Below are positions 1 to 64,000 of a stretch of 64,000 bases of DNA, in pieces. Source of the stretch: Sumerlaeia bacterium. GTDB taxonomy: Bacteria > Sumerlaeota > Sumerlaeia > SLMS01 > JAHLLQ01. The DNA lies in contig JAVJSW010000001.1 in the NCBI GenBank assembly GCA_040219255.1, positions 64,001 to 128,000 on the forward strand. Reading direction: 5' to 3'. Within the stretch, counting starts at the first letter, position 1; every line of letters starts with the position of its first letter. A model generated the notes under the pieces. It saw nothing but the letters and a program-made list of their open reading frames with translations. It was not told the DNA's origin and made no database searches. The translations under genes were made by a program, and so were the position numbers.

Positions 1-3000
1 CGATCAGCGGCAGATAAACCTGATCCAGCAGCTTGTTGCGCACGAAGCTGGACAAGATGCGGGGCTTGAATTCTTCGAGCCGCAGTTGCTCGCGGAAGCG
101 CTCGGCGCTGCGTTTCTTCGCCTCCTGGAACGTGCGGAACATCGGCCCCACGGTGCGGTCGTAGTGGGCAAGGCGGCTCATGAATTCCGGATAGCTGAGC
201 CCATAGCGGCCCTCCGCGATGCGGCTGTGCGAACCCAGCATGCCCTCTAATTCCCGCGTGATCGAAGCCGACAGCACGCGCCGCTTCTCGAACGACCCGG
301 TGAAGCAAAGCACCGCCGCTTCATCCAGGTACGGCCGCAGCGTTTCGGCCTCCTTCGCCTTCTCCAGATACCCCGCCAGCCATGCCCGCACCAGCGCGAA
401 AGTCCCCACCGGATCGGCCTCCGCACCGGCCAACGTTTCCTCGAAGGCTTTGGCGCCATTGGCCTTTTTCAGGTGTGCGGTGAAGCCCTCGAAGAGCTTG
501 GCGGCCTCCGGCGCGATCACGAAATCTTCGCCTGCCGTCAGCTCGAAATACAGATACTCAGCGCCTTCGCGGGCGGCCTCGGCGGGAAAAAGGGCCGTCG
601 TCTCGGCGAACGCCACGAGCTGTTCCTCGAGCGGCGCCAGGAACCGCCCGCGGTCCAGCCGGTGCGGCAGCACCCGCAGAATCGCCCGCACACCCCGGAG
701 TTGCTGGGCGAGGCGCCCCTTCAGTTCCCCATCGCCAAAGCGCCGGAACCACATCTGCGCGCACGCCCGCGAAGCCGTCGGGTAGCGCAGCAGGCCAACC
801 GCCTGATTCATCTGCGCCAGCGCCCGCACGATCTTCGCCGCGTCACCGTCGTGGACGCCCTTGACGTAGCCCTCGGCGTAGCGCGGGCTCGCGAACTTCT
901 GCACCGCGTCCAGCAGCGCCGCGTCCTCCATCACCGCCAATTCGGCCACCGGCGGTTGCGCGCCCGATTCGCTGGCCTTCAGGAACTGATAAGCCAGATA
1001 TTCGGCGCGATAGACATTATTGTTTTCGGACACGATTTCCTGCGCCCAAACCGCCCGGGTCTCGTCCAATTCCGGATCGGACGCCATTTCATAGAAGTTC
1101 GTTCCGGTGATGTGGTAATAGATCTTGCCATCGCGAATGACCGTCGAAAGATCCAAAGGTTGCGTGTTGACGCTAAATTTCTGTTTTCCGAACTGGATGA
1201 CATCGCCACCGTCGGCGTACAATTCCAGTTTGTCCTTCAGTTGACGAAGGGCGTCTTCCTTGATGGTTTTCAACCGGCTTTGAATTTCGTCGGATTTGAC
1301 CGAGTCGCCCAGGTCCCGCAGTTTCTCGATCGTGTCGCGCACTTTATCAATCATCAAATCGGTGGCGAAGTAACTGTTGATTTCGTCCACCGACTTCATG
1401 CCGCGAGCGCGATTTTCGACGCCCTTCAGGATGCGGTCCGCCGCCCCCTGGAGCGTGACCGCCCGCTTCTGGCGGGCTTCCATCAGCGACGTCTTCTTGC
1501 TCTCGAACGCCTGATAAATCTCTTCCCGCTTGGTGGAAAGCTCCGTCACGAATTCATCGTAATCGGCAAACTTGCCTTCCAGCTCCTCGACCTGGACGAG
1601 TAACTTCGTCAGGTACTCGTCGCACTTCTCCGGTGTGTCGCAAAGGTCCATGAAGTTCACGACGCTCTGGCTGACGAGCTTGATTTGCGATCCGAACTCC
1701 GCGACCGCTTCCGCGCTGCCCAATTCCTTTTTCTTGTTTGTCAAGGCGGCGCGGACCTGATTGACCTTCTGGAAAATCGCGGAAATCGCATCGATGATTT
1801 GGGTCGTCTTCGTCGAATCGTCGATTTTCAAATTCCCGACGATTTCGATCAACAATTCGAGCTGCCCGCTGATTTCGTGAATCGCCTCTTCATGCTCGCG
1901 AGCTTCCGTGACTTTCGTCAATTTCGGAATCGCCGCCTTCTCCTCCGCGACTTTCTCTTCGTAGATATCGAGGGCGTTTGGCTGGAGCAAGAACTCCACC
2001 GTTTTCTCTGAGACCCCGTCGCTCTGCTCGGCGACCTGCTTCTCCAGCGCTTCCACGTGCGGCAAATCCACATAGCGGAGGTCCTTGAGCGAAATCACCT
2101 CGCCGCGCAGCAAACGCAATTCATTCAGCCCCGCCACATAGCCATCCACCGCGGGCCATTGCCGGCCGCGCAGGCTCCCAAGAATCTCTTCCGCTTTCTT
2201 TGTCGTTTCGCGGACTTTCGTTTCCGTCTGCTTGCGAAGCGCCGTGACTTTTTCGAACTCGTCGATGGCCGTGCCGGCGCTCCTGCGGATTTGCTCCAGC
2301 ACTTCCTTTAAATTGAAGAGCTCGCCCTCGCCCACCCAAAAATACGAGTCCGTGATATCCGTGGTGTTCTTCACCAAGTCCAGATACAGACTCTCGTAAG
2401 GCGTTTCGCGGCGGCACAGCTTGATGACTTCCCAGCATTCCGCCATCGCTCGCACAACTTCTTTGTTTCCAATTTTGTAGAGGCGCGAATCGCCCTTTTG
2501 AGGAAGCTCGAAATTCGGCCCCACATACGGGGTCTGCCACACCTGCACGGGATGGTGCTTTTGCGGCTCGATCTGATCGCCGAAGTACACCATTTCTCCG
2601 TTTTCGAAAATCGAATAACCCTGGCCGACAATCGGTGTCGCGACCCGCTGCTCGATCATGTTGTACGACAACAGAATATACACGCCGCTCGCCCTGTTGT
2701 GAAACACGAACAGGTGATCTTCGCCGTTGGCCGATGGCACCCGCCGCTCGAACAGCATTTCCTTCAGACCATGCTCGAACTGCTTGTGCTCGCCATTGAC
2801 CAGGTAATAACCACTGCTAAAGATAATTCCGTGATCGTCCGGCAGAAGAACGCAAGAATGCTGGATCGCATCCACGCGCCGCGCTTCCTTGATCTTGTCG
2901 TTATAGATGATATACCGATGATCTTTCTCCTGGTAAGGCTTGATCTTCAGCAATATCAGCGGCCCCACCACGGCGTAGGAAATCTCGGCGTCGTCCAGCA

Positions 3001-3757
3001 CCTGGTCGGCGTTTTCCACCGGTTCCCGATAAATACCCTCACCCGACTCCGTATTGTCTTCCACCTTGATGGTCAAATCCCCGCCAACGGTTTCCACGAA
3101 AACTCGGTCTTCGATGGAAATGTGCGGGTGTTTCCCTTCGCGGTGCAGGTCGCGGTGCGTACGCTTCCAGGTGAACTCGTGCTGCGGCGGGTACTTGAAC
3201 TCGTGATCGCTGCGGTTGTCCAGGTACGTCAACCCGTCCCCCTGAATCGCCCACTTGAAGGTCTTGATGTCCGTCGGCCGCTTGCCCACCTGGAAAACCA
3301 TGAACAGGTGCGGCCCGATAATGGCGAATCGCGAGAACGTCGTTTCCTTGTAATACTTGTAGAGGTTGTTGAAATCCTCCTCGAACCGCTTGTCATCGAT
3401 CAGGCTCAAATCCGCCGTGTGAAACTGGCGCTCCCGGTATTCGTAAACGGCGAAAACGTCCTTGAGCTCCGTCGTGCTCTTCAGACCGAAATGGACATTG
3501 TAGCCAAAGATAAACCGGGTTCCCACCGGCACCATATCGCGGGCGATGCAGTTATGCTCCGTCGTGATCCGCGCCCGGTCCAGGACCTGCAAATCGATCG
3601 AGCCAAAGGTGTCCTTCCGCACCGCGTTCAGCTTGTTGACGCGGTCCTGCAAATCCTTCGCCTGCGCCGCGAGACGATTGCGGATGATCTCGTAGGTGCC
3701 GCCTTCGAGCTGTGCTTGATCCTGTTGCGCCTGCGATTCTTTTTCAACGTCCGCCAT
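1..3757 (-). CDS. Giant putative ATPase of the 'DNA repair ATPase' (DUF3686-like) family; 3' end lies beyond the left edge of the window
   Basis: Missing from the ORF track because it has no stop in the window. ATG at 3757 opens MADVEKESQAQQDQAQLEGGTYEIIRNRL..., with HPHISIEDRVFVETVGGDLTIKVEDNT and VQVWQTPY, a long coiled-coil middle, and ...FKPRILSSFVRNKLLDQVYLPLI at the edge. No P-loop is visible yet. It follows flotillin and NfeD-like genes. Confidence 0.88.
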   Translation of the reverse strand, partial: MADVEKESQAQQDQAQLEGGTYEIIRNRLAAQAKDLQDRVNKLNAVRKDTFGSIDLQVLDRARITTEHNCIARDMVPVGTRFIFGYNVHFGLKSTTELKDVFAVYEYRERQFHTADLSLIDDKRFEEDFNNLYKYYKETTFSRFAIIGPHLFMVFQVGKRPTDIKTFKWAIQGDGLTYLDNRSDHEFKYPPQHEFTWKRTHRDLHREGKHPHISIEDRVFVETVGGDLTIKVEDNTESGEGIYREPVENADQVLDDAEISYAVVGPLILLKIKPYQEKDHRYIIYNDKIKEARRVDAIQHSCVLLPDDHGIIFSSGYYLVNGEHKQFEHGLKEMLFERRVPSANGEDHLFVFHNRASGVYILLSYNMIEQRVATPIVGQGYSIFENGEMVYFGDQIEPQKHHPVQVWQTPYVGPNFELPQKGDSRLYKIGNKEVVRAMAECWEVIKLCRRETPYESLYLDLVKNTTDITDSYFWVGEGELFNLKEVLEQIRRSAGTAIDEFEKVTALRKQTETKVRETTKKAEEILGSLRGRQWPAVDGYVAGLNELRLLRGEVISLKDLRYVDLPHVEALEKQVAEQSDGVSEKTVEFLLQPNALDIYEEKVAEEKAAIPKLTKVTEAREHEEAIHEISGQLELLIEIVGNLKIDDSTKTTQIIDAISAIFQKVNQVRAALTNKKKELGSAEAVAEFGSQIKLVSQSVVNFMDLCDTPEKCDEYLTKLLVQVEELEGKFADYDEFVTELSTKREEIYQAFESKKTSLMEARQKRAVTLQGAADRILKGVENRARGMKSVDEINSYFATDLMIDKVRDTIEKLRDLGDSVKSDEIQSRLKTIKEDALRQLKDKLELYADGGDVIQFGKQKFSVNTQPLDLSTVIRDGKIYYHITGTNFYEMASDPELDETRAVWAQEIVSENNNVYRAEYLAYQFLKASESGAQPPVAELAVMEDAALLDAVQKFASPRYAEGYVKGVHDGDAAKIVRALAQMNQAVGLLRYPTASRACAQMWFRRFGDGELKGRLAQQLRGVRAILRVLPHRLDRGRFLAPLEEQLVAFAETTALFPAEAAREGAEYLYFELTAGEDFVIAPEAAKLFEGFTAHLKKANGAKAFEETLAGAEADPVGTFALVRAWLAGYLEKAKEAETLRPYLDEAAVLCFTGSFEKRRVLSASITRELEGMLGSHSRIAEGRYGLSYPEFMSRLAHYDRTVGPMFRTFQEAKKRSAERFREQLRLEEFKPRILSSFVRNKLLDQVYLPLI

Positions 3758-4149
3758 GGTTGTCTCTCTTTCCCCATTCTGGCCTCGGTGGCCAATTCGT
3801 CATTTTTTTTGGCGAGATAAAGATTGTGTAAGGACAAGGCCGCTGTGGTTTCTTTCCACATAATGATCCAGCGCGAGTAGCAAATTCTCTCGCTTGCCAG
3901 ATAGAGGTACAAAAGCAATCCGGCTATAGTCCCCATCATATGGTATTCTGGATAAACAAGTACCCAAAGAAATCCAACTGTCACTGCGATAGGAACCACA
4001 AAAGCCCATTTGTAACGCTTCCAGTTCTTCCGCGTTTGAAAACAGCTCTTGATAAAAGGAATCTGCTCCTCGGTGACACCTAGCCTGGGATTCACAACCA
4101 ATGCGAGTTCCTGACTGCTTGGTTCTTCGAGTGTGCTGTTGGGTGTCAC
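3628..4149 (-). CDS. Small two-TM membrane protein, AT-rich
   Basis: GTG start preceded by AAAGGA; two hydrophobic segments (WAFVVPIAVTVGFLWVLVY; TIAGLLLYLYLA); 3' end overlaps the start of the ATPase gene in another frame. Confidence 0.6.
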   Translation of the reverse strand: MTPNSTLEEPSSQELALVVNPRLGVTEEQIPFIKSCFQTRKNWKRYKWAFVVPIAVTVGFLWVLVYPEYHMMGTIAGLLLYLYLASERICYSRWIIMWKETTAALSLHNLYLAKKNDELATEARMGKERQPWRTLKKNRRRNRIKHSSKAAPTRSSAIVSRRRRRICRTASTS

Positions 4150-4192
4150 CGAGTACGATTTCCTTTCGGGTCCGGCTGGGCGGTTTGGGGGA

Positions 4193-6307
4193 TTACCCCT
4201 TCTTCACCAGCCCCGGCTCGCCCAGCAACTGGGCCGCCGGTTTGTCGCTCAGGCCCGCCTGCTTCGCGCCGTCCAGCAGCCCTTGCAGCATCGCCTTCGT
4301 TTCCTTCTCCTTCGTCATGCCGATCAGGCGCAGCAGCAGCGCCGACGTCGTCAGGTTCTTCAGATCCGCCGTCGTCACGCCGAAGGTATCGACCAGCTCC
4401 TTGACCTTCACGCGCAGGGCTTCGCCCGCGTCGCTGGTGCCGTTGCCGTTGGGGATGAAAGCATCCCGCAGGCCCGACGCCACGTCGCTGTTCTGCACGA
4501 ACCGGTCGACCGACTTGCCGTAGGAAATCGAGTTCACGATACGATCGAAGAACATCGAGTCGCCGCCGACGATGTCGATCTTGGCGCTCTTCAGGCCTTC
4601 GCGGATCACGCTGGCCTGGGCTTCGGCGATGTCGCGCTGGATCGTGATCTGGGCCAACTCGATTTCCTTGTCCTTGGCCAGGCGCAGCTTGAACTCCTCG
4701 TGCTCGCGGCCCACCGCGTCCAGCTTCTTCATCGCTTCGGCCTTTTGCGTGATGCCTTCCGCTTCCGCGTTCATCTTCTGGCGCATGACTTCCGCTTCCG
4801 CTTCGCCCTGCTTCTGGGTCGCTTCGGCTTTGGCGGCCAAGCCCATCGCTTCCGCTTCCGCCTTCTTCTGGATGACTTCCGCCTGGGCCGCGCCTTCCTT
4901 GGCCAGGGCCGACGCGCGGGCCTCCATCACGCGGACTTCCGACATGCCGTGCACGGCCTCTTCCTCGGCTTTCGCGGCGGCCAGGGTCTTCATCGCTTCG
5001 GCGCGTTGATCGGCGGCCAGCTTGTCCGCCTCCGCTTCCACCTGCACCTGCTTGGCGCGGTGGTCGGCGGCCTGGCGTTCGGCCTCGGCGGCTCTCACCC
5101 GCTTGATCATTTCCTCCTCGGCTTTGCGCTGCGCCTCCACCAGGGCCACATGCTTCTCGCGCTCGGCGCCGGCGTGGGCCTGCGTGTCCTTGATGCGCTC
5201 TTGCTCCTCGACCACCTGGCGCTCCACGACAACCCGTTCGCGGATGACGTCCTGGATGTTCTTGCGCTGCTCTTCGACGCTCTTCTCTTTTTCGATCTGC
5301 GCCAAGGTCACGATGCGTTCGCGCTCGTTTTGCTCCAACTGGCGAGCCTGCTCCACCCGTTCGCCTTCCACAGCGTCGGTGCGTTCCTTCGCCCGCCGGG
5401 CCACGATGACCTGGCGTTCGCGGTTTTGCTCCGCCACTTCCAGCTCTTCCGCCGTCGCGATGCGCGCCTGCTCGGACTTCTGCCATTCCTGAGCCTTCAC
5501 GATGGCCGCTTCCGCTTCCTCGCGGCTTGTCAGGGCGGCGATCTCCTTCTTCTGCCGCTGCTCCGCTTCCGTGCGCTGCCGGTCCAGCTCCAGGATCGCC
5601 TCGCGCGCTTCCACGTCCTGCTGCTTGATCGTCTTCTCTTTATCGCGCTCGATCTTGTTCGCCAGCATCTGCTGCTTCGATGTCAGATCGGTGATCTTCT
5701 TGATACCCTCGGCGTCCAGGATGTTGTCCGGGTTCAACGTCTCCTTGGGCGTCTGCTCCAGGTAATCGATCGCCGCGTCGTCCAGGATGTAACCGTTCAG
5801 GTCCGTGCCGATGATCTGCAGGATCTCGTTCTTGAACTTCTCGCGGCTCGAGTACAACTCGGTGAAGTCAAAGCCCTTACCGACCGTCTTCAGCGCCTCC
5901 GAGAACTTCGCGTCGAAGAACTCCACCAGCGCCGCCGGGTCGCTCGCCCGCTCGCAGCCAATGCTTTGCGCCACTTTCAAAACGTCCTGCTCCGTCTTGT
6001 TCACGCGGACAAAGAAGGCCACCTTGATATCGGCGCGCATGTTGTCCTTACAAACCAGGCCATCCTTGCCCGTGCGCCAGATTTCGATGCGCTTGACCGA
6101 GACGTCGATTTCTTCCAGGCGGTTGAACACTGGGTAATAGAAGCTCGCCGAGAAGACGACTTTCGATCCGCTGCGGCTGGTGATGATCAGGGCTTTGCCT
6201 TGTTTCGCTTTGACCAGGAAGAATCGGGCCGCGGCCACATAGCCGACAATCAGTATCAGGCCGACAAGAAAGGCGATACCGAGAATGAGATAAACGAGGT
6301 CCATCAT
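4193..6307 (-). CDS. Flotillin-like SPFH/band-7 protein (YqiK type) with long coiled coil
   Basis: N-terminal TM; SPFH motifs (GLVCKDNMRADIKVAFFVRVN, LDAEGIKKIT); EA-rich coiled coil; C-terminal KIDIVGGD. Confidence 0.92.
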   Translation of the reverse strand: MMDLVYLILGIAFLVGLILIVGYVAAARFFLVKAKQGKALIITSRSGSKVVFSASFYYPVFNRLEEIDVSVKRIEIWRTGKDGLVCKDNMRADIKVAFFVRVNKTEQDVLKVAQSIGCERASDPAALVEFFDAKFSEALKTVGKGFDFTELYSSREKFKNEILQIIGTDLNGYILDDAAIDYLEQTPKETLNPDNILDAEGIKKITDLTSKQQMLANKIERDKEKTIKQQDVEAREAILELDRQRTEAEQRQKKEIAALTSREEAEAAIVKAQEWQKSEQARIATAEELEVAEQNRERQVIVARRAKERTDAVEGERVEQARQLEQNERERIVTLAQIEKEKSVEEQRKNIQDVIRERVVVERQVVEEQERIKDTQAHAGAEREKHVALVEAQRKAEEEMIKRVRAAEAERQAADHRAKQVQVEAEADKLAADQRAEAMKTLAAAKAEEEAVHGMSEVRVMEARASALAKEGAAQAEVIQKKAEAEAMGLAAKAEATQKQGEAEAEVMRQKMNAEAEGITQKAEAMKKLDAVGREHEEFKLRLAKDKEIELAQITIQRDIAEAQASVIREGLKSAKIDIVGGDSMFFDRIVNSISYGKSVDRFVQNSDVASGLRDAFIPNGNGTSDAGEALRVKVKELVDTFGVTTADLKNLTTSALLLRLIGMTKEKETKAMLQGLLDGAKQAGLSDKPAAQLLGEPGLVKKG

Positions 6308-6313
6308 GGGACG

Positions 6314-7003
6314 TTAGGGCTCCTTGGCGATAAGTTCGGAAGAGGGTAAGGGTTCGATTTGGTAAATGCCCCGGCTTTCGTCTTCGTTGACGATCACAGC
6401 CTGTTGCCGGGCGGCGAGGGTGATGCCTTCGCGGGTTCGCACGTTCAGACGCAGCGGCGCGCCCGTGATTTCGATTTCCGCCTGGCCGATACGGATCGCG
6501 TCCACGGCGGTCAGCGTCGTGCAGATACGCCCCGTCAGATCGCGAATCGTTATCTCGTTCGACTCCCGGGCGGCTTTCGCCAACGGCGCCGTGATCGCCT
6601 TCGTGGCGAAAATCGCCAGGATGTAGGCCACGAACAAAATCACCAGGCCAATACCCGGATCGTGGTTCGGATTCAGGACGATCGTCCCGATCATCGTGAT
6701 GGTCCACATCACCAGGATCAAAATCCCGATCACGATCATCAACGGAACCTGATGGGCGTTGATGAAGGAAAGGAAACCCGACAGAATCCCGCCGCCACCG
6801 CTCCCCCCCTCCGCATCCAGGTCCGCATCCCCGTCCACGCCCGCATCCAGGTCCAGGTCGGCGTCGATTTCCGCCTCCATATCCAGCGAATCGCCACCCA
6901 CGAATCCCAGAATCACGAACAGCCAGTAGGCCACGACCAAGAGCAACGGCACCGTCACGATCAGGTTGATCGGCGCAAAGACAACATTCAGCAACTCAGC
7001 CAT
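6314..7003 (-). CDS. YqiJ/NfeD-like membrane protein with C-terminal OB-fold
   Basis: ATG at 7003 with AAAGGAG RBS; TM helices, acidic D-rich loop, VPLMI motif and beta-rich C-terminus; directly upstream of flotillin. Confidence 0.85.
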   Translation of the reverse strand: MAELLNVVFAPINLIVTVPLLLVVAYWLFVILGFVGGDSLDMEAEIDADLDLDAGVDGDADLDAEGGSGGGGILSGFLSFINAHQVPLMIVIGILILVMWTITMIGTIVLNPNHDPGIGLVILFVAYILAIFATKAITAPLAKAARESNEITIRDLTGRICTTLTAVDAIRIGQAEIEITGAPLRLNVRTREGITLAARQQAVIVNEDESRGIYQIEPLPSSELIAKEP

Positions 7004-7315
7004 CCATTTCTCGCTCCTTTCGGCACTTCGCGTTCGCATCCCTTACTTCACCACCGAGAGCCCTATTCACCGCCCCGGCGGAAAAATCGGCGGCGCCCAT
7101 TGATTGCGCCCCTCGATCCGATTTTCGCCCCTGTTTTTTCGCCTCTATTCGTCTCGCCCTTTCCGCCAGTGGTCAAGCTCAGCCGACACCCGCCGAAGCC
7201 TTTTCTTTCGCCCTTTCCCCCTTGACAGATCGGCCCGCCTTGCCTTCCCCTTTTCCCTAGCTCCTGGCTCCGCTCCAACTCGCGGCCCGCCAGGCATAAG
7301 GGAAAGACTCCGCAG

Positions 7316-7420
7316 ATGTTTTTCGCGACGCTCCAGCTTTTGGTTTTCGCCACTGCCCACAAGGCAGAGCGGTGGATCCTGGGCCGTCGCCTCGCCGTGG
7401 TCGTAGTACGAACGCTCTGA
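7316..7420 (+). CDS. Putative ilvB leader (attenuator) peptide, 34 aa
   Basis: MFFATLQLLVFATAHKAERWILGRRLAVVVVRTL*, with a run of four Val codons plus Ile/Leu just before the stop, upstream of acetolactate synthase. Confidence 0.75.
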   Translation: MFFATLQLLVFATAHKAERWILGRRLAVVVVRTL

Positions 7421-7509
7421 GACGGGGCCGCCCGCCGGCCCGCCCCTCGGGCCATGCGTCTCAGAGCCGAAAACACCAGCCGCTGACGTCCGTCGGCGGC
7501 CTTTTTGTT
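7414..7509 (+). promoter_or_regulatory. Attenuator hairpins and intrinsic terminator upstream of ilvB
   Basis: Perfect 11-bp inverted repeat GCTCTGAGACG (7414-7424) / CGTCTCAGAGC (7457-7467) overlaps the leader stop; terminator stem GCCGCTGAC/GTCGGCGGC (7479-7500) is followed by CTTTTTGTT. Confidence 0.75.
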
Positions 7510-7584
7510 GTCACTGCGTCTCCAAAAGACACCACGGCTTTGCGAAACCCAACCCACACCGCCAAATCAAGAGAACCTCTCGCT

Positions 7585-9507
7585 ATGATTCACGAAGAAA
7601 TGTCCCCCGCCACCGAAGACGCCGTGGCTGAAGAATACGCCACCAACGGCCAGGACGTCGCGCTCCGCGCCCCCCACGCCCTCCGCGGACAGCAAATGAC
7701 CGGCGCCGACACCATCATCCAGGTCCTCGCCGACGAAGGCGTCGATGTCATCTTCGGCTACAGCGGCGGCGCCATCCTGCCCACCTACGACGCCATTTTC
7801 CGCTACAACAAGAACCATCAGGAAGACCTCGAAAACCAAATCCGCCTCGTCGTCCCCGCCAACGAGCAGGGCGCCGGGTTCATGGCCGCCGGCTATGCCC
7901 GCGCCACCGGCAAAGTCGGCGTCTTCCTCGTCACCAGCGGCCCCGGCGCCACCAACTGCGTCACCCCCATCCGCGACTGCATGGCCGACAGCGTCCCCAC
8001 CATCCTGATCTGCGGCCAGGTCCCCCGCCCCGCCATCGGCACCGACGCCTTCCAGGAAGCCCCCATCTTCAACATCATGAGCGCCTGCGCCAAGCACACC
8101 TTCCTGGTGACCAAACCCGAGGAACTGGAAGCCACCTTCCGCACCGCCTTTGAAATCGCCCGCAGCGGCCGCCCCGGCCCCGTCGTCATCGACGTCCCCA
8201 AGGACGTCCAGAACGCCCTGATGGAATACCAGGGCGACGGCGTGCTGGAACTGCGCGGCTTCCAGAAGCGCATGGAAAACCTGCGCGCCGCCAAAGTCTC
8301 CAAGAAAAACCAGGCGTCCTTCTTCCAGATGCTCGGCGAATCCAAACGCCCCCTCATCTACGCCGGCGGCGGCGTCATCAACAGCGCCGGAGCCGCCGAA
8401 GAACTGCGCGCCTTCGCCAAGCGCTTCCAAATCCCAGTGGTGACCACCCTGATGGGCATCGGCGCCTACGACACCACCGACTCCCTCAGCCTCCACATGC
8501 TCGGCATGCACGGCGCCGCCTACGCCAACTACGCCGTCGAAGACTGCGACATGCTCATCGCCGTCGGCAGCCGCTTCGACGACCGCGTCGCCGGCAAGGT
8601 TCTCGAGTTCGCCCCCCTGGCCCGCCACATCGCCCACCTCGACATCGACGCCGCCGAAATCGGCAAGGTCAAGAACATCCACTGGAGCCATGTCGGCGAC
8701 GCCGGTGCCGGCCTCAAGATGCTCCGCGAATACGGCGAGCAGATCGACTTCAAGCGCGACTTCTCCGCCTGGGTCCAGCACGCCGCCGAACTCCGCGCGA
8801 ATCACGCCTTCAACTTCGACCGCGAATCCGCCATGCTCCAGCCCTACGAAGTCCTCGAAGCCCTCAACCGCATCACCAAAGGCGAAGCCATCGTCTCCAC
8901 CGGCGTCGGCCAGCACCAGATGTGGGCCGCCCAGTACATCGACTACAAGCACCCCCGCTCCTGGCTCACCAGCGGATCCATGGGCACCATGGGCTTCGGC
9001 CTCCCCGCCGCCATCGGCGCCAAAATCGCACGCCCCGACAAAATCGTCATCAACGTCGACGGCGACGGATCCATCCGTATGAACATCGGCGAACTTGAAA
9101 CCGCCACCACCTACGGCGCCAACATCAAGGTCCTTCTCCTCAACAACGAGGGCGACGGCATGGTGCGCCAGTGGCAAAAACTCTTCTTCGACGAACGCTT
9201 CTCCGGCACCGACAAGACCATGCACACCAAGGACTTCGTCAAAGCCGCCGAAGCCGACGGCTACCGCTTCGCCAAACGCCTCGAACTCTACGACCGCGAA
9301 AACCTCGAGCAAGTCCTCCAGGAATTCGTCGCCTTCGACGAAGGCCCCGCCTTCCTCGAAGTCCGCATCGACCCCGACGCCTGCGTCTTTCCCATGGTCG
9401 GCCCCGGCAAAGGCTACAAAGACATGATCGTCGGCCCCCACATCACCCCCCGCGACGCCGCCGCCGCCCAAGAAGCCAAGGGCGCCGAAGCCGCCGACCT
9501 CTTCTAA
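7585..9507 (+). CDS. ilvB: Acetolactate synthase large subunit
   Basis: Motifs FGYSGGAILP, EQGAGFMAAGYAR, TSGPGATN, GVGQHQMW, SGSMGTMGFGLPAAIGA and the TPP-binding GDGS...NN; start taken at ATG 7585. Confidence 0.96.
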   Translation: MIHEEMSPATEDAVAEEYATNGQDVALRAPHALRGQQMTGADTIIQVLADEGVDVIFGYSGGAILPTYDAIFRYNKNHQEDLENQIRLVVPANEQGAGFMAAGYARATGKVGVFLVTSGPGATNCVTPIRDCMADSVPTILICGQVPRPAIGTDAFQEAPIFNIMSACAKHTFLVTKPEELEATFRTAFEIARSGRPGPVVIDVPKDVQNALMEYQGDGVLELRGFQKRMENLRAAKVSKKNQASFFQMLGESKRPLIYAGGGVINSAGAAEELRAFAKRFQIPVVTTLMGIGAYDTTDSLSLHMLGMHGAAYANYAVEDCDMLIAVGSRFDDRVAGKVLEFAPLARHIAHLDIDAAEIGKVKNIHWSHVGDAGAGLKMLREYGEQIDFKRDFSAWVQHAAELRANHAFNFDRESAMLQPYEVLEALNRITKGEAIVSTGVGQHQMWAAQYIDYKHPRSWLTSGSMGTMGFGLPAAIGAKIARPDKIVINVDGDGSIRMNIGELETATTYGANIKVLLLNNEGDGMVRQWQKLFFDERFSGTDKTMHTKDFVKAAEADGYRFAKRLELYDRENLEQVLQEFVAFDEGPAFLEVRIDPDACVFPMVGPGKGYKDMIVGPHITPRDAAAAQEAKGAEAADLF

Positions 9508-9582
9508 ACCATCGTCCCCGTTCGCAATCCCGCCAACCGGCGGAACGCGAACCCGCAAGGCCCCATCCCCCGCCAAAACGCC

Positions 9583-9631
9583 ACCGCCCCGGCAAAGCCT
9601 TCGCGCTTCGCCGGGGCGGTTATCGTTTTTT
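9583..9631 (+). terminator. Intrinsic terminator after ilvB
   Basis: ACCGCCCCGGC / GCCGGGGCGGT stem followed by a T-rich tract. Confidence 0.7.
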
Positions 9632-9981
9632 CAGGAACCCTTCCCCGAAAAGGACAGAGCTTTCCCACAGATCATCAGGTCTCTGACGCGAGAATCCTGA
9701 TGAAGCCATACAAGTTCAACAAAACAACTTCTCGTTCAGATCGTTACCCAACCCGCTTTTCTCTGAGAATCGACACACTCACCGATCGCTCCCTCTTGCT
9801 ATCGGCCTTCGGCCGATCCGCCGAGCAACGGGCCGGGGTTTCGAGAGTCACCCGCACAAGCCTTCGCCCCCCCAAGATTGTCCTGCCTATCTCTCCTGTC
9901 CCCAATCTTCTCTGCGCCCTCTGTGACTCTGTGGTGAGTTCTAAAGGAACCGGGAGCTTCGAGACCTCCGCGCCCCGGCAC

Positions 9982-10054
9982 TAAGTGCAACATGTGTAAC
10001 TTGTCTATCTTGTACCCGAGTCTCCACATGAGAGGACAAACGGAAAGGCTTGTG
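9982..10054. repeat. Dispersed ~73-bp repeat, copy A
   Basis: Ungapped match (59/73 by hand count) to 58269-58341. Confidence 0.8.
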
Positions 10055-10118
10055 ATCTCATGCCCTCGCACTCACCGACCGGAGCCCTCGAGCCATGACC
10101 CTCAAGCCCTCAGCCACC

Positions 10119-10803
10119 CTACCCCTGCTTGCCCTCGATCAGGCACAGCAGCGTCGCCGCCGCCGCCCCCAGCCGCCGGTCCAGCCAACCGTGCGTGTCT
10201 TGCGAAAAATCCGCCGTCAGCTTCATGAGGAACGGATTGAAATTCTGCTTCATGAACCCCACCGGATGGCCGTTGATCGTGAAGTTGTACTGCTGGCTGA
10301 GGCACGAACAGCGACACAAAATCCACGAACCGCCGCAGCAGCGCCGTCAGCAAGCTGTCTTCCTGGATGATGCCGATGGGCTGGTCGTTCAGGTCCCAAA
10401 TCTGCCATTCATCGCGCGCGATCGACTTCATCCCCATGCGCCGCAGCGCCCCGATCTTCACCTCGGGGCCCGTCGAAACGTCGAAGATGTCGAAGGTCAC
10501 GCCGATGTCGAACACCTGCCGCGCCCGCATCCGCAGCAGCGGCTGGCTCAACGCCTCGTCGCCATACACGGTCAGGTCTTCCTTCAGCTTGAAAGCCTTC
10601 TGCTTGCACTTGAGCAGCAGCTCACCGCTCTCGCTGAAAACATTCGCCTCGGCGCCGAAGATCTTGAAGAACTTCCGCCTAATCAGGAACTTGTGGTGCT
10701 GGAAATGGGGGTGCAACTGGGCGAAGTGGGGCTGAGGAACCTCCGGGGGCATCTGGCCCGGGGGCACGTTTTGCGGGGCGCTGGGCGCGGCTTCCAAACT
10801 CAT
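10119..10803 (-). pseudogene. Frameshifted LURP-one/scramblase-like beta-barrel protein
   Basis: Frame 1 gives ...KQKAFKLKEDL...SLFVPQ; the natural C-terminus QYNFTINGHPVG...LDRRLGAAAATLLCLIEGKQG* lies in another frame; the junction reads CCT CAGC CAGC AG TAC. Confidence 0.7.
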
Positions 10804-10977
10804 AATCGGACCTCGTGTCTCTTTGATAAATTTTTCAGGCTACGAATGCCGATGAAATCGTTTATTCCAGCCGCCGGATCAAGCTGGAAAAGCTCCCACT
10901 TCCCCCTTGCCGCGCACCGGAAATCAGAGTCTATGAGTCACCGATTCGATCCCACAGGAAAGACTAGGCCTCCCCTC

Positions 10978-11595
10978 ATGACAAAGCCAAAAGCTTTCAC
11001 ACTCATTGAACTGCTAATCGTTGTCGCAATTATCGCCATTCTCGCCGCCATCGCCGTCCCCAACTTCCTCGAAGCCCAGACCCGCGCCAAAGTCAGCCGC
11101 GCCACCACCGATCTGCGCACCATCGCCACCGCCATCGAAGCCTACGCCGTCGACAACGGCAAGTACCCCACCATGATCGATCCCGGCTTCCCCGGCGGCG
11201 TCGCCCCCCTCGCCGGTTCCGACCTCAAATGGTGGTACGTGCCCGACGCCCTTTCGACCCCCATCGCCTACATCACCGATGCCAATCTGCGCTGCCCCTT
11301 CGGCGGCAACACGGACCGCAAGAACGACTTCCCCGATGAGATCTGGCGCCGTTACAGCTACGAAAACATCCCCGAACTGATGGGCAAGCGCGACGCCTTC
11401 CCGATCCTGCAGAACCGCTACCGCGACGAAGCCCTCGCCTGGAGCGGCCAATGGCGTCTGAACTGCGTCGGACCCGACAACATCTGGAACCCCTCGCGCG
11501 CCTACGATCCCACCAACGGCACCGTCAGCGAAGGCGACATCATCCGCAGCCAAGTCAGCACCCAAGGCAACGCCAACCCCGACACCTTGCCTTGA
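10978..11595 (+). CDS. Prepilin-type N-terminal cleavage/methylation protein (pseudopilin-like)
   Basis: MTKPKA|FTLIELLIVVAIIAILAAIAVPNF; C-terminal GPD...YDPTNGTVSEGD. Confidence 0.9.
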   Translation: MTKPKAFTLIELLIVVAIIAILAAIAVPNFLEAQTRAKVSRATTDLRTIATAIEAYAVDNGKYPTMIDPGFPGGVAPLAGSDLKWWYVPDALSTPIAYITDANLRCPFGGNTDRKNDFPDEIWRRYSYENIPELMGKRDAFPILQNRYRDEALAWSGQWRLNCVGPDNIWNPSRAYDPTNGTVSEGDIIRSQVSTQGNANPDTLP

Positions 11596-11627
11596 CCCCC
11601 TTCTCTCAACCGTGAAACCGCACTCCC

Positions 11628-13403
11628 ATGATGAACGCGGCCCCCTCTGAGAAAGAAAAAAGCCTGATGCGGCGGTTCCTGCTCGGAGCCGTCGCCTTCG
11701 CCATCCTTTGGGTCGTGGTGGGAGCCTTCGCCCTCAAGCTCAACCGCGACGAAGCCCAGCTCCTCTCCGTCGCCTGGCACATGGCCCAGGGCGAACGCCT
11801 CTACCTCGACATCTGGGACAACCATGGGCCCCTGCCCATGGTGGCCGCCTCCCTCTGGTTCCGCGCCGTCGCCTGGGAGAGCTACGCCATCCTCTACGTC
11901 TTCCGGGGCTTCGGCCTCGCGATGCTGCTGGCGGGCGCCTGGCTGCTCTGGCGCCTCGCCCGGCGCATCCTCCCCGCCCCCGAGTGGACCGCCCCGCTGA
12001 CCGTACTCTTCTATCTGGCGTCCGTCATCACCGGCGAGATGGGCTTTCAGATTCGCTCCGACACGCCACTCACCCTCATCTGGATCGCCAGCCTGCTCCT
12101 CTATTTCCGCGCTCGAGATAAGGCCCGATGGCCCCATTGGCTCCTGGCCGGCGCCGTCATCGGCCTAGGTTTCACATGCAGCGTCAAGACCCTCATCCTC
12201 GGCTTCACCGTCGGCCTGATGTTCGTGGCGGAGACGATCTGGCACCGGCGCCTGATGTGGAAGGAGCTGCTGCTCTACGGGGCCGGCGCCGCCATTTCGA
12301 CAGGCCTGCTCCTCCTCGCCCTTCGTTTGTTCGGCGTGTGGGACATTTTTTTCGAGACTGTCTTCGGCCAGAACTTCGACCGCGAGGCCGAGCCCCCCAG
12401 CTACGGCTGGGATCAGTACCGGGGCTACGACAGCGTTGGCTCCATCGTCCTGCTTCTCGCCCTGGCCTACACCTGGGTTCAGGCCGCGCGGCGCCGCGTG
12501 CCTCTGCTGGTGCTGCTGTTATCCTTGCCCATGGCGTTCTTGATTTTCCAGTTTGTCGTCCTCTTACCGACCAAGTACCCGCAAAGCCTGACCACCATGA
12601 TTCCGCCCGCCGCCCTGGTTTGCGCCTGGGTCGCCTGGGACTTGGCGACTCGGATTCCGCGGGCCTCCTGGAAGCCCTTCCAGCGCCTTTCCCCCGCCCG
12701 ATGGGCGATGGGCGCCCTCACGGTTTTCGCCCTCGCCATACCGTTCCGCGTGGACTATTTCGAGGACGACCGGCTGGCCACTCAAGTCCAATGGGGACAA
12801 AGGCTCCTGGCCAACACGCCGCCGGACACCACCGTCTTCGACGCCGACGGCCATCCCTTCTTCCGCGTCCACCCCGGTCCCTTCAAGTGCATCGTCAACA
12901 CCATCCGCGACCGCGTCGAAGGCGGACAGTTCGACACCACCTTCCCTCAGATTATCGACGAGCACGACATCCAGTACGCCGTCATTGGCTCGCGGTTCGC
13001 CAAAGTCAAGAAAGAGACACTTCGCTTCCTCGAAGCCAACTACCTGCCCGCCAAAGGCCCCGCGCCCCTCTTTGCCGCCGGCAAAGTCATCGGTGAACCG
13101 GGCGAATTTCCCCTCCTGATCGCTGGCGAATACCACTGGGGCCTCTTCGACGACGCCGCCAACCCCATCACCACCGCCACGCTGACTCTCAACGGCCAAC
13201 AGCCGCCCAATCCCACTGTACTTGGCGACGGCACGCACAGCGCCTCCTTCCCCGAGTGGGCGCGGCTGGTCATCTATCGGACCCCGCCAGAGAACTGGGG
13301 GAACTGGCATCGCGCCCTCACCCGGGAAATGCCCCACGACAACAAGCGGAAACTCAAGAAGTACCATGAGAAGGTCTGGCAGGAAGACATTCTCTACTAC
13401 TGA
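11628..13403 (+). CDS. Multi-TM GT-C-fold glycosyltransferase-like protein (ArnT/PMT-like)
   Basis: Many TM helices; RDE after the first TM, YLDIWDNHGP, RSD and K motifs; soluble C-terminal domain. Confidence 0.7.
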   Translation: MMNAAPSEKEKSLMRRFLLGAVAFAILWVVVGAFALKLNRDEAQLLSVAWHMAQGERLYLDIWDNHGPLPMVAASLWFRAVAWESYAILYVFRGFGLAMLLAGAWLLWRLARRILPAPEWTAPLTVLFYLASVITGEMGFQIRSDTPLTLIWIASLLLYFRARDKARWPHWLLAGAVIGLGFTCSVKTLILGFTVGLMFVAETIWHRRLMWKELLLYGAGAAISTGLLLLALRLFGVWDIFFETVFGQNFDREAEPPSYGWDQYRGYDSVGSIVLLLALAYTWVQAARRRVPLLVLLLSLPMAFLIFQFVVLLPTKYPQSLTTMIPPAALVCAWVAWDLATRIPRASWKPFQRLSPARWAMGALTVFALAIPFRVDYFEDDRLATQVQWGQRLLANTPPDTTVFDADGHPFFRVHPGPFKCIVNTIRDRVEGGQFDTTFPQIIDEHDIQYAVIGSRFAKVKKETLRFLEANYLPAKGPAPLFAAGKVIGEPGEFPLLIAGEYHWGLFDDAANPITTATLTLNGQQPPNPTVLGDGTHSASFPEWARLVIYRTPPENWGNWHRALTREMPHDNKRKLKKYHEKVWQEDILYY

Positions 13404-13414
13404 CTCGTCCAGAG

Positions 13415-14935
13415 TTAGATCGCCTTGGCCGCCAGCGCGTCCTGGAGCCATTGCGCCACCAGCCGCACACCGAAGCCACTGGCTCCCGGCCGCAGGAACC
13501 GGAAGCCCTTTGGCGCCAGGGCCGGACCCGCCAGGTCCACATGGGCCCAGCGTACGCCCTCCGGCACGAAGGCCTTCAGGAAGTTCGCCGCGTGGATCGC
13601 TCCGCCGTCGGCGCCGAGCTGGCTGATGTTGTTCATGTCCGCCAGCGGATGTCTCAGCGAAGACTCGTATTCTTTCCAGAGGGGCAGCCTCCAGAGCGTA
13701 TCGCCCGAATCTCCAGCCGCTTTGAGCAGCGACGCGGAGAGCGCCTCGTCGTCGGTGAAGAGCGCCGCCATGCTCGGCCCCAGCGCCCGCACCGCCGCGC
13801 CGGTCAGCGTGGCGAAGTCGATCATCACCTGGGCCTTTTCCTCGCCCGCGCGGTGGAACGCGTCCGCCAGAATCAACCGCCCCTCGGCGTCCGTGTTTCC
13901 GATAAAGACTGTCTTGCCGGACTTGTGCGTCAGGATGCAGCCGGGCTGGTAAGCCGCCGCGTCGATGGCGTTGTGGGCACTCGGGATGATCGCCGTGACG
14001 CGCACCGGCAGTTCCATCGAAGCGATCGCCTGCATCGCCCCGAGCACAGTGGCCGCGCCTCCCATGTCGCCGTTCATGTGCGGCATGGACTCGCGCGTCT
14101 TGATGCTGTACCCGCCCGAATCGTAGGTCATGCCCTTACCCACCAGCACGACGTGCGGCAGGCCCTTGCGCGCGTTCTTGGGCGCGTAGCGCAGCACCAC
14201 CATCCGCGGCGGGTACTCGCTGCCCCGGCCGACGTTCCAGAGCAGCCGGTAATCCTGGCGCTGGATCGCTTCCTCGTCGAGAACCGTCGCGCCGAGCTGA
14301 TGGTATTCCGCCAGACGAAGCGCCTCATCCGCCAGCTCTTCAGGCGTCAGGATGTTATGCGGCGCGTTGACCAGCAGGCGGGCCAGCGAAATGCCTTCGC
14401 AGATACCCTGGCGCCGCTTCAGCGCGGCCTCCACGAACCGCTTCCGCTCCTTGTCCACCACGAAAACCAGCTTGATCACGGGCCGCGTTTCCGTCTTGGA
14501 CTTGAAGCGCTCATCGGTGAAATCGCCCAGCGCCGCACCCTCGAACAGATCCGCCGCCAAATCCGCGGCATCGCCATTGCCGGAAGACAACATCACCTGG
14601 AGCCGCTCGACGCCCTGGCGCCGGGCCAGATCGATCACTCGGGCCATGGCGGCCTTGCGGCCCTCGACCCCCGGCAGCCAATTGCCCAGCGTCACCGAGT
14701 CCAGCAGCAGCATTGGCGCCGCCTCCGCCGCATCGCGCGGCAAGACCGCCACAACGGACGATTGGCAGGTTCCGGTTTCGATTTTCTCGGCGAATTCGCG
14801 CAGGAGACCCTCGATCGGTTCGCCCACGCCCGTGGGCCATGCACCGCTGCCGTGGAGCGCCACGATGGCGTCCGCGGAAAGCGGTTTGCCGCCACGCGCT
14901 TTGACCTCGGCCAAGACGGATAAGGAGGAGAGCAT
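13415..14935 (-). CDS. pepA: Leucyl aminopeptidase (M17)
   Basis: GKGMTYDSGG, DMGGAA, NTDAEGRLILAD, ATLTGA, WAHVDLAG. Confidence 0.93.
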   Translation of the reverse strand: MLSSLSVLAEVKARGGKPLSADAIVALHGSGAWPTGVGEPIEGLLREFAEKIETGTCQSSVVAVLPRDAAEAAPMLLLDSVTLGNWLPGVEGRKAAMARVIDLARRQGVERLQVMLSSGNGDAADLAADLFEGAALGDFTDERFKSKTETRPVIKLVFVVDKERKRFVEAALKRRQGICEGISLARLLVNAPHNILTPEELADEALRLAEYHQLGATVLDEEAIQRQDYRLLWNVGRGSEYPPRMVVLRYAPKNARKGLPHVVLVGKGMTYDSGGYSIKTRESMPHMNGDMGGAATVLGAMQAIASMELPVRVTAIIPSAHNAIDAAAYQPGCILTHKSGKTVFIGNTDAEGRLILADAFHRAGEEKAQVMIDFATLTGAAVRALGPSMAALFTDDEALSASLLKAAGDSGDTLWRLPLWKEYESSLRHPLADMNNISQLGADGGAIHAANFLKAFVPEGVRWAHVDLAGPALAPKGFRFLRPGASGFGVRLVAQWLQDALAAKAI

Positions 14936-14962
14936 ACGGATCGCAGCCTCTGTGTTCAGAAA

Positions 14963-15454
14963 TTAGCGCTTCATGTTTTCGAAGGACAGCGGCCGCTCAT
15001 AGTCGGCATCCTTGAGCAGCGCGATGACCTGCTGCAAGTCGTCGATCTGCTTGCCTTCGACGCGGACCTGGTCGCCCTGGATCGAGGTCTTGACCTTCAG
15101 CCCGCTGTCCTTGATGCGCTTGGTGATGTCTTTGGCGGTCTCTTTGTCGAGACCCTCGTGCATCTTGGCGTTGATGCGGATGGCGCCCAGGGAAGCGTCC
15201 TCGCGGTGCTCCCAGTCGAAGGTCTTCATCGAGACGCCCTGATCGTTGAGGGAACCGAGGACGATCTCGCGCACCGCCTTCAGCTTCATCTCGTCGGGCA
15301 CGACCACCAGCAGTGTCTTGGTTTTCTTGTTCAACTCCAGCGTCACGTCGACGCCCTTGAAGTCGTAGCGCTGGGCGATCTTGCGGTTCGCCGTGTTGAT
15401 GGCGTTGTCAACGAGCTGCAGGTCCGGTTTACAGACAATATCGAAAGTCGGCAT
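14963..15454 (-). CDS. yajQ: YajQ family nucleotide-binding protein
   Basis: MPTFDIV, RYDFKG, IQGDQVRVEGK..DDLQ.VI. Confidence 0.93.
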   Translation of the reverse strand: MPTFDIVCKPDLQLVDNAINTANRKIAQRYDFKGVDVTLELNKKTKTLLVVVPDEMKLKAVREIVLGSLNDQGVSMKTFDWEHREDASLGAIRINAKMHEGLDKETAKDITKRIKDSGLKVKTSIQGDQVRVEGKQIDDLQQVIALLKDADYERPLSFENMKR

Positions 15455-15460
15455 CGTCGC

Positions 15461-15607
15461 TCAGGGCTCCCTGCTTTCGTCGAACACGCCCATGAAAAAG
15501 AACAGGGCGGTGACGAGGATGAACGATCCAAAAAAGAAAACACCGAAGTAGATCACAATGCGGCCTCGCACATGGAATTTCTCGGCCCGCACCGTGTCGA
15601 TGGGCAC
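15461..15607 (-). CDS. Putative 48-aa single-TM small protein
   Basis: GTG at 15607 gives MPIDTVRAEKFHVRGRIVIYFGVFFFGSFILVTALFFFMGVFDESREP*; it fills the gap and ends 6 bp before yajQ. Confidence 0.5.
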   Translation of the reverse strand: MPIDTVRAEKFHVRGRIVIYFGVFFFGSFILVTALFFFMGVFDESREP

Positions 15608-15667
15608 CCTGCGGCGGCAATGCGAAAGACGTTGCCCCGCAAGAGAAAGCGCAGCCAAGGTGGCGCG

Positions 15668-16753
15668 ATGAACGATGCCTCCCTTTCTTTCCTCAAACGC
15701 CTTCTCGACGTGCCCTCCCCCTCGGGCTTCGAAGAACCGGCTCAGGCCATCTGGAGCGACGAGGTCCGCCAGTTTGTCCCCGACATCCGACGCGGCGTCC
15801 ACGGCGACGTCTACGCCGTCCTGCCGGGCCGGGGCGCCGGACTCTCCGTTGCCCTGATGGGTCATGCCGACGAAATCGGCCTCATCGTCCGCTTCATCTC
15901 CGAGGACGGCCTGCTCTACGTCGCAGGGATCGGCGGCGTGGACGTGACCCTGCTGCCGGGCGAGCGCGTCCGATTCCAGGGCCTCAAGGGCGAAGTCCAC
16001 GGCGTGGTCGGCAGTCTCGCCATTCATCTCAAGACCGCCGAACAACGCAAGAAATCCGCGAACGACTGGAACGGCATCTGGGTCGACCTCGGCGCCAAAT
16101 CCCGCGAGGAAGCGCTGACGCTGGTGGCCGTGGGAACTCCCGGGGTCTTCGGCGGCGGAGGCTTTCAGGAACTGCCCAACGGCCGGGCCATCGCCCGCTG
16201 CTGGGACAATCGCATCGGCTGCTTCATCGTCGCCGAGGTCCTGCGCCGCCTGGCCAAGGACGGCGAATCCGAGGTCCTCCCCACTGTTTTCGGCATCAGC
16301 ACCGCTCAGGAGGAAATCTGCGGCCGGGGCGCCCAGACCATCCTGCACGGCATCAATCCCCACTTCGCCCTCGTTTACGATGTCACTCACGCCACCGACA
16401 CGCCCGATTGCGACAAGCGCCGCCACGGCGACATACGCCTCGGTGCCGGCGGCGCCATCACCGTTGGCGTGCTGACAAACAACGCCCTGACCGCGGCCGT
16501 TCAGGCCTGCGCCAAGCGTCATGGCATTCCCCTGCAAACGGAAGCCGACAACGGCAAATCCAGCACCGACGCCGACCAGGTCTCCATCGTCCGCGCCGGA
16601 ATTCCCGTGGCCGTCATGGGCTGCCCCCTGCGGTACATGCACACGGCCAGCGAAATCGCCCAATTGAGCGACATCGATGCCCTGATCGATGTCACCGTGG
16701 CGTTCTTGAAGGACCTGACGGAGGGCTTCCCGCTCTTCGCCGAGCAGGGATAA
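15668..16753 (+). CDS. M42 family aminopeptidase
   Basis: SPSGFE, GHADEIG, WDNRIG, QEE, DVTH, PLRYMHT. Confidence 0.92.
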   Translation: MNDASLSFLKRLLDVPSPSGFEEPAQAIWSDEVRQFVPDIRRGVHGDVYAVLPGRGAGLSVALMGHADEIGLIVRFISEDGLLYVAGIGGVDVTLLPGERVRFQGLKGEVHGVVGSLAIHLKTAEQRKKSANDWNGIWVDLGAKSREEALTLVAVGTPGVFGGGGFQELPNGRAIARCWDNRIGCFIVAEVLRRLAKDGESEVLPTVFGISTAQEEICGRGAQTILHGINPHFALVYDVTHATDTPDCDKRRHGDIRLGAGGAITVGVLTNNALTAAVQACAKRHGIPLQTEADNGKSSTDADQVSIVRAGIPVAVMGCPLRYMHTASEIAQLSDIDALIDVTVAFLKDLTEGFPLFAEQG

Positions 16754-16762
16754 AACGGAACC

Positions 16763-17230
16763 TCAGTAAACCCAGGGAACGAGCAGCTTCGTCCGAGCCG
16801 CCCAGGCGGCGTGCCGGGGACCAAAGGCTTGCCCCAGAAGGCGATCCTCGAGCCTAGTCTGCTGAACGACGCAGGCAACCGCCAGCAGCCACAATCCCCA
16901 CGCCAGACCATCCCCCGCCAGGCCTGCGAATCCTGTCAGCATCACCAGATCGCCCAAATACATCGGGTGCCGCACCCAACGCAGCAGCCCCCCGCCGGTC
17001 ACCAGTTCGGAGGGCCGGCCAAGGGCGCGGGCCTTGCGCTTGAGAATGACGTAATGAGAAAGCTCGATCGATCCCCCCGCCACCGCCAGCCCGGCTCCCG
17101 CGGCATAGGGCGGCGCCAGCAACTCTCGGCCGAGCGGGATGCCCGGCACCCCCATCGAGGCCGCGGCGCCATAGCCGATCAGGCCCAGGCTCAGCCCCAA
17201 CTTGGCCCACCAGGCGGGCGATGCGCTCAT
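16763..17230 (-). CDS. Isoprenylcysteine carboxyl-methyltransferase / PEMT-like membrane protein
   Basis: LVTGG..RWVRHPMYLG and EDRLL..FG motifs; ATGA overlap with the upstream gene. Confidence 0.8.
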   Translation of the reverse strand: MSASPAWWAKLGLSLGLIGYGAAASMGVPGIPLGRELLAPPYAAGAGLAVAGGSIELSHYVILKRKARALGRPSELVTGGGLLRWVRHPMYLGDLVMLTGFAGLAGDGLAWGLWLLAVACVVQQTRLEDRLLGQAFGPRHAAWAARTKLLVPWVY

Positions 17231-18450
17231 GCTTCGACGGTGGTGTGGCCGCTGGCGCCGCCGGTGCGCTCGATCAGGATCAGCGTCAAATCGTCGTGCG
17301 GCACTTCCCCGCGAATGTGAGAGGAAACATCGCCGGTCACAAGGTCGAGCGCTTCCTCCAGATCCATGTCGCCGGTGACCGACAGGAGCGAAATCAGTCG
17401 TTCCGTGCCATAGGTTTCCCCCGAACCGTCCCGGCCATGGAGGATTCCGTTCGTCATCAGAATCAACCGGCCTCCGATGGGAAGCGTGCTGAGCGAATCG
17501 TGATAGGTAATGTCATCGAAGATGCCGAGTGGTGGGCCGCCGGCGGGTTCGAGAAGGTCCGCCCGGTCTTCCTCCGGCAGGTGCAGGATGGGCGAGGGAT
17601 GACCCGCCGCGGAGTGCACCAGAGTGCCCGATTCCGGGTCCACAACGGCGATATAGCAGGTCATCAGCTCCTCGGAGTCGAAGGTGCTCAGGAGGGTCTT
17701 GTTCATTTCCTGGAGGGTTTGCGCCGGGGAAAGCCCCCGCGCCAGCACGCACCGCAACACCGCCTGGGCCATGGCGGAATGCACCAGGGCCTGCAAGCCC
17801 GAGCCCTTGACATCCCAGACGACGTAAGCCACGCGCCCGTCGGGCAGCGCCAGCGCACCATACCCATCGCCCGATCCATCGCGCCCGCTGGCCTCGAAGT
17901 AAACGACTGAGCGCAGGTTGCGGAATTGAGGCAAAGCCTCTGGAATCAGCCGACTGCGCACACGCGTCATCTGCTCGCTCTTGCGGTCCAGCGTGGCCCT
18001 CGCCTCCGCCAACCGGTCATGCAAAAACTTGATCTTCAGGTGCGAAGCGACTCGCGCGGAGAGGAGTTGGGGATCGACCGGCTCGAAAAGGAAATCGTCG
18101 GCTCCGGCTTCCAGACCGGTGGCCCGGGCGGCGAAATCCTCGTCCGAGACCAGCATCAGGATCGGCAGATTTTGCCCCCGGCCCTGGCGTTTGCGCAGCT
18201 CTCGGGTCACATCCGCCGGGCGATTGTCTGAAAGTCTGCTGGGCAACAGGACCAGATCCGCCCCTTGACGCCCCACCTGATGCACCACGTCGTCGCCGTT
18301 CACACAGCACAGGACGTCGTAGCCGTTGGCCTGGAGCGTAGCCTTCATCAGCGCCGAGTCGGGAGTTAACGTATCCACCAGGACGACGCGATGCTTCGCC
18401 GATTGCAGATCGCCGGTCGTATTGGCGGGGAAAGGGGTCGGTACACTCAA
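17227..18450 (-). CDS. Receiver-like domain + coiled coil + SpoIIE/PP2C phosphatase (degenerate)
   Basis: REC fold (GLEAGADDFL); PP2C motifs GD, DV.G.G, AGHP, G.PLG, DDLT; start uncertain (TTG 18450 or 18507). Confidence 0.85.
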   Translation of the reverse strand: MSVPTPFPANTTGDLQSAKHRVVLVDTLTPDSALMKATLQANGYDVLCCVNGDDVVHQVGRQGADLVLLPSRLSDNRPADVTRELRKRQGRGQNLPILMLVSDEDFAARATGLEAGADDFLFEPVDPQLLSARVASHLKIKFLHDRLAEARATLDRKSEQMTRVRSRLIPEALPQFRNLRSVVYFEASGRDGSGDGYGALALPDGRVAYVVWDVKGSGLQALVHSAMAQAVLRCVLARGLSPAQTLQEMNKTLLSTFDSEELMTCYIAVVDPESGTLVHSAAGHPSPILHLPEEDRADLLEPAGGPPLGIFDDITYHDSLSTLPIGGRLILMTNGILHGRDGSGETYGTERLISLLSVTGDMDLEEALDLVTGDVSSHIRGEVPHDDLTLILIERTGGASGHTTVEA

Positions 18451-18472
18451 GGCTATATCACGCCCACGATGG

Positions 18473-18856
18473 TCAGGAAGGATAATGAGAATTGTCGCCG
18501 AGGCCAAAGACCTTGAGCAACCGGGTCATCCTGAGGACATCCAGGACTTTCGGCGAGGGATTGACGAGCGAGAGCACCGTGCCCTGATGACGCAAGTGCT
18601 GGCGCAATCCCACCAGTACGCCGAGGCCGCTGGTGTCGAGAAAGGGCGTCTCCGACATGTCCAGGAGAACCGCCTTGGGCTGGCGCGCCGACGCGTCCAT
18701 CACCATCTCGCGCAGGTCCGAGCAAGTGTCGGCGATCAGTTCGCCAATCACGCGTATCTGCAGCGTCTCCTTGTTGCCTTCCAACACCAGTTCCACGCTT
18801 GATCGGAGCCCCCGTTGGGAGAAAGATCGAATCGTTGCCATGGTCGCCGTCGACAT
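18473..18856 (-). CDS. STAS-domain anti-sigma-factor antagonist
   Basis: VLLDMSETPFLDTSGLGVLV...VLRMTRL. Confidence 0.9.
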   Translation of the reverse strand: MSTATMATIRSFSQRGLRSSVELVLEGNKETLQIRVIGELIADTCSDLREMVMDASARQPKAVLLDMSETPFLDTSGLGVLVGLRQHLRHQGTVLSLVNPSPKVLDVLRMTRLLKVFGLGDNSHYPS

Positions 18857-18960
18857 GGTCAAATCATAGCCGAACATCGGGCGAAAAAGGCCCGTCGTCA
18901 ACCGCTTAGTCAAGCGCCTCCAATCCCATCCCACCGGTTTGTCCGGCAACGAACATCGCC

Positions 18961-19908
18961 ATGTCCCTGCTTCCCTTTTCCCTCAAAATGCCAGGCCGCT
19001 CCTTTCGCGGCAGCCCGCCGCCGCTGACACCGGCGGAAAGGGACCTCGCCGAGGAACTGCGCCACGACCTCGAACACCTCTGCCGCGACATCGGCGACCG
19101 CAGTCTTCCCTACCGCACCGCTCAACTGCGCCAGTCCGCAGAGTGGCTCACCGCCCAGCTCAAGGCCGCCGGCTGCGTTGTCGCGGGGCAGAGCTTCGCT
19201 GTCGAAGGCGAGCGGGTCGAAAACATCATCGGCGAAGCCCCCGGTCAGGACCCCGGCCTCCCGCCGCTTCTCGCCGGAGCCCACTATGACTCCCTTCGTG
19301 GAACTGTCGGCGCCAATGACAACGGCAGCGGCGTCGTCTGCGCCCTGGCCCTCGCCCGCCGGCTCGCCAAGGCGAACCTGGCCCGGACGCTGCGGTTCGT
19401 TTTTTTCGTGAACGAAGAACCGCCCTACTTTCAGACGCCCGAAATGGGCTCGGTGGTCTACGCCCAGCACTGCCGCGCCCAGCAGGAAGAGCTTCTCGGA
19501 TTCATCAACCTCGAGACCATCGGCCACTACACGCAAGAGCCCAAGTCCCAGCACTATCCCTTGAAGGCGATGGAGTTCGTACTGCCCACCACGGGCAACT
19601 TCCTGGCTTTCGTCGCCAACGAAATGTCCAAGGACCTGCTTTACGCCACGATCGGCGAGTTCCGCGAGCACGCGACCCTGCCCAGCGTCGGCGCGGCCCT
19701 GCCGGACGACATGGAGGGCATTGGCTTTTCCGATCAGTGGAGTTTCTGGCAAGTGGGCTATCCGGCCATCATGCTCACCGACACGGCGCCCTTCCGCTAT
19801 ACGCACTACCACACCACCCAGGACACGCCGGACAAGTGCGACTTCGAATCGATGGCTCGGCTGACGTCAGCCATGGAGGCGGCGATCCGGGCGCTTTGCT
19901 CGAAGTAG
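18961..19908 (+). CDS. M28 family peptidase
   Basis: GAHYDS, GANDNGSG, NEEPP, SDQWSF, YHTTQD. Confidence 0.9.
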   Translation: MSLLPFSLKMPGRSFRGSPPPLTPAERDLAEELRHDLEHLCRDIGDRSLPYRTAQLRQSAEWLTAQLKAAGCVVAGQSFAVEGERVENIIGEAPGQDPGLPPLLAGAHYDSLRGTVGANDNGSGVVCALALARRLAKANLARTLRFVFFVNEEPPYFQTPEMGSVVYAQHCRAQQEELLGFINLETIGHYTQEPKSQHYPLKAMEFVLPTTGNFLAFVANEMSKDLLYATIGEFREHATLPSVGAALPDDMEGIGFSDQWSFWQVGYPAIMLTDTAPFRYTHYHTTQDTPDKCDFESMARLTSAMEAAIRALCSK

Positions 19909-19918
19909 GGCTCGGAGA

Positions 19919-20548
19919 CTAGATATCCGAATCGCGGATGAGAGCCCAATTGGCCCTGAGATAGTTCAACCCCGACACCACCGTCAGCACGACCGCCACC
20001 AGGAACGCCAGGAACGGCCCCCACTCGTACACCAGATCGGCGCGGAACCGGGACACGAGAGGATCGGCCCAGACGCCCGCGGCGACCAGGAAGTCCTTGG
20101 TCATCAAGAACGTGATCGTCGTGATGATGGCGCCGAGTTGCCAGCCGGTCTTGTGTTTCCCCCAGCGGTCCGCCGCCATCACGAAGCCATTCACCGCGGC
20201 CAGCGTGCGCAGGCCTGTGACCAGAAATTCCCGGCACAGAATCACGATCACCAGCCAGGACGGAACGAGTTGCAATTCGACGAAAGCGACGAAGGCGGCG
20301 GTGACGAGAAGCTTGTCGGCGAGCGGGTCCAGGAGCTTTCCCAGGTTCGAAATCGCCCCCGTCTCGCGCGCCAGTTTGCCATCGTAATAATCCGTGATCG
20401 CCGCCGCCACGACAAGCAGCAGGCAGCACGCCCGGCTGATCGCCGCCAGAAGCGGGTTCGACGGGTCCGTTCCCGGCGCCAGCAGGGTCGCCAGAATCAA
20501 GGGAATGACGAGGATTCGGCTGAGGCTGAGTTTATTCGGAAGGGTCAT
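19919..20548 (-). CDS. pgsA: CDP-diacylglycerol--glycerol-3-phosphate 3-phosphatidyltransferase
   Basis: LPNKLS.SR, TDYYDGKLAR...GKLLDPLADKLL, REFLVTGLR. Confidence 0.93.
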   Translation of the reverse strand: MTLPNKLSLSRILVIPLILATLLAPGTDPSNPLLAAISRACCLLLVVAAAITDYYDGKLARETGAISNLGKLLDPLADKLLVTAAFVAFVELQLVPSWLVIVILCREFLVTGLRTLAAVNGFVMAADRWGKHKTGWQLGAIITTITFLMTKDFLVAAGVWADPLVSRFRADLVYEWGPFLAFLVAVVLTVVSGLNYLRANWALIRDSDI

Positions 20549-20584
20549 GAAAGGTCCAAAAGCCCGGGGAATGAACGGGGGCGA

Positions 20585-21673
20585 TTACCTCGACTCGCGG
20601 ATTGCCGAGTCAATGACTTCTCCCACCAGTGTGTGCTCCTGTGCCGCGATTTGGAGCTGCGTGCCCCGCGCGGCCTTCAGCGCATCCACGAACGCGAGGG
20701 CTATGCCCATCCCCAGACGGGGGCTGCGCGCCGCCCGCGTGATCCGCCCCACCGGCATCCCGTCGTACATCACGCGGTCGCCGCCTCGCGGCATACGGCC
20801 ATCCTCGAATCGGATATTCACCAGACGGCGGCTGAATTCTCCGCAGGTGCTGTGGAGCAACGCCCGGCGCCCCACGAAACGGCGCTTGTGGAACGCGATG
20901 TCCTCCGCCTCGCCCAGTTCGATGGGCGTCGTGTCCTCGTCGATCTCCGTGCCCACTTGGGGAATGCCGGCTTCGAGCGTCAGGATATCGACCGCTTGCT
21001 GACCGACGGGAACCAGACCGAGCTGCGCCCCCATCGAGTACAGCCGGTCCCAGACGTCCTCGAGAAACGGAGTGCCCATGTTGATCTGATAGCCTTCGAT
21101 GCCGGCGAAGGGGGCGTTGAAAATCAGGCAGCGGGCCTGACCGATCTGGACGATGGTGGACTCTCCGGGCCGATGGGGGAGCGAACCGTCGAGCAGCGCG
21201 CTCTCAAGAATTCCATGGGCGAGCGGCCCGCGCACCTCGATCGTTCCCTGCGTTTTCGTGTTGTTGGCGATTTCGATCGCTTTGTCGGCGGTCTGGCTCT
21301 GCATCCATCCGAGCAGACGCTCGGACATGGAACCGGTGCCATGAAGCAGGTAGAACTTATCGGTGCGATGAATCGCCACGGAATCGATGATGCCGCCGCG
21401 CTCGTTGCACATGTAGCTTTGGCGGGTCTGGTTCGGCTCGAGCCCGGAGAGGACACTGGTGGTCAGGAAATCGAGAACCTCGCCCGCCGCCTCGCCCGTG
21501 AGGCGGAAACGGCTGTCGTGACACCGGTCGATGAGTCCGGCGGCGGTGCGCAGCGATTCGTACTCCGCTTCCGAAGTGCTGAACCGATAAGGCACCTCGA
21601 TCCCATGGCTCTCCAGCAATCGTGCCCCATGGCTTTCGTGCCAGTGTGCAAGAGGAGAGCGTTTGCCAGCCAT
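20585..21673 (-). CDS. GcvT-family aminomethyltransferase/folate-binding protein
   Basis: RSPL..WH..HGA, NERGGIID, VRGP.A, LEAG, SPRLGMGIALAFV. Confidence 0.82.
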   Translation of the reverse strand: MAGKRSPLAHWHESHGARLLESHGIEVPYRFSTSEAEYESLRTAAGLIDRCHDSRFRLTGEAAGEVLDFLTTSVLSGLEPNQTRQSYMCNERGGIIDSVAIHRTDKFYLLHGTGSMSERLLGWMQSQTADKAIEIANNTKTQGTIEVRGPLAHGILESALLDGSLPHRPGESTIVQIGQARCLIFNAPFAGIEGYQINMGTPFLEDVWDRLYSMGAQLGLVPVGQQAVDILTLEAGIPQVGTEIDEDTTPIELGEAEDIAFHKRRFVGRRALLHSTCGEFSRRLVNIRFEDGRMPRGGDRVMYDGMPVGRITRAARSPRLGMGIALAFVDALKAARGTQLQIAAQEHTLVGEVIDSAIRESR

Positions 21674-21795
21674 AGTTGCCCCATTCCCGAAAATTCTCTC
21701 TGCCGGAAACGAGTTCCCGGGCCAGAACGTGACCCTATTTCCTAGGTCCGCCGGGGGCAAGGAGCAAGAGAGACCGCCATCCCGGCTGAAAAAGG

Positions 21796-21830
21796 AAAAA
21801 GCCGGGAGAGCGATTCTTCGCTCTCCCGGC
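21796..21830 (-). terminator. Intrinsic terminator
   Basis: 12-bp stem GCCGGGAGAGCG/CGCTCTCCCGGC with an A5 tract on the + strand (U tract on -). Confidence 0.75.
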
Positions 21831-21876
21831 ATCGATCCTGGGTCAGAGGCGCTTGTGAAGCGATGAAGGAGGGGTC

Positions 21877-23550
21877 TTAGAAGGTGGGCTTGTCCACCGA
21901 CTCGACAGTGATGCTACGCAGCGTGATCGAGGGATTCTGGACCGAGCCGGCGCCACGAAGGTCGTAGACGTCGAAGCCAAGGTCGAGCGGCGAGCCGTTC
22001 GCCCCATCCGGAACCACGAAGAAGGCCTGATAAGACTCACCGTCCGCATCGGGGGCATCGGCCGGATCCGAGGCGGTCGAGTTCAAGGACAGATCGCCCA
22101 CGAAGTCGTTGTTGCCGGCCGCGAAGCGCAGACGCACCACGGGAAGCTCGGCGGGAACCGCGTCCGCGGAGACGACCATCGTCACGCGGTAGAGCTTCGA
22201 CGAGTTCGCCGTGCCGATGTTCAGGACGTCCCAGAACCCGTAGGAGAAGGCGCCGATGCTGAAGTCGGCGGGTCCGGCGCTGGTGACCTGAAGGCCATCG
22301 GCGGTGGCGGTCAGCGTCGCGCCGGGCAGCGCGCCGCCGGCGTCGACCGACGTGTTGTTCCAGCCGTTCGTGTTGCTGCCGGAGAAGTCGGCGGAGTACA
22401 CGGGGGCGAAGGTGCCCAGGGCGGCCGGATCGATCACGCGCTCCGTCAGGCGGGCGAGCGTGATGCTCTCGTTGGCCGAACCAAGACCGATCTGAAGGAT
22501 GTCCATCGCGATGTCGAAGCCGGAGCGGCCACCGACACTGTCGGCCACATGGGCCGGAACGGTGGAGACCACCGAATAGGTCTCGCCGTCGCCGTCGGGC
22601 GTGACGATGATGTTGTTGTTCGGGTCCGAGTCCTGGAAGAGGACGCCGGTGCCGCGGAAAGTATCGGCGGAGTTCAGACGCACACGTCCCGGAGGAACCG
22701 CGCCGCCGGAGGTCGAAGAGCTGACTTCGAAGGTGTTGTAGTAGATCACACCCTGCGGGGGCTGACCGAAGGCATCGGTCGTGAAGCCCGAGTCCCAGGT
22801 ACCGAAGGAGAGGTCGCGATTCTTGGACAGAATCCGCAGACCGGCGCCCGGTACGGCGTTGCCTTCCGGCAGGTTGCCGGCGGGCAGAATGCCGTTGTAA
22901 GTCCAGGTTCCGGCGCCATTCACCTCGAAATCCGTAACCGACGGGAACGCTCCCGCCACCACGTTGACCGTGATGGTGTCGCCGGCCGGGCGGGTTTCGC
23001 CCTGGGCGTTGAGCGAGTTGCCGCTGGCATCGGAGATACCCAGCAGACCGGTGTTGTTGTCGATGGCGGAGACCAATTCCACAGCCACGTCACCGGTGCC
23101 CGAACCGGTCGGGATGCTGACGGTGGCGACGCGCTGGCTGGCGCTGGCGTTGAAGGTGGAAATGGGGTTGTTGCTGGTCGAATAAATCACCCCGCGGAAC
23201 TCGATCACGTTGCCCGTGATCGTTCCACCGGAGACTCCGGTCCGATCGAGCTTCTCGTTGAACACGTAGGTGAACGTGCCGGCGAGACTGGGATCGATGG
23301 CCGAGGTGGCGTTGGCGAAATCGAGAAGAGCCCCATCGGCCTGCTCGATTCGCAAAGTGAAGTTCACACCCGCCACGCCTTCCGGCACGTTCTCGACGAA
23401 GATGTCGAGATCGAGGGTGGACAACGGCCGAACTTCGACCGAATCGCTCCCGAAGGAGAAGTCGTATGCCTGGGCCGAAGTGGCCGCCAGGCAGGTAGCG
23501 GCACCGGCAAGGGCTAATGCCTTGATGGACCTACGCGCCATTCGCTTCAT
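21877..23550 (-). CDS. Secreted surface protein: cohesin-like N-domain plus two repeated beta-sandwich domains
   Basis: ATG at 23550 with GAGGAG RBS; signal peptide ending AQA; beta-rich, S/T/G/D-rich sequence; internal duplication. Confidence 0.75.
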   Translation of the reverse strand: MKRMARRSIKALALAGAATCLAATSAQAYDFSFGSDSVEVRPLSTLDLDIFVENVPEGVAGVNFTLRIEQADGALLDFANATSAIDPSLAGTFTYVFNEKLDRTGVSGGTITGNVIEFRGVIYSTSNNPISTFNASASQRVATVSIPTGSGTGDVAVELVSAIDNNTGLLGISDASGNSLNAQGETRPAGDTITVNVVAGAFPSVTDFEVNGAGTWTYNGILPAGNLPEGNAVPGAGLRILSKNRDLSFGTWDSGFTTDAFGQPPQGVIYYNTFEVSSSTSGGAVPPGRVRLNSADTFRGTGVLFQDSDPNNNIIVTPDGDGETYSVVSTVPAHVADSVGGRSGFDIAMDILQIGLGSANESITLARLTERVIDPAALGTFAPVYSADFSGSNTNGWNNTSVDAGGALPGATLTATADGLQVTSAGPADFSIGAFSYGFWDVLNIGTANSSKLYRVTMVVSADAVPAELPVVRLRFAAGNNDFVGDLSLNSTASDPADAPDADGESYQAFFVVPDGANGSPLDLGFDVYDLRGAGSVQNPSITLRSITVESVDKPTF

Positions 23551-23864
23551 GAGATACTCCTCTGAATCATTCTCTCTGCCACATCGTCTCCAATGAGGCG
23601 GAGGAAAAGCAAGACCAGGATTCATGCTTTCGCATTTCTCTCTTACCGTTCCCCTTCGCCGAAGCGTGAGTCAAGCTTGAACAGCAAGTGAGTGATGGGG
23701 TATCTAACCTTTTTCCCCAAGTGGATGGCAAGCCAGAAAGACCATCGCAGGGAATAAGTTCAGTACCCTACTTTCTATTTCTGGACCAACTCCCCCCTGT
23801 GTCAACCCACACTTCCATTTTTCTCCACCCTTCCCCGCCAATCTCAGCCACCCATCCAGAACGT

Positions 23865-25013
23865 TCAGGGAGCGGGCTCCACGATTTCCGCCAGCTTCTC
23901 CGCCAGAACCCGCACCTCCTCGACGCCTGTCAGGTGACTTAGGGAAATCCTCAGCCCTCCCCGGGCCCGCTCCTCATCCCCGGGAAACATCGACGCCAGA
24001 ACCGGCGAAACCGACACCACGCCGGTCGAGCAGGCGGCTCCCGGCGAAACGGCGCAACCCCGCCCGTCCAGGGCGATCGCCAAATCCGTGGCGGCGATGG
24101 GGCCGAAGGAGAGGTTCAACACCCCTGGCAATCGGGGGGCCTCCCCATTGCGCCGGCAAATCACCCCGAGGTCCGCCAGCGCCCGCAGAAAAGCCTCCTC
24201 CAACCGATGCACCGCTCGGGTCCGCGCCTCCCGCTCTTCGCACGCCAGTTCGAGCGCCCGCGCGCAACCGATCGCCAGAACCACCGGCTCCGTGCCGCCC
24301 CGGATTTCGCTCTCCTGACTGCCCCCTGTGACCTGCGGGACGATCGTCTGCAAGTCTCGGCCCGCCAGGAATCCAATCCCCACCGGCCCATAGAACTTGT
24401 GCGCCGCCCCAAAGGCGAAATCCGCCCCCAGCGCGTCCAGACCCAGCGGCACTTTCCCCACCGACTGAGTGACGTCGCACAGCCAATGGGCGCCCAGTTC
24501 GGCGGTCCATCCCGGAATGCTTTCCACATCCTGCAAAACACCCGTTTCATTGTTGCTGTGCATGACACAAATAAGATCGGGAGGACTATTCACTTCTGCA
24601 ATCCATTTTGATTCCGGAATACAAATCCGACCATTCGCTCCCGCTTCCATCCAATGGGGGACAACGCTTCCGCGCTCCGCCATCCCCGCCAGCGTCTTCT
24701 CGACACAGGAGTGTTCGAGGGCGGAGGCCCAGACCCGCATCGGCCGATCCAGAGTTTGCGCGAGGCCCCGGATCGCCAGGTTCGCCGCCTCTGTGGCACC
24801 CGAGGTGAAGACGAGATGATTGGGGTCTTCGATTCCGAGGCAAGCGGCCACGCGCTCGCGCGCGTCTTCGAGCAGCATGCGGGCGCGCTGGCCCAGGCGG
24901 TGCGTGCTCGAGGGGTTCAGGGGCAGGCCCTGGATCGCCGCCATCGCTTCCCAGACCCGGGGATCGAGGGGGGTGGTGGCGGCGTGGTCAAAGTAGTGGA
25001 GCGGGATGGGCAT
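23865..25013 (-). CDS. Cysteine desulfurase (IscS/NifS type)
   Basis: YFDHAATTP, FTSGATEA, NNETG, HKFYGP, catalytic SPGAACS. Confidence 0.92.
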   Translation of the reverse strand: MPIPLHYFDHAATTPLDPRVWEAMAAIQGLPLNPSSTHRLGQRARMLLEDARERVAACLGIEDPNHLVFTSGATEAANLAIRGLAQTLDRPMRVWASALEHSCVEKTLAGMAERGSVVPHWMEAGANGRICIPESKWIAEVNSPPDLICVMHSNNETGVLQDVESIPGWTAELGAHWLCDVTQSVGKVPLGLDALGADFAFGAAHKFYGPVGIGFLAGRDLQTIVPQVTGGSQESEIRGGTEPVVLAIGCARALELACEEREARTRAVHRLEEAFLRALADLGVICRRNGEAPRLPGVLNLSFGPIAATDLAIALDGRGCAVSPGAACSTGVVSVSPVLASMFPGDEERARGGLRISLSHLTGVEEVRVLAEKLAEIVEPAP

Positions 25014-25167
25014 CGGCGATCCTCGAGAAATTGGCGCTTGGGGAAAATCAGGCTTTGGACTTGCGACGGAAATTGGTGGGCAGGCAGCTTAGCGTTCCGA
25101 AACTCGCGGTGCGCCCGACTTGGCGATGGGGGTGACGTGCCGGGTTCTTCACCCGGTCCAAAAGTTC

Positions 25168-27204
25168 ATGAAGCCACTCGATCAAAAGCTTATCAACCGG
25201 CTCCGTAAGATGGGGGCTCTGGACGGCGAACAGTCGGACCTGGTGACTCGGCGTACCGAGGAATCGGGCCTGCCCGCGCAAACGGTCCTCGATGCCCTGG
25301 GGATCGTCGAACCGAAAATCGTGGCGCGCCAGGTCGCGCGCCTCAGCGGACTCGAGTTTCTGGACTTGGACGCTTTCGAACCGGCCCCCGAAGTTCTGCG
25401 CCAACTCCCCACGGAGCTGGTACAGCGTTACGCCGTGCTGCCCGTCGGCGAAGTCGGCGGTGATTTGATCCTCGCCGTCTCCGACGCCACCAATGTCCTC
25501 AAGATCGACGAGTTGAAGGCCCTGACGGGTCGCACCCTGCGGGTCGTGCTGGCGACGGAGAAGTCGATCCGGCGGGCCCTGGCGCTCTATTACAGCGTCA
25601 CTCCGGCGGAGGAGGCGTTGTCCTCGCGCCGCAGCCGGACGCCCCAGCCGGAGTTCCGTTCCGAAGAACGCGAGCTCACCACGCGCGGCCGAGATATTCA
25701 CGAGGTCGCCACCGTTTTCGACGCCACGCCCGCACCGGCGCCAGGCAAAGCCGCCGGGCCCGAGCGGCCGCCCGAAGCACCCGAAGCGCCCCAGGCTGGC
25801 ACCTCGGCCAGCGAGTCCAGTTCGGACAGCGAGACCGAAGACATCAGCTTTCACGACCTGGAAACGCGCATCGATATGGGGTCGAAGGAGACGCGCCTGG
25901 ACATGCCGGGCAGCTTGCCGCCGGACGCCATTCCCGTGGCCGGGTCCGCAAATTCCGCCTCCACCGAACTGCTTTCCGTCGGCGACGCCCAGACCTTTCT
26001 GGACCCCGCCGCACAATCGACCCGCATCGCCTCGCCGGAGAAGACCAGCCACAAGAACGGCTGGATTCGCCTCGCCATCGAGAACGACTCCGACCTCGAA
26101 GTCCTCAAGACGGTGGAAAAGGTTCTGGAAGAGGCTTTGGAATTCGGCGCCGAGGAAATCGAGCTGGCGCCGCCTACCGGCCCCGACGTCATCGTCCGCG
26201 CCCGCAAAGCCACCTCGTGGATCGATCTGCACAGCTACAATCCCCGCCTTCACGAGCCCGTGGTGGCGCATCTCCGCAAGATGTCGGGCTTACCAGCCGC
26301 CGAGCGGGAAAGCCACGACCTCCTCATCGAGCGGCGCTTCGACCTCTCGACGCGCCGCGGAGAAGTGCCTGTCGTCGCCCACTTCGCCACCACCGTCCGG
26401 GGCTCGCGGTGCCTGCTCCGTCTGCCGGAAAACACGCCGCTGCTTCAACGCCCGCTGCGCATCCTCGGCACCGACAACGATTTGCAGAAACGCATCGGCG
26501 AACGACTGGACAGTGGCGCCGGCGGAGCGATTTTCTTCTCCGCCACCACCCAGCGCATGGCCGCCCAGCTCTTTTCCTCGCTTCTGCACGAACAAGCCTC
26601 GCGCGGGCGGTCGGTCATCGCGCTCGAAATGGGCGAGAGCCGCACCATTCCCAACGTGTCGCAGATCTCCTGTGAAGACGCTCCCGCGCTGCTCGACAAC
26701 CTGCATCACGCCAGCAAGGAAAACCCCGATGTACTCGGCGTTTCCTCCATCCCCGACGTGAAGACGATGCGCGAGGTCCTGAACCTGGCGCTCCAAGGCC
26801 AGACCATCGTGGGCGCTTTCAGCGCGCCCGACGCGTCCTCGGGCATGGCGATCTACGAGGCCGCCGGTCTCGACCCGCTCGAACTCTTCCGCGGCATCGT
26901 CGCCCACATTCACGCCAGCCAGGTGCCGCGCCTGTGCAGCCGCTGCCGCGCGGAAATGGAAGATCCCGCCGGCGTCTTCGTTTCGCCCTGGGCCGAGGCC
27001 TTCAAGGACCTGCCCCTCTACGAAGCGAAAGGCTGTCCCGACTGTCGCAATACCGGCCGCAAGGGCAGCAATTGGGTGGCCGAAGCGTTCGTGCCCCGCT
27101 CGGAACCGGAAGGCGAGCGCTTCCGCCAGGTCCGCCACCGCGAAACGGCCCTGCGCCAGCTCGTGCGCGAGGCTTGGCTCGACCCGCGCGACATCCGCTC
27201 GTAG
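25168..27204 (+). CDS. GspE/PilB-like protein with degenerate ATPase domain
   Basis: MshEN-like N-terminus and tetracysteine Zn site (LCSRC...GCPDCRNTG.KG) are present; the Walker A position reads FSATTQRMAAQLF. Confidence 0.8.
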   Translation: MKPLDQKLINRLRKMGALDGEQSDLVTRRTEESGLPAQTVLDALGIVEPKIVARQVARLSGLEFLDLDAFEPAPEVLRQLPTELVQRYAVLPVGEVGGDLILAVSDATNVLKIDELKALTGRTLRVVLATEKSIRRALALYYSVTPAEEALSSRRSRTPQPEFRSEERELTTRGRDIHEVATVFDATPAPAPGKAAGPERPPEAPEAPQAGTSASESSSDSETEDISFHDLETRIDMGSKETRLDMPGSLPPDAIPVAGSANSASTELLSVGDAQTFLDPAAQSTRIASPEKTSHKNGWIRLAIENDSDLEVLKTVEKVLEEALEFGAEEIELAPPTGPDVIVRARKATSWIDLHSYNPRLHEPVVAHLRKMSGLPAAERESHDLLIERRFDLSTRRGEVPVVAHFATTVRGSRCLLRLPENTPLLQRPLRILGTDNDLQKRIGERLDSGAGGAIFFSATTQRMAAQLFSSLLHEQASRGRSVIALEMGESRTIPNVSQISCEDAPALLDNLHHASKENPDVLGVSSIPDVKTMREVLNLALQGQTIVGAFSAPDASSGMAIYEAAGLDPLELFRGIVAHIHASQVPRLCSRCRAEMEDPAGVFVSPWAEAFKDLPLYEAKGCPDCRNTGRKGSNWVAEAFVPRSEPEGERFRQVRHRETALRQLVREAWLDPRDIRS

Positions 27205-27248
27205 GCCCGCCTTCAGGCGGAAAGTTGAGCAGTGAAAGTTGAGCAGTG
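27201..27248. repeat. REP-like palindrome followed by a 14-bp tandem repeat
   Basis: GTAGGCCCGCCTTCAGGCGGAA, then GAAAGTTGAGCAGT twice. Confidence 0.55.
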
Positions 27249-27296
27249 CGTGTTCTCCCCCACCAGCCACTCTTCGGCCCATTCTCTGCAAGAACG

Positions 27297-27338
27297 AAAA
27301 ACCCCCGGCCGCGACCTTGTGGTCCGCGGGCGGGGGCT
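27297..27338 (-). terminator. Probable terminator after pdhC
   Basis: GC-rich imperfect hairpin preceded by A5 on the + strand. Confidence 0.55.
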
Positions 27339-27383
27339 GGGGATTATTGCTCGGACTTCTTCGCCGGGCGGCGGGGCCTTGAA

Positions 27384-28715
27384 CTACACCAACATCAGGA
27401 ACGGATCGTCGAGCGCCGCCTTGAGGTCCTTGAGATAAGCCGCCGCGACGGCCCCATCGACGACCCGGTGGTCCGACGACAGGGTCATGTTGAAGACCTT
27501 GCCGACGTCCAGGCCACCATTGCGGACGACGGGCTTTTCGAGCACCGCGCCAACCGCCAGAATGCTGGTCTCCGGCGGGTTGATGATGGCATCGAAGTGA
27601 TCGATGCCGAACATGCCGAGATTGCTGATGGTCTGAACGCCGCCGGACATTTCGGCCGGCTTCAGGCCCTTGTCGCGCGCTTTGCCGGCCAGTTCCTTCA
27701 GGTCCTGTGAAATCTGCACGACGCCCTTGCGGTCGGCGTCGCGGATCACTGGCGTGACCAGACCTTCGGGCAGCGCCACGGCGCAGGAAATGTGCACCGC
27801 GTCCTTGCGGACCATCGTGTTGTTGGCTTCGTCCCATTGGGTGCGCAGCCACGGATGGCGGCGCAGGGTATTCGCCATGGCCTTGATGATGAAGTGGGTC
27901 ACCGTGACCTTCTCGTCGGTCAGGTCGCGCACCTTCTTGACGGCGGCGAGAACGTTAGCGGCGTCCACCTCCACCGTAAGGCTGAAGGACGGCACCTGCT
28001 GGCGGCTCTGGACGAGGCGCTTGGCGATGACGCTGCGCATGCCGGAGACGGCGAGTTCTTCGTCGCCGCTGGCCGATTCCACCGCGACGGGCTTGCTCTT
28101 GACCGGGCTGGCGACGTCTTTGCCTTCGGCGGCGCCATAGCCGCCGGGGGCCGCGGCCGGGGAGGCCTTGCCGGTGCCGGACTGGAGAGCCTTCTCGATG
28201 TCGCGCTTCACGACGCGGCCGCGGGGGCCCGAGCCTTCGATCTGCTTCAGGTCCAGATCGTTGTCCGACGCCATCTTACGCGCGAGCGGGCTGGCCATGA
28301 CGGAGCCATTGGAGGCCGCCGCCGGAGCGGACTTTTCTTCCTTGGGGGGAGCCGGTGCCTTGGCCACAGCCTGCGCCGGCTGCGCCTTGGCGGCCGGTTT
28401 GTCTTCCGGAGCCGCTTCCTTCTTCTCTTCCTTCTTGGCCGCCGCACCGCCGGAGGAAGCCGACGACACGTCTTCGCCGGCCTCGCCCACAAGGGCGATT
28501 TCATCGCCAACGCTGGCTTTATCGCCTTCCTTCACCGACAGCTTCAGCACGGTGCCGTCTTCAAAGGCTTCCTGTTCCATGACAGCTTTGTCGGTTTCGA
28601 TTTCGGCCAGGATATCCCCGGCGGAGATCGAATCGCCCTCCTTCACGAGCCACCGCACGATCGTGCCTTCGCTCATGGTGGGCGACAATTGGAGCAGAGT
28701 CACTGGTGTTGCCAT
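27384..28715 (-). CDS. pdhC: Pyruvate dehydrogenase E2 (dihydrolipoamide acetyltransferase)
   Basis: Lipoyl ETDKA, ASPLARK E3-binding domain, SNLGMFG, DHRVVDG. Confidence 0.95.
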
Positions 28716-28775
28716 AAGGGTCCCATTCCGTTTTCTACATAGGGGGTCGAGCGTATCGGGTTGATGGAGCAGCGC

Positions 28776-29765
28776 TTAGCTGATGTAGGACACTTGCTTG
28801 ACGGCCTCCACGACGTCCACCGGGCGAGGAAGAGAAATCTCCTCGAGGTTGAACGCGTAGCTCAGTGGCACGTCCTTCTGATATACCCGGGCGATTTCCG
28901 CGTCCAGGTAATCGAAGCAGCGCGCGTACATTTCGCTCGCGATCCACGCGCCAACGCTCGCCTTGGGCCAGCTTTCCTCCACCACGACGCAGCGACCGGT
29001 CTTCTTGACCGAGTTCGTCAGCGTCTCGAAGTCCAGCGGCGACAGGCTCCAGCAGTCGATGATTTCGCAACTGACGCCGAATTCGCCCTCCAGGATTTCC
29101 ACCGCCGGCTCGACCACATGCGTCAACATCCGGCTCCACGTGATGATCGTCACGTCGGTGCCTTCCTTGTGGACGTTGGCCTTGCCGATGGGCAGGACGT
29201 AGTCGGGGTCTTCGTTCACCTCGCCACGCGAATTGTAGAGCTTCTCCGACTCGATAAAGATCACCGGGTCGGGGTCACGGATGGCGGCTTTCAAAAGCGC
29301 CTTCGCGTTGTCCGGCGTGGAAGGCATGACGACCTTGATGCCCGGAATGTGAACGTATTGCTGTTCGAGCGACTGGCTGTGCTGGCTGCCGAGGCTGCCG
29401 CCGGCGCCGCCCGGCCCGCGCAGAACCATGGGCACTTCGATCTGGCCGCCGGACATCTGCCGCAGCTTGGCCGCGTTGTTGATGATCTGGTCGAGGGCCA
29501 GGATCGCGAAGTTGAAGGTCATCACTTCGATCACGGGGCGCATGCCGACGTGGGCGGCACCGATGCCGAGACCCACGAAGCCCGCTTCCGTGATCGGTGC
29601 GTCGACGACGCGCTTCTCGCCGAATTTTTCCAGGAGACCCTGGGACACCTTGTAGGCGCCCTGGTACTGGGCCACTTCCTCGCCCATGAGGAAAATCTGA
29701 TCGTCGCGCTCCATCTCCTGGGCCAAGGCCAAGCCGAGCGCTTCGCGGAAAGTCATTTCTGCCAT
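28776..29765 (-). CDS. pdhB: Pyruvate dehydrogenase E1 beta subunit
   Basis: GEEVAQYQGAYKVS, DAPITEAGF, QHSQ. Confidence 0.96.
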   Translation of the reverse strand: MAEMTFREALGLALAQEMERDDQIFLMGEEVAQYQGAYKVSQGLLEKFGEKRVVDAPITEAGFVGLGIGAAHVGMRPVIEVMTFNFAILALDQIINNAAKLRQMSGGQIEVPMVLRGPGGAGGSLGSQHSQSLEQQYVHIPGIKVVMPSTPDNAKALLKAAIRDPDPVIFIESEKLYNSRGEVNEDPDYVLPIGKANVHKEGTDVTIITWSRMLTHVVEPAVEILEGEFGVSCEIIDCWSLSPLDFETLTNSVKKTGRCVVVEESWPKASVGAWIASEMYARCFDYLDAEIARVYQKDVPLSYAFNLEEISLPRPVDVVEAVKQVSYIS

Positions 29766-29825
29766 GTTGTTCTCATGTACTCCGTCTGGAAGGTCGCAAA
29801 CTGGGAAAAGGGGACTCGCCGGCTC

Positions 29826-30923
29826 TTAGCGGAATTCGCCGTCGGGGCCGATGTAGCCAGGGTAGTCGATGTAAACGTCGCTCCAGATTTCCCGATCGTT
29901 GGGGAACGGCGAGTCCTCCGCGAACTTGATCGCGTCCATCACTTCCTCTTTGATTTCCTTCTCCAACGCCTCGACCTTTTCCTCGGGGAACAGATCGGGG
30001 TATTGGGCTTCCAGACGCTTCATCGGGTCGCGAAGCTGCCACTGCGACACTTCGTCCTTGGTCCGGTAGGTCTTCGCCGGGTCGGACATCGAGTGTCCGC
30101 GATACCGATAGCACACAGCGTTGATAAAGGTCGGGCGCCCTTCTTCGATCGCGATGGTGCGCGCTTCGTCGATGGCGGCGTACATCTCCAGCACGTCCAT
30201 GCCATCAACCTTCACGCCGCGAATGCGGTACGCGCCCGGCGTGCGCAGGTGCAGCTCGGGCTCGGCACTGGCGCGATGCACCGCCGTGCCCATGCCATAC
30301 AGGTTGTTCTCGACGATGTAGATCACCGGCAGGTTCCACAACGACGCCATGTTGAGGCTCTCGTGGAAGACGCCCTGGTTCATGGCCGCTTCGCCCATGA
30401 AACAAACCGCAACGGCCTTTTCCTTGTTGTACATCAGCTTCCAGCCCACACCGGTGGCCAGCGGCACATGGCCGCCGACGATGCCGTTGCCGCCCATCAT
30501 TCCGTGGCTGACCTTGAACATGTGCATCGAACCACCCTTGCCTTTGGAGCAACCGGTGGCTTTGCCGAACAATTCGGCCATCACTTCCCGCGAGGAGCAG
30601 CCTCGGATCAAAGCCTGGCCGTGATCGCGGTACGTCTGGAAAATGTAATCTTTCTCGCCAAGAGCGGCGACCGTGCCGACACCGACGGCTTCCTGACCGA
30701 TGTACAGGTGGCAGAAGCCTTTGATCTTGCCCATCTGGTACTGCTGGGCGCACCGCTCCTCGAAGCGGCGGATCAGGAGCATCTGACGGTACATTTCCAT
30801 CAGCTTCTCCGCGGGGAGATCGACTCGGGGCTTGGGGATTGCGGACTGGGAGTCCGACACTTCGGACGAAGACGGGCTTTTGGCGTTCTTCGCCTTATCC
30901 TCTGCTTGTGCGCTCGTGGCCAT
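29826..30923 (-). CDS. pdhA: Pyruvate dehydrogenase E1 alpha subunit
   Basis: GFCHLYIGQEA, GKGGSMH, ENNLYGMGT, YRYRGHSMSDP. Confidence 0.96.
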   Translation of the reverse strand: MATSAQAEDKAKNAKSPSSSEVSDSQSAIPKPRVDLPAEKLMEMYRQMLLIRRFEERCAQQYQMGKIKGFCHLYIGQEAVGVGTVAALGEKDYIFQTYRDHGQALIRGCSSREVMAELFGKATGCSKGKGGSMHMFKVSHGMMGGNGIVGGHVPLATGVGWKLMYNKEKAVAVCFMGEAAMNQGVFHESLNMASLWNLPVIYIVENNLYGMGTAVHRASAEPELHLRTPGAYRIRGVKVDGMDVLEMYAAIDEARTIAIEEGRPTFINAVCYRYRGHSMSDPAKTYRTKDEVSQWQLRDPMKRLEAQYPDLFPEEKVEALEKEIKEEVMDAIKFAEDSPFPNDREIWSDVYIDYPGYIGPDGEFR

Positions 30924-31315
30924 AGGCATCCTTTCGAATTCCGGACAGGCCGCGCTGGGCGGCCCGCGACACAGGTCCGGCAAAATGAGAACGTGTCATC
31001 AAAAAGGCGGGATCATTGCGCAAAGCCAGATGGGCCTGCGACCGCCCCCGCGGGCCGCCAGAGCAAGAGTCGTGCAGACCACCCCGGCATCCAGCGGCGC
31101 ACTTTCGCACAATCCAACGGCCCACGATACGGGCCACCCGATCGCGCGAAAGAACCAGGGGAATTTACGGATCGCTCAAAACGCAACGCAACCGCGAAAT
31201 GCGTCCGCGGGCGCGAAGGTGTGTGGAAAGGCTTTTTCGGAAACAGAGGGAAAGCGTCGTCGCGTCGCTTGCCGAAGGGTCCAAAGTCCGACGGCGGGCG
31301 CGGGGGGACGCAAAG

Positions 31316-31354
31316 AAAAAGCCCCGCCGCACCTCGGATGGGCGGCAGGGCTTT
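31316..31354 (-). terminator. Terminator after the secretin gene
   Basis: AAAAAGCCCCGCCGC...GCGGCAGGGCTTT hairpin. Confidence 0.65.
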
Positions 31355-31408
31355 GGATTGCTCGGAATCCGCAGGCGTTGGGAAACCCGCGAAACGACCT
31401 ATGTGGAT

Positions 31409-32932
31409 TTACATCGGGAAGTCGGAGCCGGCTTCGGGAGCCGGATCGAAGGGGGCGGAGTCGCTGGTCTTCAACGTCGGCTTGATGACGATGGTGACCT
31501 TGGTGGTGGTGGTGTCGAAGACGGTTTCGCTGAAGAGCGGGTTGATGATCGGGATGTCTTTGAGGATCGGAATGCCGGTGCGGCTCTCGACCGAGTTCTG
31601 CTTGTCCAGGCCGCCGATGACGAGGGTTTCGCCGTTGCGGATGTTGGCCACGGTGGAGAGATCGCGGCTCGCGATGATCGGAATGTCGGCTTCCTTGCTG
31701 AAGCCTACGAGGCTGTTCACGACGACGTCGATGTCGAGGGTCATGCTTTCGGTGCCGATGAAGGAGAGCAGTTCGACCTTCACGCCTTCGAAGGCGTCGT
31801 CGACCACTTCGTTGAACTCGTTGAGGGAGTTGGTGGCGCCGATGTCGGGCTGCCAGACGGAGTAGGGAATGGCGCGGGTGGAGGAGATAACGGCTTTGTC
31901 GCCAGTGGCGGTGCCGCGGAGACCGCCGGCGAGGCCGCCGGGGACGTCTTCGCTGTTGACCATCGTGATCCGGGTCTTGGTGAGCACCTTGCTGTCGCCG
32001 GTCTGAACGGTGTAGTTCAGCAGTTCGGCGGCAATGCGGGCGTCAAAGGTCAGGATCGTGTCGTAGGTGGCGATTTCCTTATCGAAGAGGCCGGTGGTGC
32101 TGCCGGTGGCGGAGTAGCCGAAGGTACCCGTGACGGCGCGGCGGAAGGAACCCCAGTCGAGGCCGAGGGCGCCGTTGTCGCCCACTTCGGTCTCGTAGAT
32201 GGTGACTTCGAGTTCGACTTGCAGCGGGGGCTTGTCGAAGAGTTCGAGAGCGATGATATCATCGGCGATGTCGGTCGGGTTTTCCACGATGTAGATCGTG
32301 TTGGTGGAGTCATCGGCGAAGGGCGGGAAGAGGAACACGCCGACGTTGCCGAGTTCGGTGGCGCCAAGAATGGCGGTCAACTCGGAGGCGGTGCGGTGCT
32401 TGCCGACGTAGGCCACGGCGCCGGGGCCGCCGCCGAAGTCCTTGCCGGTCGCGTCGAAGAACCGGAAACCGGGGCGGTCGGTCTTCTCGACGATTTCGGT
32501 GATGTAGGGCTCCATGAAGTCGGGCATCGTGACGAACAGGTACTGGACAACGCGTCCACTGGCGTCCTTGACGTCGTTGGCGCCCATGACTTCCGCGATG
32601 CCGCCTTCGTACGCGAGGGTGCGCAGAAGGTAGGACTGAATCTCGATGGCTTCGGCGTTGTAGATTTCGTACACCTTGCCGATGTAGTTGTTCTTGGCCA
32701 AGCCGGGGGCAGGACGGGTCAGATCGCTGGTCTCGCGCTCCAGCGTGTCGATCGTATCGAGGTAGTAGCGGGGAATACCGCTCGCCTTCACGTTATTGAA
32801 GTCGGCGGTGGGGCCGCGGCGATTCGTTTGGATTTCGTTGGTTTGTTGGGAGAAACCAGTCGCGGCGAGAGTGAGCGCGGCGGCGGAGAAAAGGGCCGCC
32901 CGGGTTGAGGAGACTTTGAGAGTCTGCTTCAT
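31409..32932 (-). CDS. Secretin (type II/IV secretion outer-membrane pore, GspD-like)
   Basis: Signal peptide; QVELEVTIYE, LGLDW, NGETLVIGGL, GIPILKDIP..PLF. Confidence 0.88.
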   Translation of the reverse strand: MKQTLKVSSTRAALFSAAALTLAATGFSQQTNEIQTNRRGPTADFNNVKASGIPRYYLDTIDTLERETSDLTRPAPGLAKNNYIGKVYEIYNAEAIEIQSYLLRTLAYEGGIAEVMGANDVKDASGRVVQYLFVTMPDFMEPYITEIVEKTDRPGFRFFDATGKDFGGGPGAVAYVGKHRTASELTAILGATELGNVGVFLFPPFADDSTNTIYIVENPTDIADDIIALELFDKPPLQVELEVTIYETEVGDNGALGLDWGSFRRAVTGTFGYSATGSTTGLFDKEIATYDTILTFDARIAAELLNYTVQTGDSKVLTKTRITMVNSEDVPGGLAGGLRGTATGDKAVISSTRAIPYSVWQPDIGATNSLNEFNEVVDDAFEGVKVELLSFIGTESMTLDIDVVVNSLVGFSKEADIPIIASRDLSTVANIRNGETLVIGGLDKQNSVESRTGIPILKDIPIINPLFSETVFDTTTTKVTIVIKPTLKTSDSAPFDPAPEAGSDFPM

Positions 32933-33091
32933 AGTTTGTCGCTTCCATCAATTGGGATGGCCAGGATGTGGCGAACCTAACAGTTGAGAAACAACGAAAG
33001 ATTGCGGCTAAGACAAATTTGGAGCGGTACGGTATTCTCGCATGTTTTTATTGCAATAATTTGCACCTACCGTCCCTAAATCAAAAGCCAC

Positions 33092-33985
33092 TCACTTTTC
33101 CCTCAAAAATTCGCTCAGGACGGACTGGAAGGCGTCGGCTTTCTCCATCCATGGAAAGTGGCCACACTCAGGGATCCGCACGTGTTTCGCATGGCTGGGA
33201 AGAACTTCCATCCACATGTCGCCGATGCTCGCCGGCATCGCGTCTTCGGCTCCGCCGATTTGATAAACCGGCCTGTCGAGCTGCTTCAAATCCAAAAACC
33301 AGCCGGTTTCCCCATAAAGTTTTTCCACGCTCGCCGTCGTATCCCGGTGTACGGGCCAGCTAAATGCCGCAAGCCCAGGCTTTCCCGCCGCATTACTGGG
33401 CGCGAAATAGCCCTGATTCAGGAGCGCGTAGCGCTGGGCGTAGTGGCTGTTCACCTCGTCCTCACTGGGATGGGAAAGACCTTCCAGATGCGCGTCGAGA
33501 TGGCGCAACTTCTCCTGACCTTCGGGACCCAGGCGCTCCCAAAGCGCGGCGTCGCGTTCCTCCTGCCAGCCACCGCGAGGCCCCATCGGACAGATCAGCA
33601 TCAGGCGCTCGACCCGTTCGAGGTGCTGGCTGGCGTAGTACGCCGCCAGGAATCCGCCCCAACTGTGCGCCAGCAGCCCGATCTTTTCGAAGCCGCCCAG
33701 AACCTCGTCCAGCTCGCGCCGCACCGCCTCGATGTCGTCGCTGTTGGCCTGCACGGTGAAAGGCCCGTCGCTCGGCGATCCGGGACAGCCACGCTGGATG
33801 ATCCCCACCGGGCGGTAGCCCGCGTCCCGCAAAGGCGGCCCGAACGCCTTCGACAAGTAATCCGTCACGCCCGGTCCTCCGTGGATCAGGAACATCGGCT
33901 TCAGGTCGGAATCGTCCACCCGCACGCGGACCGAGCCGCCGTCGACGGGAACGCTGCGCATGTGGTGTTGGGGAATGTCGGGCAT
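33092..33985 (-). CDS. Alpha/beta hydrolase (proline iminopeptidase-like)
   Basis: HGGPG, AHSWGG, G.ED, GHFPW.E; RBS GAGGAG. Confidence 0.88.
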   Translation of the reverse strand: MPDIPQHHMRSVPVDGGSVRVRVDDSDLKPMFLIHGGPGVTDYLSKAFGPPLRDAGYRPVGIIQRGCPGSPSDGPFTVQANSDDIEAVRRELDEVLGGFEKIGLLAHSWGGFLAAYYASQHLERVERLMLICPMGPRGGWQEERDAALWERLGPEGQEKLRHLDAHLEGLSHPSEDEVNSHYAQRYALLNQGYFAPSNAAGKPGLAAFSWPVHRDTTASVEKLYGETGWFLDLKQLDRPVYQIGGAEDAMPASIGDMWMEVLPSHAKHVRIPECGHFPWMEKADAFQSVLSEFLREK

Positions 33986-34211
33986 GATGGGCTCCTCGGC
34001 CAGGATCGGGATAGGGTAGGGAAACGGTATGCCGGAAGCGTACCAGGGGGGAAAGAGTACAAACATCCTCTGACGCTATTCCGTAAGAAAATTCCGCTAT
34101 TACAGAATTGATCGGTCCAAGTCTTTGTGTTCTCCTGAATCAATTCTGGACCGTCCCATGGCCTCCCTTGGCCGGTCCCCCGAATGCCACACTGAAATAA
34201 GGACTTCATCG

Positions 34212-36263
34212 ATGCGCTTTTCCACATCCTCCGGCGCCCTTGCCCTTGGAGCCCTCCTCCTGGCTGGCCCGGCGCTTGCCCAGGACTCCCCCGCCGCCCA
34301 CACCGTCACCTCGCCCGGCGACATCCACACGGTGACCTTCACCCTGCGCGACGGCGCGCCCTTCTACCGCGTCGATCGGCTCGGCGCGCCCTTGATCCTC
34401 GACTCGCGCCTGGGTCTGGTGCTCAAGGACGGTCCGAGCATGGACGCCGATTTCACGGTCGCCGATTCCTCGACTCGCTCCTTCGACGAAACCTGGACCA
34501 CGGTCTGGGGAGAATCCGACTCCATCCGCAACAACTACAACGAACTGCGCGTCCAGCTCCGTAGCGACACCCAGCCCCCGCGCACCCTCGACATCGTCTT
34601 CCGCGCTTTCGACGACGGCGTCGGGCTGCGCTACGAAGTGCCAGAGCAGGAAGGCCTCGGCGCCTTCGAAATCATGGACGAGTTGACCGAGTTCGCCATG
34701 ACCGGCGACCACATGGCCTGGTGGATCGGCGCCTATCAGGACAACCGCTACGAGTACCTGACCAACCACACTCCCGTCAGCGAATTCGAAACCGCGATTA
34801 CCCCACTGACGATGGAGACCGACGACGGCGTCGCCATCGCGATCCACGAGGCCGCACTGCTGAATTATTCGAGCATGACGCTGCGTTCGACCGGTAACGC
34901 GACCCTGGAGGCGGACCTGATTCCCTGGTCCGATGGCGTGCGCGTCAAGACGGCGGCGCCGATGGTGACGCCTTGGCGCACGATCCAGGCGAGCGACGGC
35001 CCCGGAGGCCTGATCGAGTCGGACCTGGTCCTCAACCTCAACGAACCCAACAAGATCGAGGACACGTCCTGGATCGAGCCGGGCAAGTACGTCGGCATCT
35101 GGTGGGAAATGCACCTGGGCACCTCCTCCTGGTCCATTGGCGAGACGCATGGCGCCACCACGGAAAACACGAAGCGCTACATCGATTTCGCCGCCGAGCA
35201 TGGATTCTCCGGTGTGCTCGTTGAGGGCTGGAACAAGGGCTGGGAGCAGGGCTGGGTCGGCACCGGCGATCACTTCAGCTTCACCGATCCCTACCCGGAT
35301 TTCGACCTGGAGTACCTGGCGAAGTACGCCGTGGAGAAGGGCACGCGGCTGATCGGCCACCACGAAACGGGCGGCGGCATCGAGAACTACGAGCGCCAGA
35401 TGGCCGATGCTTACGCGCTCTACAACGACCTGGGCGTTCGCGCGGTGAAGACCGGCTACGTGGCCTTTGGCCCGAACCTGCAACGTACCGGCGCCGACGG
35501 CCAGAAACACGGCGAATGGCACCATGGTCAATGGATGGTCGAGCATTACCAACGCTCGGTCGAAGAAGCCGCCAAACACCAGGTGATGGTCAACATCCAC
35601 GAACCTATCAAAGACACCGGCATCCGCCGCACCTGGCCCAACCTGATGACCCGCGAAGGCGCCCGGGGCCAGGAGTACAACGCTTGGAACGAGGAAGGTA
35701 GCAACCCGCCGGACCACACGGTCATCGTGCCGTTCACGCGCATGCTGGGCGGGCCCTTCGATTACACGCCGGGCATCGTGGAGCTTCTCCTTCCCGCCCG
35801 CCCCAACAACCGCATCCAGGCCACACTGGCCCGGGAACTGGCCCACTACGTGACGATCTACAGCCCGCTGCAGATGGCCGCCGACCTGCCGGAAAACTAC
35901 GAGGCCCATCCCGAACCCTTCGCCTTCATCAAGGCCGTCCCCGCCGATTGGGCGGAGACGCGGGTCCTGCACGCGGAAATCGGCGACTACCTGACCATGG
36001 TGCGCAAGGACCGCGACAGCGAAGACTGGTACCTGGGCAGCACCACCGACGAGCACGGACGCCTGCTCAAGGCCCCGCTCGCGTTTCTGACGCCGGGTGT
36101 GACTTACACGGCGCAAATCTATCGCGACAGCGCCGACGCCGATTGGGAATCCAATCCCTACGGCTTCATCGTGGAAGAAAAGACCGTGACCAGCGCCGAC
36201 GTGCTGGATCTGCGACTGGCGCCCGGAGGCGGCCAAGCGATCCGCTTCACCCCGGCCGAGTGA
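34212..36263 (+). CDS. Glycoside hydrolase family 97 (SusB-like alpha-glucosidase), secreted
   Basis: PGKYVGIWWEMH, VLVEGWN, HHETG, VKTGYV, REGARGQEY, GPFDYTPG. Confidence 0.93.
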   Translation: MRFSTSSGALALGALLLAGPALAQDSPAAHTVTSPGDIHTVTFTLRDGAPFYRVDRLGAPLILDSRLGLVLKDGPSMDADFTVADSSTRSFDETWTTVWGESDSIRNNYNELRVQLRSDTQPPRTLDIVFRAFDDGVGLRYEVPEQEGLGAFEIMDELTEFAMTGDHMAWWIGAYQDNRYEYLTNHTPVSEFETAITPLTMETDDGVAIAIHEAALLNYSSMTLRSTGNATLEADLIPWSDGVRVKTAAPMVTPWRTIQASDGPGGLIESDLVLNLNEPNKIEDTSWIEPGKYVGIWWEMHLGTSSWSIGETHGATTENTKRYIDFAAEHGFSGVLVEGWNKGWEQGWVGTGDHFSFTDPYPDFDLEYLAKYAVEKGTRLIGHHETGGGIENYERQMADAYALYNDLGVRAVKTGYVAFGPNLQRTGADGQKHGEWHHGQWMVEHYQRSVEEAAKHQVMVNIHEPIKDTGIRRTWPNLMTREGARGQEYNAWNEEGSNPPDHTVIVPFTRMLGGPFDYTPGIVELLLPARPNNRIQATLARELAHYVTIYSPLQMAADLPENYEAHPEPFAFIKAVPADWAETRVLHAEIGDYLTMVRKDRDSEDWYLGSTTDEHGRLLKAPLAFLTPGVTYTAQIYRDSADADWESNPYGFIVEEKTVTSADVLDLRLAPGGGQAIRFTPAE

Positions 36264-36275
36264 TCCCGTGGCGGC

Positions 36276-37310
36276 TCAGTGAGACGCCGCCACTTCCTTC
36301 TCGAACTTCCCTTCACCCTCAAGCAAGACCGGCCGCACCACGTCCCGCCAGAGTTCATAGCCCTGGCGGTTCATGTGCAGCATGTCCTCGACGAAGAGTT
36401 CGGGGCGGGGCGCGCCGTCCGCGCCGAGCATCGGCGCCGCGACATCGAGGAACGTCACGCGATAATCGCGCTTCGCTTCCTCGGCGAAGAGGGCGTTCAT
36501 TTCCGCCACTTGCTCGGCGAAACCGGCGCGCGAAGGGCTGGGCTTGACCGCCAGCACGTACACCCGGGTGCCCGGCAAGCGGACCTCGAGGAGCGCCATG
36601 AAGTCTTGGAACTTTTCCAGGATGGTTTCGGGGAAGACACCGTGGGCGATGTCGTTGTCGCCTTCGTAGAGCAGGATCGCCCGCGGCTTGTAGGGCGTCA
36701 CCACTTCATCGAAGTAATGCACCGCATCGTTCATCATGCTGCCGCCAAAGCCGCGGGGCAAGACGGTCAAGGGGGCGAGGTCTTCCTGGATGTGATCGTG
36801 CCAGTGAACGATGCTCGACGACCCGAGCGCCAGCACGCCGCCGGGGGCGGGCATGGCCTGAGCGTCCTGCGCCTTGAAGCGGTCGATATCCTCGCGCCAC
36901 CGCTCTGGATCGGGATAGGGCACTTCATTGCTGAGGTCGCGGAAGCGATGCACATAGGCGGAAACTTCCGTGTCGTCCTGCACCAGAACGCGGAAGTTGT
37001 CCGGGACGTTGAAGTCCGCGGTGAGCATTTCCTGCTCCCAAGTGCCCAGGGTGAACTTGAACTCGACGAGGGTACCGCCAGGGACGACGAGATCGGCCTC
37101 GCGGCGGGTGCCTTCACCGTGCATCAGCTTGCCCTGCGGATGCCAATTGCGCAGCGAGTCGAGATTCCCGGCGATGTAGACGTCGCCGCTCTCCGGCGGC
37201 ACAACGGCGGTGACCCGCAATGTCCGGGTCGTGGGCAAATCTTGGGCCGCGAGAGGCCCCCAAACGGCCATCAGCAGGCCCAGCAATACGAACAATCTTG
37301 GAACGCGCAT
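36276..37310 (-). CDS. Secreted CBM20-like + SGNH/GDSL hydrolase fusion
   Basis: VYIAGNL..L.NW.P...VEFKFTLGTW (CBM20-like), then GSSS, RGFGGS, YEGDND, DMLH (SGNH blocks). Confidence 0.82.
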   Translation of the reverse strand: MRVPRLFVLLGLLMAVWGPLAAQDLPTTRTLRVTAVVPPESGDVYIAGNLDSLRNWHPQGKLMHGEGTRREADLVVPGGTLVEFKFTLGTWEQEMLTADFNVPDNFRVLVQDDTEVSAYVHRFRDLSNEVPYPDPERWREDIDRFKAQDAQAMPAPGGVLALGSSSIVHWHDHIQEDLAPLTVLPRGFGGSMMNDAVHYFDEVVTPYKPRAILLYEGDNDIAHGVFPETILEKFQDFMALLEVRLPGTRVYVLAVKPSPSRAGFAEQVAEMNALFAEEAKRDYRVTFLDVAAPMLGADGAPRPELFVEDMLHMNRQGYELWRDVVRPVLLEGEGKFEKEVAASH

Positions 37311-37461
37311 CCTCAGTTTCCTATCGGGGATCGGATTTTCAACGTTTGTACCGATCCAGGAAAAGGCCATCAGAGTCAACGGACAATAATAAAATATCCC
37401 GCTTTTCAATAAGCAAAACGGGATACTCACCATCCGACCGAGGCTGACAGAGCAGGGTTTC

Positions 37462-38823
<1,362 letters not shown>

Positions 38824-38917
38824 AGTAACTCGACGGACAGGTTCGGCTTCGATCCTTGTGGGAATGGAGCCCGGAGGCCGGGCCTTTCGCGAGGAAATCA
38901 GAGGGGGTGGCTACGCG

Positions 38918-41800
38918 TCAGGGCAGTTTACTGACGATCGATTCGCTGCGGGGCGAGTCCGAATCTTCCGCCCGCGCGGAAAAAGCTTCCGCCAGAATAC
39001 GGGCCTGCTCGGCGTTGTGCCGATTCAGTGAACCCACCGAGGGGCTGGCCGCCACATTCCGGCCCACATAGGTCACATGGCCGAACTGCTCGCGCAGCAG
39101 CGGTTCGATGAAGCGCCACGCTCCGCGATTGAGCGGCTCTTCCTGACACCAAACCAGATCCGCGCCCTTCTCCAGGTATGGCCCCACAATGCCGGCCATC
39201 AGCTTCTTGTGGTACGGATAGAACTGCTCGACGCGCACCAGAGCCACATCGTCGACGCCCTGCTCCTCGCGATACGCGGCCAGATCGTAGTAGACCTTGC
39301 CGCCACAGAGCACCACGCGGCGCACCGCGCCGGGCTTCTTGCCGGTCGGGTCGTCCTTGATTTCCTGGAAGGTGCCGTTCACCAGATCGTCCACCGTGGA
39401 GACGGCGCGCGGGTGGCGCAGCAGGCTCTTGGGCGACATCAGGATCAGGGGCTTGCGGAAGTCGCGCTTCATCTGGCGCCGCAGAAGATGGAAGTACTGG
39501 GCCGGGGTCGTCGCGTTGCAGACCTGGATATTCTCGTCCGCGCAGAGCGACAGGAACCGGTCGAGCCAGGCGTTGCTGTGCTCCGGGCCCTGGCCTTCGT
39601 AGCCGTGCGGCAGCAGCAGGACGAGGCCACTGCCGCGCCCCCACTTCGATTCGCCGCTGATGATGAACTGATCGATGATGACTTGGGCGCCGTTGACGAA
39701 GTCGCCGAACTGCGCTTCCCAGCAGATCAGCATGTCCGGGTTGTCGAGCGAGTAGCCATAGTCGAAGCCGAGGACGCTGGCTTCCGACAGGGGGCTGTCG
39801 TAACAGCAGAAGCGCGCCTGTTTGCCCGGCCGGACGTTGTTCAGCGGCATGTAGCCTTCGGCCGATTTCGTGTCCCAGATCATCGCGTGGCGCTGGCTGA
39901 AGGTGCCCCGCCGGCTGTCCTGGCCGCTGATGCGAACCGGGATGTTCTCCAGCAGCAGCGAACCGATGGCGAGGCCTTCGCCGGTGGCCCAATCGATGGT
40001 GCCGCCTTCCGTCGAAACGCCTTCCCATCGCTTGTCGAACACGCCGCGGCGCTTCTTCGGGTCCGAAAGCTTCTTGTGAACGTGGAAGCCTTCGGGGAAT
40101 TCGTGCCAGATTTTCGCCACCGCGATCAGATCCTCGCGGCTTACCCGCGTGTCCACCGGATCGAAGGTGTAGCCGCGCTTGAACATGCGCCAGGTATCGC
40201 CCGAGAAAGCCCGCAGCGCCGTCTGAATCTTGGCGTCCTTCGCGCGCTCGTGCGCCGCCGCCAATTCGCTGTCCAACTCCTTCTCCATCGCCTCGAGCCG
40301 ATCCATCGGCACGACTTCTTCCTCGATCAGGGTCTTCTTGTAGATCTCATAGGTGGACGGATGGTTCTTGATGGCCTGATACATCTGGGGTTGGGTGAAG
40401 CCAGGCTCGTCGCCTTCGTTGTGACCGAGGCGCCGGTAACACACCAAGTCGATCACCACGTCCTTGTGGAAGCGCTGGCGGAATTCGACGGCGATTTCCG
40501 CCGCCTGGAGCACCGCGTCCGGGTCGTCGGCGTTCACGTGGAAAATCGGCGCCTGCACCATCTTCGCCACGTCCGTCGGATAGCGCGTCGAGCGCCCTTC
40601 CTCCGGCGAGGTGGTGAAGCCGATCTGGTTGTTGACAATGACGTGGATGGTGCCGCCGGTGGCGTAACCCTTGAGCTGGCTGTAGTTCAGGATTTCCGCC
40701 ACGATGCCCTGGCCCGCGAAGGCCGCGTCGCCGTGGATCAGCAGCGGCATGACCCGCACCCGCTCCATGTCGTTCAGGCGGCGCTGCTTGCCGCGCACCC
40801 GGCCCTGCACGACCGGGTTCACGGCCTCCAGGTGGCTGGGATTGGCGGTCAGGCTCAGGTGAACGTCCTGGCCGTGATAGGTCGTCCAGTCGGTCGAATA
40901 GCCCTTGTGATACTTCACGTCGCCGTCACCGAAGACCTGGCCTTCGGAGTAGTTGTCCTCGAAATCCGAAAAGATTTCCTCATGGCTTTTCTGCAGGATA
41001 TTTGCCAGCACGTTCAGCCGCCCGCGGTGCGCCATGCCGAGGACGATCTCCTCGATGCCTTCGAGGCCCGCTTTTTCGACGATGGTGTCGAGGGTCGGAA
41101 TCAGGGTCTCGCCACCTTCCAGGCTGAAGCGCTTCTGGCCAACGTAGGTGGTGTGGAGGAACTTCTCGAAAGCCTCGGCTTGGCGGAGACAGCGCGCCAC
41201 GCGCAGCTTCTTGCCCGGTGCGGCATCCGTTTTGTTCAGGAACGGCTCCATACGCTTCTGCAGCCAGCGGCGCTCCGGCGTGTTCTGGATGTGCATGTAC
41301 TCCACGCCGATGGTCTGACAGTAGATCGTCTTGAGCGAGTCGATGATCGCCCGCAACGTCATGCGCGCCGGACCGAAGAGCAGTTTGTCGGCGTGGAACT
41401 CCATGTCGAGGTGCTCGGGGCCGAGATCGAAGTTCTCGAGGTCGAGCAGCGGGTGCGTTTCACTGTTGATGCGGCCCAGCGGATCGATCCGGGCGATCAG
41501 GTGGCCCAAGTCGCGATAGTGGTAAATGAGCGAGTCGACGCGCGATTGCAGGCGTTCGAGGGCGGAATCGCCCAGCGGTGCGGCGGCGGGAGAAGCCGCG
41601 GCGGTCACCGTCGCGGCAGCCGCGGAGGCGCCTTCCTCCTCCAGCCGCGTTTGACCGAGGTCGAAGCCCTGGAAAAAGGGATGCCAGCTCTGGTCCACGC
41701 TGGAGGGATCGTCCAGCCATTGGCGATAGAGGTGGTCCACGTAGTCGCTGTTCCAGCCATTGACCGAGCCAGTCCAGCCTTGCTGCTCTGTTTCCTGCAT
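38918..41800 (-). CDS. sucA: 2-oxoglutarate dehydrogenase E1
   Basis: KRFSLEGGE, GMAHRGRLN, HGDAAFAGQG, WEAQFGDF, PHGYEGQGPEHS. Confidence 0.97.
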   Translation of the reverse strand: MQETEQQGWTGSVNGWNSDYVDHLYRQWLDDPSSVDQSWHPFFQGFDLGQTRLEEEGASAAAATVTAAASPAAAPLGDSALERLQSRVDSLIYHYRDLGHLIARIDPLGRINSETHPLLDLENFDLGPEHLDMEFHADKLLFGPARMTLRAIIDSLKTIYCQTIGVEYMHIQNTPERRWLQKRMEPFLNKTDAAPGKKLRVARCLRQAEAFEKFLHTTYVGQKRFSLEGGETLIPTLDTIVEKAGLEGIEEIVLGMAHRGRLNVLANILQKSHEEIFSDFEDNYSEGQVFGDGDVKYHKGYSTDWTTYHGQDVHLSLTANPSHLEAVNPVVQGRVRGKQRRLNDMERVRVMPLLIHGDAAFAGQGIVAEILNYSQLKGYATGGTIHVIVNNQIGFTTSPEEGRSTRYPTDVAKMVQAPIFHVNADDPDAVLQAAEIAVEFRQRFHKDVVIDLVCYRRLGHNEGDEPGFTQPQMYQAIKNHPSTYEIYKKTLIEEEVVPMDRLEAMEKELDSELAAAHERAKDAKIQTALRAFSGDTWRMFKRGYTFDPVDTRVSREDLIAVAKIWHEFPEGFHVHKKLSDPKKRRGVFDKRWEGVSTEGGTIDWATGEGLAIGSLLLENIPVRISGQDSRRGTFSQRHAMIWDTKSAEGYMPLNNVRPGKQARFCCYDSPLSEASVLGFDYGYSLDNPDMLICWEAQFGDFVNGAQVIIDQFIISGESKWGRGSGLVLLLPHGYEGQGPEHSNAWLDRFLSLCADENIQVCNATTPAQYFHLLRRQMKRDFRKPLILMSPKSLLRHPRAVSTVDDLVNGTFQEIKDDPTGKKPGAVRRVVLCGGKVYYDLAAYREEQGVDDVALVRVEQFYPYHKKLMAGIVGPYLEKGADLVWCQEEPLNRGAWRFIEPLLREQFGHVTYVGRNVAASPSVGSLNRHNAEQARILAEAFSARAEDSDSPRSESIVSKLP

Positions 41801-41906
41801 GCCCGCATGCCTCGCGATGGTCCGCCAACCGATTGACGGAAAATGATTGATATCAGACGATCCGGGGCGTGAAGACGCACCGGAAACCGCTTTAGCGGCA
41901 GCGAAG

Positions 41907-41933
41907 ATCATACCGCGCGCCCTGGAATGTCAA
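41907..41933 (-). promoter_or_regulatory. Candidate sigma70 promoter for sucAB
   Basis: TTGACA-N15-TATGAT on the - strand; the spacer is short. Confidence 0.4.
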
Positions 41934-41959
41934 GGCACGCTCACATCTCTCCGGGCCGC

Positions 41960-42679
41960 TCATGTCATTTCCTTCGCCAGAACCCCCGCCGCTTCGAGCG
42001 CCCCGAAAAACCGCCGCATCTTTTCCGCGGACTTTCTCCGCGGCGCTTCCTCCAGACCGCTCGACACATCGAAGGCGTAAGGCAGCTCCGGCCCCAGTTC
42101 ACCGGCCACGGCGCCGATGTTGTCCGGCGTCAGCCCGCCCGCCAGGAAAACACGCCCGCGGCCGAAGAACGGCCGCGCCACGTCGTGATCGAAGGTCTTG
42201 CCGGTGCCCCCATGCTGGCCCTTGGCGTATGTGTCGAGAAGCACCACCCCGCGGGCCGAGAGGATCGGTTCGATCTCGGCCGCCGACTCGGGCCCCTTGA
42301 CCCGTACCGCCCGGATTGCCGGGACCGGCAGGGCCGAGAGGGCCTCGTCGGCGTGCGCCTCGCCGTGAAGCTGAACCGCCGCCAGGTCCAACTCGCGCAC
42401 GATTGTAACCATTCGACCCACCGGTTCATGTACGAAGACGCCGAAGGGCCGGACCGGCCGGGCGCTCCTGGCGCGCACTTCGCCGAGCAACGCCCGGGCG
42501 TCCTCCAGCGTCAGGCACCGGGGCGTGCCTTCGGCGAAGATCAGGCCCAGGAACGAGGCACCCAACTCCAGCGCCAGCAAAGCGTCCTCCGCCAGCGTTA
42601 GGCCACACACCTTGACAAGAGCGCGCCTCTCCCCCGCCCTGGGGAAACGTTCGTCGAGTCGGGGTGAATAAATCGTCAT
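41960..42679 (-). CDS. trpF: Phosphoribosylanthranilate isomerase
   Basis: VKVCGLT, VQLHGE, GGTGKTFD, LAGGLTPDN, DVSSGLE. Confidence 0.95.
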   Translation of the reverse strand: MTIYSPRLDERFPRAGERRALVKVCGLTLAEDALLALELGASFLGLIFAEGTPRCLTLEDARALLGEVRARSARPVRPFGVFVHEPVGRMVTIVRELDLAAVQLHGEAHADEALSALPVPAIRAVRVKGPESAAEIEPILSARGVVLLDTYAKGQHGGTGKTFDHDVARPFFGRGRVFLAGGLTPDNIGAVAGELGPELPYAFDVSSGLEEAPRRKSAEKMRRFFGALEAAGVLAKEMT

Positions 42680-42800
42680 GGCGGCGAGTAAGTCTTCCTG
42701 CGGCCCCGAGAGGCGGGGATGCGGTTAAAGGATTGCCGTCTGGGCCGCGCGGGTCAATGATGGCATCCATACAAATGACTTCTCGCGGAGGGACATCCCC

Positions 42801-43850
42801 ATGAAGAAAGTGCTGATCGGCTGCGGAATCTTCGTCCTGCTGGCGGCCATCCTGTTCGTCGGCGCGATCGCCTTCGTCGGCATCAAGATCAATTCCTGGA
42901 CCAAGGGCATCGAAGCCGCCGGCCAGGAGATTCAGACCCTGAATACGGATTATCCCTTTGTCGAGCCGAGCGAGGCGCAAAGCCTGGACCCGGACCGATT
43001 CCAGGACTACCTGGAAATCCGCCAGACCCTCTTCGATCAGTTCATGAACGTGAAGTTCATCCGCGAAATCGCCCTGGCCGCCGAAACCGGCCAGCAGCCC
43101 AACATCGGCCCCGGCGATGTCTTCACCGTCATCGGCGCCGTACCGGGCATGATGCGCGACTTCGCCGAGACCATGCGGGAAGCGGAAATGTCGCCGGACG
43201 AATACGCCTACATCATGCGCAACACGGTGGAAGCAGTGGACGACGCGGCGGACTCCGGCGATCCGGAGCTGGGGGCCCTGTGGGACGAGGTGAGCGCCTC
43301 GATGGAAAAACTGATCGTGGAAATGCAGGCCAACAATCAAGGCCAGCAGTTCGACCTGAGCACCTATCGCCAATTGCGCGACGGCGGAGCCATCGTCCCC
43401 GCCGCCGATGTGCAGCTCGTCCGGCGCCACAGCGCCCAGCTCTCGGAAAACCCCGCCATGCTGGTGATCGAGCTGTTCCTTATCGACGCCATGCAGAACG
43501 CCGCGGCGGGCGGCAATACCAACGTGCGCTGGCAAACCAACACCACCAACGGCCAGACCGACAGTTCCTTCCAATACGAGCAGTCGGCCCCAAAGGAAGT
43601 CATCTTCGGGCCCATGAGCGAACGCAGCAAAACCGCCGAGGACCGCGCGGCCGAAGTGGAACGGCAGACGCGCCGGGCCGAAGGCCTGCCCGCCGGCGAA
43701 GACTCCGCCAATGGCACCGGCGAGAACGGTGCCTTCTCCAGTTATCTTCAATGGGATCAACGCACCGCGTCCCGGACAACCCCCACCCCGGCGGCCGCTG
43801 GGGAAGATAAAGAAGAGTTCGTCGTTCGCTTCAGCGATCAAGACGAGTGA
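42801..43850 (+). CDS. Hypothetical membrane-anchored protein
   Basis: GGAGG RBS; N-terminal TM MKKVLIGCGIFVLL...; helical body with a low-complexity tail. Confidence 0.75.
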   Translation: MKKVLIGCGIFVLLAAILFVGAIAFVGIKINSWTKGIEAAGQEIQTLNTDYPFVEPSEAQSLDPDRFQDYLEIRQTLFDQFMNVKFIREIALAAETGQQPNIGPGDVFTVIGAVPGMMRDFAETMREAEMSPDEYAYIMRNTVEAVDDAADSGDPELGALWDEVSASMEKLIVEMQANNQGQQFDLSTYRQLRDGGAIVPAADVQLVRRHSAQLSENPAMLVIELFLIDAMQNAAAGGNTNVRWQTNTTNGQTDSSFQYEQSAPKEVIFGPMSERSKTAEDRAAEVERQTRRAEGLPAGEDSANGTGENGAFSSYLQWDQRTASRTTPTPAAAGEDKEEFVVRFSDQDE

Positions 43851-43891
43851 CCCCGCACCCCCGCCTCTTTCCCAGGACCCTCCATCCGCCC

Positions 43892-44803
43892 ATGCCCGCT
43901 CGTTTCGCCACGGTTCGATTCCTCACGATCGCCCTCGCTTTTTTCCTAGCTCCCGCCTGCGCCGATTCCCCTTCTACTGCCGATGCACTCGCAGAGAAAG
44001 TGGACGTCGAGGCCCCCATGCAACCCACCGATGAAATCGAAATCCGGCAAGGCGAAACCACCGTGCGGACCGCACCGGCCAGGGGCGCGCTCGTCACCAG
44101 CGTGGTCGTGGACGGCAAGGACCTCCTGACGCTCGACCGCCGGTCGTTCGAAGAAACGCACCGCCACGTGCGCGGCGGCATCCCGATCCTGTTTCCCTTC
44201 AGCGGCGCCCTGAAAGACGGAACGCTGGTGGCCTCGGGAACCCAGATGCCCCAGCACGGCTTCGCCCGAGAGAAAGCCTGGGACGTCGTTTCCCAATCGG
44301 AAAGCGAAATGGTCCTCGGCCTGTCGGACGACGAAGCGACCCGCGCCGTCTATCCCTGGCCCTTCCGCCTGACCTACACGGTGCGGGCGCTGGACCGGGG
44401 CGTCGAGGTGGTACTGACGGCCAGGAACCTCGGGGATTCGCCGATGCCCACCTCGCCGGGCTGGCACCCGTATTTTCCCCTGCCGGTGGAAGCCAAACCG
44501 GAATTCGCCACCTCCGTCGAGGGCGCGGGCGGCGGCACGGTGACCAACGACCGCGAGATCAACTTCGGCGTGCCCAGCCCCCCCGGCTCCAAGCTGATGT
44601 TCCAACTGCCCGGCACCGGCTTTCTGGAAATGGAATACAGCGAGTCGATGGAGCACCTCCAGATCTGGTCGCTGCCGCGCGGCGCCTTCGTCTGCGTGGA
44701 ACCCTGGGACGGCGGCGTGAACGACATCAACACCCCCGGCGCCACCGTGATCGCGCCCGGAGAGATGGCCGAGTGGCGCATGGCCTTCCGCCTGAATCCC
44801 TGA
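43892..44803 (+). CDS. Aldose 1-epimerase / galactose mutarotase-like protein with signal peptide
   Basis: RGGIPILFP, QHGFAR, YPWPF, GWHPYF, FVCVEPW. Confidence 0.88.
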   Translation: MPARFATVRFLTIALAFFLAPACADSPSTADALAEKVDVEAPMQPTDEIEIRQGETTVRTAPARGALVTSVVVDGKDLLTLDRRSFEETHRHVRGGIPILFPFSGALKDGTLVASGTQMPQHGFAREKAWDVVSQSESEMVLGLSDDEATRAVYPWPFRLTYTVRALDRGVEVVLTARNLGDSPMPTSPGWHPYFPLPVEAKPEFATSVEGAGGGTVTNDREINFGVPSPPGSKLMFQLPGTGFLEMEYSESMEHLQIWSLPRGAFVCVEPWDGGVNDINTPGATVIAPGEMAEWRMAFRLNP

Positions 44804-44861
44804 GGTCCTGGGCGGACTCATCAAGGCTCCACTCGACTGTTTTGTGAAGACGTGTCGAAAG

Positions 44862-45584
44862 CTACTGAACCTGCATCATGCTCTTGCGCAGTTGGCGGAT
44901 GTTTTCGCGCACGCCACCTTTGCCATAGACCGACGAGCCGGCCACCAGGATGTCGGCTCCGGCGGCGACCGCCAGGTGCGCCGTGGAGGGATCGATGCCG
45001 CCATCGACCTGGAGCAGATAGTTCAGCCCGATCTCCTCGCGCAGCAGCACCAGCTCGCGTACCTTGTTCAACGTGTGCGGGATCAGTCTCTGGCCACCGA
45101 AGCCCGGCTCGACGGTCATCACCAGCACCATGTCGGCGTCCGGCAGGCAATCGCGGATGGCGGACACGGGCGTGTCCGGTTTGATGGAAATGCCGGCCTG
45201 CACGCCTGCGGCCTTGATGTCGCGCAGAAGCCGGGGCGACTCGTCTCGGCCCGCCGCTTCCACGTGAAAGGTGATGTGGTTGGCGCCGGCTTCGACGAAC
45301 CGTTCGAAGTAGCGGCGGGGTTCGGAAATCATCAGGTGCACGTCGAAAAACAGATTCGGATCGAGGGGCCGGATGTTGCCGATGACCGCGGGGCCGAAGC
45401 TGATGTTGGGCACGAAATGGCCGTCCATCACGTCGAGATGAAGCCAGCGCACGGAGAGACCCTTGAGGGGCTTGACCGCGTCCTCGAGGCAGGAGAAATC
45501 CGCCGCGAGCAAGGACGGGGCGATGCGCACTCCGGTGCCGCGGCGCGACACCGATCCGTTCCCTTTGGCGGGATCGTTCATCAT
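44862..45584 (-). CDS. rpe: Ribulose-phosphate 3-epimerase
   Basis: IAPSLLAADF, HLDVMDGHFVPN, MTVEPGFGGQ, VDGGI. Confidence 0.96.
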   Translation of the reverse strand: MMNDPAKGNGSVSRRGTGVRIAPSLLAADFSCLEDAVKPLKGLSVRWLHLDVMDGHFVPNISFGPAVIGNIRPLDPNLFFDVHLMISEPRRYFERFVEAGANHITFHVEAAGRDESPRLLRDIKAAGVQAGISIKPDTPVSAIRDCLPDADMVLVMTVEPGFGGQRLIPHTLNKVRELVLLREEIGLNYLLQVDGGIDPSTAHLAVAAGADILVAGSSVYGKGGVRENIRQLRKSMMQVQ

Positions 45585-45841
45585 CTTCACATGGCTCGAA
45601 GAACTGGCCTTACGCGGCACGATACAATAACCTCCCCGCTCCCTCGCTCCTGGCCGGATGAGGGGCGCTGCGTTCGTCGACGCTTGAACGCCCGGCAATG
45701 TGCCCGGACAGCCTCGGAAGTGCAAGGGAAGGATGGGGGATCAGGGTGGTCCTCGCCATCGTGTCTAACCCAAACAACGCGGGGTCTCTCCACAGCGGCC
45801 CCGGCTTTTGCGGAACCGCCGAAAATCTTCCGCCAACCCGT

Positions 45842-46363
45842 CTAATCGGGGACGGAGCATGCCAGCTCCCGGAAAAAGGGCTGGAGAAAATCCCGTCCCT
45901 CCGGGGGCAAGCGGCGATTGACCGACTCCTCGAGGCGCAAGAACGACGCCTGCATGACGCGCAGCTCCTGAAAGCTGCATTGCTGTGTCATAATCTGCTG
46001 AAGCCAGAACAACAGGTTATTGCGGAACAATTCCGGGTTGCCCAGCAACGCACACAAACACAGATGCCGCAGAACCGTGCCGAACCCTTGACCGCAAGGG
46101 CAAGTTCCCTGACACGCCAACTCGCACGACGCCGCCATCGGACATTCGACCTCCTTCTCGATCGCGTCGAGCGACGCGAAGACATGGTCGACGGTCCGGC
46201 AGGCCAGGTCGAGTTCCGGATGATCGCGGCGCAACTCCTCCAGCTCCTCGTGGCTCGGCACCGCGACCTGGGGCGCGAGGCGCAGCAGAAGGCGATTTCG
46301 TTCCTTCGCCACTTCAGCGGAACCGCAAGCCGCTTCCCTCTCGAATTCCGTTAATTCAGACAT
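45842..46363 (-). CDS. Phycobiliprotein-like (globin-fold) protein B, Cys-rich
   Basis: CGQGFGTVLRHLCLCALLGNPELFRNNLLFWL...LQPFF resembles the C-x-R-D-x4-LRY...LL.W helix pattern of phycobiliprotein-like proteins. Confidence 0.65.
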   Translation of the reverse strand: MSELTEFEREAACGSAEVAKERNRLLLRLAPQVAVPSHEELEELRRDHPELDLACRTVDHVFASLDAIEKEVECPMAASCELACQGTCPCGQGFGTVLRHLCLCALLGNPELFRNNLLFWLQQIMTQQCSFQELRVMQASFLRLEESVNRRLPPEGRDFLQPFFRELACSVPD

Positions 46364-46390
46364 TGAGACACGTCCGTTCTAGTGGGCGGA

Positions 46391-46420
46391 AGGAAGACAG
46401 GAAGAGAGGAAGAGAGGAAG
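46391..46420. repeat. 8-bp tandem repeat (AGGAAGAS)
   Basis: aggaagac aggaagag aggaagag aggaag between the two globin-like genes. Confidence 0.6.
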
Positions 46421-46429
46421 GCGGGGCGT

Positions 46430-46933
46430 TCAGTGAGCGAACTCGTTGCGACAAATCACGGCGACCATGTCGTCGAGGTAGGGTTCGATGGCGTTCCTGG
46501 CTTCGGGCGTAAGCCGCGACACGACGAGTTGACGCAGGACGCTGAAGGCCGCCACGACGACCGGATCGAGGCGCGCGAAGCCGGCGGCGTCGAGCACCTG
46601 GCGCATCCAGTAGAGACAGTGGCGCTGAAGCAGCGCGCGGTCGTCCAGGACCATGGTCAGCACAACGGAGCGAAGCAGGCGGGTCATGTCGGCTGCCAAT
46701 GTGTCCTCCGCGTCTGCGCCGAATCGCTCTTCCATTTCCGGATAAACGCGGCAGACCAGATGGGCGGCCTGCCTCGTAATGGCATCGGCCCCGATCAGAA
46801 CGTCAGCGGCAGCCTCGTAAACGGGTTCCCGTTCGGGTTGGAAGGCCCGGAGCGACTCGAGGTCGCCGGGTGCAAGGTCTGGCGCGACATCGCCCAATTG
46901 GCGCAGGTAGGGCAGTAAACACAAGTAGCTCAT
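46430..46933 (-). CDS. Phycobiliprotein-like (globin-fold) protein A
   Basis: GDLESLRAF, ADAITRQAAHLV..YPEM, LAADMTRLLRSV..MVLDD..LL...LYWM, LTPE...PYLD match the phycocyanin/allophycocyanin-like helix pattern. Confidence 0.72.
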   Translation of the reverse strand: MSYLCLLPYLRQLGDVAPDLAPGDLESLRAFQPEREPVYEAAADVLIGADAITRQAAHLVCRVYPEMEERFGADAEDTLAADMTRLLRSVVLTMVLDDRALLQRHCLYWMRQVLDAAGFARLDPVVVAAFSVLRQLVVSRLTPEARNAIEPYLDDMVAVICRNEFAH

Positions 46934-47128
46934 GGAAAGCTTACCTTCTCAACGATCTGGGTGGCCTCGACGGTGCGAGGGCGATCGACCTTCTGAAGGC
47001 AGACCTGAAGAATCCGGGGGTATGGTTTCCCAACGGAATCCCCAAAAAAAATCAAAACCAATTACGAAACCTGAATGAAAAACTCAAGCGGGCACCTCCG
47101 CGGAAGTTCACACTCGGCTCGACCAGCT

Positions 47129-47157
47129 ACTGTCTAGAATTTCGGGATGGTTGTCAA
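47129..47157 (-). promoter_or_regulatory. Candidate promoter for the globin-like pair
   Basis: TTGACA-N17-GACAGT on the - strand; same architecture as upstream of the tRNA pair. Confidence 0.4.
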
Positions 47158-47321
47158 GGTTTCCGTTTTCGCGAAGATTACGCATCATCCGATTCGCCGC
47201 CGGAAATTGAACGATCTCCAGATGAAAATATTTCGCCCCGCAGGTTGTCCCGGCAAAGAGGAACTCTTAATCCCGTAAGCGGCAAGAGGTGGCGAAATCG
47301 TAAGGGGGAAGATCCCGGGGC

Positions 47322-47921
47322 TCAGGCCTCCCGGGGCCGTTCGCCGCCTTCGTTGAGCTTGCCGACCGCTTCGAGGGTGGCGGGGCTGTCGGCGGTGCCG
47401 GCCTTGGCCGCGTAGCCGAACATGATTGTGGAGAAGCCCATGAAGAGCGAATTGATGCCCACCAGCGCGGCGATCGTGGCCAAGGGCTGCATCGCCAGAA
47501 CCATCCAGATCAGTGTGGCCAGAATCAGCGAGACGACGCCGCTGAGCAACAGCCAGATCCAGGGCGCCCGTTGCCGCAGCCGAATGGCCAGCATCAGCGT
47601 GATGATCCCGTTGAGCGTCAGGTAGAGCCCGACGAGCGTTGTCGCCGTCCAGTATTGACTGGTCGGATGGACGAGGATCGTGGCGCCGAAGAGGATGACG
47701 ACAAGGGCGGAGAGCATGGAGATGACAAGGCCGCCGAGTTCGCGGGACTTGAGCGCGTAGGCGATCTGCAGCGCACCCGTCAGGATGAACAGCACGCCCA
47801 GCAAGGGCTCGATGGCGCTGGGCATCGCCATCGGCAGACCGAAGCACAGGGCTCCGAACAAAACGTGAATGCACCCGATGATGACGAAGAGCATCCAGAT
47901 GCGTTGCAGTGCGAAAGTCAT
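47322..47921 (-). CDS. HdeD/DUF308 family membrane protein
   Basis: Six TM helices in three hairpins; W.WLLLSG..SL; LVGI..LF.G. Confidence 0.82.
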   Translation of the reverse strand: MTFALQRIWMLFVIIGCIHVLFGALCFGLPMAMPSAIEPLLGVLFILTGALQIAYALKSRELGGLVISMLSALVVILFGATILVHPTSQYWTATTLVGLYLTLNGIITLMLAIRLRQRAPWIWLLLSGVVSLILATLIWMVLAMQPLATIAALVGINSLFMGFSTIMFGYAAKAGTADSPATLEAVGKLNEGGERPREA

Positions 47922-47972
47922 AAGCCGAACCTCCGTTCGATCGACAAGAAGGGAAAAAGGGGCGGGCGGTGC

Positions 47973-48689
47973 TCAGCGATCGGACGGGAAGCCGATGCCC
48001 GGGCCGAACATGAAGAGGTCGCCATTGGATTGGGTGCCATTGGTCGGGTCGTAATGAACCGGAAAGGACACCGAATTGTCGTTCACCACACCGCCGGTGT
48101 CGGTCTTGCGGCCGAAACCGAAGTCGCGGTCGGCGTCCGGCCCGGGGCTGGCGATCAGCCAGAGGGCGTTGTTGTTCTCCCGCGGGGTGCCGACAAAGGT
48201 GCCGCCTTCGCGAAGGGACTCGTACACGTAGCCGACGAATTGGGTCTGGTTGACGCCGTTGAAAATCAGGCTGTTCTGCTCGTCATTCGAGTACATATAG
48301 GCCCGGTTCGGCGGCAGACAGGTGCCGGTTTCCGTCGGCGTGGGGAAAATGTCGAGGAAGACCACGTTGAGGTAGGCGACCGGGGTGGTGAGGCGGCGGC
48401 TGAGAAATCCGCGGCCCGGGCCATTGGGCCTCAGGCTCCAGCTGTCGCACTCGGTGGGAATGGGCCAGCGGTCCGCCGGGGGATAAATGCTCCAGTCGAC
48501 CCGATAGGCCTCGACCCCGGTGGAGGCCGAGCGCGCGTCCGCCCGGAAGCGCGCAACCTTCGACCGCGTCAGAGCCTCGATATAGTTGGGCACGGCGATC
48601 GCCGCCATGATCCCGATGATGGCGACGACGATAATAAGCTCGATCAGAGTGAAGCCACGGGAGAATCGTTTGGTAAGCGGTTGGCCCAT
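47973..48689 (-). CDS. Prepilin-type N-terminal cleavage/methylation protein (pseudopilin-like)
   Basis: RG|FTLIELIIVVAIIGIMAAIAVPNY; LTTPVAY; SPGPD; YDPTNGTQSNGD. Confidence 0.9.
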   Translation of the reverse strand: MGQPLTKRFSRGFTLIELIIVVAIIGIMAAIAVPNYIEALTRSKVARFRADARSASTGVEAYRVDWSIYPPADRWPIPTECDSWSLRPNGPGRGFLSRRLTTPVAYLNVVFLDIFPTPTETGTCLPPNRAYMYSNDEQNSLIFNGVNQTQFVGYVYESLREGGTFVGTPRENNNALWLIASPGPDADRDFGFGRKTDTGGVVNDNSVSFPVHYDPTNGTQSNGDLFMFGPGIGFPSDR

Positions 48690-48971
48690 CAGGCACCTCT
48701 TCGACAATATGGGACTCCGGGCCGCCGGATCGTCCCGCTCCAATCAACTCCCCCGCGTCCCTCCATGGCAGCCACTCCCTTCCGAATGGACGAACAGCGA
48801 CAGCGGACACAAGCAAAAGGCGGAAAGAGGCAAAAAACGAACACTTCGAAGCTCGGGACATGGCGCCTGCACAACGCGCCCGCGAGGAACGCGGCGGCCC
48901 AGGGGAGGCAGGCGGGCCGGCTCTCACGGCACGGGCTGGCGGCGGGGCGGGGGCGCACGAAGCGGCGCACG

Positions 48972-49005
48972 AAAAAATCCCCTCTCGACGGATGCCGAGA
49001 GGGGA
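48972..49005 (-). terminator. Terminator downstream of the tRNA pair
   Basis: TCCCCTCTCG/CGAGAGGGGA stem with A6 on the + strand. Confidence 0.8.
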
Positions 49006-49011
49006 AACGGA

Positions 49012-49088
49012 TGGCGGGAGCGACGAGACTTGAACTCGCGACCTCCGGCGTGACAGGCCGGCGCTCTAACCGACTGAGCTACGCCCCC
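49012..49088 (-). tRNA. tRNA-Asp (GTC)
   Basis: GGGGGCGTAGCTCAGTCGGTTAGAGCGCCGGCCT-GTC-ACGCCGGAGGTCGCGAGTTCAAGTCTCGTCGCTCCCGCCA; full cloverleaf with encoded CCA. Confidence 0.97.
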
Positions 49089-49126
49089 GCAGGTTTGAAA
49101 ACGGTGCTCTGATCTCTCGGATCGGG

Positions 49127-49203
49127 TGGTGGGCGGACCGGGATTCGAACCTGGGACCCCCAGCTTGTAAGGCTGGTGCTCTAACCAACTGAGCTACCCG
49201 CCC
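49127..49203 (-). tRNA. tRNA-Val (TAC)
   Basis: GGGCGGGTAGCTCAGTTGGTTAGAGCACCAGCCT-TAC-AAGCTGGGGGTCCCAGGTTCGAATCCCGGTCCGCCCACCA; one A-C mismatch in the T stem. Confidence 0.95.
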
Positions 49204-49243
49204 GAGAGCGGCGCTTGCGCCGTTTTGCCGCAAGCGGATTGGG

Positions 49244-49272
49244 ACTGTCCACGGCAGACCCCCGCCGGTCAA
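49244..49272 (-). promoter_or_regulatory. Candidate promoter for tRNA-Val/tRNA-Asp
   Basis: TTGACC-N17-GACAGT on the - strand, about 40 bp upstream of tRNA-Val. Confidence 0.45.
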
Positions 49273-49450
49273 CCACGAAATGCGGCGCGCGCGATTTTTT
49301 TTTCCAGGCCCCGCTTCTTTCCCGAAGCGCGAAGTTTCCTTGCTCCCCCCGCGCCCCCTGCGCCATGACTTTTCCTCAGATATGGCGCGCTAAAGGATAT
49401 TTCTGGGGAATTCGCGAGTCTCCCCCACTCGCTCGCTCCCAATCCCGATC

Positions 49451-50752
49451 ATGGCTATCTGCATCACCCTTGCCGAACAACCCGACGCTCTCAGCTCCTA
49501 CGTCTTCGATCAGGACGTCGTGAAGCTGGGGCGTTCCTCCAACAACGAGGTGCAGTTCGATCCGGCACGCTTTCCCCAGGTCAGCCGCCATCACGGCCAG
49601 ATCGAGCGCACGCCCCAGGGCTGGTACTTCCGCGACCTCGGCAGCAAGCACGGCTCCTTCAGCAATGGAAAGCCGGTCGTCGAACCGCTCCTCATCCGCC
49701 ACGGCGAACAGATCCAACTCGGCCACGGCGGCCCCATCTTCACCGTGGCCTTTCCCATTCCCCGCATCACCGGCGGCGGCGGCACGCACCTCAAACTCGG
49801 CAATTTCATCGAGGAATTCACCTACTTCCCGCTCGCCTTCTCGGAAGCTTTCCTGGGCCGCTACGGCGAATACCACCGGATCGGCACCGGCGGGTTCGGC
49901 GAAGTGTGGCGCGCCAAACCCAGGGACGGCACCACCGACCGTGCCGTCAAGCTCCTGCGCCCCAAAATGCTCGTCGAAGAAGCGGAAAGCCCCGAGGAAC
50001 TGGCCAAAGTCGTGCAGCGCTTCGTCCGCGAAGCCAAGCTCATGCACCTGCTCTCCGAAGCCGGCACGCCAGGCATCGCCCGCGTTTACGACTGGTCCGA
50101 TCAGATCGATCTCGACTTTATCTACCTCGTCATGGATTTCATCGAGGGCCGCTCCCTCGAAAAGCTCCTCTTCGCCTACCGCACCGTTCCGCAGGAAGTG
50201 GCGGCGAACATCTTCCTGCAAGTGGCCAAGACCCTCAAGGCGGCCCACGAGTTCCGCTGGACCGACGAGAAGGGCATCGCCCATCAGGGCATCATCCACC
50301 GCGACGTCAAACCCAGCAATATCATGATCGAGCGCGACACGGGCCGCGCCTTTCTCGTCGATTTCGGAATCGCCGGGATTCTGGAAGGCGGCGAACGCCT
50401 GACCGCCACCCACATCGCCCTCGGCTCGGCCCGCTTCCTGCCCCTCGAAGCCCTCAAGAGCAGCCAGATCACACCGTCCCTCGACCTCTGGGGCTTCGCC
50501 GTCTCCCTCTATGTCACGCTGACTCGTGGAGCGTTCCCGTATCAGGCGCGCACCATCATGGAACTGTTCGAGGCGCTCAGCGAGTACCGCTACACTCCGC
50601 TCTCTTATTATCGTATTGATTTAGACAAGCGGGTCGTCGAATCCCTGGAGCGCACCTTGAAGCCCGAGGTCGAGCAGCGGGTCCAGTCCTTCGACGAATG
50701 GATCGGCCTGCTCACCCCGCTGACCGACGAGAACGTCCCTCTCAAGGTATAG
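49451..50752 (+). CDS. FHA domain + Hanks-type Ser/Thr kinase
   Basis: FHA motifs (LGRS, VSRHHG, DLGSKHG); kinase motifs IGTGGFGEVW, AVKLL, HRDVKPSN, DFGIA. Confidence 0.92.
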   Translation: MAICITLAEQPDALSSYVFDQDVVKLGRSSNNEVQFDPARFPQVSRHHGQIERTPQGWYFRDLGSKHGSFSNGKPVVEPLLIRHGEQIQLGHGGPIFTVAFPIPRITGGGGTHLKLGNFIEEFTYFPLAFSEAFLGRYGEYHRIGTGGFGEVWRAKPRDGTTDRAVKLLRPKMLVEEAESPEELAKVVQRFVREAKLMHLLSEAGTPGIARVYDWSDQIDLDFIYLVMDFIEGRSLEKLLFAYRTVPQEVAANIFLQVAKTLKAAHEFRWTDEKGIAHQGIIHRDVKPSNIMIERDTGRAFLVDFGIAGILEGGERLTATHIALGSARFLPLEALKSSQITPSLDLWGFAVSLYVTLTRGAFPYQARTIMELFEALSEYRYTPLSYYRIDLDKRVVESLERTLKPEVEQRVQSFDEWIGLLTPLTDENVPLKV

Positions 50753-50801
50753 ACCGGCACAGCGCCCCCATTCCTCCCGAGAGACCGAACCCTTTACCCA
50801 C

Positions 50802-51632
50802 ATGGATTGGCCCAGCATCCCCGACGAAATGACGGGCAAATCGCCCCCGCTGATCGACCTCCTGCCCCGCGGGGACAGCGTCGCCGCCTGCGCCGAACTG
50901 CTCATCAAAAATCTTCCCGCCATGACCCAACCCGGCGACCGCGTCGAATACCAAGTCGTCGCCGAAGCCAAGCACCGCCGCGTCACCCTGCCGGCCCTCA
51001 TGAAACGCCGCGGAGGCGAAGTCCTCATCCTGACCAGCCACGCCGGCAACTGGCGCCCCCAGGACATCGCCAACTTCGTCGACTGGCTCGTCCAGGTCCG
51101 CACCGTCGGCGCCCTTCAGCCCGCACCCATCCACCTCTTTCACGACATCGAATCCCTGCCCCCCACCATCGAGGAAGCCCTCTCGATGGACCGGATGATC
51201 AAGCTGGCTTACCTGGCCGCGCCCTACATCGTGAACCAGAACGAGCGCAAGAACGCCGAAGTCTTCGCCAAAGTCTTCGAGTACGTCTTCGAGGATCGCG
51301 TCGGTCAGCGCGCCGGCTATCGCGACCTCGAGCGCCTCGACGCCTGGCGCGTCGAAGACGCCCACTCCTTGCCCGACGACACGCCGGCGCGGCGCTGGCT
51401 GATCCAGACCATCGGCGCCTTTCTCGGCGAACTCATCATCAAACGACTCGAGGGTGCCGCCTGGAGCGGTGAATTGCTGACCGAACGCTCGCTCCGCCGA
51501 GTCCGCATCCATCGCTTCGACGCCAATGTCTTCGGAGCGGTGGAACGATGGCTGATCAACGGCCCTCCGGAGAACTACCTTTCGGAGTACGCGCTGTCGG
51601 TGGCGCGGATGGCCGAGGGCCAACTGCCCTAA
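50802..51632 (+). CDS. Hypothetical protein with possible DUF3806-like C-terminal helical domain
   Basis: Coding-like bias; C-terminal LERLD...IGAFLGELII...W...NVFGAVERWLING. Confidence 0.65.
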   Translation: MDWPSIPDEMTGKSPPLIDLLPRGDSVAACAELLIKNLPAMTQPGDRVEYQVVAEAKHRRVTLPALMKRRGGEVLILTSHAGNWRPQDIANFVDWLVQVRTVGALQPAPIHLFHDIESLPPTIEEALSMDRMIKLAYLAAPYIVNQNERKNAEVFAKVFEYVFEDRVGQRAGYRDLERLDAWRVEDAHSLPDDTPARRWLIQTIGAFLGELIIKRLEGAAWSGELLTERSLRRVRIHRFDANVFGAVERWLINGPPENYLSEYALSVARMAEGQLP

Positions 51633-51767
51633 AGAAGCCTTTGGCGACAAAACTTATCGCATATGTCAAAAATATCTGAGGCATACGTGCGTATCTGCCT
51701 TGACCGCTCCGCCTTCTCCGGCGGAACGTACCCGGCAATTTGAGTTCAAGAGACGGAGCCCCCAACC

Positions 51768-52835
51768 ATGCCCATTGTCACAATGCGCCAGATTATGGAA
51801 GAAGCCGCCAAAAAAGGCTATGGCGTCGGCGCGTTCAACGTCAACAATATGGAGCAGATCCAGGCCATCATGGCCGCCGCGGAGAAGCTCGACGCCCCGG
51901 TCATCATCCAGGCCAGCCGAGGCGCCCTCGCCTACAGCCAGATGATCTACCTGAAGAAGCTGATGGAAGCCGCGGTGGAAGTCACCCCGAACGTCCCCGT
52001 CGCCCTTCACCTCGACCACGGCAACAGCCCCGAAACCTGCAAGCAGGCCATCGAACTCGGCTTCAGCAGCGTCATGATGGACGGCTCCCTGGAAGCCGAC
52101 GGCAAGACCGTCGCCTCCTACGAATACAACGTCCGCGTCACCCGCGAAGTGGTCGAAATGGCCCACGAAGTCGGCGTCACCGTCGAAGGTGAACTGGGCG
52201 CCCTCGGCGGCATCGAAGACGGCCACGGAGCCGGCATCGCCCTCGACGACAAAGAGCACCTGACCGATCCGGACGAAGCCGTTCAGTTCGTGCAGGAAAC
52301 CGGCGTGGACTGCCTCGCCGTCGCCATCGGCACCAGCCACGGCGCCTACAAGACGCTGCGCTACGACAAGGACGGCAACGCCCTGCCGCCGGCCCTGGCC
52401 CTCGAGCGCATCACCAAGATCAAAGAAAACCTGGAGAAGGCCGGCTACAAGAACTACCCCCTCGTCATGCACGGCTCCAGCTCCGTTCCCAAAGACCTCG
52501 TGGACATTGTCAACAAGTACGGTGGCGCCCTGAAGGGCTCGATGGGCATTCCGCTGGAAGACATCCGCTTCGGCATCGAACGCGGCGTTCGCAAGATCAA
52601 CGTCGATACCGACGGCCGTCTCGCCATGACCGGCGCCGTCCGCAAGGTCCTCTTCGAGACCCCCGACAAGTTCGATCCGCGCGATTGGATGAAGCCCGCC
52701 CGCACCGCCCTGCAGGCCATGATCGAAGAGCGCATGAAGGCCTTCGGCCAAGCTGGCCACGGCAGCGACTACAAGCCGGTTTCCCTGACCGACATGGCCG
52801 AGAAGTACAAGGCCGAGCGCGCCGCCGCCGTCTAA
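51768..52835 (+). CDS. fba: Fructose-bisphosphate aldolase class II
   Basis: GAFNVNNME, LHLDHG, SVMMDGS, IGTSHGAYK, VMHGSSS, KINVDTD. Confidence 0.96.
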   Translation: MPIVTMRQIMEEAAKKGYGVGAFNVNNMEQIQAIMAAAEKLDAPVIIQASRGALAYSQMIYLKKLMEAAVEVTPNVPVALHLDHGNSPETCKQAIELGFSSVMMDGSLEADGKTVASYEYNVRVTREVVEMAHEVGVTVEGELGALGGIEDGHGAGIALDDKEHLTDPDEAVQFVQETGVDCLAVAIGTSHGAYKTLRYDKDGNALPPALALERITKIKENLEKAGYKNYPLVMHGSSSVPKDLVDIVNKYGGALKGSMGIPLEDIRFGIERGVRKINVDTDGRLAMTGAVRKVLFETPDKFDPRDWMKPARTALQAMIEERMKAFGQAGHGSDYKPVSLTDMAEKYKAERAAAV

Positions 52836-52861
52836 CGGACTGGCTGGTTAGCTGGGTTAAG

Positions 52862-53356
52862 CACTGAGGGCACAGAGGTTGACGGCTGCACGGAGGAAGA
52901 GATTCCTCCAGTTGCGGCCGCGGCCTCCGTGCCTTTTTTCATTGAGAGCGCCTCCTGAAAAGGAATAGCGGTCCATCGCACTCTGGCCGCCAAAGCCATC
53001 AGGAGCGACGGTTTCCCGTGCCACCTGATTGGCGGGTAGAGGAATTCGACAGCATCTCTCAAAGACACCACGATCTTTCCCCACAGAGAGACAGGCCGCA
53101 CTGCCCGCCGCCGAAGTCTCTTTCTTTCAATTGATCACAAATGATGTTCAGATAACGGCAAGGCTTCTCCGATGCCCCTACTAACTCCAATAAAACCAAT
53201 AATCTCCGTGTCCCCTGTGGCTCTGTGGTGATTTTCTGAAGACTCAAGGACAATGTCGAAGTACCTCGTTCACGTAACCTCATCCGATTCCTTATCCGTG
53301 ACAATCCGTGGCAACCCTCTCTCTCTGTGCAACCTCTGTCCTCTGAGCCCTCTGTG
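52862..53356. repeat. ~500-bp intergenic element bounded by imperfect 34-bp inverted repeats (MITE/REPIN-like)
   Basis: 52862-52895 matches the reverse complement of 53323-53356 at 25/34; internal CTCTGTG and ATCCGTG doublets. Confidence 0.55.
52888..52939 (+). terminator. Terminator after fba
   Basis: GCACGGAGG / CCTCCGTGC stem followed by a T6 tract. Confidence 0.6.
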
Positions 53357-53364
53357 GTGAATTC

Positions 53365-54930
53365 GTGAACCCCGTCCGTTTCTTCTTCTCCCTCACCCGC
53401 CTCGGCGGCAAAGCCCTCTGGCGCTGGAAAGACCTCGTCGCCCTCGCCGTCATCGGCGTGTGCTGGGTTCTGGCGCGGCGGGTCTATTCGTGGGATAATG
53501 GGGTGCCGTTCGACGACACGCGCCTTGCCTGGTCGATGCAGTTTCTCGATCCCGCCTGGCTGCGGGAAACGCCCTGGCGCTCGCTCTGGTTCCTGCACAG
53601 CCAACCGCCCCTTTTCAACGCCTACCTCGCGGCGATCCTGAACCTCTTCCCGGGGCAGGAAACCCGCTTCTTCGCCCTCAGCTACCGCCTCCTCGGCGTC
53701 CTCCTGGCCGTGTCGCTCTATGGGCTCCAGAGGGCCATCGGCATCACCCGCTTCTGGGCCGTGGCGGTCACGGTGCTGGTGTGCTGCGCGCCGGCGGCGC
53801 TGATTTACGAGCGCTACCTCTTCTACACCTATCCCGTCGCCGCCCTGATCGCCGTGGCCGGGGTGTTCGCCTGGCGCTTTGTCGAAAAGGGCTGGCGCGT
53901 AGCCGACGGCCTTGTCCTCTTCACGCTCCTGGGGGCGCTTATCTTCACCCGCAGCATGTTCCACCCGTTCCTGTGGCTGTTGCCGATGGCGGCGGGATTC
54001 TGCTGGATGGCGGGGCGCGGGAAATGGCGCCGCGTCGCCCTCCTGGCGGCGATTCCGATGGTGGCCAGCCTCGCCCTCTTCACCAAGAATGCTTTCCTCT
54101 TTGGCGAATTCACCTCCAGTTCCTGGCTCGGCATGAGCCTCGGCAAGTACGCCGTCCGCAACATGTCCCAGGACGAACTCGCCGCCTACCTGACCCGCGA
54201 CGACTTCCCCGCCATCTTCGCCGTCGAAACCTTCGAGCCGGTCGATGACTACCGCCCGTACCTGCCGCGACCCCTCGCCGAGCCCACTGGCGTTCCCGCC
54301 CTCGACGCCGACCGCAAAGCCACCGGCGCGGCGAACATGAATCACCTGCAATTCATCGCGGCCTCGAACGAATTCGGCCGCGGCGCCAAGATCATTCTGC
54401 TCAACGATCCCGGCTATTTCCTGCGCACCTTCCGCGAGGCCCTCATCGTGTACAGCAAACCCGCCACCGATTACGTTCTCATCGCCCTGCGCGAGCGCCC
54501 CGTCGATCCCATCACCCGCTGGTACGCGCGCATCGTCTATGGCAAGTTCGGCCCCTCGCCCTTTCACTACAAGGAAATCGACGGCTGGCTCGAACGCCAG
54601 GACAAGCACCGGCTCGAGCAAATCGGCTGGTTCCTTCCCATCTACCTGCTGCTCGGCATCGGCGTGGGCGTGGCCGTGGCCTTGGCTCTGATCCGCGAGC
54701 GCCGCCGCCCCACCGGGTCCGAGTTCCTGATTCTCTTTCTCGCCTTCAACGTCCTCTACGTCAGCGGCATCGGCACGCTGCTCGAAGTCGGCGAAAACAA
54801 CCGCTTCCGATACCAGATCGAACCGGTCCTTTTTGTCCTCGTCGCGGCGGCGATTCAGCGGCTCGCCATGGCAAGGACTTTGCACCGAAAATCCCCGCCA
54901 TTCTGGACGCGATGGAGACGCCGCCGATGA
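53365..54930 (+). CDS. Multi-TM membrane protein, GT-C glycosyltransferase-like
   Basis: Q.LD..L...P..SLW.LHSQPPLFN motif, many TM helices, C-terminal GENNRFR. Confidence 0.7.
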   Translation: MNPVRFFFSLTRLGGKALWRWKDLVALAVIGVCWVLARRVYSWDNGVPFDDTRLAWSMQFLDPAWLRETPWRSLWFLHSQPPLFNAYLAAILNLFPGQETRFFALSYRLLGVLLAVSLYGLQRAIGITRFWAVAVTVLVCCAPAALIYERYLFYTYPVAALIAVAGVFAWRFVEKGWRVADGLVLFTLLGALIFTRSMFHPFLWLLPMAAGFCWMAGRGKWRRVALLAAIPMVASLALFTKNAFLFGEFTSSSWLGMSLGKYAVRNMSQDELAAYLTRDDFPAIFAVETFEPVDDYRPYLPRPLAEPTGVPALDADRKATGAANMNHLQFIAASNEFGRGAKIILLNDPGYFLRTFREALIVYSKPATDYVLIALRERPVDPITRWYARIVYGKFGPSPFHYKEIDGWLERQDKHRLEQIGWFLPIYLLLGIGVGVAVALALIRERRRPTGSEFLILFLAFNVLYVSGIGTLLEVGENNRFRYQIEPVLFVLVAAAIQRLAMARTLHRKSPPFWTRWRRRR

Positions 54931-55196
54931 CCCGCCCCGACTACAACGCCCTGGCCGATTTGCTTCGTGTGCCCAGCATCGACATGGCCATCGCCCGCGA
55001 ACTCCTCAAGATCGACATCACCCGCGTCCAGGACCTCATCGGCCGCGACCCGGAAGCGCTCTACGACGAACTGGTCCTGCGCCGAGGCAAACCGGTCGAT
55101 CCCTTCTACCTCTACGTCCTGCGCAGCGCCGTGTACTTCGCCGAAACTCCCAATCCCGATCCCGAGCGGGTGCATTGGCACGCGTGGCAGGATTGA
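54927..55196 (+). CDS. Cdd1 / 'pathogenicity locus' helix-hairpin-helix protein
   Basis: L..VPSI..AIAREL..I.I....DL.GRDPEALY..L......DP..LYVLR.AVYFA.......W..W; ATGA overlap with the upstream gene. Confidence 0.8.
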   Translation: MTRPDYNALADLLRVPSIDMAIARELLKIDITRVQDLIGRDPEALYDELVLRRGKPVDPFYLYVLRSAVYFAETPNPDPERVHWHAWQD

Positions 55197-55265
55197 GGGC
55201 GTGAAATTGACTTGACGTGGTGGCAGGTTGAGGACCTGCTAAGTCATCATGTAGGAGAACTTGCC

Positions 55266-56453
55266 ATGGGTAATATCTTTAATTTGGGCTATGCGTTGTT
55301 GGTTATTGCATTGATCCAATCGCCTGCCGCAGGTCAGATTCAGATCACACTTTTTGGCGAGGATCAGAATCAAGATGGTCAAGTCCTCCTACAGTTGGGT
55401 GAGACGGACCCAACAAATCCCCAATCTTTCCCATTAAACGAGCAAGACACTGATCGAGATGGATTGTCCGATGCGTTTGAAATCAACTTTGAGAAAGTGG
55501 TCAATGATCGGCTGATCAAGCTGGACTTTCTGGATCAGGATTCGGACGATGACGGGTTGTCCGATGGCGATGAATACAATGGGAAAGGTCTGTGCCGGGC
55601 CGGAGCAGAGTATTGGCAATCCCCTTTGGCGGTTCAGCCGTGGCTGCCTGATTCAGACTTTGATGGGATTCCGGACGGCACCGAGTTGGGGGTGAGGGTT
55701 CCGATTCCAGAGTTTTCCACCATATACAACGGGCAACAGGTTACTATCAAGGGAACCGACATCGAAGCAAAATTTGATTTTCGAGTTTGGCTGACGATGC
55801 TTCCTTTGCATTACAATGGAGGGGAAGAAGTTTCTCCATTGGATGACGTCGAGTATATCCAGTATCGATATTGTTTCCGTGTGGACGACGATCCTGGTTA
55901 TGAGGGGCATTATTTTACCCACCCAGTCAATAGCGATACTAACAATGATGGAGTCGTGGATGGATTGCAGGATTTCAATCAACAGATCGTCCTGGAGGAG
56001 ATGGATGACCCTTCGAAGTACAACGCTCCCGGAAACTACAATGGGAAATACAAGGATACGGAATTCGATGCATTGACCGGGCTCTATGAAGTTCCATCAG
56101 ATTGGGAAACCCACGTTGGCCAGTATATGGGTGGAGGATTTGCATTCATTGGTGGTCAAGCTCAGGATATCGGAGGGCGGTCGCTTCGCCAAATCTATCT
56201 CATCGCCGGACCAAGCGTGGACGGAATGTGCATGAGGTTTGCATCTTCAGCACGAGATGTTCAAATTACTCCAACCACGATCAATATATTGAAGACGGGT
56301 GAGAAGTACTTGGTGGATTTCGTGGGGAATTTCAATCAATTGGGCAGATTTTCGGTCAGACGAGATTTTTATGAGTGTTCAGTTACTGCCAAAAAGGTCC
56401 ACTCCAATCATCTCTTGGTATGGTTAGGGCATAAGTATGCATGGCCTTGTTAA
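55266..56453 (+). CDS. Secreted protein with TSP3-like Ca-binding DxDxDG repeats, AT-rich
   Basis: AGGAG RBS and signal peptide; DTDRDGLSDAFE, DSDDDGLSDGDE, DSDFDGIPDGTE, DTNNDGVVDG. Confidence 0.75.
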   Translation: MGNIFNLGYALLVIALIQSPAAGQIQITLFGEDQNQDGQVLLQLGETDPTNPQSFPLNEQDTDRDGLSDAFEINFEKVVNDRLIKLDFLDQDSDDDGLSDGDEYNGKGLCRAGAEYWQSPLAVQPWLPDSDFDGIPDGTELGVRVPIPEFSTIYNGQQVTIKGTDIEAKFDFRVWLTMLPLHYNGGEEVSPLDDVEYIQYRYCFRVDDDPGYEGHYFTHPVNSDTNNDGVVDGLQDFNQQIVLEEMDDPSKYNAPGNYNGKYKDTEFDALTGLYEVPSDWETHVGQYMGGGFAFIGGQAQDIGGRSLRQIYLIAGPSVDGMCMRFASSARDVQITPTTINILKTGEKYLVDFVGNFNQLGRFSVRRDFYECSVTAKKVHSNHLLVWLGHKYAWPC

Positions 56454-56610
56454 TCATACGAGATCCTTAATGCACCCTCAAGCCGCCATTCCCATCCTCA
56501 AACAACGCCGACAGCTGACCTTTCCCACACTAACTCTGTGGGTCATAGCGGATGACTTTCATTTACCCAATGGCGTAAGTCCTCACGCACCAACCTCTCA
56601 GCTTCGACGA

Positions 56611-56645
56611 ACGTAGCACGTAGCACCCAGCACGCAGCACGTATT
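56611..56645. repeat. 7-bp tandem repeat (ACGTAGC variants, about five copies)
   Basis: acgtagc acgtagc acccagc acgcagc acgtatt. Confidence 0.7.
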
Positions 56646-56702
56646 CCAGACAAACCCGTTGCCCCCCGCGCCGCCCCTCGCCCACCCTTCCTCCCCGATT
56701 GA

Positions 56703-58031
<1,329 letters not shown>

Positions 58032-58071
58032 GCCCGCACTGGCTTACCAAGCCCCCATCGCATCCAACCCC

Positions 58072-58109
58072 ACGCCCGGAGAGCCCCGCCGCTCTCCGGG
58101 CGTTTCTTT
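58072..58109 (+). terminator. Terminator after eno
   Basis: 13-bp stem ACGCCCGGAGAGC/GCTCTCCGGGCGT followed by TTCTTT. Confidence 0.8.
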
Positions 58110-58111
58110 AA

Positions 58112-58240
58112 GGGTACCACGGCCGTCCCGGCCGTGACCTGCGGCGTTTCCCAGAGACCTGAAACTCTTTGACTTGGGCAGCCGAGTTTCCACCGCCCAA
58201 ACCACCCACCCCCAAATGTCGCGCAGGCTCTCCAGCCTGC
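58112..58240. repeat. Two REP-like palindromes
   Basis: GGGTACCACGGCCGTCCCGGCCGTG (58112-58136) and GTCGCGCAGGCTCTCCAGCCTGC (58218-58240). Confidence 0.5.
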
Positions 58241-58268
58241 GTCCCCCCCCAGCCACCGCCAAGGCCCA

Positions 58269-58341
58269 TAAGTGCAACAAGTGTATCTTGTCTATCTTGT
58301 CTGATAGTTGCCACATGAGGGGACAAACCGAAGCGCCTGTG
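58269..58341. repeat. Dispersed ~73-bp repeat, copy B
   Basis: Ungapped match to 9982-10054. Confidence 0.8.
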
Positions 58342-58440
58342 TTTTCCTGATTGGCGTCAGCGGTTGGCGCCACCCGCCGCCGCTGGCCAACCGATTCCGG
58401 AGGCCACATCATGTCCGCTCTTCATCCCGCCCAAGACCCC

Positions 58441-59706
58441 TCAGCCCCCGCCCGGCGCGTCGCGCACGGCGTGGCGCCGCTCCTGCATCGGCAGGGACTC
58501 CTTCAGCCGGGGCGTCAGGGCGTTCAGGCCCTCGGCGAAGGCCGTCGCGTCCGCCTCCGTCAGACCGCAATCGGCGTCGTTCTCCCGGGCGTAGGCCGCC
58601 TTCTGGAACGGCCCCAGCACCGCCGCCGCCTCGGGCCCGCCGCTGCGCGACTCGGTGCCGTAGAGCGTGCGGTCCGTCAGGCTCGTGAGCAACCGCGCCA
58701 GGTACTCCGGCGCCGTCTCGCCTTTTTGCCGTTCGTAGCCTGCTTCGCCGATGTCGGCGGTAAACTGGCGGAAGCGGTGGAGAATGCGCGCCCGGGCTCC
58801 GGCGCCGTCGGACAGCTCCGGCTCGGCGCGCTCCCCCCGCGGGCGCCGCCGCCGGTCCTCCCGCACGCCCAGGAGGCCCTCCTCCGCGAGCGATTCCCCG
58901 GATTTCTCGGACCGCAGTTGCTTGTCCAGCCAGTAGATCACGCCCAGGCAGGCGGCCACCAGCGCGGCGAAAATCAACAACTCCCAGATCATCTTCGTGA
59001 TGTCGAAGGTCTGCGCCGAATTCGTGAACTCGTAAGCCTGGGGCGTGCTGAAGGTCAGCGTCCGCGTCTGTCCGCCCCACCAGTGGTCCAGGGCGAAATA
59101 CCCGCCCACGCCCAACGCCCACGGCAGCACGGCGGACCGGAACAGCTCCATCACGGCGGGCCAGAGCAGCAGCCCGCCCTGGAACGTGTACCGATCCAGC
59201 CGGGCGAACACATGGTCGGCCCGCATCGCCACCAGCAACCCCAGCGCGAACGCCGCCACCACCGGCATCGGCGGCAACGGAGGAAAGAGCGCCGACGCGC
59301 ACACGATCGCCGAGGAAACCATCAGGATCCGCCCCAGCGTGACTCGCTGCACCTTGAGCAGACACATAAACGCCAGCAGCGCCCCGAAGGCCTGGAACAC
59401 CCCCCGATAGCCCACCAGCATGGGCAGAAACATGACACCGACATGCACCAGAAAGAGAACGAACTTGTCGCGGTAGTTGAGTTGCACCATCGCGTCCAGC
59501 AGCACCGAATACAACCCCAGGCTCAGCAGCAACGCCATGCCGCAGAGCGCCATGTACAGCGCCAGCGACAGGTACGTCTCGCCGCTGCCCCAATGCAGCG
59601 CGAACAGCGCCGAGCAGACGACCACCCAGGTCGCGGCGGTTTCCACCGCCCGCCAGACCGTGGCGCCGAGGCGGAACCGGGGGCGGTAATCGGTCTGGTC
59701 GATCAT
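58441..59706 (-). CDS. Membrane protein with C-terminal DUF4129-like domain
   Basis: Multiple TM helices; GYER.KGETAPEY...F.KAAY. Confidence 0.75.
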   Translation of the reverse strand: MIDQTDYRPRFRLGATVWRAVETAATWVVVCSALFALHWGSGETYLSLALYMALCGMALLLSLGLYSVLLDAMVQLNYRDKFVLFLVHVGVMFLPMLVGYRGVFQAFGALLAFMCLLKVQRVTLGRILMVSSAIVCASALFPPLPPMPVVAAFALGLLVAMRADHVFARLDRYTFQGGLLLWPAVMELFRSAVLPWALGVGGYFALDHWWGGQTRTLTFSTPQAYEFTNSAQTFDITKMIWELLIFAALVAACLGVIYWLDKQLRSEKSGESLAEEGLLGVREDRRRRPRGERAEPELSDGAGARARILHRFRQFTADIGEAGYERQKGETAPEYLARLLTSLTDRTLYGTESRSGGPEAAAVLGPFQKAAYARENDADCGLTEADATAFAEGLNALTPRLKESLPMQERRHAVRDAPGGG

Positions 59707-61007
59707 GCCGTCATGCGGCTCAGGAACACCGTTTCGAGCCCCTCCGTCAGCGCGTCCTGCGGCGTTTTCGCCTTCGTCAACACATGCACCCGCGCCCCCA
59801 GCAGCGTCAGGTGCCGCACCGTTTCCTCCAGACTGAGAGCCGTCACATGACGAATTTCCTGCTCCGCGTACAGCTTGATAAACGACCGGTCGTCCACCAG
59901 CACCATGATGGGCAGAATGCGCCGCTGGGCGAAAGCCGCCACCAGCATCGCCGCCCGGTCCGGGTCGATGGTCGTCACGCCCTGAATCAGAATCGCCGTC
60001 CCCCCCCGCCTCAGCAGCGGCAGCCGCCGCATCGCCTCGGCGGGGAAATCGACGTCGCCCTCCGCCTTCATAAACGTCAGCCGGTCCAGAATCACCGCCA
60101 GGTGATTGTTGCCGCTGCCGGTGGGGATATGCTCGACGCGGTCGCCGCCGATGGCGAAGAGCTGCACGTGATGCGACAATTCGATGGCGCGCTTGGCCAG
60201 GCTGGCGGCGGCTTTGATGCCGTACTCCACGCTCGTCTGATCGCCCAGGCCCGTCAGCCCCATGCGCCCCAGATCCAGGAACACGGTCACCTCCGTCGTG
60301 ATTTCCTCCTGGAACTCCTTCACCTTCAGATCGCCGGTGCGGGCGCTCGAACGCCAGTGCACGGCGTTCGGATTGTCGCCGACGCGGTATTCGCGCAGGC
60401 CCACGAATTCCTCGCTCTGCCCCGCGCGGCGCGTGGTCTGCACGCCGACGTGGGGCAGGGTCCCCTCGCCCAGGACCTGCGCGACCCGCAGTTCAGCCCC
60501 GGAAGGGTACAAGATCAAGTTGGTGAAATGATTCATGAAGAGCTGGCGCCGGAACAGCCCCAGGTCGTCGAGGGCTTCGAACCGCACCGGCCCCAGCGTG
60601 TAGGGCCCGCGCCGGTGCACGCACTCGCCGAGGTAGCCGAGGCTCGCCGTCTCGCCGCGCCGCAGCGGGTCCTCCACCAGGTGGCGGACTTTGTAGCTGG
60701 CGCCGGGGGGAAAAACATCCTCGACCAGCAGCATGGACGTGGCGGCGCGGTTTTCCGACTCGATCTCCAGGGTCACCGGCAGCGTCTGGCCCTCGAAAGC
60801 GCGCGAGTGGTGCTCGCGCCGGACCTTCATCCCCCGCAGCAACCGGAAGGCCTGCCACCCCGACCGCAGCAGCGCGCCCAACGCCACGAATCCCACCATC
60901 GCCGCCAACGGATTCCTCAGCATGATCCCGGCATACAAGCCAAAGCTGGCCAGCAGCAGCAGGATATTGCGGGAGGTGAGAATGCGGAGCGTGGGCTCGG
61001 TCTGCAT
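59703..61007 (-). CDS. DUF58 (vWA-like) protein
   Basis: RRG.Y.LGP...D.LGLF; EFVGLREYRVGD....VHWRSSAR...VKEF. Confidence 0.9.
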   Translation of the reverse strand: MQTEPTLRILTSRNILLLLASFGLYAGIMLRNPLAAMVGFVALGALLRSGWQAFRLLRGMKVRREHHSRAFEGQTLPVTLEIESENRAATSMLLVEDVFPPGASYKVRHLVEDPLRRGETASLGYLGECVHRRGPYTLGPVRFEALDDLGLFRRQLFMNHFTNLILYPSGAELRVAQVLGEGTLPHVGVQTTRRAGQSEEFVGLREYRVGDNPNAVHWRSSARTGDLKVKEFQEEITTEVTVFLDLGRMGLTGLGDQTSVEYGIKAAASLAKRAIELSHHVQLFAIGGDRVEHIPTGSGNNHLAVILDRLTFMKAEGDVDFPAEAMRRLPLLRRGGTAILIQGVTTIDPDRAAMLVAAFAQRRILPIMVLVDDRSFIKLYAEQEIRHVTALSLEETVRHLTLLGARVHVLTKAKTPQDALTEGLETVFLSRMTA

Positions 61008-61057
61008 GCGGAACGGCTAGCGCAGCGCAGGCGAAACCGCAACGCGCATTCGCGCAG

Positions 61058-61182
61058 GAATTGGCCGCAGATGAATAGGATCAATGGGATAAGATTTCGC
61101 CGTCACTGGCTTTCCTCCTTGAAACAGACTTTCGTCCATCAAGAATCCCATCCTATCCATCCCATTCATCCGCGGCTAATTC
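61058..61182. repeat. 38-bp imperfect inverted repeat around a 49-bp spacer (REPIN/MITE-like)
   Basis: 61058-61095 matches the reverse complement of 61145-61182 at 30/38; the right arm contains the TAG stop of the methyltransferase. Confidence 0.75.
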
Positions 61183-61901
61183 TTCTTCAGCAGCACCTGG
61201 AAGTTCGCCCCCGCGAAGCCATCCACGCCCACCACCCCCGCCGCCCGCAGCAGTCCCAGCCACGGCCCCCGCGCCCAGCGCAGTTTCGGGTGCGCCATCC
61301 ACATCCAGGAGGCCCGCAGCAAATGCCACGCTTGAAAGCGCAAACCCGTGTTCTCCTCCGCCAGGGCGCGAAAGCTGTCGAAGGAGAAGCGCTGAATGTG
61401 CGGGCCGCGTTGGCTGCCGGCGACTTTCGTGGCGAGGCGGAAGAGGCGGTCTTCCAACGAGTACCCGTTCGGGATCGCCACGTAGCACCAGCCGCCGGGC
61501 TTCAGCACCCGCTCCGCCTCGCGCAGAAACGCCTCGGGTTTCTCCACGTGCTCCAGGATAAAGCCCAGCACCACGGCGTCCACGCTCGCGTCCTCGATGG
61601 GAAAGGCGTCCAGCTTGCCCAGCCGAAACTCGTCGCGGCCGGCCTTGAGGCCGTCGCGGTTGTCGGGCTCGAACATGTCGAAGGCGATGAAGCGGGGCGC
61701 GAAATCCTCGTACACGAACGGCCCCGTGCCACAGCCCACGTCCACCACGGTCTGCCCTTCGGTCAGGTTCGCATAGAGCAACTCCTTGAGGTTCGGGTGA
61801 TCGACGGCGCCTTCCGGCGGCCAAGGCAGGGAGCGGTCGAGCGGCGGGCGCCAGGCCGGGTCGCGGGGATCGTTCTGGGGGGAAGGCTTGCGCTGGCTCA
61901 T
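61176..61901 (-). CDS. Class I SAM-dependent methyltransferase
   Basis: VVDVGCGTG, FPIEDASVDAV, LEHV, RVLKPGG. Confidence 0.9.
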   Translation of the reverse strand: MSQRKPSPQNDPRDPAWRPPLDRSLPWPPEGAVDHPNLKELLYANLTEGQTVVDVGCGTGPFVYEDFAPRFIAFDMFEPDNRDGLKAGRDEFRLGKLDAFPIEDASVDAVVLGFILEHVEKPEAFLREAERVLKPGGWCYVAIPNGYSLEDRLFRLATKVAGSQRGPHIQRFSFDSFRALAEENTGLRFQAWHLLRASWMWMAHPKLRWARGPWLGLLRAAGVVGVDGFAGANFQVLLKKN

Positions 61902-61944
61902 GCGAGTGGTTTTGACTTGGCTTGTCCCTGGAGCAAGCCCCTTC

Positions 61945-62751
61945 ATGTTTTTCCGCCCAGCCAACACCGTGAAAATCAAGCGTGGAACCCTGCGCGGCTT
62001 CGCCCGCCCGGGGTACGAGGAGTTGTTGCCGGAGTCCATTTCCTGGGCCGACGTGCAGGCCAAGCGGCCCGTCGATCCGGACGTGCAGGTCGCGAAGCGG
62101 TCGCGGTCACGGCTCGTGGTGGCGGTGCCCTTTCGCGGCGAAACGCTCTACATCAAACGCGCTCTGGCCCGCACCTTCGAGCGCAAAGTTTCCGCCGTGC
62201 TGCTGGGACCGAAAACGTATCGCGAATGGCGCATGGCCGAGCGTTTTCGCGCCACCGGCGTCATCGTCCCCGAGCCCCTGTTCTACGCCCGGCGCGGGCA
62301 GTGGCTGTCGTGGCTGGCGACGCGCGGTTATCCGGAAAGCTGGCTGCCAATGGCGGACCTGTTCGAGGCCCGAGGATTGTCCGACAACGACTTACAGGAC
62401 CTCGGCGCTCTGACGCGGGAGCTGCACGGCCGCCAGGTCTTCCATGGCGACTGGCGCACCGACCACATTTATCGCACAGGAGCGGACGAGGACGCGCCGC
62501 TACTGGAGAAGTACGCCCTGCTGGACCTCGACGGCGCCCGCTGTGGCCGGCCGGTGACGGAGAAGATGCGCGATGCGGCACTGCGCCAGCTCCTTCAATC
62601 GCTGATGCGAGCGGGCTTGACCGAGCCCATGGCGGAGTTGCTGATCCGGGCTTACGATGCCGAGCTGGACGCTTCTCCGCTCTTCGCGGAGGCCCAGGCG
62701 GCCTACGTCGCGACCCAGCCCGGGGCCTCGGCGGAGGACGAGGAGGACTGA
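61945..62751 (+). CDS. Lipopolysaccharide kinase (Kdo/WaaP family)
   Basis: LYIKR, REWR....F...GV.VPEPL, LH...VFHGD....HI, LLDLD. Confidence 0.82.
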   Translation: MFFRPANTVKIKRGTLRGFARPGYEELLPESISWADVQAKRPVDPDVQVAKRSRSRLVVAVPFRGETLYIKRALARTFERKVSAVLLGPKTYREWRMAERFRATGVIVPEPLFYARRGQWLSWLATRGYPESWLPMADLFEARGLSDNDLQDLGALTRELHGRQVFHGDWRTDHIYRTGADEDAPLLEKYALLDLDGARCGRPVTEKMRDAALRQLLQSLMRAGLTEPMAELLIRAYDAELDASPLFAEAQAAYVATQPGASAEDEED

Positions 62752-62765
62752 GCGAAGAGGCTCGC

Positions 62766-63620
62766 CTAGAGCAGCCCCGACAGAAAGGCCACGGAGTGCT
62801 TGAGGCCGCGCTCGCGGCCCGCGTCGTCGGTGAATTCCGGGTCCCGCTCGGCCTCGATGGTCAGGGGGCCGCCGTAGTTCTGGGCCTTCAATTCCGCCAC
62901 AATGGTGGCGAAATCGGTCTGGCCAAAGCCCGGGAAGCGATCGCGCGACGCCCGCAGATCGAAGCGGCCATGGCGGTAAAGCTCCTCGGCAACGACCTCG
63001 TGGTCCTTGGCGTGGACGTGCAGAATGCGGCCGCGGAAGTGCTGGAGAAAACGCACCGGATCGATCATCTGCTTCATCAGGTGGCTCGGGTCGTATTCGA
63101 TGCCGAGGGCGGGGGAATCGACGGCTTGGAACATGGCGTCGAGGATCGCCGGGGTGCAGCTCATGTTGATGCCACGCGGGGGAAAGCCGCGCAGCATGGT
63201 GCAGTTCTCGAAGGCAAGGCGAACGCCCCGGTCCTCGGCGGTCTTGGCCAGCGGCGCCCACACGCGCTCGAATTCCGGCAGATTGTCCTCCAGCGTCTTG
63301 TCCGGGTCGCGGCCGGCGAAGACGCCAATCAGATCGGTCTCGAAGACCTCAGCCGCCTGCATCGTATTGTGGAGCCGGATCAGGTCGTCCTCCCGTTCGG
63401 CGGGGTTGGGCGCCAGCATGTTGCGGTAGAAGCCGAGGGCGCCGACGGTGAGGCCGTGGTCCTTCAACTGCCGGGCCGCGACCTTGACGTCCGCCAGCGT
63501 GCGGTCGCCCATATCGAGGGGAAACCCGGGGCCGACACGAAGCTGGACGGTGCCGAGTCCGAGGCGCTGGACAAGCTCGATGGCCGGCAGGGCGTGGGGG
63601 ATTTGCAGAGCGATTTTCAT
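62766..63620 (-). CDS. Sugar phosphate isomerase/epimerase (xylose-isomerase-like TIM barrel)
   Basis: LAFENC, IEYDPSH, HVHAKD, PG.GQ.DF, LTIE.E. Confidence 0.88.
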   Translation of the reverse strand: MKIALQIPHALPAIELVQRLGLGTVQLRVGPGFPLDMGDRTLADVKVAARQLKDHGLTVGALGFYRNMLAPNPAEREDDLIRLHNTMQAAEVFETDLIGVFAGRDPDKTLEDNLPEFERVWAPLAKTAEDRGVRLAFENCTMLRGFPPRGINMSCTPAILDAMFQAVDSPALGIEYDPSHLMKQMIDPVRFLQHFRGRILHVHAKDHEVVAEELYRHGRFDLRASRDRFPGFGQTDFATIVAELKAQNYGGPLTIEAERDPEFTDDAGRERGLKHSVAFLSGLL

Positions 63621-63716
63621 GGAGGCGGAACCCGGAACAGACGCGCGAACCGGACGCGAGGGGCGGGCGGTGGCGAGGGAGATGGGCGTCGAGAATCGCC
63701 GCCGGGCCGCAGGGGG

Positions 63717-64000
63717 TCAAGGCGCGTCGGGGACGTCCGCGGGCGAGGCAGCCGGTCCCGCAGGCGCGGGCTGGAGACCGCCCGGAGGGGCCTCGTTCGG
63801 GGCACCGGCTTGGCCATCCTCCGCGGCCTCGGCGGGGGCGGGGGTTCGCCGGGCCTCAATGCGGAGCGCGGCCACCATGCGGGCGGGCATGAGGACGTCG
63901 TCGATCGCGTAAACGATGCCGTTGCGGGTCAGTACCGGCTGGCCCTGGATGCGGCTTTTCGAGCCGAGGACGATTTCGCCCCGGTCCTTGCGCACCTGGA
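63717..64000 (-). CDS. Fasciclin (FAS1) domain protein, C-terminal part only
   Basis: TRNGIVYAIDDVLMP is the FAS1 H2 motif; the ORF continues past the right edge. Confidence 0.75.
   Translation of the reverse strand, partial: QVRKDRGEIVLGSKSRIQGQPVLTRNGIVYAIDDVLMPARMVAALRIEARRTPAPAEAAEDGQAGAPNEAPPGGLQPAPAGPAASPADVPDAP

Follow-up and report, generated by a model that had tools for sequence, protein, structure and literature searches.

The closest described relatives of the gene pair analyzed here are the BBAGs (bilin biosynthesis-associated globins), phycobiliprotein paralogs of non-photosynthetic bacteria whose genomes, according to the available text of Rockwell, Martin and Lagarias (PNAS 2023, PMC10151467), encode heme oxygenase, FDBR and two V4R proteins. 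In the same text, BBAG clusters are described as carrying 'one or two' globins each, with duplications within clusters, and as including a separate Fe-S protein; pre-1 clusters with some members at a distance are also reported. The published BBAGs bind bilins, their functions are stated to be unknown, and the origin of phycobiliproteins is placed among the BBAGs of heterotrophs, the slr0149-type cyanobacterial clusters being derived from pre-PcyA clusters (PMC10151467, available text). BBAG-2/photoglobins, in which the canonical C-x-R-D motif is missing, retain biliverdin binding by way of a different Cys motif, according to the same source. Sumerlaeota are not named in the available text of the BBAG papers, and elsewhere are named together with phycobiliproteins only in unrelated literature. 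Cys-less, duplicated or Sumerlaeota BBAGs may already be among those whose motifs and cluster contents are listed in Fig. 3B and SI Fig. S11 of PMC10151467.

We analyzed a 64,000-nt stretch of a Sumerlaeota contig (C1), referred to as the window, in which two genes, denoted A and B, lie in tandem (Table 1). The two co-oriented ORFs of the original prediction were confirmed, with A preceding B in the order of transcription.

Table 1. Coordinates of the globin gene pair and the adjoining non-coding regions in the window
Feature	Positions	Strand	Description
Gene A	46430-46933	(-)	ORF, 167 aa; PF00502-family BBAG-like globin with a degenerate chromophore motif
Gene B	45842-46363	(-)	ORF, 173 aa; Cys-rich paralog of A, extremely diverged
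A/B spacer	46364-46429	(-)	66 nt, pyrimidine-rich
Intergenic region 5' of A	46934-47321	(-)	388 nt; promoter presumed

The pair is flanked by rpe and a DUF308 gene, and the latter neighbor is present in 2 of the 11 family genomes, this genome counted. None of the six neighboring ORFs that were scanned encodes a B12-binding partner. Because no terminator-like site (nor any promoter-like one) was detected in the A/B spacer, A and B are probably co-transcribed. No sigma-70-like site was detected in the intergenic region upstream of A; the promoter/terminator scan, which returned 0 promoter-like and 2 terminator-like sites against a chance expectation of 2.6, is uninformative. In the sister strain, the region upstream of A carries substitutions and two 1-nt indels, as is typical for non-coding DNA.

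The pattern shared by A and B, first noticed in the sequence alone, is not due to chance: the two proteins match each other in BLASTP with an E value of 1e-10 and 24% identity across 145 residues, which marks them as paralogs. A passes Pfam PF00502 with 50.7 bits (E = 2.5e-13; gathering threshold, 22.2 bits), spanning profile positions 14-152 of 155, and has no Pfam match to the RsbR-N or globin-coupled sensor families. B did not match PF00502 even at E values up to 10, and it has no Pfam, NCBIfam or PDB sequence match. In per-genome searches, B matched the PF00502 globins of relatives (E values of 4e-9 to 3e-4), and the ESM Atlas clusters nearest to B were those of PF00502 (score 0.90, 185 of 256 features); the tie of B to the family is thus drawn through A, these language-model features and a structure model weaker than that of A. 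Identity to allophycocyanin and phycocyanin is 10-20%, and the NCBIfam thresholds for light-harvesting equivalogs were missed by more than 200 bits, the best match, ApcA, scoring 16.7 bits where 270 are required.

Close homologues were few. Word-index searches returned a single match each for A and B and nine matches for an 11-sequence profile, and an exhaustive phmmer search with B among 1.84 billion representatives retrieved a 97% identical copy as its sole match. When A alone was used as a pattern query, none of the 599 pattern matches was a relative; when cluster-head globins were searched as a tighter alignment, 4 loci were found. Outside one near-identical strain, no A-like or B-like orthologue was found in the word-index searches or, for B, by phmmer. 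The pair was not found in other genera, and its conservation in relatives, the lack of which the original prediction had named as a refuting outcome, did not extend beyond this one sister strain. The assignment of both proteins to the phycobiliprotein-like globins of the V4R-associated kind was upheld: A is a member of PF00502, the folds match (see below), and the genome encodes a V4R-flanked globin. Judged by Pfam, BLASTP and fold matches, A and B are, like the BBAGs, globins homologous to phycobiliproteins; they constitute a divergent variant, specific to this lineage, of a family that has already been published.

To place the pair in its genomic context, we considered the bilin-related genes of the whole genome. 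The statement that the window carries no heme oxygenase, bilin reductase or V4R gene was correct; whole-genome matches are confined to two other contigs, C61 and C64, and the pair on C1 adjoins no bilin gene. On C61, a canonical PF00502 globin (K-C-Y-R-D) is flanked by two V4R genes and followed by FDBR, and the cluster also encodes a Ser/Thr kinase and two ParA/MinD-like NTPases. Heme oxygenase is encoded on C64, next to a ChuX/HutX heme-utilisation gene. Together, heme oxygenase and FDBR would enable the host to make bilins. The FDBR carries Asn and Glu at the positions of PcyA His88 and Asp105, and its best PDB sequence match is 15,16-dihydrobiliverdin:ferredoxin oxidoreductase; these features gave no assignment to pre-1, pre-2 or pre-3. 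Among 41 related genomes, PF00502 was found in 11 and FDBR in 10, all 10 of the latter being within the 11. In one relative, G005, the same cluster runs past FDBR into three tandem globin genes, which argues that extra tandem globins belong to the system in this phylum. None of the ORFs scanned in the C61 and G005 clusters matched an Fe-S family, and the unassigned ORFs of both clusters contain no Cys. Thus, of the genes sought in the genome, those for heme oxygenase, FDBR and V4R proteins were found elsewhere, whereas no lyase was matched: the 92% complete genome has no match to reaction centres or CpeS/CpeT lyases (PF00124, PF00223, PF09367 and PF06206), nor to phytochrome. As far as tested, the organism appears non-phototrophic, as had been proposed.

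In its host, a non-photosynthetic bacterium with heme oxygenase, FDBR and two V4R genes, and in the Pfam family of A, the pair resembles BBAG-1 and BBAG-3. It differs from them in that A and B are encoded on another contig than the FDBR/V4R cluster, neither within nor beside it, so that the association holds at the genome level; B, furthermore, is Cys-rich and invisible to profile search, and a heterodimer is predicted for A and B, whereas the word 'heterodimer' is absent from the available text of the BBAG papers. From the published BBAG clusters, the Sumerlaeota cluster is set apart by the Ser/Thr kinase, by the two ParA/MinD-like NTPases and by the lack of an Fe-S protein among the scanned ORFs. 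The slr0144-slr0149 type (slr0149), likened here by description, likewise combines a phycobiliprotein-like globin with V4R, but it is cyanobacterial and its globin lies within the cluster, whereas A and B lie outside.

We then compared the chromophore site in a MAFFT alignment of 22 rows. At the chromophore block, 12 of the 18 other globins read K-C-x-R-D and 6 read K-T-A-R-D, R-D being kept in all 18. A reads T-L-A-A-D, with Asp82 retained and both Cys and Arg gone, and B reads P-C-G-Q-G, with Cys90 retained in the canonical bilin-attachment column and with Gln92 and Gly93 in place of Arg and Asp. The earlier hand alignment of this site was thereby reproduced with relatives included, and the BBAG motif is present in neither protein (L-A-A-D in A, C-G-Q-G in B). 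The alignments, as well as the tree described below, left out the globin ORF of G015 (L010), four long multi-globin ORFs, and P0006 and P0003, which were taken, short of a letter-for-letter comparison, to duplicate the G003 and C61 rows.

B does contain the Cys-cluster string CPMAASCELACQGTCPC, as noted originally, comprising Cys74, 80, 84, 88 and 90. The layout is C74-x5-C80-x3-C84-x3-C88-x-C90, with C102 and C104 in addition. In total, Cys accounts for 11 of the 173 residues of B (6.4%); its share is 0.6-2.5% among the other 20 globins of the alignment and 0.2-1.2% among six proteins encoded nearby in the window. All 11 Cys of B are unchanged in the sister copy (97% identity). The loss of Arg could mean that A and B bind no bilin whatever. 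The precedent of BBAG-2/photoglobins (PMC10151467, available text) indicates, however, that loss of C-x-R-D need not end bilin binding. A and B resemble these photoglobins (photocobilins) in being globins without C-x-R-D and in having photocobilins as mid-rank fold matches; they differ in that the R-G-M-C motif of that lineage was not seen in either sequence and that the six scanned neighbors include no B12-binding partner.

AlphaFold2 models A confidently as a phycobiliprotein fold (pLDDT 84.6, pTM 0.81). The model of B, for which an alignment of phycobiliprotein-like relatives served as input, reached a pLDDT of 64.6; the value was below 50 in the Cys stretch (76-85) and was low in the N-terminal half as well. 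Phycobiliproteins were the best Foldseek matches of A (TM 0.58-0.69); the Foldseek E values of both models were weak, reaching at best 1.5e-3 for A and 0.10 for B, with a consistent ranking. The best VIA match was a phycobiliprotein for A (Z 14.1, rmsd 4.6, 138 aligned) as well as for B (Z 10.5, rmsd 4.0, 123 aligned). Eight of the top nine matches of A were phycobiliproteins or ApcE, and 6 of these 8 began at model residues 3-9, covering the N-terminal hairpin, whereas DosC and RsbR-N aligned to A only from residue 28-37. RsbR-N, named originally as the family that might match better, was outranked by phycobiliproteins for both models (Z 10.2 vs 14.1 for A and 6.8 vs 10.5 for B), and photocobilin structures ranked in the middle (Z 11.5 for A and 7.4 for B). 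The RsbR-N/globin-coupled sensors thus share with the pair the globin superfold and a possible sensor role, but they have lower Z scores, leave the N-terminal hairpin uncovered and show no Pfam match. The ESM Atlas's own model of B, with TM values of just 0.28-0.41 to unrelated families, is uninformative.

Co-folding of A with B gave a score of 0.70, compared to 0.00 for the best of 3 controls, the runs, which covered the A/B combination and its controls, being based on shallow alignments made for this analysis; the score mark applied is one that 58 of 80 solved complexes attain, along with 2 of 110 mismatched pairs. The runs share at least 86% of contacts, with a partner pLDDT of at least 80. 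In the predicted interface, residues 3-32 of A contact 100-123 of B, and residues 14-51 of B contact 89-112 of A. Such packing of an N-terminal hairpin against the central helices of the partner is the canonical phycobiliprotein protomer interface. From this model, A and B most likely form an alpha/beta-type heterodimer in which the N-terminal helix hairpin mediates the contact; only the co-folding model speaks for the heterodimer originally proposed, and its result could reflect memory of solved phycobiliprotein alpha/beta complexes. The allophycocyanin/phycocyanin protomer is the best structural match for both models and shares the predicted hairpin interface; the differences are that A has no attachment Cys, that neither A nor B has the Arg, and that the host has no lyase or photosystem match.

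In phycobiliproteins, every subunit has its own separate pocket. The same holds for the predicted dimer, so the 'complementary' residues of A and B cannot form a single site, and this part of the original prediction was abandoned. Residues 82 of A and 90 of B are also absent from the listed interface residues of the co-folded model.

To assess the selection acting on the pair, we compared the two strains, which are ~3% apart. Both ORFs are full length in both, with no stop codon or frameshift, and the codon-position GC of A and B is coding-like. A differs by 10 synonymous and 6 non-synonymous changes (dN/dS about 0.19), which indicates purifying selection. For B, 6 non-synonymous changes stand against 2 listed synonymous ones (dN/dS 0.92), and the ratio falls to ~0.46, by hand arithmetic, if two unlisted contig differences are synonymous and lie within the ORF; purifying selection is thus not clearly apparent for B (dN/dS 0.46-0.92, from 8-10 changes). 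Five of the 6 replacements in B were scored as similar by BLAST and none affects a Cys, and codons 86-173 contain no listed difference, the contigs covering them having at most 2 unlisted ones. In a maximum-likelihood (ML) tree of the 22 globins, 10 of the 18 inner branches are unsupported; A and B have very long branches, of 3.5 and 5.8 changes per site, respectively, with a warning of long-branch attraction; the tree gives no link of A or B to the post-FDBR globins of G005. The suggestion that the pair is an outgroup informative on phycobiliprotein origins adds little, since the family has been published for that purpose (PMC10151467) and the branches of A and B cannot be placed.

On balance, we lean toward the view that A and B are tandem, fast-evolving, lineage-specific BBAG paralogs in a bilin-making Sumerlaeota host and form a heterodimeric accessory module for bilin buffering or sensing. 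The two would pair through the N-terminal helix hairpin in the manner of phycobiliproteins. Because the canonical C-x-R-D is lost in both, neither would bind bilin covalently in the standard way. A, with its Asp kept and apparent purifying selection, may hold a bilin non-covalently at most, and B may provide a pocket rich in thiols, which would serve for an alternative thioether at Cys90 or a neighboring Cys, or else as a redox/metal-sensitive site. The module would be an accessory of the bilin/V4R/kinase system. It is unlikely that the pair, or at least B, is instead what remains of a tandem globin duplication that was displaced from the FDBR cluster, lost bilin binding and is now drifting with little or no function. 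The dN/dS of B, its orphan status in the representative set, the very long branches, the failure to find the pair in other genera and the loss of the otherwise invariant Arg from both proteins, and of Asp from B too, would all fit such decay, but both ORFs are intact in two strains, A is constrained, the replacements in B are mostly conservative, spare every Cys and leave its second half without a listed difference, and both models keep the fold and a confident mutual interface.

The bilin pocket of B may also have been rebuilt as a Cys-ligated metal or Fe-S site, in which case the pair would sense redox state or metals rather than bilins. We consider this also unlikely, slightly more so than decay, despite five Cys within 17 residues (with C102 and C104 on the next helix), the excess of Cys over other globins, its full retention in the sister copy and a Sumerlaeota cluster without the separate Fe-S protein of published clusters (scanned ORFs of C61 and G005): B matches no metal-binding or Fe-S family, the Cys spacing fits no motif that we could assign and falls in a low-confidence loop, conservation over a mere 3% divergence carries little weight, and Cys-rich stretches can equally give disulfides or alternative thioether links. 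Heme, rather than a linear tetrapyrrole, is a very improbable ligand of A and B. In structure, sensor globins come close behind the phycobiliproteins (DosC, Z 12.3 for A and 8.6 for B) and the genome's heme oxygenase adjoins the ChuX/HutX gene; however, sequence membership is in PF00502 and not in a heme-globin family, the phycobiliprotein-type N-terminal hairpin is present and forms the predicted interface, and published BBAGs bind bilins (PMC10151467, available text). A role as light-harvesting antenna subunits has nothing in its favor beyond the fold and the predicted alpha/beta dimer, and is effectively refuted by the disappearance of C-x-R-D from both proteins, the failure to match type-I/II reaction centres or CpeS/CpeT lyases in the 92% complete genome, and the low equivalog score.

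Beyond the preferred reading of an accessory bilin-buffering or sensing module lies a more specific one, which we regard as distinctly doubtful: that A and B are an obligate alpha/beta heterodimer whose origin lay in a non-phototroph and was independent of the cyanobacterial phycobiliproteins, A holding a bilin non-covalently and B having its bilin pocket converted into a multi-Cys site for a metal or Fe-S centre or for several thioether links, and that it acts as a bilin/redox coincidence sensor for the V4R/Ser-Thr-kinase system.

This locus brings a modest gain: both the family and what it implies for evolution have been described before, and A and B have diverged too far to make an informative outgroup. 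The pair does extend the system to Sumerlaeota. Because the canonical chromophore motif is gone from both proteins and B now has a pocket rich in Cys, a BBAG pair with a predicted alpha/beta-like heterodimer would provide a handle on when the protomer architecture arose, and on the role of BBAGs in non-phototrophs, be it binding, buffering or sensing. If the coincidence-sensor reading were true, the alpha/beta architecture of the antenna could arise, or would have pre-existed, outside photosynthesis.

Protein A, one member of the tandem globin pair, matches the Pfam Phycobilisome family PF00502 above the family cut-off (50.7 bits versus 22.2), with weak matches to the NCBIfam equivalogs ApcA (16.7 bits; cut-off, 270) and CpeA (16.6 bits; cut-off, 225), and all of its 17 PDB sequence matches except two annexin A8 rows are phycobiliproteins (best E-value, 0.0026). 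Protein B had no match in Pfam, NCBIfam or the PDB sequences. The two proteins share 24% identity across 145 residues (BLASTP E-value, 1e-10), which indicates that they are paralogs. AlphaFold2 models were built on a 22-row globin alignment. The model of A had a pLDDT of 84.6 and a pTM of 0.81, and that of B, 64.6 and 0.58, with B reaching 74-83 in the C-terminal half, lower values in the N-terminal half and less than 50 in the Cys-rich stretch (residues 76-85). In Foldseek searches against the PDB, all matches listed for A were phycobiliproteins or fluorescent proteins derived from one by engineering or design (TMq 0.58-0.68; best E-value, 1.5e-3), and nearly all those of B were allophycocyanins or other phycobiliproteins (TMq ~0.5; best E-value, 0.10), the exceptions being two neuroglobin rows of low probability.

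A structural aligner independent of Foldseek also ranked phycobiliproteins and ApcE at the top for both proteins, in agreement with the original prediction of phycobiliprotein-like globins. For A, the best match (Z 14.1, rmsd 4.6, 138 residues aligned) outscored the DosC globin (12.3) and RsbR-N (10.2); furthermore, 6 of the 8 phycobiliprotein or ApcE matches among the top nine begin at model residues 3-9 and thus include the N-terminal hairpin, whereas the DosC and RsbR-N alignments begin only at residues 28-37. For B, the best match (Z 10.5, rmsd 4.0, 123 residues aligned) similarly outscored DosC (8.6) and RsbR-N (6.8); given that Z values below ~13 are common among helical proteins and that alignment with phycobiliprotein-like relatives had a part in shaping the model, we consider this predicted likeness supportive rather than decisive. 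The ESM Atlas, a source independent of the 22-row alignment, placed B nearest to PF00502 clusters by language-model features (0.90; 185 of 256 features). Membership of A and B in this family is nearly certain.

Both open reading frames are present on the minus strand with the predicted lengths (see the table), and their GC contents at codon positions 1/2/3 (0.73/0.42/0.77 in A and 0.66/0.42/0.75 in B) are coding-like. The terminator scan found no terminator-like site in the spacer between them; on its coding strand, this spacer is rich in C and T, with cttcctct-type repeats. A is preceded by GAAGG 10-14 nt 5' of its start, and no clear Shine-Dalgarno sequence precedes the ATG of B. The pair is flanked upstream of A, at 388 nt, by a gene for a DUF308 membrane protein and downstream of B by a ribulose-phosphate 3-epimerase gene; further neighbors encode an aldose epimerase, a pseudopilin and an FHA-Ser/Thr kinase, and none of the listed neighbors is related to bilins. 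The listed start of the ribulose-phosphate 3-epimerase ORF (44862-45725, minus strand) is a TTG located 67 codons ahead of the Pfam domain; translation probably begins instead at the internal Met pair near 45587, in which case this gene and B would be ~250 nt apart.

Coordinates of the globin genes and associated features
Feature	Location	Strand	Basis or remark
Gene A, 167 aa	46430-46933	minus	ORF read
Gene B, 173 aa	45842-46363	minus	ORF read
A-B spacer, 66 nt, pyrimidine-rich	46364-46429	minus	Sequence read
Bilin cluster	L005 (G000, contig C61), 8835-15199	plus	ORF scan
Three tandem PF00502 globins	L015 (G005, contig C80), 6113-7778	minus	Directly 3' of the bilin reductase gene; phosphoglycerate kinase next
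Poly-globin ORF	L017 (G003), 2804-5692	plus	Sumerlaeota globin profile
Poly-globin ORF	L016 (G008), 6074-8962	minus	Sumerlaeota globin profile
Poly-globin ORFs	L018 (G013), 170-3106 and 787-3600	plus	Sumerlaeota globin profile

The 22-row alignment, which includes A, B and one near-identical sister copy of each, reproduced the hand alignment of the chromophore site in the original prediction. Twelve rows carry K-C-x-R-D and 6 carry K-T-A-R-D (all from the G003 and G008 lineage, two being mutually identical), with T-L-A-A-D in A and its sister copy and P-C-G-Q-G in B and its sister copy. All 18 other globins retain the R-D motif, the only breaks being in A, which lacks the Arg, and in B, which lacks both residues. 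Since each subunit has a separate pocket, the proposal that A and B have complementary chromophore residues is unconvincing; A 82 and B 90 are absent from the interface of the co-fold model. Co-folding of A with B scored 0.70, against 0.00 for the best of 3 controls, with at least 86% contact agreement between runs and partner pLDDT of at least 80. Among 80 solved complexes, 58 attained this score, and among 110 mismatched pairs, 2 did, counts that hold only roughly here because our own alignments were used. Since phycobiliprotein-type complexes have already been solved, the pass may reflect likeness to these rather than binding. In the predicted interface, residues 3-32 of A face residues 100-123 of B, and residues 14-51 of B face residues 89-112 of A, that is, each N-terminal segment packs against the central helices of the partner, as in the alpha/beta protomer interface of phycobiliproteins.

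[quoted passage not shown] That paper reports clusters in which the globins, 'one or two' in each, are partnered by genes for pre-PcyA bilin reductases, heme oxygenase, an Fe-S protein and two V4R proteins. It also describes within-cluster duplications and distant cluster members, as well as lyase-free bilin binding by representative BBAGs, some with C-x-R-D, and states that BBAG functions are not known; the reductases were characterized in a 2026 preprint (10.64898/2026.05.08.723791). The terms heterodimer, Sumerlae and BRC1 do not occur in either text, and a literature search for Sumerlaeota with phycobiliprotein returned only two unrelated papers.

In the 5.35-Mb assembly of this Sumerlaeota member, 92% complete, in which the window lies on contig C1, we found no type I or type II reaction center, phytochrome PHY domain, or CpeS or CpeT lyase. 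A bilin reductase (FDBR) is encoded on C61 (83.9 bits) and the only heme oxygenase found on C64 (59.5 bits); judging from these sequence matches, the genome does encode bilin synthesis. The heme oxygenase gene (L004, 1378-2603) overlaps the start of a ChuX/HutX-HemS heme-utilization gene and may thus serve primarily heme acquisition rather than dedicated bilin synthesis. The C61 cluster comprises, in order, genes for a V4R protein, a globin (165 aa, K-C-Y-R-D, 66.4 bits), a second V4R protein, a Ser/Thr kinase, a Cys-free low-complexity ORF, two ParA/MinD-like NTPases and the FDBR. The cluster departs from the published HO/Fe-S/V4R/BBAG/FDBR arrangement in that none of its scanned ORFs matched an Fe-S family. 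When the FDBR was aligned with Synechocystis PcyA by HMMER, the residues opposite His88 and Asp105 were Asn and Glu, and the PDB sequence that it matches best is that of a 15,16-dihydrobiliverdin:ferredoxin oxidoreductase and not of PcyA; hence, we assign it to none of the pre-1, pre-2 or pre-3 classes.

Among 41 related genomes, 11 carry PF00502 genes, and FDBRs were found in 10 of these 11 and in none of the others; the one PF00502 genome with no FDBR match, G020, is 85% complete. Among 5.8 billion clustered proteins, A has one relative (96% identical) and B has one (97% identical), both encoded on a single 2.4-kb contig. When 1.84 billion representatives were searched exhaustively with phmmer, B retrieved nothing beyond the 97% identical copy. 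In the tree of 22 globins, the branches of A and B measure 3.5 and 5.8 changes per site, and neither has a supported placement. Selection was estimated from contigs of metagenome run X1 that cover both ORFs and carry the sister strain; once translated, the differences listed for these contigs give precisely the amino acid changes seen in the database sister copies. A differs by 10 synonymous and 6 non-synonymous changes (dN/dS 0.19) and B by 2 and 6 (dN/dS 0.92, falling to ~0.46 by hand arithmetic should two unlisted contig differences be synonymous and lie within B), these being small counts with patchy divergence. Twelve single-base differences, common to contigs of runs X1 and X3, are crowded into a 79-nt stretch at the 3' end of A (46451-46529); the remainder of the locus is much less diverged, with no differences listed in B codons 86-173. 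This suggests a recombination patch, and recombination may blur the dN/dS estimates.

These data bear on whether the pair is decaying, which we consider unlikely: the R-D motif is broken in both proteins and selection on B is undecided at dN/dS ~0.46-0.92, but A is clearly under constraint, and B of the sister strain retains an intact frame and every Cys. B has 11 Cys (6.4%, versus 0.6-2.5% across 20 other globins), including C74, C80, C84, C88 and C90, plus C102 and C104. A metal or Fe-S sensor, the other main rival reading, is slightly less probable still. We somewhat favor an alpha/beta-type A-B heterodimer that, as an accessory module, would buffer or sense bilins, with A being at most a non-covalent bilin binder and B supplying a thiol-rich pocket; both ligand and role are inferred.

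In G005, a genome placed in the same family as the host, the C61 gene order is followed, beyond the FDBR, by three tandem globins, all with K-C-x-R-D; the second and third are extended at the N-terminus, and the Pfam profile matches only their C-terminal halves. Long ORFs of ~940-980 aa in G003, G008 and G013 contain five to six serial matches to the Sumerlaeota globin profile (best i-E-value, 1.5e-14; weaker repeats, 1e-6 to 0.3), with Pfam detecting a single PF00502 domain in each, and appear to be poly-globin fusions of degenerate phycobiliprotein-like domains. The two overlapping frames in G013 suggest a frameshift or assembly error. The long ORFs of G003 and G008 each adjoin a stand-alone, Cys-less K-T-A-R-D globin. 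The accessible text of PMC10151467 does not mention such ORFs. Overall, the A-B pair represents a published phycobiliprotein-like family in a lineage-specific and strongly diverged form; within this phylum, the family has expanded through tandem duplication and, in some genera, also through fusion.
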